From Carcharhinus amblyrhynchos (lineage: Eukaryota): a DNA stretch of 64,000 bases. The notes beneath the pieces were generated by a model. It was given only the letters and a program-made list of their open reading frames with translations. It was not told the origin of the DNA and searched no databases. Positions 1 to 64,000 of the stretch are shown piece by piece. The stretch covers positions 90,830,001-90,894,000 of the forward strand of contig OZ336873.1 in NCBI GenBank assembly GCA_965287045.1, in the 5' to 3' direction. A program made the translations under genes and the position numbers. The stretch's first letter is position 1; each line of letters begins with the position of its first letter.

Positions 1-12719: not shown

Positions 12720-13800
12720 AAATGTTATTCTACGGAATGAGGCCATTCAACCCATTGTGTCTTTGCCAGTCAAAAAAAAACTCCATCACCCACTCTGTGG
12801 TTTACAGGTTACAGAACTTTAGATGCAGATCCAGATGCTTTATAATTCAGTTTAATATTTCAGATTCAACCATCAGCTTAAGCAATAAATTCTGAATGCC
12901 CAAAACCCTTTGGGTGACAAAGATTTCTCTTGAATCCCTCCTAATTCCTCTACCTTAAATGTACATCCCCTGGTAACTGACCCTTCAGCCAGGGAAACCA
13001 AATCTTTCCCATCTAACCTGTATACCTTCCTCATTAGTTTGTACACCTAAATTAGACAAGGGTTCTGCTATTTACAGTATAATTCATACCTAAATTTGAT
13101 CCTCCAAAATGCATCACCTCACATTTGTTTGGATTAAACTCCATGCGCCATTTCAGTGCCCAAGTCTCTAATCTATCTATATCCTGTTGTATCCTGACAA
13201 TCCCTGGCATCATTAGCCACTCCACCAATCTTTGTGTCATCTGCAAATTTACTGATCAGACCCCCCACATTTTCCTCCATATCATTTATAAATACTACAA
13301 AAACAGAGGTCCCAGTACTAATCCCTCCAGCTAATGATCCCCATTCTGAAAAATATCCTTCCACCCCCTACTTTCTGACTCCTGTAACCAAGCCAGTCTG
13401 TATCCATCTAGCCAGCCACTCCAAATCCCCTGCGATTTTAGTTTTTGTATCAGTCTACCAGGTGGGACTTGTCAAATGTCTTTCTAAATTCCATATTCCC
13501 CCATTAATCTGCTTTGTTATCTCTTCAAAAAACTCAATCAAGTTGGTGAGACATGACTTACCCCTTACACAACCATGCCGCCTATCACTAACTAGTCTAT
13601 TTTCTTCCAAATGTGCATATATTCTGTCCCTCGGTATTTTCTACAAAAGCTTCCCCACCACTGATGTCGGGCTCACCAGCCTATAATTTCCTGGATTATC
13701 TCTGCTTCCTTTCTTAAACAAAGGAACAACATTAGCTATTCTGCAGTCCTCTGGAACATCACCTATGGTCAAAGAGGATGCAAAGATATTTGTTAATGCC
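12720..13800 (-). mobile_element. CR1 LINE RT and 3' end fragments
   Basis: VPEDCRIANVVPLFKKGSRDNPGNYRLVS, ISKFADDTKIGG, WRMEFNPNKCEVMHFG. Confidence 0.92.
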
Positions 13801-13899
13801 CCAACCAATACCTTTCCACCCACAGTAACCTCGGACAGATCCCATCCAACCCCACGGACTTGTGTACTTGAACCTTTGTTTCTTTTGCCTTTCAGAGTC

Positions 13900-14170
13900 A
13901 CTCACCCGCTCCCTGCTCTGAATTTGTCCTATGTGAATGGTGCTCAGGTACCCATCCCCTGAAAATCTAACTTAAACCCTTCCCAATAACGCTACCAAAC
14001 CTCCCTGCAAGGATATTTGTCCCAGTCCTGTTCTGGTCTAGACCACCTGGGTTGTACAGATCTCCCCTTCCCCGGAACCGGTTCCCATGTAGCATGACCT
14101 TCTACATGCATTCAACATAGAAAGCATCTACAGCGTTCCTTGCTACCCACGTAACTAATTGTATCTCTCC
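13900..14170 (-). mobile_element. CR1 ORF1 esterase (SGNH-like) fragment
   Basis: GDLYNPGGLDQNRTGTNILAGRFGS, like CR1 ORF1 DGLHLN..GTNILAGRF. Confidence 0.65.
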
Positions 14171-14189
14171 TCAAGTACGCATAGCATCT

Positions 14190-14365
14190 TTGAGGGGAGA
14201 TGGTGAGGTAGTGATAATGTCACTGCACTTGGAATGCAGAGGCCTAAGCTTCAAATCCCATTATGGCAGCCAGTGGAATTTAAATTCAATTAAACAAAAT
14301 CTGGAATATAAAGCTATTCTCAGTAATGAGAACCACAAAACTTTCATTGATTGTCGTATAAACCA
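14190..14365 (+). mobile_element. tRNA-derived SINE 5' fragment (family of 35165 copy)
   Basis: A/B-box head then ggcagccagtggaatttaaattcaatta..ctggaat..gattgtcgtataaacc. Confidence 0.65.
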
Positions 14366-14658
14366 GCCTTTACTATGTTGTACAAGGTCATAGCATTCAA
14401 TGACAGTAATTGGTCAGCCAAAGGACTGCAAAAGGTATCTGTGATGTTTTTCATTAAATTTGTATTTAAAATGTCACAAATGTTTGAAAATTTGAAGCTG
14501 AAGATTTACTAACACATTTATTTTTATTATGTCTTCTGCCAATGCAAAATGGCCACAGAACATGGCCACCAATACCCATTTGCCCATACACACTGATCTA
14601 AGCATGGACAGAAATCCAATGATGTTACTGCAGCCTGGAACTCAGAGTGGTAGAAGAA

Positions 14659-14819
14659 AGAAAGTTTCTTTATTAGTGAGAAGTAGGCTTACACACTGCA
14701 ATGAAGTTACAGTGAAAATCCCCTATTTGTCACACGCAGGTGCCAGTTCAAGTACACTGAGGGAGAACTTAGCATGGCCAATGCATCTAACCTGCACATC
14801 TTTGCACTGTGGGAGGAGA
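14659..14819 (-). mobile_element. V-SINE 3' fragment, tail type A
   Basis: Homologous to 5719-5880. Confidence 0.85.
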
Positions 14820-16433
14820 GGAAAAGATCTGAAGAAAAACTAAAAATCCTTTCCTTTTGGGATATTTTGCTGCGATGTGTTTCTAAATCCTGTCTCACCA
14901 TCCTAGTAATGCAAGCAGATTTCAGATTGCTGTGAGTGTTAGGCAAGGCAATATAGTCCAAAACTCATAGCAACATACAATCCATTCCCATTACTGGTGT
15001 AGTGAGATCGAGATCAGAAACACTCACCAACATGCACAGTATTGGCAGCAAACATAGCTTTTATTTTAATCTAATTTTATAAAGTTATATCGGTTGCTTT
15101 GTTTCAAGCTTTATTCCATTCTTCCCCACAATGTGAAACACTCCTGTTCCTTTCTCATTGCTTCTTTGTGAGCAGACCTGATATCTATATCTCTGAGCCT
15201 GGAAAGTTAGTGTACCTCAACCGAAATTTCTGATGGCTGAATACAGTAAGGCCCATAAATCCATTCAGAGTGTGAGCTGAAAAGCTTATCCTTTCTGTTT
15301 CACAATCATTCAAATATTCACAGTGACTCCGGACTCTGAGTGACAGACTTGACATAGTGGGTATTGCTAACAAATGCTTGGTTATTGGCTTTAGCCCAAA
15401 AGTGTCCAATGTTGTAAAGTGCTGTGGCTTCATTAATATTCTAATGGACATTATTAGCCTCTAGCAAAAGAACATCATGCATTTCATAGATAATCTGTAT
15501 TGACTTGCTTTTGTATCTGCTTAATATAGGAATCTAAACTCAGAATTGTACATTGTGCATGTATATAGCTACGGCGAGTAATGCATAGTGAAGTACTCTC
15601 AGATTTCAACACCAGTTTTGTATTAGATTTTCATTCAGCTAGTCACCTGGCCTATTTAGGCTCGGATGGTTGACCATCCTGTCACTATCAGAGAAACTCA
15701 AAAAAAAGAAATGACTTCAATAAAACAGCATTATTGCAATGCTCGTCACCAGTTTGCTTCAGATGGCTGTTTTAATTTTTGCTAAGCAAAGATGAACAGC
15801 AAACTTTCATTCTTTTTAGTACATATTTGCCCTTGATTGCAGTGTTACATAAATATAACTAAAGCAAACAAATTCAAACAATTCCAAAATAAAGTTCAAT
15901 TCCACCAGCATGAAACAAAGTAACCAGACTGAACATAATTATAAAAATGTAAACTGAAGAAGAATTTAAATAAATATCACTATCGCTAGAAATCAGGGGA
16001 TGAATCTAAATATGTCCTGAAATTAGTCCAAACCCTGCACAGAAAATTTAATACAAAGTATAACACTAACACATTGAGCAAATAAACAGACGACAGAGAA
16101 TTCTGGAGCAGTGGAACAAAATTCATTAAAAAGCATGAGGCAGGAAATCTTATTGGAAAGGCAATGGGAGAGATAATGGGCAGAATTTTTGGAAGCTCAT
16201 AGGGCAGACGCTAAGGTGGGCAGCATATTGGTTTGCCAGAACCATCCCTTAAACCTTTTTCATGAAAATCATGTTGAGCACAGAATAGATTAAATTAAAT
16301 GTTAAAAGGCCAGTTAAAACCATTGATCAAAGGCCAACTAAAATGTTCCAGTTGGCCTGCAATGCAAGAACATAGTAGATGTCCCTCAAGATTTGAGAGT
16401 GCAACTACCACCCTTAATTTGATGATGAGTAAT

Positions 16434-16566
16434 GTCTGTGCTTTATATGCTCTGTCTGAGGCCAGAACTCTCCATTCACCTGACGAAGAGGGAAACCTCG
16501 AAAGCTAGTGAGTCTACTATCAAATAAATCGGTTGGACTTAAACCTGGCGTCGTCAGACTTTTTAC
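16434..16566 (+). mobile_element. Penelope-like pseudo-LTR mini-insertion
   Basis: Homologous to the 3' ends of the Penelope copies at 41399 and 55390; TSD GATGAGT at 16424-16430 and 16567-16573. Confidence 0.82.
16474..16513 (+). ncRNA. Minimal type I hammerhead ribozyme motif with intact core
   Basis: AUUCAC-CUGACGA-A-GAGG(GAAA)CCUC-GAAA-GC-UA-GUGAGU: 6-bp helix I, helix II with GNRA loop, palindromic AGCU helix III, predicted cleavage after A16507. Confidence 0.78.
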
Positions 16567-16874
16567 GATGAGTTATTGGCCAGTTATTGGGCAATCCTGT
16601 AAAAATCACTTAGCTATGACCGGGATCTGCATTTGATGCCAACATCGGGTTCTTGACCCAACACTGAAAATCCTGCCTAATATGTTAAAATGAATGTTTT
16701 CCTTATAAAAGTTTAATTTTGAGGTGACACAATAGTTCAAAAAAAAACTTAATTCAATTATTCTTTGAATTTTCCCTTAAGTCATGCTCCTAGCCCAATC
16801 TTCTCACGTTTTGACCTTGACAACAGTTGGGCAACTCAACTGAGAAGTGTAAAAAAATTGTTTGTTTTTAATGA

Positions 16875-17160
16875 TTCATTGATAGGATGGTCTATGGCAA
16901 GGCCAGCCTAATTGCCCTTCAGATGATGGTGGTGAGCTGCCTTCTTGAATGCCGCTGTCCTTGTTGTGTAAGTAGATTTGCATTGCTGTTAGTGAGGGTG
17001 CTCCAGGATTTTGACCCCAAAAAAATAAATAAATGGCAATATTGTTCCAAGACAGGATAGTTTGTGGCTTGGAGGGGAACTTGCAGATAGTGATGCCAGC
17101 ATCTGCTGCCCTTATCTTTCTGGCTGGTAGACTTTGCAGGTCTGGAAGGTGCTGTCCTTT
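16875..17160 (-). mobile_element. CR1-related (Zenon-like) LINE 3' end
   Basis: QHLPDLQSLPARKIRAADA..TICKFPSK plus shared tail. Confidence 0.8.
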
Positions 17161-17232
17161 TAACATGTTTTGTTCTGCAGGAGTTTGAAGTAATGATCTA
17201 TCTGCACTGAATTGCATTACTCAGCCATACAA

Positions 17233-17238
17233 TTTATT
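17233..17238 (-). other. Candidate polyadenylation signal of P2RY4-like gene
   Basis: AATAAA on the minus strand ~210 nt after the stop codon. Confidence 0.35.
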
Positions 17239-17446
17239 ATCTTTTCATGATTGTCTTTGGTCAATTCAATTGGCAAAGTTTGGTTTGGACCACAACAAGG
17301 CTACTGTGGACTTCAGAGATACCCAGAACTCAATACTCTACATCATAATAGAAACTTTAATTTAGTTCCTGAACAAATCATAGTGAGTCTTTCTGACAGT
17401 CAATGGACAAAAAAGAGGTTTCCTTGATACTTGTGTTTGAGTCAGT

Positions 17447-18589
17447 CTATCTCCGGCTCTGAGTAATAAAGTAGACACTTTGAGTGCCAAACACTGACTG
17501 TCCATTCATTTTGTAGTCCACGTTTGCTGCTGTTTGCCGAACACAACCTTTTCTCATCAGCATCACATGCTTAAGTTTTCTTCGATAATTGTCTCCAGCC
17601 AGGAAGTACAAAATTGGGTCAATGCAGCTGTTGATACTGACCAATGGTCTTGTGATTTTATATGTGAAGTTCACGATATTAAGTGCATGACAGTCCTTGT
17701 CGAATAGCCTGAAGGTGTAGTACAATGTTCTTGTGATGTGGAAAGGTACAAAACACAGGAAAAAGACAATTAACACAATGATGATCAATTTAATCGATTT
17801 CTTTTTGACATTGCGTAAAGATCTGTTGGAACTAGACACAAGGGCTTTATTCAACTTTATGGTCATTAAGCTGTAACAGGAGATAATGATGACGAAAGGT
17901 ATGATGAAGAGAATCACCATGATTGCAGAGCTATATAAAACATATTGGGGGAAATCTTCTCTACGAGTCGTGTCATGACAAAGTATCTCATCACCCCTAT
18001 TGCTTGTTGTGACAAAAAGCAAATTGGGAATGAGGCAGATGATGACTACTACCCAGACCAGCATGCACACTACCCAGGCACGTTTCACTTTAATCCATTT
18101 GAGTGATTGGAAGGGAAAGCACACACCAATGAACCTATGCACACTGATGCAGGTAAGAAAAAGGATGCTGGAGTAGATGTTGGCATAGAAAATGAAGCGG
18201 GTTAACTTACACAGGACCACACCGAATGACCAGTGATTTCGATTGGCATAGTAATATGTGAGGAGTGGCAGAGATAGCACATATAGAAGGTCTGACAGGG
18301 CCAAGTTAAACATATAGGTTATAGTTGCATTCCATGGTCGCATCTTGCACAGAAACATCCACAGTGCAATGGCATTGAGAACAAGGCCCACCACACATAC
18401 AGTTCCATAGGATACTGGCAATAGAATATATTTGAACTCTTCATTGAAATGGCAACTGTATTTGTTGTTGCTAGAACCATTACCAATGTCAGAATTAGTT
18501 TCCAGAGGTGTAGACTCGCTGTATCCAAAGGTTGAGAATATTGGTACAGTAGGGGCCCAATGGTAACTCAATATTATTCTTGCTACCAT
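17447..18589 (-). CDS. P2RY4: P2Y purinoceptor 4-like nucleotide receptor (class A GPCR), ~380 aa, single coding exon
   Basis: Intact 7TM ORF: CHFNEEFKYILLPVSYG, NLALSDLLYVLSLP, FLTCISVHRF, PNLLFVTTSNRG..LCHDTTR, CFVPFHITRTLYY, YKITRPLVSINSCIDPILY, closest by recall to P2RY4 rather than P2RY2 or P2RY6. ATG at 18589 is the first after the splice acceptor. Confidence 0.9.
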   Translation of the reverse strand: MVARIILSYHWAPTVPIFSTFGYSESTPLETNSDIGNGSSNNKYSCHFNEEFKYILLPVSYGTVCVVGLVLNAIALWMFLCKMRPWNATITYMFNLALSDLLYVLSLPLLTYYYANRNHWSFGVVLCKLTRFIFYANIYSSILFLTCISVHRFIGVCFPFQSLKWIKVKRAWVVCMLVWVVVIICLIPNLLFVTTSNRGDEILCHDTTRREDFPQYVLYSSAIMVILFIIPFVIIISCYSLMTIKLNKALVSSSNRSLRNVKKKSIKLIIIVLIVFFLCFVPFHITRTLYYTFRLFDKDCHALNIVNFTYKITRPLVSINSCIDPILYFLAGDNYRRKLKHVMLMRKGCVRQTAANVDYKMNGQSVFGTQSVYFITQSRR

Positions 18590-18604
18590 TTGATACAGTC
18601 CAAC

Positions 18605-18622
18605 CTGGGAAGAGAACAACAA
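18605..18622 (-). other. Splice acceptor of the P2RY4 coding exon
   Basis: Minus strand ttgttgttctcttcccag|GTTGG, 15 nt before the ATG. Confidence 0.75.
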
Positions 18623-19170
18623 ATATTGCTTAGAGAGCCTCATGAAAAATATTTAAAATCTGACCCTTTTAAGCAGTCTCATTGTAAAAATAGTTGTGCT
18701 ACAGCACTGAAGCCCAAAATGTGTGAGTCAATCTTGTAACAGAATTGTGTGTGTCTGACAATTCGCGCAAGTAACGTTGGTAATATTGGTCAATATCAGA
18801 TACATCTTGTCACAGGTGCAGTTTTGCTATACTTCAAAACAAAATAAAAGACTTCCTAGGATCTTCAGAATTTCCTCTACCTGACCTGCATCCAGGCCCA
18901 AGTTGGAGAGAAAATATTGCTCTGACATTTGTTAAATATATGCAACATTTCATTGTGGATTTAATTTTGCTTAGATTCCTGAATTGGGAGATAACCTAAA
19001 TTTTCTTAAGTACAGCTAGTAATGCCAGAGGGGAATATTTGTCATTCTGTTAGGGAAGGTTACTGTAAGCAATCCTTTCAAGAGTTTTGACAGTTGATTC
19101 AATCACTTCAGATATATTTCAGAATATGATAGATCTGGAACAATGACATTTTTTGTGTCCAAATACTCAC

Positions 19171-19668
19171 CTTACTCTTACATCTTCTAAAGCTGCCATA
19201 TGCTGCTTTTACTGCCTCCATATGCATCCAACTATTCAGCTATAGCAGGCACAGCATCCAAGCAGATGCTGCACAATCACTGACACTGGGTTCCCTCACT
19301 TGGAGGACAAGGCGGCACACAATAGAAGGGGGCAGAGCAGATCCAGAGAGACGAGTGCAACTGCACCCCCTGAGCCCTACCTTCCCACCATACCAGGCCA
19401 CATCCTGGTAAACCTCCTTTGCACCCTTTCCAATGCCTCCACATCTTTCTTATAATGCGGCGACCAAAACGTACACAATACTCCAAGTGCGGCTGCACCA
19501 GAGTTTTGTACAGTTGTAACATGACCTCACGGCTCCGAAATTCAATCCCTCTACCAATAAAAGCTAACACGCATACGCCTTCTTAACAACCTTATCAACC
19601 TGGGTGCCAACTTTCAGGGAGTTGAACAAGAAACTAGCTGTGATAGGACTCCCAGCATCCAAAAATCA
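19171..19668 (-). other. Candidate non-coding 5'UTR exon of P2RY4 containing a recent insertion
   Basis: Acceptor aattttaatgttctcag at 19669-19685; consensus donor AAG|GTGAGT at 19173-19165. Confidence 0.35.
19379..19621 (-). repeat. Exact 243-bp duplicate of CR1 segment 20888-21130
   Basis: Base-for-base identical by eye, including private frameshifting deletions. Confidence 0.92.
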
Positions 19669-19887
19669 CTGAGAACATTAAAATTGACAGCACCTTCCTT
19701 CCTTATGTCACTTCCCAAATCCCAGCCCATACTTAATATGTCATCTGACATGATGAATAAGCTGTTGCTGATGTAATTGGTAATCACTTGCTTCCCACCC
19801 AGTCAATCTTTCCTCACACCAACATTCCCTTCCCATTTTATTTCTTATTTTAAAACATCTGACCACCGATCTGATGCTTATAGCTGC

Positions 19888-21297
19888 ATAGAACATAACA
19901 GCGCGGTACAGGCCCTTCGGCCCTCGATGTTGCGCCGACCAGTGGAACGAATCTAATGATCCTCTAACCTAAACTATTCCAATGTTATCCATATGCCTAT
20001 CCACTGACCATTTGAATGCCCTTAAAGTTGGTGAGTCCACAACTGCTGCAGGCAGGGCATTCCACGCCATTACTACCCTCTGAGTAAAGGACCTACCTCT
20101 GACATCCGTCCTATAACTACCACCCCTTAATTTTAAACTATGTCCCCTCGTGTTAGCCGTCACCATCAAAGGATCCAATCCTTTGATCATCTTAAGAACA
20201 TAAGAAATAGGAGCAGGAGTAGGCCATCTAGCCCTTCGAGCCTGCCCCGCCATTCAATAAGATCATGGCTGATCTGTCGTGGCTCAGTTCCACTTTCCCG
20301 CCCTCTCCCCATAACCCTTAATCCCTTCTCTTATCAAAAACCCATCAACCCGCTTCTTAAAAATATTTAGCGAGGCAGCCTCCACCACTTCAACGGGCAG
20401 AGAATTCCAGAGATTCACCACCCTTTGAGTGAAGAAGTTCCTCCTCAACTCCGTTCTAAACCGCCTCCCCTTTATCTTGAGGCTGTGCCCCCTAGTCCTA
20501 CTGTCTTTTTTGAGCGGGAAGAGTCTCTCCACCTCTATCCTATCCATCCCATTCATCATCTTATACGTCTCAATGAGATCTCCCCTCATTCTTCTAAACT
20601 CTAACGAGTACAAGCCTAGTTTATTCAGCCTCTCCTCATAGCTCAATCCCCTCAACTCCGGTATCAGCCTAGTAAACCTCCTCTGCACTCCCTCCAGGGC
20701 CAAAATATCCTTGTGCAGGTGCGGCGCCCAAAACTGCACACAGTACTCCAGCTGCGGCCTCACCAATGCCCTATACAGCTGCAGCAAGACCTCCCTACTT
20801 TTATATTCAATCCCCCTCGCTTAGGTCACCTCGTAATCTTCTTCTCTAATGAAAATAACATCAGGTCCCTCTGCCTTTCCTCATAAGACCTTCCCACCAT
20901 ACCAGGCCACATCCTGGTAAACCTCCTTTGCACCCTTTCCAATGCCTCCACATCTTTCTTATAATGCGGCGACCAAAACGTACACAATACTCCAAGTGCG
21001 GCTGCACCAGAGTTTTGTACAGTTGTAACATGACCTCACGGCTCCGAAATTCAATCCCTCTACCAATAAAAGCTAACACGCATACGCCTTCTTAACAACC
21101 TTATCAACCTGGGTGCCAACTTTCAGGGAGCTATGCACATGTACCCCGAGATCTCTCTGCTCGTCAACACTACTAAGAGTCCTTCCATTAGCCCTATATT
21201 CTGTACTCCTGTTACTCTTACCAAAGTGAATCACCTCACACTTTTCCATATTAAACTTCGTTTGCCACCTCTCGGCCCAGCTCTGCAGCTTATCTCT
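19888..21297 (-). mobile_element. CR1 LINE 3' part, interrupted by another CR1
   Basis: Tail plus RGHSLKLRGGSYRTDVRGR; resumes at 20821 with LYKTLVQPHLEYCV. Confidence 0.9.
20193..20820 (-). mobile_element. Young 5'-truncated CR1 LINE (second family) nested in CR1
   Basis: Uninterrupted 167-aa ORF2 C-terminus (LYRALVRPQLEYCVQFWAP..FFTQRVVNLWNSLP), CpGs retained, tail ttcttatgttctta. Confidence 0.93.
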
Positions 21298-21314
21298 GAC
21301 AACTTAGATACCAG

Positions 21315-21700
21315 CTAGTCGTTGATTGAAACCTTTAAAATCCTGAGGGATACTGACAAGGCAGAATTGGAGTGGCTGTTTTCTCTTGCCAGTGAATCTG
21401 GAACTAGTCACTGTTCAAAAATGAGGGGTCACTCATTTAAGACAGAGGCGAGAAGTTTTTTCTCTCAGATGGTCATGTGAACACCCTGGAACACTTTTCC
21501 TCAAAAGGCAGTGGAAGCCAAAATTTTGAATATTTTTAGGGCAGAGCTAGCTAGATTCTTGATTAATAAGCGGGTGAAAGGTTATCGGGGGTAGACAGGA
21601 ATGTGGGGTTGAAGTTACAAACAGATCAGCCATGATCTTATTGGATGGTGGAGCAGGCTCCAGAGATGAAGTCTACCACTGCTCCTAATTCAAACATTTG
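21315..21700 (+). mobile_element. Older CR1 3' end
   Basis: LIETFKILR and a tail with atcagccatgatcttatt..ggagcaggctc. Confidence 0.8.
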
Positions 21701-22529
21701 CATATTTGTAAATATGCAGCAATATAAAAACGAAGCTCATTCTAAAAATACAAAATATATCTATGGTCTTAGTTCACTTTCTAAATCTACTTTCCAATAT
21801 TTTGTATTGAGAAGGCAAAAGAAACAATGCTGAAAAATTAACAGCATGTGAACCCTCTTTAATTTGAAAATCTGCCCATGTCTGTGGCAAGGAAGAGTTA
21901 GCACATGAATTGCAAATTACCACAAATTGCTGGCCAATTTGCACTACTTCACTATCACGAAAACAACAGCTTGTCCTTAATCTCCCCATGATTTTTATGA
22001 AGTACTTGCATCTACAAATTAGTTGCCCATTAAACATGCCACAGGAAGTTAAGTTTCGTAAATAATAGCAGTTCTTTTTTAACAACATAATAATTTTTAA
22101 TGACTGCCAATCAAAAGTTATTGCTCAGAAAGTGAACAAGATGAGTGTTTTAAATTTAAATAAAGGCAATTGTAAGGGAATGAAAGCACAGCTCATTAAA
22201 GTGAACTGGCAAATGAGGTTAAGGGATAGATCAGTAGGATTTGGTGGCAGACATTTAAGCAAAGATTTCAGAATACTCAGAATAGATTCATTCCAGCAAG
22301 AACAAAAAACTCCAAAAGGAGGGCCCGCCATCCATGGTTACCTAAAAAAGCTAAAGACAATATCAAATTGCAAGAGAAAGCATACAATTGTGTAATGGTG
22401 GGTGGCTGGTCAGAAGATTAGACAGAATATAAAAAACAGCAAAGAGTAACTGAGCATTGAGAAGGAGGAATAAACTAGATTACGAAAGAAAGGTAGCCAG
22501 AAGTATAAGGACAGATAATACCTGTTTAT

Positions 22530-22725
22530 ATTGATGAAATCTTGCTTCTGATCACACATGGCCCCACCGATCGTGCCCCATGCAGTGGGCTGCCCAGCAG
22601 CAAGGGATGCGTTCAATGGGAAACCCCATTGCCAACAGTGGGAACTTATGGCCTTGCCACCAGCGAGCAGTGCACTACTCCCACCGCCACGAAACATGCC
22701 ACAGATTGGGAGGAAAATCCCGTCC
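22530..22725. mobile_element. Harbinger-type MITE
   Basis: Right TIR ggaaaatcccgtcc; internal similarity to the 24810 and 52034 copies; interrupts CR1. Confidence 0.55.
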
Positions 22726-23285
22726 TATAGATATTTAAAAATGAAAGAATGAACAAATGGGTCCTATGGAAATGAAATTTGGGGAATGAGTAAGAGAAGA
22801 TAAAGAGAAGGCAAATGAATTGAACAGGTATTTTGCATCTGTCTTCACTTTAGAGGATACAAGTAAATTCCTAGAAATGGCTGTATAATGGGATGTGGAA
22901 GGGAGGGAGGAACTAAAGAAAATGACAATCATCGGGAAAGTGGTACTGAGCAAATCTCTGAATTGTAGGCGGACAAGTCCTCTGGTCCCCTTGGACTTCA
23001 TCCTTGGGTCTTAAAAGAACTAGTTTGATGAGATAGTTGATGCATTGGTTTTAGTTTTCCAAAATGCTCAGTGAGAGAAGGTTCCATTAGATTGGAAAAT
23101 AGCAAATGCATCTCCCTCATTCAATAAGAGAAGGAAACAGAAAGCAGGAAACTATAGGCCAGTTAGCTTTACAACTTTCATGGAAGAAATGTTAGGAGCT
23201 ATTAATAAAGGTATTATAGCAGGGCACTTGGAAAAGTTCAAGTTATTCAGGCAGAATCAACATGGTTTTGTGAAATAAAAATCAT

Positions 23286-23422
23286 AGGCGGAATTTTCCT
23301 ATCATGCCCACCACATGAATCGTAGCAGGTAAGACAGAAAATTCAATGGGCCATTTAAAGGTCTGTTGACCTCAGGCAGGAATTTCTTGCCTTGAGGTGT
23401 GCACATCTGGAAAATCCCACCC
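23286..23422. mobile_element. Harbinger-type MITE
   Basis: TIRs AGGCGGAATTTTCC / GGAAAATCCCACCC; flanks cat/tat; removal restores CR1 aaatcatgttta. Confidence 0.7.
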
Positions 23423-23456
23423 TATGTTTAAATAATTCATTGGAGTTAATTATAAA

Positions 23457-23623
23457 ATTATAGAATCCCTACAGTGCAGAAGGAGGCTATTCGGCCCATC
23501 AAGTCTGCATCAACCACAATCCCACCCAGTCCCTATCCCCATTACCCTGTGCATTTACCCTAGATAGTCTTCCTGTCACTAAGGGCAATTTAGCACAGCC
23601 AACCACCTAACCACACATCTTGG
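23457..23623 (-). mobile_element. V-SINE 3' half, CR1-type tail B
   Basis: Reverse complement of ..gatgggccgaatagcctccttctgcactgtagggattcta. Confidence 0.85.
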
Positions 23624-24098
23624 AAGTTCTTTGAAGAAATAACATGTTTTGTGGATAAAGTGGAACCAGTGGATGTACTTTACTTACATTTCCAGAAGGC
23701 ATTTGATTAGATATCACTTCAAAGTTTATAGCAGAAAATAAAGGCTCATTGCATAGCGGGTAACATATTGGTTAGCTAACAGCAAACTGAGAGTTGACAT
23801 AAATATATCATTTCCTTGTTGGCAAGATGTAACATGTGGCATGCCACAGGGATCAGTGCCAGGCCTCAACTTTTTTACAGTAGTAAGTGACTTGGATGAA
23901 GGATTTGAAATGATGGTTGCTAAATTTGCTGGCAACACAAAGATATGTAGGGAAGAAAGCTGTGAAGAGCTCATAAAGAGGCTACAAAGGGATATAGGTA
24001 GGTTAAGTGAGTGGGCAAAGATCTGGCAAAATGTAGTATATTGTGGGAAAATGTGAAAACGTACATTTTGGCAAGAAGAATAAAACATATTTTATTTA

Positions 24099-24414
24099 AA
24101 TCATAGAATCCCAACAGTACAGAAGGAGACCATTCAGCCCATTGAGCCTACACTGACAACAATCCCACCTAGCGCCTATCTCCGTAACCCTACATACTTA
24201 CCATGCTATTCCCGATTATAGGACAATTTAGCATGGCCAATCAACCTAAGCTGCATATCTTTGGAGTGTGGGAGGGAACCAGAGCATCCAAAGGAAACCC
24301 ATGCAGATACAAGCAGAACATGTAAACTCCACACAGTCACTCGAGGCCGGAATTGAACCCAGGTCCCTGGCTCTGTGAGGCTGCAATGCTAACCACTGTG
24401 CCACCATACCACCC
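24099..24414 (-). mobile_element. HE1-like V-SINE, tail type B
   Basis: Full head, V-domain and CR1-like tail. Confidence 0.9.
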
Positions 24415-24809
24415 ATACAGTGAGAGATTTCAGAGCTCTGAGGTAAGGACATCCCAGTGAATGGTTTGCAAAAGGTTAGTATGTAGGTACAGCAAATAAT
24501 TAGGGAAGCTAATAGAATGTATTGTTTATAACCAAGGAAATTGATTACAAAAGTAGGGAGATTATGCTTCAGTTGTACAGGGCATTGGTGAGGCCATATC
24601 TGCCATAGCATTGATCTATTTGTACTGTATTATCATTCAGAAACAATTTACTGGACTAATATCAGGAATGGGTAGGTAATCTTATGAAGAATGGTTGGGC
24701 AGGCTAGACTTGTCTCAGCTAGAGTTTAAAAAAGTAAGAGGTGACTTGATTGAAACATCCTGAAGGGTCTTGACAGAGTGGAAAGAATTTTATCCTTTTG
24801 TGGGAGAAT

Positions 24810-25010
24810 CTCGGAATTTTCCTATCGCTCAAACTGGTAGAATTTTCAGGTTCTGTCAACTGTACATCCCATCAGAGGTTTCCCAGAGGAAAGGGGTGCA
24901 TTCAATGCGAAACCTCATTGACAAGTACATGACCAGAAGATCCCGCCACCAATGGCGAGCCACCTCTACCTCTGTGAAACACGCAGTGGGTTGTGGAGAA
25001 AGCCCTGCCC
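24810..25010. mobile_element. Harbinger-type MITE
   Basis: Ends cggaattttcc / ggagaaagccctgccc; interrupts CR1. Confidence 0.55.
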
Positions 25011-27349
25011 TAGGAGTCAGTACTTAAAGATATGCAGTCACCCATTTAAGACAGAAATGAGGAAATGTTTTATTCTTATAGGAATTGTGAGTCTTTGGAA
25101 CTCTCTTCATCAAAATCCAGTTGAAGCAGAGTCTTCAGATATTTTTGAAATAGAGAAAGATATATTCTCGATGGGCAAAGGAGTGAGATGTTATCCAGGG
25201 GAGGTGGGAATGTGGTTTTAAGCTTATCATCAGATCAGCCATGATTTTATTCAATGGCAGAGCAGGTTTCAGGAATTGTGTAGTCTAATCCACCTAGTTC
25301 ATATGTTTAGAAGTCTAACAGGGTGCTCTAAAAGATGCCATATTTCCGATTCTATTATTTAACTGTACACAAGGAGCGTGATAGCAATGTGAAATATAGA
25401 GTTGTGTTCAGGTGAGGGTCACAGTGAGTCAGGGTTAATATAACAGTCAGAATTAATGTCAACCTTAGCCTTAAGAATCACATATGGGTTAATGTTAAGA
25501 TTGTAGTGTGTGCCCTTGTTGTAGCTCATGATTAAACTGAGGGGAAAAAAAAATCAGGGTTTGACCGAGGATCCATACCACATGTTAGAGTATTTAGCTC
25601 AAGTGCTATAAATCTCTTGTTTGTAGTAGTTTTTATTGCCACAATCAGGAGCATAAACAATTGTTAAAATATTATAGCTAGGCATAAAGCTATGGAAAAA
25701 GATTGCCCTCTGTTAATGTTAATCCAGAGTGACATTTACAAGACTGCACCAGGGAGCCACCTAGTAACTAAACATCATAAAATATGTACATTATTCATCT
25801 GCACCAGTACCTTATGCACTGAGCTGAAAATCTGTGATCTAGACCTGCCCAAGGCCTACAAGAATCTGGTGACATTGATCCATCAAGTATCCATTTAGTT
25901 CATTAGAATTTTTTTTCTCACAGTAGGATTATACTTTTAGTTTCAACAGTTGGATTTGCAGAACTAGAGGGTGTGGAGTCAAGCATTGGGGAGGACGTTA
26001 GCAAGATGCAGTTAATCATTGATTGACAGAATTTTCACCTAAGTAATTCATGGATGAGCAATGCAATTTGATTAAACATGATACACGGTATTTATAGACA
26101 TCAGGATAATACATACCAATCCTTTGCCCTACACCTTTAAATCTCCCTTCACAAAAACACTCAGAACTCAGGCACAGTCTTTTTATTTCTACCATTTGTT
26201 TAATGTGCTTGTATAATTATTGTTTATAACACCTGTCTTCTGTTTCCTAATCTACTGCTCCTTCCAATAGCTACTTCAGTGGGAAACCTGCTGCATCCAT
26301 TTATCCCACTACCCCGCCCTCTACTGCCCTTGCCTTTATCCTTCCACACCACTGGTGAGAATCCCACAGATTTTGAAAGATGCTAACACTTGGGTATGAG
26401 TTTCAATGCCAACATGTCAGAGTTCACTGACTGCCCCCTGATGCTGATGGCTAATGCATTGGACAGGTCTATTTTTCCTCATACTCTCTCCCAGTGCTAA
26501 TATTCAGAATTACTGTGCTTGTATATAGTAAACCGAGCTCTCAGAAAAAGCAATTTGATACTGAAATGCAACACAAGGGAAGACAAAGAGAAAAGTACGG
26601 GCGGTTCAGATTTATACCCATCCCAAATGAATTTCAATTTATCTCAACTTCAAAATTTTGGCCCAAAGAATTTCATTTATAAAGAAATTCTCATGCTGAA
26701 TGTTTTGTAAATTCTCAATCCCAATGAACCCTCCTGTCATTGTCGCGCCATCATTCTATTTTTGAACGTTGACCACATCATTAGGAAAGGGAAAAGCAAG
26801 ATCTCATTCACAAACTGAAGGATTGAAACAGCCTACAAATTAATCCCAAGTTTAAACAGTTCCCCTTGGTGTTAAATGGTTAATTGCTCAATTGTTAAAC
26901 TCATCACTGACCAATTTTTCTTTCAGCCTCATTGGATTTTCTTTTGGATGAGCTCCAGGCATCAAAAAAACCTCTAGGTGGAATATTGCCCATTTAAGAA
27001 TGCAAAATAATGCATTACTGCAGATTTGCATTGTATTTACAGCATAGAAATAGACTATTCAGCACTGGTAGTCGCTACAAGTGTTTATTAACTTTTTTTT
27101 CATATTTCAATTACTCAGTTTGATTTAACTCTATCAGCACATCATCAAGTTTTTATCCTTGTATTATTATCTAGTTTCTGTTTCAGCTTCACACTATTCT
27201 AACCACTTTCTGCATGAAGAATTTTCTCCAGTATTCCAACCTTACACTTAAATTTATGCTAATGCTGAAATATGTCTATTTATATACTTGCAGCAGCTTA
27301 AAGCAACAGACAACATTATTTCCACATTGAAAGAAGTATTCAGATTTTG

Positions 27350-28140
27350 TATTGGCCACCATGTCTCCAGACAGGCAGAAAAATCTCATGTTCTCAGCTG
27401 AGAGAATGGAAATATTGCGACAGGAAATAATGGCAGAAGAGGGAGATAATATTTTTGCCAAGCACCCAAGAAGTACTACCAAGTGGTATTGGCAGAAGGT
27501 AATCAGGCCAATGATACCAATGTCACCATCTCCATACATAGAACATAGAACATTACAGCGCAGAACAGGCCCTTCGGCCCACGATGTTGTGCCGACCAGT
27601 TAAAAAGCCATGACCCTCTAACCTAAACCAAACCCTTTCCATCCATAAACCTATCCACGGATCTCTTAAACGCCCCCAAACTAGGCGCATTTACAACTGC
27701 AGCAGGCAGGGCATTCCAATCCCTCACCACCCTCTGGGTAAAGAACCTACCCCTGACATCCGTCCTATAACTACCACCCCTTAATTTAAAGCTATGCCCC
27801 CTCGTGCTAGCTTTCTCCATCCGAGGAAAAAGGCTATCACTGTCCACCCTATCCAAACCTCTGATCATCTTATATGTTTCAATAAGGTCCCCTCTTAGCC
27901 GCCTTCTTTCTAACGAAAACAACCTCAAATCCCTCAGTCTCTCCTCATAGGACCTCCCCTCCATACCAGGCAACATCCTGGTAAACCTCCTCTGCACCCT
28001 CTCCAAAGCCTCCACATCCTTCCTATAATGTGGGGACCAGAACTGCACACAATACTCCAAGTGCGGCCGCACCAGAGTCTTGTACAGTTACATCCAGACT
28101 GTGCCAGCAAATGTTTCATGAACTTACCAGATCATGACGA
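27350..28140 (+). mobile_element. Harbinger Myb/SANT accessory-protein relic split by a CR1 insertion
   Basis: FSAERMEILRQEI..NIF..KWYWQKV before the insert and CQQMFHELTR after it. Confidence 0.55.
27537..28089 (-). mobile_element. Young 5'-truncated CR1 LINE
   Basis: Intact 149-aa ORF2 C-terminus (RPHLEYCVQFWSPHYRKD..FFTQRVVRDWNALP) and tail (ctatgtt)n. Confidence 0.93.
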
Positions 28141-28944
28141 CAAAAGAAAATACATGAAACCCTTCAAGAATGCATTTTATTAAGCATGCCTGCCTTTTGC
28201 AATGATGTTAAAGTATCTCCCAGTTAATGTACCTATGAATGCATGTGCCTTGAATTCATAGGTTTCACATCGAGCTGCTCATTTACTCAGTGTTATATGC
28301 CTTCATGCCTCAAAAGCTTTTTATGGAATGTAAACGCTGATGTGTGCACCAATCAGTAGTCCCATTAGGTTTTACTGCAAGTCATAAGCAAAGTGTGGTT
28401 CTCAACACCTGAGCTTATTTTCCAGGAACGTAGCAACAAGTGATGGCCCCTCAACCTTTCACTTAAATAAAGACTAATCACAGCAAATCCTGTTGAGGAT
28501 GTTTTACACTGATCAGAGACAAGATTATAAAAAGAGAAGTGCCATCTGCCTTCTTCTTATTTATTTATCCTGCCTCTCATTAACTGTTAGTAAATGTATT
28601 ATTACTCACTCCACTCTTTCTATGCAAGCAACATGAGAACTCAGTTAATTGGGAAACTACAATAACCTCTCCTCGAGATGTTGTTAAAAGAGACATCTGG
28701 ATTTGCCAATATTTCATAGCATCTGCTACTTCCCACGTTATCCCTCCCAAGCCACCATTTGGAGACATTAGAGTGCAGTGCACTGGGTGATGCACTGACC
28801 ACATGAACAGGAGGAGCAGCTGAGAGGGGCCAGAACATTAAATTACATAGAGTCACAACTAAGGATCCCTTAGACTACTAAAAACCTAATGCTTCCAGAG
28901 CATCAGACCAGGAAGCTAGGCCAAATGGTATACTGCATATTTTG

Positions 28945-29860
28945 TTAATTCTTTCATGGGATGTGGGCATCACTAGCTAGGTCATCATTTATTGCCCATC
29001 TCTAATTGCCCTTGAGAAGATGGTGATGAACAGCTTTCTTGAGCCATTGCGGATCATGTAGGTACCCCTAGTATTGTTAGGAATTTGACCCAGTGACAGT
29101 GAATGAATGGTGATGTAATTCCAAGTCAGGATTGCGTGTGACTTGGAGGGGAACTTGCAAGTGGTGATGTTCCAATGCATCTCCTGTCCTTGACTTTCTT
29201 GGTGGGAGATGTTGTGGGTTGGATTGTGCTAATGAAGAAGCCCTGGTGAGTTGCTGCAGTGCATCTTGTAGATTGTACAAACTACTGGAACTGTGCATGA
29301 GTGGCGGAGGGCGTTCAAGGCGATAGATGGAGTTCCAATCAAGTGGGCTAGTTTGTCCTGGATGATATTAAGCTTCTTGAGCATTGTTGGAGCAGTGCTC
29401 ATCAAGGCAAATGGAGATATTCCATCATATTCCTGACTTAATGTACCTTGGCAATGGTGGACAGGTTTTGAGATGTCAGGAGATTAGTTACTCTCTAGAG
29501 AATTCCCAGCCTCTAACGTGTTCCTGTAGCCACAGTTTGTATAAGGACGGTTCCATTTAATTTATGAGTAATGGATTATTATATATGCCCCTATGGGCTA
29601 AGAATCATGAGGTAGGCTTGGTAACTTGAACAATAGGAGCTTTTTATTGAGTTGTGCAGTGATTCGCAGTCAACTTTAAGACTGCCCAGCCGGATCCCAC
29701 ACTGGGAGGACCTAATTGCCCTGGTGTCACTTTTAAAGGGACAGTCCACAACTCAAATTCCCAACATACAAATAAATACATATATCACATGGATGTTGAT
29801 TATGGGGATTCAGTGAGGGTGACGCCATTGAATGTCAAGGGAAGATAATTGGATTCTCTG
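28945..29860 (-). mobile_element. CR1-related (Zenon-like) LINE 3' part interrupted by a solo LTR
   Basis: MEYLHLP..TMLKKLNIIQDK and TCKFPSKSHAILTWNY plus shared tail. Confidence 0.8.
29577..29789 (-). mobile_element. Solo LTR
   Basis: 5-bp TSD TGGAT both sides; terminal inverted repeat TATTATATATG / CATATATCACA; AATAAA on the minus strand. Confidence 0.75.
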
Positions 29861-29867
29861 TTCGCAC

Positions 29868-29996
29868 ACGGAAAACAGAAAATGTTGGAAAATCTCAGCA
29901 GGTCTGATAGCACCTGTGGAGAGAAAACAGAGAATGTTTCAGTCTAGATAATCCAGAGATCTGATGAAGGGTCATCCGGAATCAAAACGGTAACTC
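29868..29996. mobile_element. Penelope pseudo-LTR fragment in inverted configuration with degenerate hammerhead
   Basis: Minus-strand copy of the tail seen at 31860-31940 followed by plus-strand ctgatgaagggtc..gaatcaaaacggtaactc. Confidence 0.7.
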
Positions 29997-30452
29997 ACAA
30001 TCTTGGTATCATGTTTGACCCTGAGGTGTGCTTCCAACTATATATTTGCGCCATCACTAAGACCATCTATTTCTATCTCCGTAACATCTGCCTCAACTAA
30101 TCTGCTACCAAAACACTAATTTATCCTTTTGTTACCTTTAGGTTTGACTATTCTAATCTACTTCCAGCTGGTCTCCAACATTCTACTGTCCTTGAACATG
30201 AGGTCATCCCATTTCCCTACTGTGCTCATTGACCTACATTGGCTACCTGTCAAACATGTCTTGAATTTAAAATTCTTGTTTTAAATCCCTCAATGGCATC
30301 ACCCTTCACCATCTCTGTAATGTCCCCTAGCCCCACAACTCTCAGAGATATCTGTGCTCATGTATTTCCAGCCTCTTGAACATAATGCTCCTGTGAAAAA
30401 CAGTTTTATTATATTAAAGCCATTATATAAATATAAGTTGTTGCTGATGTTG
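29996..30452 (+). mobile_element. L2 LINE 3' fragment
   Basis: NLGIMFDP, ITKTIYFYLRNI, TLIYPFVTFRFDYSN; tail tatataaatataagttgttg. Confidence 0.85.
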
Positions 30453-31131
30453 TTTTGAATTGCACCTTTATTGGGTTCAATTGATTGCCAAGTGTAGTAT
30501 GAATACCTGCTAATCCAGATTTTTCTTTTTGCTCCCCTCATGACTCCAAGCATCTGGCTCAAATTCACATGAAAGTATCAGATAACATGGTCCTCACACT
30601 ATCAATAGCATCAGGACACATTCTAGGGAGTGAATTGTGAATAAATTATTGACAGTAAACTATATAGATTATGACAAGTGATGGGCCCTTAAACAGAAGC
30701 CATTGACACAGACTGCACAAAAATCACAATCACTAATTCTCCAAGCAGCAATAGTGAGGGTGCCCCATGTGCAGCGACTGGAACTGGAAAGAATCATTTC
30801 AATGTAATGGAGTTTAGATACCCTCTAATTATGGGCAGTAAAATTGATTGGGAATGTATCACAGGGTGCAGGTGTTTTTTGGTCTTTCATTATACCAATT
30901 ATTTTTACATTGCCGTGGAAGGAATTATATCAGAGTTTGCTGGCAACACCAAGCTAGGGACACAGTAAACAGTGAGAAAATATTCATTGCAATTTTTTAG
31001 CTTCCCAATTCTGCTTAGAGTTAACAACACAAACCTTTGAAACAAATTGAGGTAGATCACTGAAACATAAGGACCAAAGACAGTCAGTTCATTGTAGTAT
31101 TCATACATTTTTCAGAGAAGTTGGATATTGT

Positions 31132-33800
31132 TGTAAAGTGTTGGTCATAGATAGATCTTATTAAGGTATTTGTAGTTTTAGCTAGTTTGATAGTAAGTAT
31201 TTATTAACCACTAGAAACTATATACATAAGTACAATAACGTTCCAAGTTTGGAGCTGTCTCTATGATTGCTTCTCTATACTGGGGAGGCTAAGCGCATTC
31301 TGGGTAACTACTTTGTGAAACACCTTCAGTTTGCAAGCATAACTCTGACCTTCCTGCCACTTGCCATTTCAACCCATCATCTTGCTCCCATGTCCATATT
31401 TCCATCCTTGGCCTCTGCACTGTTCCAGTGAAGCCCAACTCAAACCAAAGGAACAACAATTCATCTTCCGATAAGACACTTTACAGATTTCTGAACGTAA
31501 CATTGAGATAAACAAATTCAGACAATGAACCTTTTGATCCTTTTCTAAATCATTTTAACCCAACCCCACAGGGCCATCTGTAACTTGTTATCTTTTGCTT
31601 CCACAGAGCGCTGACCCTTGTTCTGCTATTAACATATTCTGCCATCTTACCTTAATGATGCCATCAGCACCTTCTTTAATCTTCAACAATATCATTATTT
31701 TGTTTTGTGTCGGTAACATTTTTTCAAATCCATCCTGAGCTCCCAGTTATCCATGACCATCTATTTTGGCCCATCTCCTCTGCTCCCTCTTCAACAATAT
31801 AAGGCCCATCATATTAGTACCTCTCTTCAGCTCTGAAGAAGAATCATATGGGCTTGAAATGTTAACCCTGTTTCTCTCTCTCCATTGATGCCTTTAGACC
31901 TGCTGAGTTTTCTAGCATTTTTTTGTTTTTGTTTCAGATTTTCAAAATCCACAGTATTTTTACTTTTATTTTTGCATTTGGAAAGTTATCCCAGTTGATC
32001 TCTTGTATTTACAATATTACTACTACCCTATCTGCAGCACCACCCCACCCCCCCCCCCCCCAACTCAAATCTCTGAGTCCAGAGGTTCAGGTAGTTTGGA
32101 GACCTTAGAACTCTTCCACACCTTGTTCTCACTATTGTTGGAGGAATGGTAGGCCCTGTTGCTGTGGGTAAACTTGCTAACTCGGAGGTTGTTCTGACAT
32201 TTGGGGGTGTTTTCCCCTTTTTTTCTATTTTTTTTTGTTGACTCCTCAATCCTAGTGGTAAATAGTGATTAGCCATCCTATTCTTTATGGTGTGGACAAA
32301 CTTCAGACTTTTATCAATGGTGATATCTCCTCATCCTTCATGTGGCTCACCATGATGCATGCTGGGATGGAAGATACTTCATTCTGTTGTGAGAGTGTGA
32401 CTTGATAGTAAATTCACCTTTGCACTTGGCTGTGTGGTGTGCTGTCATCAATGATGGCTGCTTCTCAGCATCATTTGTGGTACTGTAATGCTGGCTGGGG
32501 ATCGCAGTGTCTGCTCTGTGGTCTTAGGGTTTATCTCTCTAACTAATGTCAGAGTCAAAGGTTGAGACTGTTCTCATTGCTGGTTCCTCTCATGACTGCC
32601 CTGGTATTGTAGTAGTCATCTAAGTGTTTGGCTGGTGTGACAAATGAGGGTCTTCTGGCACCTGTTAGCAAAAGCAGACAATCCTGCTCTGCAGACAGAG
32701 AAGACAGTTCAGGGCTGAAGTGTCCGTTAAGAACATCTTTCTTGGTGGAGCTCTCAGGAACTTGCAGTTCTGTATAATTTTAGACTTGGTGGATCTTGAC
32801 ATCTCCCTCCATTTTGAGGAGATTCAAAGCTATAAAGGGGACCTGAAGTCCAAATAAATCAGAGATAAAATAATTGTAGGAGTGGCTGATAATGCACCTT
32901 CAGGATACATCAAGCAAATGAAGATTGAACCTTTTGAGAAAGCCATCCAGATTGTCAGGTAATATGCTCCAGAGAGAAAATGACTGGTTATGATGCTGTA
33001 CACCAGCCGTACCTTAGTGATACCTGAATTACAAGAAGTTAGACCCCTTCAGGCCCATAAATTGATGCATCTGTTGTTCATAACCAGTGGTCTCTCAGCC
33101 CCAGTTCTCAGTCTGATAAGACCATAACACTGGCTTCCGATTTCAACTTAAAATTTGTGATATAACCATTAACTAAGATTTCAGAACCAATATCCAGGAT
33201 CTTTCACTTTATCCAAGAAGCAGAGTTGTGTGTTCTCTTGGTGTGCTGTCTTAACCCATGAATCCTTTTTGGATTTTCTGTGCCTTTCGATGTTTTGGCT
33301 TTGCACAGTTTCCTGAAGTGTCTTATTTGGTTACGTTCAAAGCATTTGGTTAAAATTGTCAAACATTGATCATGCCTGTGGAGACGTTTTGTTCCACAGG
33401 ACTGGCATTGTCACTCTGCTGGTCAGTTAGGTGGTTATTGCTTCCCTTGGCCTGGAATGTCCCTGTTTCTGTGCTGTTTCACTAGCTGGACAATTGAGTT
33501 TACTTTGTATCATACCTTACTTTCTCCACTTAATGTGAATCTGTGCAATAAGTGGATTTCCGATTCCCTGACAATCTGGATGGCTTTCTCATAGGTTAGA
33601 TCTTCATTTGCTTGTTATACGTCTGAGAGTGTCAGCCACTTCTACAATTATTCTATCTTTGATTTGGACTTCAGGTCCCTGTAATCACAGTCTTCAGCCA
33701 TGAAGGAGTTGACATGGCCTCTTAGCTGCTGGATTTGTTTATTAAATTTATCCCTTTCAAAGATTTTGTTACTTCTGAACTTAAAATAAGTATAGAAGAA
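31132..33800 (-). mobile_element. Internally deleted Gypsy relic (gag, protease, integrase tail, PPT, probable 3' LTR)
   Basis: gag AEDCDY..KDRIIVEVAD..LTYEKAIQIVR, decayed CCHC, protease FKLKSEASV, terminal RTRCGRVLRSPNYL, poly-G PPT at 32043-32061; RT not recognisable and 5' LTR not confidently found. Confidence 0.65.
31281..31975 (+). mobile_element. Penelope-like element 3' part (GIY-YIG C-terminus plus pLTR with decayed hammerhead)
   Basis: GEAKRILG..H, DLPATCHFN, EQQFIFR; tail ctgaagaagaatc..ggcttgaaatgttaaccctg..agacctgctgagtttt. Confidence 0.85.
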
Positions 33801-34959
33801 TGTTAAAACTACAGCTAACTTTGCAGATGATTCAGTAATTATTACAAGTTCAACTGATTATCTGAAATTGGTTGTTAGTGTAGCTATCACATAGTCAGGA
33901 TTGTTCAGCAAGTGCTGTGTAATGATGGAATCAAATCTAATAGTAGACATTTTGTTTTGCAAGCACGAGCAGATTGTGAGTGGTTTTTGCTCTGTCTTTT
34001 ACCACAACTGAAGGAACATGTTGGTTGATCAATCAGTCAGTTGTACTGAAATTCATATACAACAATGCTAAATTGTGCGACAGTAACATCCTGTTAACAG
34101 AAAATACCACTCACTTGACCACTATATAATCGTAGTGTGAAACAGCTCAACTTCATCTATGGTCCACTTTTTTTAAGATACTTTGCCTTCCTAGGGTAAT
34201 TTGAGGTAAACTAGGTGTTTTTCAGATTTCATAGTTGCAGTTTTTGGCCTAGTTGTGAGTTTACATGATACACAGCAAACAAGGATTGCCATAAAAGGGC
34301 CGAAGTGTTGACAGATGGTAATGAGGGAACCACCCCACACAGAACCCTATCACCATCATCCACCTCCTAGGCCTCTTAAGTGAACAAAATATCTACAGAA
34401 TTCTGCTCTGTGTCACAGGCTACCCCTGGTGTGATGCTGAATAGCAGCCTTTGGAGATATCTACTTGCATCTTCATGATGAGGCTGACCATCCCAGTCCC
34501 AGGCTAGTGAGCAGTCTGCTTCCACCTCATCCTCATTCCTGGAAGAAGTAACTCGTCAGGGTAGCAATGAGTTCAGGCTGCCATCTAAATAATGTTACTT
34601 TATGGGTCGCTTGTGTATTTATGATGTATACAACATCAAACCGATATTTGATAACACACAGTTGTGTTTTCATTTGTGCATTTTCATTTCATCCCATTAA
34701 AAGGTAGGGGACAAGAAAATAAGGATTAGCAGGGCAAAAGGGCATGTTGAGGAAGTGTATGTCAGATGCAGACTCCGGAACCTTGCAGTGTTTGTGCCAC
34801 GGGAAACTTTCTGCCTTTTGTTTTTAATGAATAATTTCTCTCACTTGGATGGAGTTGAATCTTCTCTCTCAGTATCATGTAGACTAATATCCCTTAAGTG
34901 AAGCATGTCTGGATTAGTGTTGTTCTGGTATTGTCGTCATCCTGATGAGTACTCTGCTT

Positions 34960-36310
34960 CCTAAGCCTAGTACAGCAACATCATTACAAATCCTCATCCT
35001 CCTTCTCTTCTGAGGAACTGTTCTAGTCCTCCTCGGTCTCCAAGGTCAACACTCCTGTTGTGAAGTGCAATGTAGACCATCCTTAATGCATGAAACTCTC
35101 GAGGTAGTGTATAGGAGGATGCCACTTGATTAGTCAAGACACCTGAACATAAAAGATAGGTAATGGCCTAGTTGTGTTATTCCAGGACTATTAATCCAGA
35201 AACTCAGCTAATGTTCTGGGAACTCGGGTTCGAATCCTGTCACGGCAGATGGTGGAATTTGAATTCAATAAAAAATATCTGGAAGTAAGAATCTGCTGGT
35301 GACCATGAAACCATTGCTGATTGTTGTAAAAATCCATCTGGTTCGCTAATGCATTTTGGCGAAGGAAATCTGCCATCCCTATCTGGTCTGGCCTACATTT
35401 GACTCTAGACCCACAGCAATGTGGTTGACTCTCAACTGCCCTCAGGAAACTAGAGGTGGGAAATAAATGCTGGCCAGCCAGAAACACCCACGTCCCATGA
35501 CACTTGTGCTCATGTGGCATCTTCTTAGTGCCACTCAGCCTCTACAGCAGGGTTACATACCCGGGTGTTCAACTATCTTCTCATGGAAGATGGCCAGCTA
35601 CAGATTTTCAATTGCTCCATGAAGAGCTGGGGCACCTGTGATTGCCAAATGATGAAGGCATCATGGTAGCTTCCAGGGTAGTGTGTGCTCACCAGCATAA
35701 AGCGTTTGCCGTGGTGATAGACCAGTTGACTATTTAGGGAATGGAATCCCTTCCTGTTGAACAATTTCTCTAGCTGGTCACATGAGCACAATTGGTGATC
35801 CTTTGCATCTGAGGAGGGCTGGCAATGGAGACAGTTCTCACTGACTTTGACATTAATTGCTTCTATCTATCTTGAACTTGATGTAATTCGTTGTGCCCTC
35901 AAGAAGTGCATTCTGTTACCTCCATGCAATGATATGCTGCTGCCTGCAAGATGCTACCAATGCCTGCTTTTGCTGTTGCTTGGATGAATCCAGTAACAAA
36001 AAGTGCATGGTCATTGTGATTTTTATAGCTATGGGAAGACAATGGTGATGTTCTTACAAAGTGTCTGAAGACCCTCAACCAGAGCACACTAGTCAGCAAC
36101 TATCTACCTAACGTTCTACAGCACTGACATTCCAAATTGTCCAATAAGTTTTTCCTTTGGCACTCACCTTCATAAAGCGTTAGGTGTGGTGACAGACCAG
36201 TTGACAATTCAGGAAGTGGAATCCCTTCCTGTTGAGCAATTTCTCTAGCTGGCCACATGAACACAATCGATGATCTCCTCATCTGAGGAAAGCTGGCAAT
36301 GGAGGCTGAT
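34960..36310 (-). mobile_element. PIF/Harbinger DDE transposase relic
   Basis: NRKGFHSLNSQLV..YPGSYHDAFII, GFIQ..GSILQAAAYHC, RCLD.SSGILLY and acidic tail. Confidence 0.85.
35165..35500 (+). mobile_element. tRNA-derived SINE with Zenon-like LINE tail
   Basis: B-box gggttcgaatcc, body, and tail aataaatgctggccagccag..cccacgtcccatga shared with the LINE at 54250. Confidence 0.8.
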
Positions 36311-36899
36311 CTCGCTATCCCTACATCTTCACTGTCTTCCTGCTCCAGATTCCTGACCCCCACTTCTTCTACTATAGATGCTTCTCTTCATTTATGGTCA
36401 ACCTAATCTTAGGGTCGCTTAATCACACTTCCTGATATATCCTTCCTTCCTATCAGAATATGCAATCTTCCTGAAACCCTTTTCATGAGCCCATGAGACC
36501 TGCAAGCCACTGGACCCTTCCACGCCATCCCTCAAAGCCTTTCTATTACGTCTAGAGTGAAGCGATACCCAGGCCAAGAATTAAAGCCGGGTCCTCGTTT
36601 ACTGATGTCTATTGTTATTCCAATGTTCTAACGGAATCCCCAATATATTTGTGCCTGTCCCTACTTTTATCATTAAGACCATTTATGGATCCCATGCTTT
36701 CTCTCTCCCGTTTCATGTACAATCTTCAGATATTGGAGGGTTGCTGATCATGACTGTCGATATCTCCCTAACCTATAGTAATAAGATGTGGCAATGAAAA
36801 AATGGCAGGCCCCAAGAATCGCCTCAGCTGGTAAGTTGCGTTATTAAGCACTACATTTCACTCAACTAATTGGTCTTATATCCCATGCCTAACAAAGAA

Positions 36900-37410
36900 A
36901 ATTAATGAACTAACAAGTTCGTAGCTTACTTGGTCATTTATTACAGCAGGGATGTTGGAAAGTCAATGGATAAAGTACAATGAACATTCAATAGTATGAT
37001 ATCAGATATACAATTGTAATGGAAAGCTTGAAAACTAAGGTTGTGTTCAGTGAAGTAGAGAAGATTAAAGAAGAGCTGGTATCAGTTTTCAAAGCAATGT
37101 AAAGTAAATGGTTCTGAACAATCATTTCCAATGCTCAGTGATTCAGAAACAAGAGGTAATAAATTTAGAATTAATACAAGTAGTAAAGGGTGAGAAATAT
37201 GGTTTCACACAAAGATATTAGAATATGTAATACTTTATCATAAGTGGCTATTGATATCAAATATTCTGCAACAATTGAAAAAAAGCCATTGAATAATTGC
37301 CTGAAGAAAAGTATTATAGACCCCAGGGGAAGAATAGGAAACATTAAAACCGTCGACTTGGCTGGGCGAGCTAGTATTGGCAAGTTGGACCAAATTACCT
37401 TCTATTTGAT
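36900..37410 (+). mobile_element. Very old CR1 3' end
   Basis: Degenerate LxxFSxxxRRLxxxLVxVFK and TRGNKFR motifs. Confidence 0.55.
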
Positions 37411-37829
37411 GGAATTTTTTATTATTATATGAGTATATTCATATAGATGATTTAACTTTTGTTACCTACCTCCACCTATACAGGATGTGTCATTGTTAAC
37501 AATCTGAACTAAAATGGAAACTCACAATTAGCTGTGAATATGATTAATTTCTGATTAAGCACCTTATTGCTGATATATTGTTTTGACCACAAGGTATGAA
37601 TAATATGACATAAAAGCAAACTAAATTTGCTTATTGCAAATCATCTGACTTTAAGTGATTGATACTTTCAGAAACTAATATTGTCTATGGATAAATTCTC
37701 CCATTCATCTGCAATCTGAGCTCAACCACCTTCTCTCCCAAATCTGCAGCTCAAAGCCATCACTTTATTCAAAGTTATTCAATGTCCTCAGTTCCAATCA
37801 ATGTGATCACTTTGAAAGCTAAAATAAAT

Positions 37830-38160
37830 AAGAGGCTGACACATTCGTGAGGAACTGCTGTTCCATCAGAGGAACCACTTTTCAGATGAGACTTTAAATC
37901 GGGCTTAGTCTAACCTCTTAAATATACAGTAAAGATCACATGCATCAGTTGCAGAACAATAAAAGAGTTCTCTTTGTGTCCTACTCAACATCCAACTCTT
38001 GTGCCACACCACCAAAAATAGATTCTCTGGTCCTTTATCGCATGGCTGCTTGAGGACCTTGTGTGTAAATTGACTGTTATATTTTCCTACTTATAGTGAC
38101 TATAATTAAAAGTAATTAATTGACTGTAAAGAGCACTGAAATGTTCAGAGATTCTTTCTT
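37830..38160 (+). mobile_element. DeuSINE (SacSINE1/AmnSINE1-like) relic
   Basis: Deu-domain-like blocks tttcagatgagactttaaatc, gtaaagatcacatg, agattctctggtc, agtgacta..aaaagtaattaattgactgtaaag. Confidence 0.7.
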
Positions 38161-38256
38161 TGTCCCATACAAGGATAGTCACTGATGCAAAATCCTTTAA
38201 TTTAGTTCAGTTCTAATCCTCACAGAAAGAAGAGTACATTTAAAAAGTGGACTCAC

Positions 38257-38425
38257 CAAATGGCTGTCTCCTGAATTGTGAAGTGATTTTGCTGTCCGGC
38301 CTTGAGACTTTTCACAGACACCTGTGTGTCACATAATAAACACCAGTGTCTGCACTGGCTGAGAATGATTGCAATCTCTTACATTCTACAGCTATTAATT
38401 AACTCTCACAACATTATAGCAGGGT
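38257..38425 (-). other. Candidate first non-coding exon of P2RY4
   Basis: Begins at an Inr-like TCA 31 nt after a TATA box; ends at donor TG|GTGAGT (38256-38251); unique sequence. Confidence 0.45.
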
Positions 38426-38805
38426 GAGTTTAATGTGTGTAGTCCAGATCTTTATACTGCACACCAAAGGAATCAATCTGGAAACTTCCAAAATGATAAA
38501 ATGAGGAATTAGTCAGTTTGTTGCTTCGATGTAAGGTTGTTAGATTCCAGTCAATTAAATTGGAAGGAAGAAACTAACATTCCAAAAAGCGAACTATGTT
38601 AACTTGGTTTTTTCTGCATTTTCATTCCACAAGCGTGCATTTCAGTCTGAGCCAGACCGGCCACTCATTCAGCGTCAAAGGTTTCAGCCTCACCTCGGAA
38701 GTGACAAGTCAGAGCAATGGTAATAACCCAGCCCATCATGTTACAAAGGGAACTTTATCGTTGCAGGGGAGGCGGGGATTGCATGTGATATATTTTATTG
38801 GTAAT
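38425..38805 (-). promoter_or_regulatory. Candidate TATA/Inr promoter
   Basis: TATAAAGA 38456-38449; kB-like GGAAACTTCC 38480-38489; GAGGAA 38503-38508; AP-1-like TTAGTCA 38509-38515; ETS CGGAAGTG 38696-38703; GC box 38766-38777; CCAAT 38801-38797; repeat-free island. Confidence 0.45.
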
Positions 38806-39159
38806 TGCCGCGTGGGATGTTACTGAAATGGAAGGGAGGAGGAGATATTGGTATCTTAGTCCTTTGGTGATTATTGCATAACAGCAGATATGATAACAAA
38901 CTAATTCTTAAGCACAGTTTATATTATACCAGCTATACATAAATGTCCATCTTATCTGTAGGTAGATGAGCTTTGATCCCTCATGAATGGATGGGATCCA
39001 GATGTTTTATGAGTCAGGGAATGGAACTATATAAAATTCTGCAGGTAGGGAGATTCGCCTACCTCATCAGAAAGCAGGTGGGAATTCGGGGCATCGCCAA
39101 ATATCAGGATTGCAGCCGGGTGGAAAGGCTGCCACTTCATCAGCACCGTTTCTCACTCT

Positions 39160-39512
39160 GGGCAGCACAGTAGCACAGTGGTTAGCACTGCTGCTTCACA
39201 GCTCCAGGGATCTGAGTTCAATTCCTGGCTCAGGTCACTGTCTGTGTGCAGTTTGCACATTCTCCTCGTGCCTGCATGGGTTTCCTCCAGGTACTCCGGT
39301 TTCCTCCCACAGTCCAAAGATGTGCGGGTTAGATTGATTGGCCATGCTAAGTAATTGCCCCTTAGTGTCCTGGGATGTGTAAGTTAGAGGGATTAGTGGG
39401 TATAAAATGTAGGGATATGGATGTAGGGCCTGGGTGGGATTGTGTTTGGTGCAGACTCGATGGGCTGAAGGGCTTCTTTCTGCACTGTAGGGTTCTATGA
39501 TTCTATGATTCT
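39160..39512 (+). mobile_element. HE1-like V-SINE, tail type B
   Basis: Full head, V-domain, tail ..ctgcactgtagggttctatgattctatgattc. Confidence 0.92.
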
Positions 39513-39707
39513 TAGTGGATTTGATGTCCTATTCACTAGCACCCTACCATTCATCTGGCCCTCCAGCAGGAACTGCACACAGCAAGCTTTAGTAATGATA
39601 ATGACCAGCATGGAACTGGTGTGCTGAACCCCGAGGATCCAGGAGAGCACAATCAACTCCTCAGTAAACCCCTCCGACTCAAATCATGAGTCACACCGCG
39701 CCCCCCC

Positions 39708-39732
39708 ACACACACACACACACACACACACA
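39708..39732. repeat. (CA)n microsatellite
   Basis: Seen directly. Confidence 0.9.
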
Positions 39733-39809
39733 CCACGCAGTCGTGAGCATGACATGTCCCTCACCCCCCAGATCCAAACTCAGGCCCCCCTTCCCCCTCA
39801 GACTACCAC

Positions 39810-41398
39810 AATATAGGTGGTCTGCAAAAGAGGAAGTTAAACCATTTATTCCTTTTGAAGTGTCTATATGGGTCACTCAGACTACTTGATTAGAACTGAG
39901 AAATAAGAAAGGGGAAATCACTTTGACAGGGTTGTATTATAGGCCCCGAAATAATCAGTGGGAAATTGAGGGGCAAATATGTAAGGACATTACAGATAGC
40001 CCCAAGAAAAATAGTAGGGAATTTTAACTTTCCCAACATCCAATGGGACAGCCATAATATTAGAGGATTGGATGGGAGAAATTTGTTCAGCGTATTCAGG
40101 AGGAATTTCTCATTCATTATGTGGATGGCTCGACTAGAGAGGGGGCAAAACTTGACCTTCCTCTTGGGACATAAGGAAGGGCAGGTGACAGAAGTGTTAG
40201 TGAAGGATCACTTTGGGACCAGTTTTAAGATAGCTATGGAAAATGATAAGTCTGGCCCAAAAATTAAGTTCTAAATTGGGGCAAGGCCAATTTTGATGGT
40301 ATCAGGCAAAAACTTTCAAAAGTTAATTGGCAGAGTCTGTGAGAAGGCAAAGGGACATCTCGTAAGTGGGAAGCTTTCAAAAGTGTGTTAACTAATGCTC
40401 AGGGTAAGCACATTCCCCTTAGAGTGAAGGGGAGGACTGGTAGAAGTAGGGAACAATGGATGACTCAGAATATTGAGTCCCTGGTCAAGAAGAAAATGGA
40501 GGCACATGACATGCATAGGCAGCTGGGATCAAGTGAATCCCTTTTAAGAGTATAGGGAATGTAGGGGTAGTGTTAAAAGAGAAATTAGGAGGGCAAAAAA
40601 GGAACACAAGATTGTTTTGGCAGAAAAGGCAAAGGGGAATCGAAAGAGCTTCTACAAATGTATTCTACAAATACATAAAGGCCAAAAGAGTAACTAGGGA
40701 GAGAGTAGGGCCTCTTAAGGATCAACAAGGTCATCAATGGGTAGATTCACAAGAGATGGGTGAGATCCTAAATGAATATTTCTCATCAATATTTACTGTT
40801 GAGAAAAGCATAGATGTTAGAGAACTTGGTGAAATAAATAGTGATGTCTTGAGGAGCGTACACATTACAGAGAAGGAGGTGCTAGAAGTCTTAAAGCGCA
40901 TCAAGGTAAATAAATCTGCAGGACCTGATGAGGTATATCCCAGGACATTGTGGGAGGCTAGGGAGGAAATTGCAGGTCCCCTACCAGAGATATTGAATCA
41001 TTGATAGTCACAGGTGAGGTGCCTGAAGATTGGAGAGTGGCAAATGTTCTGCCTTTGTTTAAGAAGGGCTGCAGAGAAAAGCTTAGGAACTACAGGCCAG
41101 TGAGCCTCACATCTGTGGTGGGTAAATTGTTGGAAGGTATTTTGAGAGACAGGATCCTTAGGCATTTCGAGAGGCAAGCACTGATTAGGGACAGTCAGCA
41201 TGGCTTTGTGAGTGGAAAATCATGTCTCACAGATTTGAGTTTTTTGAAAGGGTAACCAAAAAGATAGGTGAGGGCAATGCAGTTGATGTCTACATGGCCT
41301 TGGATAAGGTACCATATGGTAGTTGTTGCATAAGGTTAAATCTTATGGGATCCAGGGTGAGGTCGCTAAATGGATACAAAATTGTCTTGATGACAGAA
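39810..41398 (+). mobile_element. CR1 ORF2 (endonuclease to RT), truncated by Penelope
   Basis: VGNFNFPNIQW, ILNEYFSSIFT, KSAGPDEVYPRTLWE, VPEDWRVANVLPLFKKG, SQHGFVSGKSCLT. Confidence 0.93.
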
Positions 41399-42369
41399 TG
41401 TAGAGATGCCGGCGTTACTGGGGTAACTACAGGTTTATTTGGTAGCACAAGCCACTAGCTTTTGGAGCGCTGCTCCTTCATCAGGTAAATGCAAGCTCTG
41501 TTCACAAACAGGGCATATAAAGACATACACTCAATTTGCAAAATAATGGTTGGAATGCAAGTCTTTATAGGTAATCAAGTCTTAAAGCTACAGACAATGT
41601 GAGCAGAGAGAGTGGTAAGGTTAAAGAGATGTGTATTGTCTCCAGACAGGGCAGTTAGTGAGATTTTACAAGCCCAGGCAAGTCATGGGGGTTACAGATA
41701 GTCTGACATGAACCCAATATCCCGGTTGAGGCCATCGTCATGTGTACAGAACTTGGCTATCAGTCTCTGCTCAGTGACTCTGCGCTGTTGAGTGTCGTGA
41801 AGACCGCTTACCTGAAGATCAGAGGCTGAATGCCCGTGATCGCTGAAGTGTTCCCCAACAGGAAGAGAACGCTTGCCTGGTGATTGTCGAATGGTGTTCA
41901 TTCATCCATTGTCATAGTGTCTGTACGGTCACCCCAATGTACCCTTGGGACATCCTTTCCTGCAGCATATCAGGTAAACAACGTTGACCAAGTCGCAAGC
42001 GTATGTACCACGCACCTGGAGGACAGTGTTCTCATGTGAAATGATGGCATCCATGTTGATGAGCTGGTACATCTTGCAGAGGTTGCTGTGGCAGGGTTGT
42101 GTGATGTTGTGGTCACTGTTCTCCCAAAGGCTGAGTAGTTTGCTGCGAACAATGGTCTGTTTGAGGTTGTGCAGTTGTCTGAAGGCAAGAAATGGGGGTG
42201 TGGGGATGGCTTTGGTGAGATGTTCATCTTCATCAATGACATGTTGAAGGCACTGGAGAAGATGTCGTAGCTTCTCCACTCTGGGGAGATACTGTACAAT
42301 GAAAGGTACTCTGTCCACCGTGCACAGCGTCCATGGCATACAGAGTACCCTTCGTTGTCCAGTACTTCC
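41399..42369 (-). mobile_element. Penelope-like element (GIY-YIG region plus pLTR)
   Basis: DRVPFIVQY, PFLAFRQLHNLKQTIVRSKL, NVVYLICCRKGCP, LPVGEHFSDHGH, AEQRL-like TEQRLIAKF..GLNRD. Confidence 0.92.
41450..41490 (-). ncRNA. Hammerhead motif, probably inactive (G12 to A)
   Basis: UUUAC-CUGAUGA-A-GGAGC(AGC)GCUCC-AAAA-GCUA-GUGG. Confidence 0.65.
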
Positions 42370-42371
42370 AG

Positions 42372-42512
42372 CAAACCCACGCAGAGTGTTTGCATGTTCT
42401 CCATGGGAGAACATGAAAACTCCACAAAGACGTTGACCTGAGGCTGGAATCGACCCCAAGTCCCTGGGGCTGTGAGGCAGCAGTGCTAATCACTGTGGCA
42501 CTATGCCGCGCC
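42372..42512 (-). mobile_element. V-SINE 5' fragment
   Basis: tRNA head and start of V-domain. Confidence 0.8.
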
Positions 42513-43099
42513 AATTCCAAAATGGACACTCCAGATGAAGCCACAGTTATTTCTTTGCCTCACGAGACATGTAGCAAACCAGAGCTCTGGTGCTGACGTC
42601 ATAAGAGATGAATGCCTGATCGGTACACCGAAGCTGCCTGATTGAGAGAGTGAATGCCTACCCAATTACAGAGCCTCACCTGTATATATATTGAGAGTGT
42701 CAGGGCTACTGATACTTCAGATTCTGACTTTGTACCTGCAGCGCTCATAGGAATGAAACTGAGTTTATAAACAAAGGGAATCTGGTGAAGGGACTCCAGC
42801 CTCTGAAGAGTTATTTCATTCACCATGTATAATTTCATTTTGACATAGTCAATGAACCATAACTTGCAGCTACCATCAGAAAGAAATGGCTCACGGAATG
42901 AAAAGAATTTAATACAGTCCTATCTGGTCTTGAAAATTGCGCTGAAATGTTTGATGGCCAGAGCTACTTGGGGCCTGCATCAAAAGATCCTTGCAGGCCC
43001 CATCACAGTCCAACTCTAGCAGATTCAAGAAGGCTGCACCCCTTTTTTCACTGCACAAGCCATTGTAAAGCAATTAAATTTAAAGGGCCCAGTAAAATT

Positions 43100-44200
43100 G
43101 ACAGGCCAAGGAGAAGGTAAATGCCATGGGATTGGTGTGATACAGCAGATTGGGAAGGGGATAGTGAGGAAGGGTCTGGGGGGAGTTAGGGGATGGGAGT
43201 TGTCAGTAATGAGGAATGGGGGGGTCAGAAGTTGGGGGATCAGATGTTTGGGCGGGCGTCAGAAGATAGGAATGAGAGGGTCGTAATTCAGGGTGGCAGT
43301 AGGATTCAGGGGCTGAGGTTTAAAGGACAGGGGTGAGGGTTAGCAGTTGGGGTTGGGGCACTGGAGATTGGGACTGCTGGGGTCAGGGATCAGTTTTTTT
43401 AAAGTTTATCTATTAGTGTTAATGTAAATCGGCTTACATTAACACTGCAATGAAGTTACTGTGAAAATCTCCTAGTTGCCACACTCCAACACCCGTTCGG
43501 GTACACTGAGGGTGAACTTAGCATGGCCAATGCACCTAAGCAGCACGTATTTCAGACTGTGAGAGAAAAACGGAGCACCTGGAGGAAACCCACACAGACA
43601 CAGGAAGAACATGCAGACTCTGCACAGACATTAACCCAAGCCATGAATCAAACCTGGGTCCCTGGCACTGTCAAGCAGCAGTGCTAATCATTGTGAAACC
43701 ATGCCATCTTCGGGGTGGGGTTTGGAGGTCAGTGAATGGGGAATCAAAGGTCAGGGTGCTGGGGGTCAGTTGTCAGAGATAGGGGTTCCAAGAACATGTC
43801 TTGAGAGACCATGACATGTGGAGAGGTCAGAGATTGGAGTCAGGAGGCTGGAGGGCAGGTGTGAGGATCAGATGATGGGGTGGGATCAGAAGTTGTGGTG
43901 GGGGCTTGGAGATTGGAATGAGGTCAGAGGTCAGGAGCGGTGAATGTTGGAATTTGGGTAGGGTGGAGGTCAGAGGGTGGAGATTAGTGGGGTCAGATGT
44001 CAAGTTTTGGAGGTAAGGGGAGCTGGAGGAGGGTGGGGCCTGAGGTCAGAAGGATTGGGTGTCAGTATGGAGGTCAGGTGTCAGGGTTTAGGAGTTTGGG
44101 AGTGGGAGTGATGGAGGAAGGGGGTAAGGGGGATTTGAAGGTTGATTGGGTAACAGTCAATAGTTGGGGGGGTCAGACATCAGGGGAATTTTTGTGGGGT
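43100..44200. repeat. G-rich low-complexity tract with recurrent GG(A/G)GGTCAG
   Basis: Many GGG runs and dispersed ggtcag motifs; probably internal to a larger non-autonomous element. Confidence 0.6.
43401..43705 (-). mobile_element. HE1-like V-SINE, tail type A
   Basis: Homologous to 5719-6013. Confidence 0.92.
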
Positions 44201-44922
44201 CACGATTTAAAGAATACCACAGTGAGGCGAGGGCAGGATCTTTGTGGAGGAGTCACAATGGGTGTTTACAATAGTTCACCAGAAGTTAGAAAAATTCTTC
44301 TAACTTTTTCTGAGTAACTATTAGTGTAACCCTGGCAGAATCATTTGAAGGTAGTGATTTAAATCAGATGTTTCCCAGCATAGGACAATTCTTCAGAGGA
44401 AGTTAATACATCTAGACAATTAATGTATAAACCCTTATCTTTGAGGTTCTGCGGGGGATTCCCCAGTGCATTCTTGGAGAAATCCACTGCTGGGATCTTG
44501 AAAGTTACTGCCCATTATCTCACTATGCCACTTTGTATATTTTGAAGCACCAACGTTCACATGCAGCTATGAGTCCAGCAACAGCTTTGCATAAGATTGA
44601 ATCATGAGCGCCAAATATACCCTCAACTACAATTTTCAGTGTCAGTCCTTCCTCTTTGTTACAGTTACAATTCCTCTATTGTGCAAACGGTTACTCAGCC
44701 CCTGCCAAATTCACCCATGAACAAGAAGCAGCAGAGAATAAGTATTATCTACATTGGTATAATGTTTTAATGCATAATGGAGGAGAGAAAGTCCACCATG
44801 ATTGGGGTGGCTAATATTTTAAAAATGGCTCACTATAAAAAGAGGCACACAGCATATTGCACTGTCTAATGGCAGAGGCATTGAAGTTGGAAATATATTC
44901 TATAGGTGGACACACAGACAAT

Positions 44923-46060
44923 GGGGACAATTCTCCCATCCCGACGTGGAAGTTTTTGGCGCCTCGGGATGGGAGAATCGGGTGTCGGCCATTTTGCAGG
45001 ATTCATCTCCCACAGCCAGAGAACAGTCACAGTCAGGACCACGCTGGAAACTGGCGGGAAGAGAGATAAGAGATTTAAATCTTTTTAAAATGTATTTTAA
45101 ATGTTGTTTAAATGTCAATATCAGGCCCAGTATGGAATTCGCCAAGCCCAATAGCATCTCCCACCCCGCCAAGAGTATTTCACTCTGGCGAGATTTAGAG
45201 TAGGTCCCCACATTCGGAGAGCTAGCAGAAGACAACAGCAGAAGAAGGATGGCAATCACGGCCCTCCAGGGGTTTGAGCGGTGGGGTCTGGTGCCCCCTG
45301 GGCTTGGGCACCTGGCAGTCCCAGTGTCTTCCCCTGGCATTGCCCAAGGGGCAAAGTTCCCAGGCTCATGGGGCACCTTGGCACTGTCCACCAGACATCA
45401 GGCAGTGCCAAGGGGGCAGGGCCTATTGTGGGCAGGGCCTAGGGGGAGATCGGTTGGGGGGGTGGGGTTCTGCTGCCACTCTGCAGACAGGATCATTTGG
45501 GGCTAGAGGGAGACCAACAATCAGGGAGGGCTGGACGGCGGGGGTGGGGGTGTGATCTGCCAGGAGGGATGACTGCCTCCCGGTGGAGTGGAGGTTGGCA
45601 GGGGCTGGTTTGCTGGAGTGGGGGGTGGGGGAATCACCACTGTTGAGTTGGGGGGAGGGGGGGGGCAGCATATCGGGGTGCTCCTGGATAGGGGGGGGGG
45701 AGAGCGGGGGTTGGCGCTGGCCCAGGCATGCTTGAGGGGGCCACAATCAGGCCATGAGGGTGAGTGGGCAGTGGTTGGAGGGGCAGCATCGCGTGGTCCC
45801 TGGGCTGGCCAGTGATCAAGCTGGCCAGCAAAAGGAAGACTGACAGGCCGGGGCCACTGCGCGTGGGCAGAGTTCCAGAGCTGTCAGCCTCTGGCGCGAA
45901 TAGGCCCCACCTCCCTCAAGCTTTTAATGCTATTCACAATTGTGACCTCTGCATTGCACCAAGTGGGGAGATTCAGGTCTGAAGCTGCACTGAAAAAACA
46001 GTTGGGATTTAGACCGACCAGGTTTCCCACCAATTCAGCACTTTTGGGAGCATCACCCCC
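44923..46060. mobile_element. GC-rich non-autonomous Harbinger-type element
   Basis: TIRs GGGGACAATTCTCCCA / TGGGAGCATCACCCCC with AAT TSD on both sides. Confidence 0.72.
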
Positions 46061-47395
46061 AATATTTCAAGGCCATTCTAACTTTTTGTGGACTAACACA
46101 ATCTTTATTATATTCTACTCATTTGTGACATAGGTTACCATCTTTTGGAATAAATAAGAGGACATCTGATTAATGATTCTGTAATTACAGCATTTTATTT
46201 ACTCCTGTGGAATGCTATCTCCTTCCACAGCTCAGACAATGGTTCATGGAAAACTTTGTCTTTTGTGCTGTGCACAGTAGTCAATAGCCTTGGAAGAACG
46301 GAACTGTGGCACTGCAGGCAGCCATTTCCCCTAGCCCTCCATATTTTTAGATCAATCTCAGATAAACTGTACTTCTTTCATTTTGTGCTTCTAAATCTGT
46401 CAGGGGTTTCATTTTGGATAAAATTACTGCTTCTTCAAGTGGTTTTGACTGGCTGGAGACTGGGATATGTCAAAGAGTCTTTGATTTTAATCTTTCCTTT
46501 TTCTTATTTTCTGTAATAGTCTTTTCGGATTCCGCAGATAAAGCCAAATTTTCAAGAAAGACTGGAGGATAAAAAAAAACTGCAGAGATTTTCTGAGTGA
46601 ATTTGAACTTGGTGTAGTTCTTCTGGTAAGCTTCAGGGCCCTTCAGCTAGTTCTGTGATTAAAGCCTATGGTAGTATGCAAGTGATAGATGCAGAAAGAT
46701 TGATAAGTCTCAATACAAGGATATCATGTGTGAAGTTGGATTGGTCCCAAGGGATGCATGCTCAACGTAATCAATACCTTAATGGGTAAATATGGTGAAA
46801 TGGGTGAAAATGGTGAATTAAGAGTGATTATTCCCTCAGCATGTGGATACACTGCTGAGTAATTAATTAGCCTTGATATGTGAATACAGAATGTGAGGAA
46901 AAATTAGCCACTGATACGTGTGGAAACAGTGTGAAAGGAATGACAAGTTTTTTTTATTTGGATATAATCCTCACTGAAGTTTTCTCTAAGTAGCGGTGCC
47001 ATGGGCAGAATGCTCCAATCTGTACACAGAGCGCTGGCTGAGGAGAGAAAACTGGCATCAAGATCTCCAGCCAAACCTCGAGTCCTGCCACTATTCCCAC
47101 GGGCAGAGACCGTGGGCTCAAGATTGCCCAACCCCCTTCCCCATATCTTTAAGAAACACAAGCTTTTTAAAAATTGAAAAGAAATTGAATTATTTTGATA
47201 CTCTCCTGACTTTTTTTTAAACAAGTTCATTTTTGTCTGTGAGCAAGCCACTTTTGTTCAAGAAATCACAAGACACCTAGGGAGATAGGTGTTGTTATAT
47301 TCATTGGAGTTTAAAAGATATTGTTGCCAGGTTGTGGGTTTCTGCTGACTGGCCGATAAACAACTGGACTGGAAGAAGTTCTGAGCAAACAAGTT

Positions 47396-48490
47396 GGGGG
47401 TGATTCTCCCCAAAAAATTCTAAGTGTCAAATTTGCGGGAAAACTGAAATAATTCACAGTGGTTTTATCAGTGGGAGCTCTAAAATGAATCTCCCACACT
47501 CTGTACACTACACAGTGCGCTAGCATGAATTGCACAAATAATCAGTGGGTTGGGCTTATTCCCACTGGAGAGGCTGGCAGCATAGTGCTGATGTGGAGAT
47601 GCCGATGTTGGACTGAGGTAAACACAGTAAGAAGTCTCACAACACCAGGTTAAAGTCCAACAGGTTAAAGACTATAAAATAGACCTGTTAGACTTTAACC
47701 TGGTGTTGTGAGACTTCCTACTGAGCATAGTGCTGAGTAAACCCCTGCACATGCAGCACTCTATCAGAGCTGTCTGCCAGCTTCCCAATTGCTGGTTAGC
47801 TTGATCGCTGGCCAACCCTGTGAATCATGCAACACCAGCTCTCCGCCATTCCATGCCACACCCCCCACCTCCCCAAGCATGTCCGGTCCCGATCCCAACC
47901 CCACCCTGCACCTAGGGTGCCTCAATCATTGCCCACCCTCCCCACAGCACTGATTTCCTGTTCAACACCCCTGACCCACCTCCCAAACACCATCCCCCCC
48001 AGCCTGATGACTACCCCAATCGCTGGCCTCCTATCTTCTGCTCACGATCCCAAAGTGTAAAGTGACAGCAGACCCCCACTCCCACCGATCATTTTCAGAG
48101 GCCCCACCCTGCATCGAACCTCACCCAATTTGGCCCTGCCTATTCCCGATGGGCAGTGCCAAGGTACTCCCTCAGCATTGGCATTTTGCTCCTTGGATAG
48201 TGCCAGGTGCACAGGCTGGCACTGCTGGGCTGCCAATGCCCAGTGGCACCTCCCTGGTGCCCAATCCATTTGGGGGCTGAAATTGCCCCCACCTTCACTC
48301 CAGTGGGATCAGGCTGCTGGCTCCCCAAAAGTGGGGAGCTACTGTGTGGTGTGAAACACTCCTGGTGGGGTGCGGCAGGGGTTGGAGGGGGGTGGGGGAA
48401 GAAGCTAGCGGGCCTGGAAATTTCAGTCCTCAGCCCGTTAATATTTAAATTAGAATTGCATTCTCCTTTGTATGCAAATCTAAATAATTT
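47396..48490. mobile_element. GC-rich Harbinger-type element related to 44923 (one end lost)
   Basis: Starts GGGGGTGATTCTCCC; C-rich core mirroring the G-rich core of 44923. Confidence 0.6.
47592..47723. mobile_element. Palindromic Penelope-tail mini-element
   Basis: 13-bp TSD AGCATAGTGCTGA; 41-bp inverted arms 47625-47665 and 47683-47723. Confidence 0.85.
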
Positions 48491-48984
48491 TTGAACTGAT
48501 CCAAATTCATTATCTACAAAGGTACCCTAAATCCCAGAAGAAATGTTAATGTGGAAGTTGATAAAATCTATTTACCATAAAGAAATCCTGAAAAAAATAA
48601 AATTCTAACAGGTTCTCTGAGTGTAAATACTTTGCATGAGACAATAGTTCTCTTATCATAGCACGTGCATATTTTACTGAGTAATAGATGCATTAGTTAT
48701 GTGGGTTATCACTAAGATTGAGCTATAAGGGTTATTCCTTCATATGAAATAGGTTATGGAAATGGACATGAGCTATGTATGTTATTACTGAGCCTGAAGT
48801 ATGTACATCTATGTGTGATATCTGAGGGTTGAGTTGACCATGTGTTAGTAGCATCCATACCATACTGCTGCTATGTATTGGGCAACAGCATTAAGGAGCA
48901 CTGAGGGCTATAATTTGCTCAGCTTGTGTCAAAGTGTGTGCCAGAGCATTGAGAGTCTGTGTGCATATTGTACACCAGATTCAT

Positions 48985-49126
48985 TGGCTGGAATTCTCTA
49001 ATTTTGTACCCCTTGCTGCCACTGCCTGTGAGAGCAAGACTTTGGCACTCAGCCAAACCTCTATTCAAACCTTAGCAGCAAGACCGGAGAATCCCAGTCG
49101 TGGGTGGGGTCAGAGAATTCCAGCCA
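48985..49126. mobile_element. MITE
   Basis: Perfect 15-bp TIR TGGCTGGAATTCTCT / AGAGAATTCCAGCCA. Confidence 0.72.
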
Positions 49127-49184
49127 TCAATGAGCTGAAAAGAATGGTAATCAGGACAAAAACACAAAATGCTGAAACTGTACT

Positions 49185-49420
49185 TGTTGTATTATGCCCT
49201 TAAGGGACAACAATACGCCATCACTAGAAGGGAAGTATGTCGTGTCATCCAGCCTCAATTTCACTTTGGCCTGTGAGGTTAATATAGTAGAGACAACCCT
49301 GCTGCTGATGTTGTCAAGCTTTCTTTCTATGTATGCATGTTCTTGTGCTTATTATTAATAAATGAACCCATAATGGGTTCTTGTGATTGATGGATATCTT
49401 CGTATCATTATAAAAACACA
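49185..49420 (+). mobile_element. Probable solo LTR
   Basis: TGTTGT..ACACA ends with internal AATAAA; TSD only partial. Confidence 0.45.
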
Positions 49421-49614
49421 TTCCTCATTTTACTTGCAGTGGGATTTTTTGACCTGGCACTGGTGAGCATCATTACGGGTGCAATGGCAAGAATTTGGAA
49501 AACTGTGAAAAGTCAATGGCTCATCAGATTTTCCTGTCCCATGTGTGACAATGCCCGCCAGTGTTGGAGCCTGAAAACCCCATCCTTAAACAGATGCTGT
49601 GAGGATGGTTATAA

Positions 49615-49958
49615 GACTATAAGATAAAGTAGCAGCATTAGACCATTCAGCTCATTAAGTCTGTTCTGCCATTCAATCATAACTGATATTTTTTCTGAGC
49701 CCCATTCTTAAAAAAGTTTTTTTTCGAAGTTTACTTATTAGTCACAAGTAAAATTAACACTGCAATGAAGTTACTGTGAAATTCTCCCAGTCACCACAGT
49801 CAGGTCAATGCATCTAACCATTCTCCCACCTTTTCTCCATAACCTATGATCCCTTTACCAATCAAAAACCTATCTAAGTGTCTTAAATACACTCAGTGAC
49901 TTGGCTTCCACAGCCTTCTGTGGCAATGAATTCCAAAGATTGACCACCCTCTGGCTGT
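49615..49958 (-). mobile_element. CR1 3' end with nested V-SINE tail fragment (49727-49820)
   Basis: QRVVNLWNSLPQKAVEA plus CR1 tail. Confidence 0.8.
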
Positions 49959-50599
49959 TTGGTCGAGTACTTAAAATGATCTGCAATGAGTAGAGGCAAT
50001 GTATTTTTTGAACTATTTTCATGCTTCTTTTGAAGTGTAGCTGTTTTATTAGTTTGTTATTTCACTCTTTAGCTAGAAGCCATGTAATATCAATCTTCAG
50101 CTTGGTTAGGTCATCCTGCAAAGTTGCAGATACACATTGTGGACTACACCCATGCCTTCAAAATGCACAGGCTTCTTGGCATATCTCAAATGGCTGTGTG
50201 AGATGCTAATAGTATGTACTATCAAAATGCGTTTGTGGGCCATATATAATCTGAATGCCTGAACTCAAGCAGCTGAAGTAGCTCTTCAGTTGATTTCACA
50301 ATTAGCTATGTTAATTCCGCCTGCATTTTCTTCTCACTTGTGCTCTGTGCTCTGTCAAGTTTTTACTGCCACAGCTTACTAACTAATCTGTGTGATTATA
50401 TCTGGGCTGTGCTTGCTGCTTGCCAATGTAATAGATGCAGAACTGTGAGATGCTTGGCTGAGTCTGCCCTGGATTCTGACACCACTTTCCTGTCTATTTA
50501 CAAGAAATAAAATAATATATTCCAGAATATAAGCAATAAGGACCCACTTGAAACAGACTTTTACATGAAAAGCATTTTTATTACAGTAGAATGTAAAGT

Positions 50600-52810
50600 A
50601 CACATGTATGAGGGAATGAATGAATAAGGACAAGAAGCACAAAAATATATATTGGGATAAAGCCTGTGACTTTTCCCCAACTAAGTCCTCTCCAGACTTT
50701 GGTTATCCAGTGTCCTCTCACTGAGAGTGACAGCTGAGCAAATCTGCAGGGAAAAATCACAGAGATGTGCAAGAGCTATGGAATGGTGATATTTGGAGAC
50801 TTTAATTACCCAATTACCAATTTGAATAATGTTAGAGTAAAGGGAGAGGAAGGGAAGAAATTTCTGAAATACATTCAGGAAAAGTTTCTTGACAAACATG
50901 TTCTCAGTCCAACTAGGAAGGAAGCATTTTTGGATCTGATGCTGGGAAATGAGGTGGGTCAAGTGGACAAAGTGTCTTTTGAAAAAGCACTTGGGCTAGA
51001 GTGATTGTTATATTGTAAGATTTAGATTAGTAATGGAGAATATCAAGGAACAAAGTAAAGTAGCACTTCTAAATTGAAAGAGGGATAACCTCATAGTGAT
51101 GAGAACGGATCTAAAATTGAACCAAAGTTAGCAAGCAAACTTTAATGGGAAAATAGGTGATCTTTATGGAAGAGATGTTTTGAGTACAGACAGTGTATGT
51201 TCCTACAAGATGGAAAAGAAGGGCAACCAAAACAAGGACTCCTCGGATAACAAAGGAAATACAAAGTGTTCTGAAACAAAAAAGAAAGAGCATGCTATGT
51301 ATCAGGTGAATTCTTAGAGTGAGAACCAAGTCAAATACAATAAATTGAGAGGATGTGCAGAGAAAAATAAAACTGGCAAAAATGGAATATAAGAATAGAA
51401 TGGCTATTAACATAAAAGGTAACCAAAAAATGTTCTACCAGCATGTGAATGGATTGTAAGACGAAGGGTGGGATACAACAGGCCTTTCACAACCTTGGAT
51501 GGCAAGCTGGGTATCAATTGGTTACTGCACCTCATGCAGCTAGATTGTTTTACAATGACATAAGGTGTTATGTCCTAGGAAGATGTGAGTGCAGTAATGT
51601 TTGTGCTGCACATTACATCTTGAAGAGTATCATACTGAGTTATAGGCTAAAGATTTTACGATGACCAGGTGGGCATGGGCCCAACTTGGAAGACTGCCAA
51701 TCACGCGTGATGATGTTGGACACTATGGTGTTGGACTTAGTGTGTTAACATAGACTAACAAATGGCTAACAAATGGAATCAGAGAGTTGGGATAAGAGAG
51801 GCATTTTCAGAATGGCAACCTGTAACAAGTGGAGTGTCATAGGGATCAGTGCTGAGACCACAATTGTTTACAATATATATCAATGACTTGGACAAGGGAA
51901 ATTAATGTACTTTGTCACATTTTTGGATGACACAGTAATAGGTGGGAAGGCAAGTGGTGAGAGTGACACAAGGTGTCTACAAAGAGATATAGACAGGTTA
52001 AGTGAACAGGTAAAAACTTGGCAGGTTGAATATCAGCCAGAATTTTCCACCTGTTCACGCCAGCAGGATTATCTGGTCTTGCTGATGGCGCAGCATTGCC
52101 GTGAGTTTCTAGGTAGTGTGGGGTACATACAGCCAATGGGAATTCCATTAACAACAGCCGCTGGTAAGTAGAATGTTACCTCCCACAACACGAAACACAC
52201 CCCAGGGAGGCCAAAGAATCCAATTCATAATATAGGAAAATGTGAAGTTATGCACTTTAGTAGGAAGAATAAAGGAGCTGAATATTATTTAAATGGAGAA
52301 AGGCTTTAGAAAACAGCAGCATGGAGGGATTTGGAAGTCCTATGCATAAATCACTAAAAGCTAACATGCAATTTTAGCAAGAATTGGGAAGGCAAATGGA
52401 ATGTTGGCCTTTATTTTAAGTGGAATGGAGTTTAAAAGTAGGGAAGTCTTGCTAAAACAATATAAGGCACTAGTTAGATCACAGTTGCAATACTGTGAAC
52501 AGTTTTGGTCCCCTTATCTAAGGAAATATATTCTGGCATTGGAGGCAGTTCAGAGAAGGTTCACTAGTTTGATCCCAGGATGGAGGTTTATTTTATGAAG
52601 AGAGGTTAAGTAGTTTGGGCCTGTATTCATTGGAATTGAAAAAAATGAGAAGTGACCTAATTGAGACATATAGGATTCTCAGGTGGCTTGGTAAGAGCAG
52701 ATGCTGAGAGATTGTTTCCCCTCGTAGGAGAGTCAGAGGGCACAATCTCAGAGTAAGGGTCACCCATTTAAGACAAAGATGAGGAGAAATTTCTTCTCTC
52801 AGATCGTGGC
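50600..52810 (+). mobile_element. Decayed CR1 ORF2 with internal deletion and nested inserts
   Basis: VIFGDFNYP, PTRKEAFLDL, FLDDTVIGG, YKALVRSQLQYCEQFWSP; MITE-like insert at about 52034-52226. Confidence 0.9.
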
Positions 52811-52849
52811 AAATCTGAGAAATTCTGAAGAATGCCCAATCAGTACTTA

Positions 52850-53100
52850 CCCCATGCTGGGTGCAGAAGGTCATTGAACCTTTTCCATCACTGGATGCAG
52901 GTCCAACAGACAAGGTCATGGCTGCTTACCTCTGGTGATACCTTAGTCCCAATCTTCTTGGTGATGTGAGATAATCTCTCCTCTTTCCATTCCTTGGCAT
53001 CACAATGTCACTACTTTCTATTACTGTCTCCACCAGGATTCTGAGGCAATCATCAGGGAAATGGGATATTTACTCTTTGTAAGAGTTCACAACTCAGCTG
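52850..53100 (-). mobile_element. Harbinger Myb/SANT relic
   Basis: EVSSHDLVCWTCIQxWKRFNDL. Confidence 0.55.
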
Positions 53101-54249
53101 CTGCGGCCTCCTGCAGTAGCCATTTTGCAACTATGGATTCACCTCCAGCCTTAAAATGTGCCACTTTTTAAGTTCGCAATAGTCCGCTGCCATTGGACAT
53201 AACAGTCTCCATACGCCTGGCCTTATCAACCTTGCCCTCCCATTGTGGACGCAATTAGTGCTAGCTGCCACTTAAGTTGCAGCCAGCTTAATATCTCAAG
53301 TCTTATTGAAATTGGGCAGGACCAGGATTTGCAGCTGCATCCAGTTCTGCCAGCCAATCATGTGAAACTCTACTCATAGGGATGCATAGCATGTATGAAG
53401 AGGCTGTAAGTTTGTGTCAGAGTAACAAATATGGACGAAGTTTTCTTGCAATTGTGGCAATGGAATTTTGAATCATCCACTGTATGTATGGTGATTCTTT
53501 AAAATGCGTTTGTACATCTGTTCCTTGATATGCAGATATTGCACAGCACTGAGTCTAGTCTCTACCTGATGCCAGGAACAATATAGTGCTGTTAACTGGA
53601 GGAGTGCCCCCTGAAGTGCTGAACAACAAAATCCCCTTTGAACCATTTCATTACTCTGGTCATTAGATAGGAGATTGAATTCAGTATCACTGTCATCTAT
53701 ACACATAACTTGTGTTTTGTTTCCATTTTTATTTTTTCATTTTATTTAGGCAAGACATTTCAACACAGTCACCCCTCCCTGATTCAAAGGCTGACAAATA
53801 TTGGTCAATAGACATTTATCCCTTAAATACGCATGCATCTATTTAATTTGGATGGAGGCCATATTTCCACATCACTTATTAGGCTTGTTCCCTGCACAAG
53901 GCCAAAGCTGCACGATGAATAATTGTTCAAAAAAGCTCACTATGTAAAATTTGGGGCACTCGGTTCACAGATTTGTGGCCAAGCATTAAATAAAAATTGA
54001 CACAAATAATGAAAAATAAGCAGCAGCAAAATGTCACTCAACAATGTTAAAAGGCCTCAACCAATGAGTCTAAGAAACTTTTATAATACATTTCTGATAT
54101 CTTTCCTGGATAACTTTGGGCTGTAGATTACCATCTGTCATTTTACATCTGGGACTGTGTTTAATCCAGCTCAAGAGATAAAGGTCTTCTGTCCACCTTG
54201 GGCGCTGGATCAGATCAATAATTATTAAGATCATAGGCTAGGAATTCTG

Positions 54250-54780
54250 GAGCAAGTGACTCATCTTTTGACTCCTCAAAGCCCATCCATTATCTACAAG
54301 GCACAATTTCGGAATATGATGCAATGCATCCACTTGCCATGATGAGTGTAACTTGAACAACACTCAAGAAACTTGACACTATTCAGGACAAGGCAACTTT
54401 TGATCAGCATCCCATCAACAATCGTAATTGTTCATTCCCTCCACCACTGACAAGGTCAGCAATGTGTAGCACCCACAAGATGGACTGCAGCAAATTACCC
54501 AGATTCATTAAACAGTACCTTTTCTATAACCTAGAAGAATAAGGGCAGTAGGTGCATGGGAACAATCTGCAAGTTCTCCTCAAAGTCATACGCTATCCTG
54601 ATGTAGAAATATATTACCATATTTTCACTATTGCTGAGTTAAAATCCTGGAACTCCCTAACAGCACTGTTTGTGTACTGATTCCAGATGGGCTGCAGCAA
54701 TTCAAGAAAGTGGCTCACCTTCTTGAGAACAATTAGGGATGAGCAATAAGTGCTGACCTTGTCCACATCCCATGAACAAA
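54250..54780 (+). mobile_element. CR1-related (Zenon-like) LINE 3' part
   Basis: IYKAQFRNMM, TLKKLDTIQDKA, HSLHH plus shared tail. Confidence 0.82.
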
Positions 54781-54890
54781 AACAATATTCCCATGCTCAG
54801 TGAGAATGAAGGTCCCAAAATTCTCCTATACAAAGAGAATTTTGACAGAAGACCATAGCTAAAACCTGAATGTTATTGATGAAGGTCTTT

Positions 54891-55220
54891 GTCATAGAAA
54901 TCCTACAGCACAGAAAGAGGCCCTTCGGCCCATCGAGTCTGCACCAACCACAATCCCGCCCAAGCCCTACCCCCAATCCGTACATATTTTACCCACTAAT
55001 CCTCTCTAACCTATGCATCTTTGGTCAATTTAGCATAGCCAATCAAACTAACCGGCACATCTTTGGACAGTGGGAGGAAACCAGAGTACACGGAGGAAAC
55101 CCACGCAGACACGAGGAGATTGTGCAAACTCCTCACAGACAGCGACCCAAGCCGGGAATCAAACCCAGGTCCCTGGAGCTGTGAAGCAGCAGTTCTAACT
55201 GCTGTGCTACCGTGCCACCC
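54891..55220 (-). mobile_element. HE1-like V-SINE, tail type B
   Basis: Full head, V-domain and CR1-like tail. Confidence 0.92.
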
Positions 55221-55388
55221 ATGTATTCTGTGATATGTTCTCCTGATGGCTGACAATGCACCAGTTTTTTTCTGTGACTGCAGCCAACGTAACAGGATTT
55301 TGAGGGGCCAAAAGAACTGAGGGAAAAAAAAACAAAGGAAGATATCAAAATAAACAAATTGATTAAAACACTTACTGCCTGTACCTTG

Positions 55389-56118
55389 AACACAGTAAGA
55401 AGTCTCACAACACCAGGTTAAAGTGAAACAGGCTTATTTGGTAGCACAAGCCACTAGCTTTTGGAGCACTGCCCCTTCATCAGATGAGTGGGAGTTCTGT
55501 TCACAAACAGGGCATATAAAGACACAAACTCAATTTACAAAATAATGGTTGGAATGCGAGTCTTTACAGGTAATCAAGTCTTAAAGGTACAGACAATGTG
55601 AGTGGAGAGAGGGTTAAGCACAGGTTAAAGAGATGTGTATTTTCTCCAGCCAGAACAGTTAGTGAGATTTTGCAAGCTCAGGCAAATCGTGGGGGTTTTG
55701 GATAGTGTGACATGAACCCAAGATCCCAGTTGAGGCCATCCTCATGTGTGTGGAACTTGGCCATCAGTCTCTCCTCAGCAACTCTGCGCTGTTGTATGTC
55801 GTGAAGGCCGCCTTGGAGAATGCTTACCTGAACACCATCCACCAGGTACACAGTACACACACTTGCAAGTCGGCCAATGTTGTCTACTTGATACGCTGCA
55901 GGAAAGGATGTCCCGAGGCATGGTACACTGGGGAGACCATGCAAACGCTGCAACTACGGATGAATGAACATCACTTGACAATCACCAGGCAAGAGTGTTC
56001 GCTTCCTGATAGGGAACACTTCAGCGGTCACGAGCATTCGGCCATTGATCTTCGGGTTAATCTGGTGTTGGGGGGCTTTACTGTGTTTACCCCAGTCCAT
56101 CACTGGCATCTCCACATC
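55389..56118. mobile_element. Rearranged Penelope-like element (inverted halves)
   Basis: Minus half VSILQGG..AEERLMAKF..GLNWD plus pLTR; plus half TCKSANVVYLIRCRKGCPEAWYTGET..RMNEH (GIY-YIG) plus terminal tail. Confidence 0.9.
55449..55490 (-). ncRNA. Hammerhead motif, probably inactive (G12 to A)
   Basis: CUCAU-CUGAUGA-A-GGGGC(AGU)GCUCC-AAAA-GCUA-GUGG. Confidence 0.65.
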
Positions 56119-56479
56119 GTGTATCTTTAACTGCAGCAGATCCAAAACGGGTTGTTGCCTTATGGCCTGGCTTTCTTCTCATTGTTTCATTTGTGGCTTT
56201 CAGTTCTATTCCATACTTCTTCTTTCTAAGAACCAGGTCCAAGGGATAAGTAACAATTTGTAGTCTGCACATGGCCAACTTGAAATTTGTTGAACCTGGC
56301 TGTATTGTGGTGCTCTTTTCATTTGCATGATGCGGGTGAGAACCAGGCATGATTTATTCCCCCTATTTGTTGCTTTCCCATTTTGTGTTCTACTCTGCGT
56401 CTTACAGGCCTCCTGGAGCTTGGGGATACAATGGCACTCTTTGTACTTTGCTGCAGTTATGCTGGAAGCAGCCCAGAAA

Positions 56480-56720
56480 AATGTCAGAGCAGATGGGTTC
56501 TGCAATTTAAGAAAGACCCATAAAATTATTGCTGTGCAGCAGAAGAGAGATGTCCTCTTTCATTGCAATGACTGTTAGGTCAGCCAAAGGGTAGGTCAAG
56601 TGATTTGGCAAAAGGCCACACTGATCATGTCAATGCCATCAGCACTGCATAAAGGATTTGGATTTGGAGTCATTGCCAAAAGAAGTTCAATGACTTCCCA
56701 GGAGTGGGAAAGTTGAGGAT
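56480..56720 (+). mobile_element. Harbinger Myb/SANT relic
   Basis: AVQQKRDVLF..W..VNAISTA..HCQKKFNDF. Confidence 0.6.
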
Positions 56721-57386
56721 TACACTTTAATCTCATGCAGTGTATGAGAGGCGGAATGGTTGAGGGTCAAAATAACCTTGAGTGGAAATGTTAACTTCAG
56801 CAGAGGGATACAAGAGTTAGCCAGGGAACAGCCTCCCATTATATGGTCATGGACAATTTTTCTTTTCATCGCAAACATTCTTTAGATGTAATGTCATTAT
56901 TCGTGTTCCTTGCATTCTTTGAGGGGAATTATATTAAACTACATGAAACTGGTCCCATTTTTGGAGAAACAGAATGAAAACGCAGCATGAGAAAATTATG
57001 AAGTTTTTTTACACTAGGAACATGGAGGAAATTTCTGGATATACATTTTTACAATTGATGTCATTATTGCAGATTAATACTTTTGTAAAATTTCTGGATT
57101 ATATGGAAATGATGACAAAGCAATCATTGGTAAAACTGTTCACTGAAAGATCTTAACAGCTGTTCTATGCTGTGTGTCTTCCCATGTTGAGAGAGCATTC
57201 CCATGCTATCAATAGGTTACTTTCCGTGTTCACGTCATCATGGTGTACACATGACCTCCCAATCTACATCTACCCCATTTAGCTGGGACAACTGGTGCTA
57301 CAGGCATATGACAATGTTGGACTGTGGTAAAAGGTCATTAACAATTTACAATGTACAGAGCATAGACTTCAGCAACAGAACATTGA

Positions 57387-58263
57387 GGGGGTGGTTCTCC
57401 CATCCTGCTACACTGCTTTTTTAGCGCAGCAGGCCAGGAGACTCTAGCGGTGACCAATTCGCGCAATTCGCACTGGTCGGGGCCTGAGGGGGCGGGGGGT
57501 CCTCAGAGGGGGGTATTCTATAAGAACATAAGAAGTAGGAGCAGGAGTAGGCCATCTCGCCCTTCGAGCCTGCCCCGCCATTCAATAAGATCATGGCTGA
57601 TCTGAAGTGGCTCAGTTCCACTTTCCCACTTTCTCCCCATAACCCTTAATTCCCTTGCCTACCAAAAACCTATAGGGGTGGATGGTCCCACTGCCACTCT
57701 GTAGTCAGCTGGGGAAGGGAAGTAGGCCAGCGATCACGGCTGGCCATCAGGATGGAGCATGGGGGTCAGCCTACTAGGAGGCTCGGGGCTGCGGGGGAAG
57801 GTGGGTGGGGGGTCAGCACTGCATGGGGGGGTTGCTGGGGGCAGGTACTCAGGGGAAGGGGAGAGGGAGATCAAAGCCGGGAGTAGAGGGGTCGAAGTTT
57901 ACCCAGACATGACCAGAAGATTAGCCATTGGGCAATGGGAGGGTGAGAGGGCTGGCGTTGTAGGAGTCATGGGGCTGGGCAGTGATCGAATTGGCCAGCA
58001 ATCAGGAGGCCAGCAGACAGGGGCTACTGCACAGGTGCCAGTCTCAGCTGTAACAGATCGGCCACATGCAGTGGTCCATTCAGTACTATGCTGCTGGCCT
58101 CCTGGGCGGGAATGGGCCCCACCCACTTATTTCTGAAGTGAATCATGCTAGTGCACTCTGCAGTGCGCAGAGATTCATTTTTAAACTCCTGCTGAAAAAT
58201 CCAGTGTGATTTACTCCAGTTTTTATGCGATTTCAACAATTAGAATTTTTTTTGGGAAACCCC
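57387..58263. mobile_element. GC-rich Harbinger-type element nested in Gypsy, itself carrying a CR1 tail (57520-57675, minus)
   Basis: Starts GGGGGTGGTTCTCCCA; right end is the reverse complement of the 47396 start. Confidence 0.62.
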
Positions 58264-60777
58264 ATTTGTTTCCACTTTGGGTTGCAGAAGGGCCTGGATG
58301 ATAGGAAACTTGGTCCTGGTACATCAGGAGAACATTCTCTGTGCTGACGAGGGCAGGTCCTGTCTTGGCAAATTCCACAGATTGTGTATTGTGGCATGGA
58401 GGTCCGTCATATCAAAGAGGCATTTTTCAAGGAGGTGCTATGCTGAGCATATTATCCACTCTGCCAAGCCATTTGATTGTGAGTAGGGGCTGCTGGTAAT
58501 GTGTTCAAAGTCCCATGCTTGCACAAAGTCCTTGATCTCCCTGAAGACACACTGCCAGGCAATGTCTGTCATCAGCCTCTGGGAAATATCTTGCGTGATG
58601 AAGTGTCTCTTCAGCTTTCCAGTGACTGTGTTGCTGTTCATGTCAGGTACGTAGTTGACTTCATACCAGCGTGAGTATGAATCAACAAGCAGCAGATGCT
58701 GTTTCCGATTCCATTCAAATATATCCGTCACCATGAGTAACTGTGGAGTGCAGCAGTTATTTGGGTTGATAAGGTTTGAGAGCGTAGCACAGTGCACATC
58801 TGGTCATTTCCTTCTCTGTGAGGACCAGTACATGGTTTCTTTACTAGCATTGGTATAATATTAATGTCCTCCTCACAATCTGCCTGGTCAGTGGTGGTAG
58901 ATAAGCCCCGGAGTTTCAGTAAAATATACCAACTTTCTGTGCTTGTATAAGTCTCTGAGGTTGTAACATTGTGATTTAAGCATCTGGCGACCAGTTTCAA
59001 CGTTGTCAGGGCAACCATAGATGAAGTTATGAAATTTCTCACATGCAAAAAAGAACGCAAGGAGTACCTTTTCAATCTGGACATAATAACTTTCAGTGTC
59101 AGTGAGAACCCTTACTGCGAATGCTATTGATCTGTCATTCTAGACACAGGCCGCAATGAGTCTGTGCTGGGAAGCAACAGCTTGAACGTCGAAATATTGT
59201 AGTACTGGAGGGGCTTAAAGCAGATGCTGAGTTTATCAAATGCAGCAGTGTGATGCTCCTGCCAACACAATTCAACATCCCACAGGAGAAATTGATTGAG
59301 GCGTCCACTCATCTCACTGTACAGGGAATGAATTTCGGTAAATAATTTGTCTTGCCAAGGAAATGTTGCAGGATATGCTTGTCCTCAGGAACAGATATTT
59401 TCCATATAGGGTTTGTTTTTATCTGGGTCTGACTGCACACCTTTGGCTGTGAGGAGGTGGCCCATGTAGGGATCTGGCTGACCCTGAATCTTCATTTAGC
59501 AAAGTTGCGCTTCAACTGTATAGTCCTAATTCTTCAAGACCAAATGCAAATGTGCATCATGTTTTTGCATCGTTCAACCTCAGACCAGGAGGTCATCAAT
59601 AATGATTTCACAATTGACTTTACAAAGGGCTATTCCATTGGAAGACCATACTGTCAATGAAGATTGAACAGGACATGCAGAAGAAATAGTATTTGCCCAT
59701 TAGAGATCTGAGCATAGTGATCTTTGAGGATTCTTCATCTAATCAGATTTGCCTAAATGTGCACTTCACATCTGGGAAATGTAGCATTGGGCATGTCGCT
59801 ATAACCTATCCAACTCTGTTCATGGAATTATGGGATCTCAACAGTGCTTTATTTAGGTGGACTGGGTCAGTGCAGATCCTGACTATGTTGTCCCTCTTTA
59901 TCATAGCTACTATCGCAGAACCGACTCTATAGCCCCATCTATGGAAACTATGCTTGTCGTTCGATCCAAATATTTCTGTCTCATGGCAAGGGGTACTGTT
60001 TTGAGGGCTCAGGTTGTGGGCTTTACTGAGTAAACTAGCCTTGTGATATATGACAGGCAGCTTCCCAATAAAATCACAGTTAAACAGATCTTTGTATTCT
60101 AGCATCTCTGAGCTTGTTGCTGTAGGGTGTATACATCCAGTCCAAGGTGGACTAGCCCCAGTACAATGCTGCCTTGGAGACCCAACTTAAGAGGGAATGA
60201 ATTCTTGATCAACTGTGTAGAACAGGGACTTGCTCTGCATGCAGTGCAGGGAGGGTACACCTTCTGTACATTTGGTTTGCTGCATTATGCAATGAGATTT
60301 ACTGGGTGGTAGAATCTTGTGCAGCAAAGGGATTGATTTCCCATAGAAGCAGCTTCAACAAAACCTTACATTTTGCTCCAGCATTGATTTTGAGTTGAAG
60401 TTTTGCATTGCATGAGCAATGATTCATGAAGGAAAGATTTCACTTTTCCCATTGATTGACATCCAGCTCATTCACTGTGTTTGTGTTCTGAACCTTGGAG
60501 AAATAGCTGGATGCAATATAGCCCATGGTAGTGGTGGGTTGCTGTAACTTTGACCTGAAACACTTGGCAAAGTGGTTCCATTTGCCCCAACATCTATCAA
60601 ATGCGAAGCAAATGCTTCTGCATTGTGGCTGATGGCACCACATTTTAGGTAGGGTGTATTCTATACCACAAAACCCTTTGCCTTAGGTCCTTGGTGTTTC
60701 TCTCCGACTGCTCATTTAACATGCAGATATTTGTAGCAGATTCTAACATGGGATTTATTTCTCAAAGCAACTATTTT

Positions 60778-61082
60778 GGGGCGGCATGGTGCACTGTGGT
60801 TAGCATTGCTGCCTCACAGCACCAGGGACCCAGATTTGATTCCCAGCTTAGGTCACTGTCTGTGTGGAGTCTGCATGTTCTCTCCCTATCTGTGGGGGTT
60901 TCTTCTGAGTGTCCCAGTTTCCTCCCATAGTTGAAAGACGTTCTGGTTTAATGCACTAGCCATGCTAAATTCTCCCTCAGAGTACCAGAACAGATGTCAG
61001 AGTGTGGCAGTTAGGTGATTTTCACAGTAACTTGATTGCAGTGTTAATGTAATCCTACTTGTGACACTAATAAATAAACTTT
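60778..61082 (+). mobile_element. HE1-like V-SINE, tail type A, nested in Gypsy gag
   Basis: Full head, V-domain and tail. Confidence 0.92.
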
Positions 61083-62471
61083 GTGCATCTGTGTATTCCA
61101 TATATGATACAGTCTCTCATGAATTAGTTGGTGGGGGTTCTGAATGCGCACTGCCTCACAAAGATTTTCAAAGTTGTAGTTTATGATTTTGCTGACTCAT
61201 CGAGTTTCTGGTTGGTGATGTTAAAAACATATCTATCCAAGATGATTTTTTAACAATACCTCAGGATTCTCTTTGTCTTCTGCCACTTGGAAGATGAAGG
61301 ATTCAAGTTTTTTGACGACCTGCTGGCCCACTAGGCTCAACTGTGTGTATGCTTGTATATTCTTCAATTTATCAGATAGAGCAGCGGAACAGTAGAGAAG
61401 CTATTCCTTTCAAACTTCTTCCAGTTATCAGCGATGTTTTCATCAAAAATCAGTGAGTCGATATGGTAAATCCATCTCAGCCTGCTCCTGACATCATGTA
61501 TATTTACTGGGTTTATGGAAATGATGACAATGGACTCACTGGTTAAAATGTTTACTGGAGATCTTAACAGCTGTTACATGCTGTGTATCTGCCCGTGCTG
61601 GGAGAGCATTCCCATGCTACCAACCTGCAACTTCCTGTGTACACATCATAATGCAAACATGACAACTCTATACCTTCAATTTCACAACAACAAATATTGG
61701 AAAGAGCATTCAGTCAGATGAACTCTACACTTAATGTATACTTGTAAAGTATGAGTCTGTGGATAATTATTTATGGGTAACCCCTCTTAACATCTTTGTT
61801 TCTAATTAAAAGAATTGAGAGGACAAGAATCCAAACAGATGCATCTGCTGAAATCTGACACAATAAAATCAGTTCTTCAGAACACCAGTCTTTGGGAATC
61901 TATTGAGACTCAATTCTATTTTCCTTTTCAAAATGTCACCAATTCAGGGTAAGATTGCATGAATGTTAGTTTCTACCAGTCCTTTTGGCAGCAGTTAAAT
62001 TCCCTGGACTTTCAGCCATTAAATTAATCTGGCATAAAACTTTAACTGGGCTTGTCAATTATAATGCACGTTTTTGGGTGCATAAAGTGGTTGATTTCTA
62101 TCTCTTTTCTGTCAATGAATGTACAACTCTACCATATGATTGATGAGAAGTATCTCGCATCCTCTGATGAAATTCAGCGACATTGGGTTTCCTTGGGAGA
62201 TAATGGATAACTGTATTGTAATTGTGATTTTCATACCATCACCGATCACTAACAGGAGGACAAAGGGTCCAAATTCTGTAATTGGATCACACCTCAGAAT
62301 CTTCCCTTACCTGCCCAGAAAAATCTTGGAACTATAAATTCTGTGTGTGTTCTCCAAGTCTCCTACCATTGCGCTAGTGAGAGATCCAGGATTGGCACCT
62401 AGAGTAGGCAGTGGCACAGTGATTTGTTCCAAGACTAATAATCCAGCAGACCCAGAATAATGCTGTGGGGC

Positions 62472-62787
62472 CATAAGAACACAGGAATTAGGAGCCGAAG
62501 GAGGAAAATTCAGCCTTTCAAGCCTGTTCTGCCATTGAATCAGATCATTGCTGATTTCTCCCTCATCTCAAATCCATCTCCCCACCTGTTCCCTATATCC
62601 CTCTTTTCCTTTTTTTATTAGAAATATATCTATCTCCCTCTTCAAACCATTAAATGATTTAGACTCCACCATGCTATGGTGCAACGAGATCTACAAATTC
62701 ACCATCCTCTGCGAGAAGTAGTTCCTTCTCATCTCAGTTTTAAATCTATCACCTTGCAACCTACTCCTGTGACCTCTTGTTCTAGAG
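62472..62787 (-). mobile_element. CR1 3' end
   Basis: NYFSQRMVNL plus tail homologous to 20193. Confidence 0.8.
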
Positions 62788-63219
62788 CCTCAACTCACCA
62801 ATGAAGCTGGCTGAAGACTGCTCAGAGCACCATTGCATGGGCAGCCCAATCATCCAGTTAATTGGCTGGCACTGTCCCATGGACCCTGTCTGGCCATGCT
62901 CCCCAAGTAGCCAGGGGCTTCAATGGTCTCTGATTCCCACTGGCGTGGCCATCACGTCTGGTGTCTGCTGATGAAGACCAGCTGTGACTCTCGCCAGTGT
63001 GAGGGCCAACTAGTAAAGAGATAAGTACAAGTGAGCTCAGATGGTGCCATTTGAGATTCGCTAATGAAATGGTAATCATGTCATTAATATTTAAATTGGC
63101 TTTGTGCCCTTTCTGGGAGTAAAGCCGATTTCAGTGGCAAAATAGGGCCAGTATGATTGCATGAACCCAAGTATTTGCATCTCAAGCAATCTTACCAGCT
63201 TGTCGCACTGGTCACACCC

Positions 63220-63792
63220 TTAGAATTTGATCCTTTGTACTTGATTCTGGGTCTTGTAGACAAAAAGATAATTAACTCCTATGAGAAAAGGCTGTGCAAT
63301 GTCCTAATGTATGTTCTGGATTTGCAATAAGTTCCCTTCTGTTCAGAATTGGCATAAAATTATTATGGCATGTATCCCAATGGAATTACTAACCTGTATA
63401 ATCCGATCCAAATCAGACGCATCCTGGAAGGTGTGGGTCCCCTATCTCAAATTTACAGGTTCCATAACATCTGACTTACTCTCGGGAGGCTTTTTCTGGA
63501 CAATGTAGCAGTGCCTCTAATATGTCGTACGTGAAGGTGTGCACCATTAGCCATGTTTTCATGGCTTTATTCTCTTTTTCTTCATCCTGTTATTTGTCCT
63601 CTCTTTTTTTTGTGTATATATATAAAATCAATGGGTACACTGAACATATTGAACCAACTGCATTGGTTTGCCTCTGTCTTTTTCTGTAATTATATGGGGA
63701 GAAATGATCAAGCTGTCCTGCACCAGCTTTGAGAGTATGTTCCATTATTTGTAAAAATGAAAAACACTAATAAAAACGTATTTTTAAAAATT
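63220..63792 (+). mobile_element. L1-like LINE 3' end
   Basis: PSVQNWHKIIM..IPMELL..WKVWVPYL resembles the fish L1 ORF2 C-terminus; T-rich 3'UTR, AATAAA and A-rich tail. Confidence 0.6.
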
Positions 63793-64000
63793 AATAAATT
63801 ATTTGCCTGTAAAAAGTGAAGAATGAAGGTGATTTAAGGAAATTTCTCTCTCCAGAAAACACCAGTGTATGCAACAGTGGATAATAGGTACAGTGGGCAG
63901 GATTTTTTTGGATGTTGGGGCTCCTGTGCTGCCACCTGAAGTGTAGGGATCACTGCAGCCCCACGGCAATTTAACACTTTGAGGTTTGGGATGGGATTTC

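Follow-up and report, generated by a model that had tools for sequence, protein, structure and literature searches.

A hammerhead-bearing insert near a P2RY4-like gene as the probable truncated end of a Neptune-like Penelope element whose family favors a symmetric target site

A hammerhead ribozyme motif lies close to a P2RY4-like gene in the window, the whole 64,000-nucleotide stretch of DNA analyzed in this study. The short insert that carries the motif is very probably a passive remnant of an abundant Neptune-like Penelope retroelement, truncated at the 5' side so that only the end is left, and its hammerhead is predicted to be silent at this site. Across the parent family, insertions exhibit a symmetric (C)TG-N16-CA(G) preference centered on a target site duplication (TSD) of ~12 bp, in the young as well as the older subfamily.

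Results

Identity and age of the insert

The insert has a TSD of its own, as the initial annotation had stated, and only the length given there, 7 bp (GATGAGT), has to be corrected. The left TSD covers 16424–16432 and the right TSD 16567–16575, both on the plus strand; between them lie 134 bp (16433–16566, plus strand) of a Neptune-like Penelope element, a tail-less 3' pLTR stub truncated at its 5' end. The right copy carries one later substitution at 16574, where the runs X6 and X8 of two relatives read A, and the empty site in runs X14 and X18 skips 143 bases, that is, 134 + 9. Based on this skip and on the A at 16574, the TSD is 9 bp. T16433 is a tenth base, common to the left TSD and the first base of the element.

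A DNA search gave 1,598 candidates. Forty of these were scored, and the best 39 sisters (the locus itself excluded) are 94–98% identical to the insert over ~134 bp. Longer sisters continue into an RT/GIY-YIG ORF, which bears out the Penelope origin proposed earlier. Among the 29 closest sister loci, 24 run on upstream into shared element sequence, and 5 end within ~6 nt of the 5' end of the window copy, in a set biased toward the window query. A similar solo copy is present at locus L014.

To date the insertion, eight of 22 listed public sequencing runs were used, one of which (X13) had no coverage of the site. The filled site was found in four of the eight, which comprise a second sample plus organisms A, B, and C and whose flanks are ~0.1–3% diverged; the contigs of these runs break inside the repeat and show the flank–insert junction only. 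The empty site was bridged in three of the eight (organisms E, F, and G, ~6% diverged). Thus, the insertion is young and lineage-restricted. Five CpGs are retained in the insert, as noted earlier, and they are no sign of selection: three are family-wide (84/102, 93/102, and 73/102 of the gapless sisters), and the other two are rare (2/102 and 7/102), so they indicate youth.

The parent family

Full-length copies consist of a pLTR, a 38-nt tail, an 893-aa RT/GIY-YIG ORF, and a second pLTR. In six of the eight loci fetched for long frames (L222–L227), a 917-codon open frame lies between two pLTRs that are 3,023–3,026 bp apart. The 893-aa ORFs are uninterrupted (L222:2358–5519, and L223–L227), with the ATG located where the 38-nt tail ends, which makes the tail the last part of the 5' leader. 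Pfam reports RVT_1 in the full-length protein (E 1.5e-9) and leaves GIY-YIG unreported. In the translation of longer sisters, the RT is followed by a CX4CxxC linker and then by a GIY-YIG-type domain with a visible motif, at E 3.5e-4 and 5.4e-4 (20.7 and 21.3 bits, just under the Pfam cut-off of 22.6). In a protein search, 150 of 10,887 candidates were scored. The nearest named proteins of the element ORF come from sharks, with 82–91% identity, which makes a shark the likely host. A CX2-5CxxC linker between RT and EN is common to Neptune and Nematis, according to the accessible text of PMC8557442, and the linker motif, rather than a tree, points to one of these two clades.

The family is abundant. 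A 32-mer from the element end has 29,157 exact matches in the genome, and the broader core-intact hammerhead pattern has 33,889 (~1 per 86 kb), with 0 matches for either control. The initial annotation had held that thousands of identical, untranscribed copies would make the insert an ordinary truncated Penelope end; as regards number, the copies run to tens of thousands. For an unbiased view of copy shape, 90 copies within the initial 5.7 Mb of contig C1 were picked by their 3' end alone, and 19 were dropped as duplicates of a shared junction. The 71 independent copies range from 36 to 3,026 bp, and the hammerhead is incomplete in 15 of them. Fifteen 5' ends lie at 89–110 nt, just before helix I, none at 111–130 nt, and five at 131–140 nt; there is no pile-up at the ribozyme cut site, near which only 2/71 end (57–61 nt). 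Because the 5' ends are spread over 36–3,026 bp, no fixed 134-bp unit exists, yet there may be a minor preferred 5' end at ~131–140 nt.

These data bear on whether the insert is a discrete, self-propagating unit of 134 bp, non-autonomous and retrozyme- or SINE-like, mobilized by the Penelope protein. Such a unit would fit the lack of coding sequence, the TSD, the small cluster of 5' ends at 131–140 nt (5/71), and the solo copy L014; moreover, animal retrozymes have been proposed to derive from pLTRs (bioRxiv 10.64898/2026.07.22.740005, accessible part). However, active retrozymes are, by the definition in the accessible part of the same source, tandem units that each contain a hammerhead, whereas the insert is not tandem, its closest sisters mostly continue upstream (24/29), and its family has widely scattered 5' ends that mostly lie off the cut site, unlike those of a ribozyme-excised monomer. 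We consider this origin very improbable. The ribozyme-only, retrozyme-like unit suggested at first is thus not supported, given the upstream continuation, the length range, the 15/71 copies that lack a complete hammerhead, and the existence of intact autonomous copies.

Short copies are often paired. Among 85 loci picked by the hammerhead pattern, 55 head-to-head pairs were found; the tail is on one arm only in 51, on neither arm in 2, and on both arms in 0, and 2 pairs are not callable. A one-sided tail with an inverted 5' copy is a known layout of Penelope-like elements (PLEs; accessible text of PMC8557442 and PMC3846280). The window copy is solo and tail-less, with a TSD. A solo pLTR could also arise if the paired pLTRs of a formerly full-length copy recombined, which would leave a like stub inside one TSD, and the 5' pLTRs of the full-length copies L184 (137 nt) and L222 (~150 nt) are of similar length. 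However, half of the copies in the C1 sample (45/90) are at most 140 nt long, and most short copies lie in inverted pairs, which are not expected from direct-repeat recombination; the contigs of the four filled-site relatives, broken inside the repeat, cannot show a longer allele. Recombination is an improbable source of the window copy, and a passive truncated end is the preferred reading.

The hammerhead motif and its conservation

The motif occupies 16474–16513 (plus strand), with a predicted cut at 16507/16508, and is of the minimal type I. The 5' strand of helix I (16474–16479) pairs with its 3' strand (16508–16513) over 6 bp, including one G-U. Direct reading of the plus strand places the CUGACGA box at 16480–16486, an extra A after A9 at 16487, helix II (GAGG-GAAA-CCUC) at 16488–16499, and A17, in the UA cut site, at 16507. 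G12-A13-A14 lies at 16500–16502 (plus strand), within a GAAA that spans 16500–16503. Helix III is replaced by a palindromic AGCU (16503–16506, plus strand) that would pair two motifs in a dimer; the folding prediction gives −4.5 kcal/mol for the palindrome duplex of two copies. The full core (CUGACGA, GAAA, and UA) and the 6-bp helix I described initially are therefore present where they had been placed, and the minimal type I with a palindromic helix III is borne out by the window sequence together with the family copies.

The core pattern has 2,811 genome-wide matches and 0 for its reversed control, so the window hammerhead is not a product of chance. A looser core pattern gives 14 matches within the 64-kb window against 6.1 expected and is too unspecific for use. 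The covariance-model search suggested in the initial annotation came out negative: the Rfam models return no hammerhead match, either at the gathering threshold or at E ≤ 10.

In the 267 core-intact copies of the fetched loci, position 17 is U in 187, A in 75, and C in 5, the only bases permitted by the pattern. The extra A after A9, which had been singled out in the window, is found in 265 of the 267. For the 20 helix II variants seen at least twice, 70/80 stem cells are Watson-Crick, compared with a shuffle mean of 56.1, and 0/5,000 shuffles reach 70, with relatedness uncontrolled. Pair 10.2-11.2 is A-U in 11 of these variants, G-C in 6, G-U in 1, and mismatched in 2; pair 10.1-11.1 is G-C in 18 and G-U in 2. 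Helix I is conserved across copies and shows little covariation. The covariation of helix II between subfamilies, proposed from the window alone, thus holds across the family, and it reflects selection on the parent elements, not on the window copy.

The window also contains older-subfamily Penelope remnants at 41429–42489 (minus strand) and 55389–56118. These are the two related copies with which the insert had been compared; their helix II differs compensatorily across subfamilies, as was stated, with the correction that both have A in place of G12. Additionally, a 99-bp palindromic older-subfamily stub without a hammerhead is located at 47625–47723. Judged from its sequence, the window motif is a genuine hammerhead of the known minimal PLE kind and the standard one of its family.

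Predicted folding and cleavage

In the folding prediction, an isolated 40-mer of the window motif forms helices I and II. In the 134-nt context, the probability of helix I is 0, since the MFE fold pairs the core with a stretch at 16551–16557 (plus strand) whose sequence complements the CUGACGA box and which is thus predicted to sequester it when the tail is absent. For a growing transcript, the equilibrium prediction keeps helix I until ~16540 has been passed, which would leave a co-transcriptional interval. Across the family, the mean helix I probability is 0.75 in tailed copies (above 0.5 in 45/57) and 0.48 in tail-less copies (above 0.5 in 24/48); the tailed copies folded without their tail drop to 0.44 (above 0.5 in 30/57). 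The tail is predicted to pair with the 3' part of the pLTR and would thereby raise the helix I probability, an effect that is partial. Without a tail, the hammerhead at the window site is predicted to misfold.

Published cleavage data concern the same class of motif. A single minimal motif showed no detectable cleavage and dimers cleaved at a low level, according to the accessible text of PMC4209133, and the dimer requirement is repeated in a review (PMC6765202, accessible part). The Anolis motif was cleaved only with protein and was dispensable for insertion (PMC11167929, accessible part). In full-length elements, the hammerhead likely processes the element RNA as a dimer or with the help of the protein. 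The solo window copy has no near partner, and its downstream stretch would pair with the core.

The P2RY4-like neighbor and surrounding repeats

The neighboring gene is a P2RY4-like GPCR frame (17447–18652 from stop to stop, minus strand), whose best solved-structure match is P2Y4 (E 8.7e-121), followed by P2Y2 (2.7e-114). The identification of P2RY4 stands as the best match, and the distance changes slightly: the stop codon (17447–17449) is ~940 nt from the hammerhead cut site, compared with the ~930 nt given before. The hammerhead is antisense to the P2RY4 mRNA, which would carry the complement of the motif, and an AATAAA on the P2RY4 strand (17233–17238) comes before the insert. Within 264 kb around the site, there are seven core-intact motifs, and the distance to the closest same-strand ones is 77 kb and 81 kb.

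It had been suggested that the ribozyme cuts plus-strand transcripts running antisense into P2RY4. Exaptation of this kind, with an effect on the gene, would be in line with the intact core, the helices I and II of the isolated 40-mer, the 940 nt to the P2RY4 stop, and the presence of the insertion in a second sample and three related organisms. In contrast, the insertion is absent from three relatives, helix I has a probability of 0 in context, no same-strand partner lies within 77 kb, and the AATAAA of the P2RY4 strand precedes the insert; a lone minimal motif moreover belongs to a class without detectable cleavage (PMC4209133), and the Anolis motif without protein gave none (PMC11167929), as far as the accessible text of both sources goes. 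With 33,889 such cores, one per ~86 kb, closeness to a gene is expected. Exaptation is very improbable, and regulation of P2RY4 is unlikely and unsupported: the insertion is lineage-restricted, a partner for dimer formation is lacking nearby on the same strand, and misfolding is predicted. The P2RY4-like gene is best seen as a bystander of a passive stub.

Upstream of P2RY4, a 243-bp direct repeat with 100% identity (19379–19621 and 20888–21130, 1.5 kb apart) flanks RT-like fragments.

The insert had also been placed inside a MITE. A possible old inverted-repeat element hosting the insertion extends over 16178–16678, strand not assigned, as delimited by inward-facing 12-mers only. These flanking 12-mers (at 16178 and 16667–16678) fit a motif with 31,697 genomic occurrences, compared with 426 for the control (74-fold). 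Genome searches with the body of either flank returned only the locus itself and no homologue. Among 20 loci with the 12-mer motif, an inverted partner was found downstream in 4 (all within 50 nt) and upstream in 1, and none of the 20 aligned to the window flanks above shuffles. A MITE host is plausible on these terminal motifs and unproven.

Two further repeats were observed. At L263, L275, L276, and L279, tiny elements of ~50 bp are bounded by the inverted 12-mer motif. At 6018–6123 (minus strand), a 5S rRNA-like match (49 bits) marks the end of a repeat of ~290–400 bp with several copies in the window, likely a 5S-derived SINE.

Target site preference

For 272 unique element ends, CAG peaks 15 nt past the tail-less end. 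A CAG starts at 12–19 nt in 90/132 tail-less ends (control windows, 17/132 and 31/132) and, similarly, in 86/136 tailed ends (control windows, 19/136 and 23/136). We then turned to head-to-head pairs in which an exact TSD of 7 bp or more was present; 74 qualified, and the others were dropped. The TSD is 11–13 bp in 48/74 pairs, and the family mode is 12 bp. Centered on the TSD, TG-N16/17-CA is present at 60/74 sites compared with 19/268 control windows, and the extended CTG-N16/17-CAG is present at 34/74 compared with 1/268. After similar sites were clustered, TG-N16/17-CA was retained in 54/67; it also held in both sub-samples (41/52 and 19/22). A half-site spacing of 16 dominates (47), whereas any other spacing from 10 to 23 reaches at most 13, and the TSD edges most often lie 2 nt inward of the half-sites.

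The preference is seen genome-wide in both subfamilies. With a single control offset, CAG at +15 compared with +28 was counted 2,730 to 384 times in the young subfamily and 1,794 to 393 times in the older one, an enrichment of 4.6- to 7-fold. In the literature searched, which lies outside Repbase, Dfam, subscription papers, and supplements (any of which may describe the target), a (C)TG-N16-CA(G) target was not found described. An apparent tendency for G to follow tail-less ends was confined to the initial set, which was biased toward the query, and disappeared in unbiased sets.

The window locus has the same layout. Its half-sites are CAG at 16581–16583 (plus strand), 15 nt past the element end, and TTG at 16419–16421 on the left, so that the empty site reads TTG-N16-CAG, and the right junction falls exactly at the expected nick. 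Furthermore, the arm lengths of 51 head-to-head pairs are correlated (Spearman 0.74), a value that a selection floor near 89 nt may inflate.

At L004, L112, L200, and L202, and likewise at L011, L078, and L177, independent insertions lie at similar sites inside other repeats, which suggests recurrent hot spots.

Discussion

The window stub was likely pasted in by the element's own RT-endonuclease. The protein would have nicked 2 nt inside the target half-site; reverse transcription would have been primed at the tail-less start point of the RNA and halted after 134 nt. The 5' end would then have been joined through a 1-nt microhomology, with the loss of 2–3 nt of the usual ~12-bp duplication.

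For the family as a whole, we tentatively propose, at somewhat less than even confidence, that a dimeric RT-endonuclease reads the two-fold symmetric (C)TG-N16-CA(G), nicks the strands at an offset of 12 bp, and uses both RNA start points for priming; the tail would act as an RNA switch that permits the hammerhead fold only in tailed RNA of the 5'-pLTR type, and the window stub would be a one-armed product. The protein of the Anolis element cuts both strands and extends them, has two start sites that bound the tail, and is a predicted dimer (accessible text of PMC11167929). Given these properties, a symmetric dimer that primes twice is an economical reading, and it would account for the TSD of ~12 bp, for the head-to-head arrangement of the arms, and for a tail that only one of them carries. 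The one-sided tail would also fit a single primed end followed by fold-back synthesis, a route discussed in the accessible text of PMC3846280.

The way in which PLEs give rise to inverted insertions with a single tail is unsettled (PMC8557442 and PMC11167929, accessible parts). In the genome analyzed here, the family is young and has intact ORFs, its symmetric target can be measured, and the spacing of the nicks is defined. This makes the model of a dimer priming twice directly testable in vitro. The window locus itself is of little weight, being one of tens of thousands of Penelope stubs and beside a gene by chance.

Comparison with known systems

The motif resembles the minimal PLE hammerheads of Cervera and de la Pena 2014 (PMC4209133, here and below in its accessible text), reported from the fish elements Xena, Poseidon, and Neptune. 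Shared features are the type I core, an extra nucleotide between 9 and 10.1, G10.1-C11.1, a palindromic 15.2-16.2, and the absence of loop 3; in both cases, the motifs number thousands, are mostly single and dispersed, and show covariation between subfamilies. In contrast, the helix II described here has 4 bp and a GNRA-type loop, compared with 7–8 bp in the Schistosoma example, and at least 33,889 core-intact motifs are present here compared with ~9,000 in Xenopus. Sharks are unmentioned as hammerhead hosts in that accessible text.

The parent element is similar to EN+ PLEs of the Neptune/Nematis type (Craig et al. 2021, PMC8557442; Adineta vaga, PMC3846280; both in their accessible parts) in its RT with a C-terminal GIY-YIG and a CX2-5CxxC linker, as well as in its heavy 5' truncation, inverted 5' copy, 30–40-bp tail at one end, and solo pLTRs; those elements have TSDs of 8–10 bp. 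However, the TSD mode here is 12 bp, centered in a (C)TG-N16-CA(G) that those parts do not describe for these elements, and the start of the ORF coincides with the tail end instead of lying inside the pLTR.

Non-LTR animal retrozymes (bioRxiv 10.64898/2026.07.22.740005, accessible part) are likewise non-coding, with a type I hammerhead and pLTR ancestry. Unlike them, the insert is not tandem, has no fixed unit length and no ribozyme-set ends, and has an autonomous parent with the same end in the genome.

The closest parallel in layout to the proposed mechanism is with Poseidon of Anolis carolinensis (Frangieh et al. 2024, PMC11167929, accessible part), in which two RT start sites also bound the tail, the pLTR carries a hammerhead, and the ends are not at the cut site. 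The Anolis enzyme prefers an AT-rich 5'-ATT-3', whereas the family described here favors a spaced palindrome; furthermore, the Anolis ORF begins in helix II, whereas the ORF here begins ~100 nt after the cut site.
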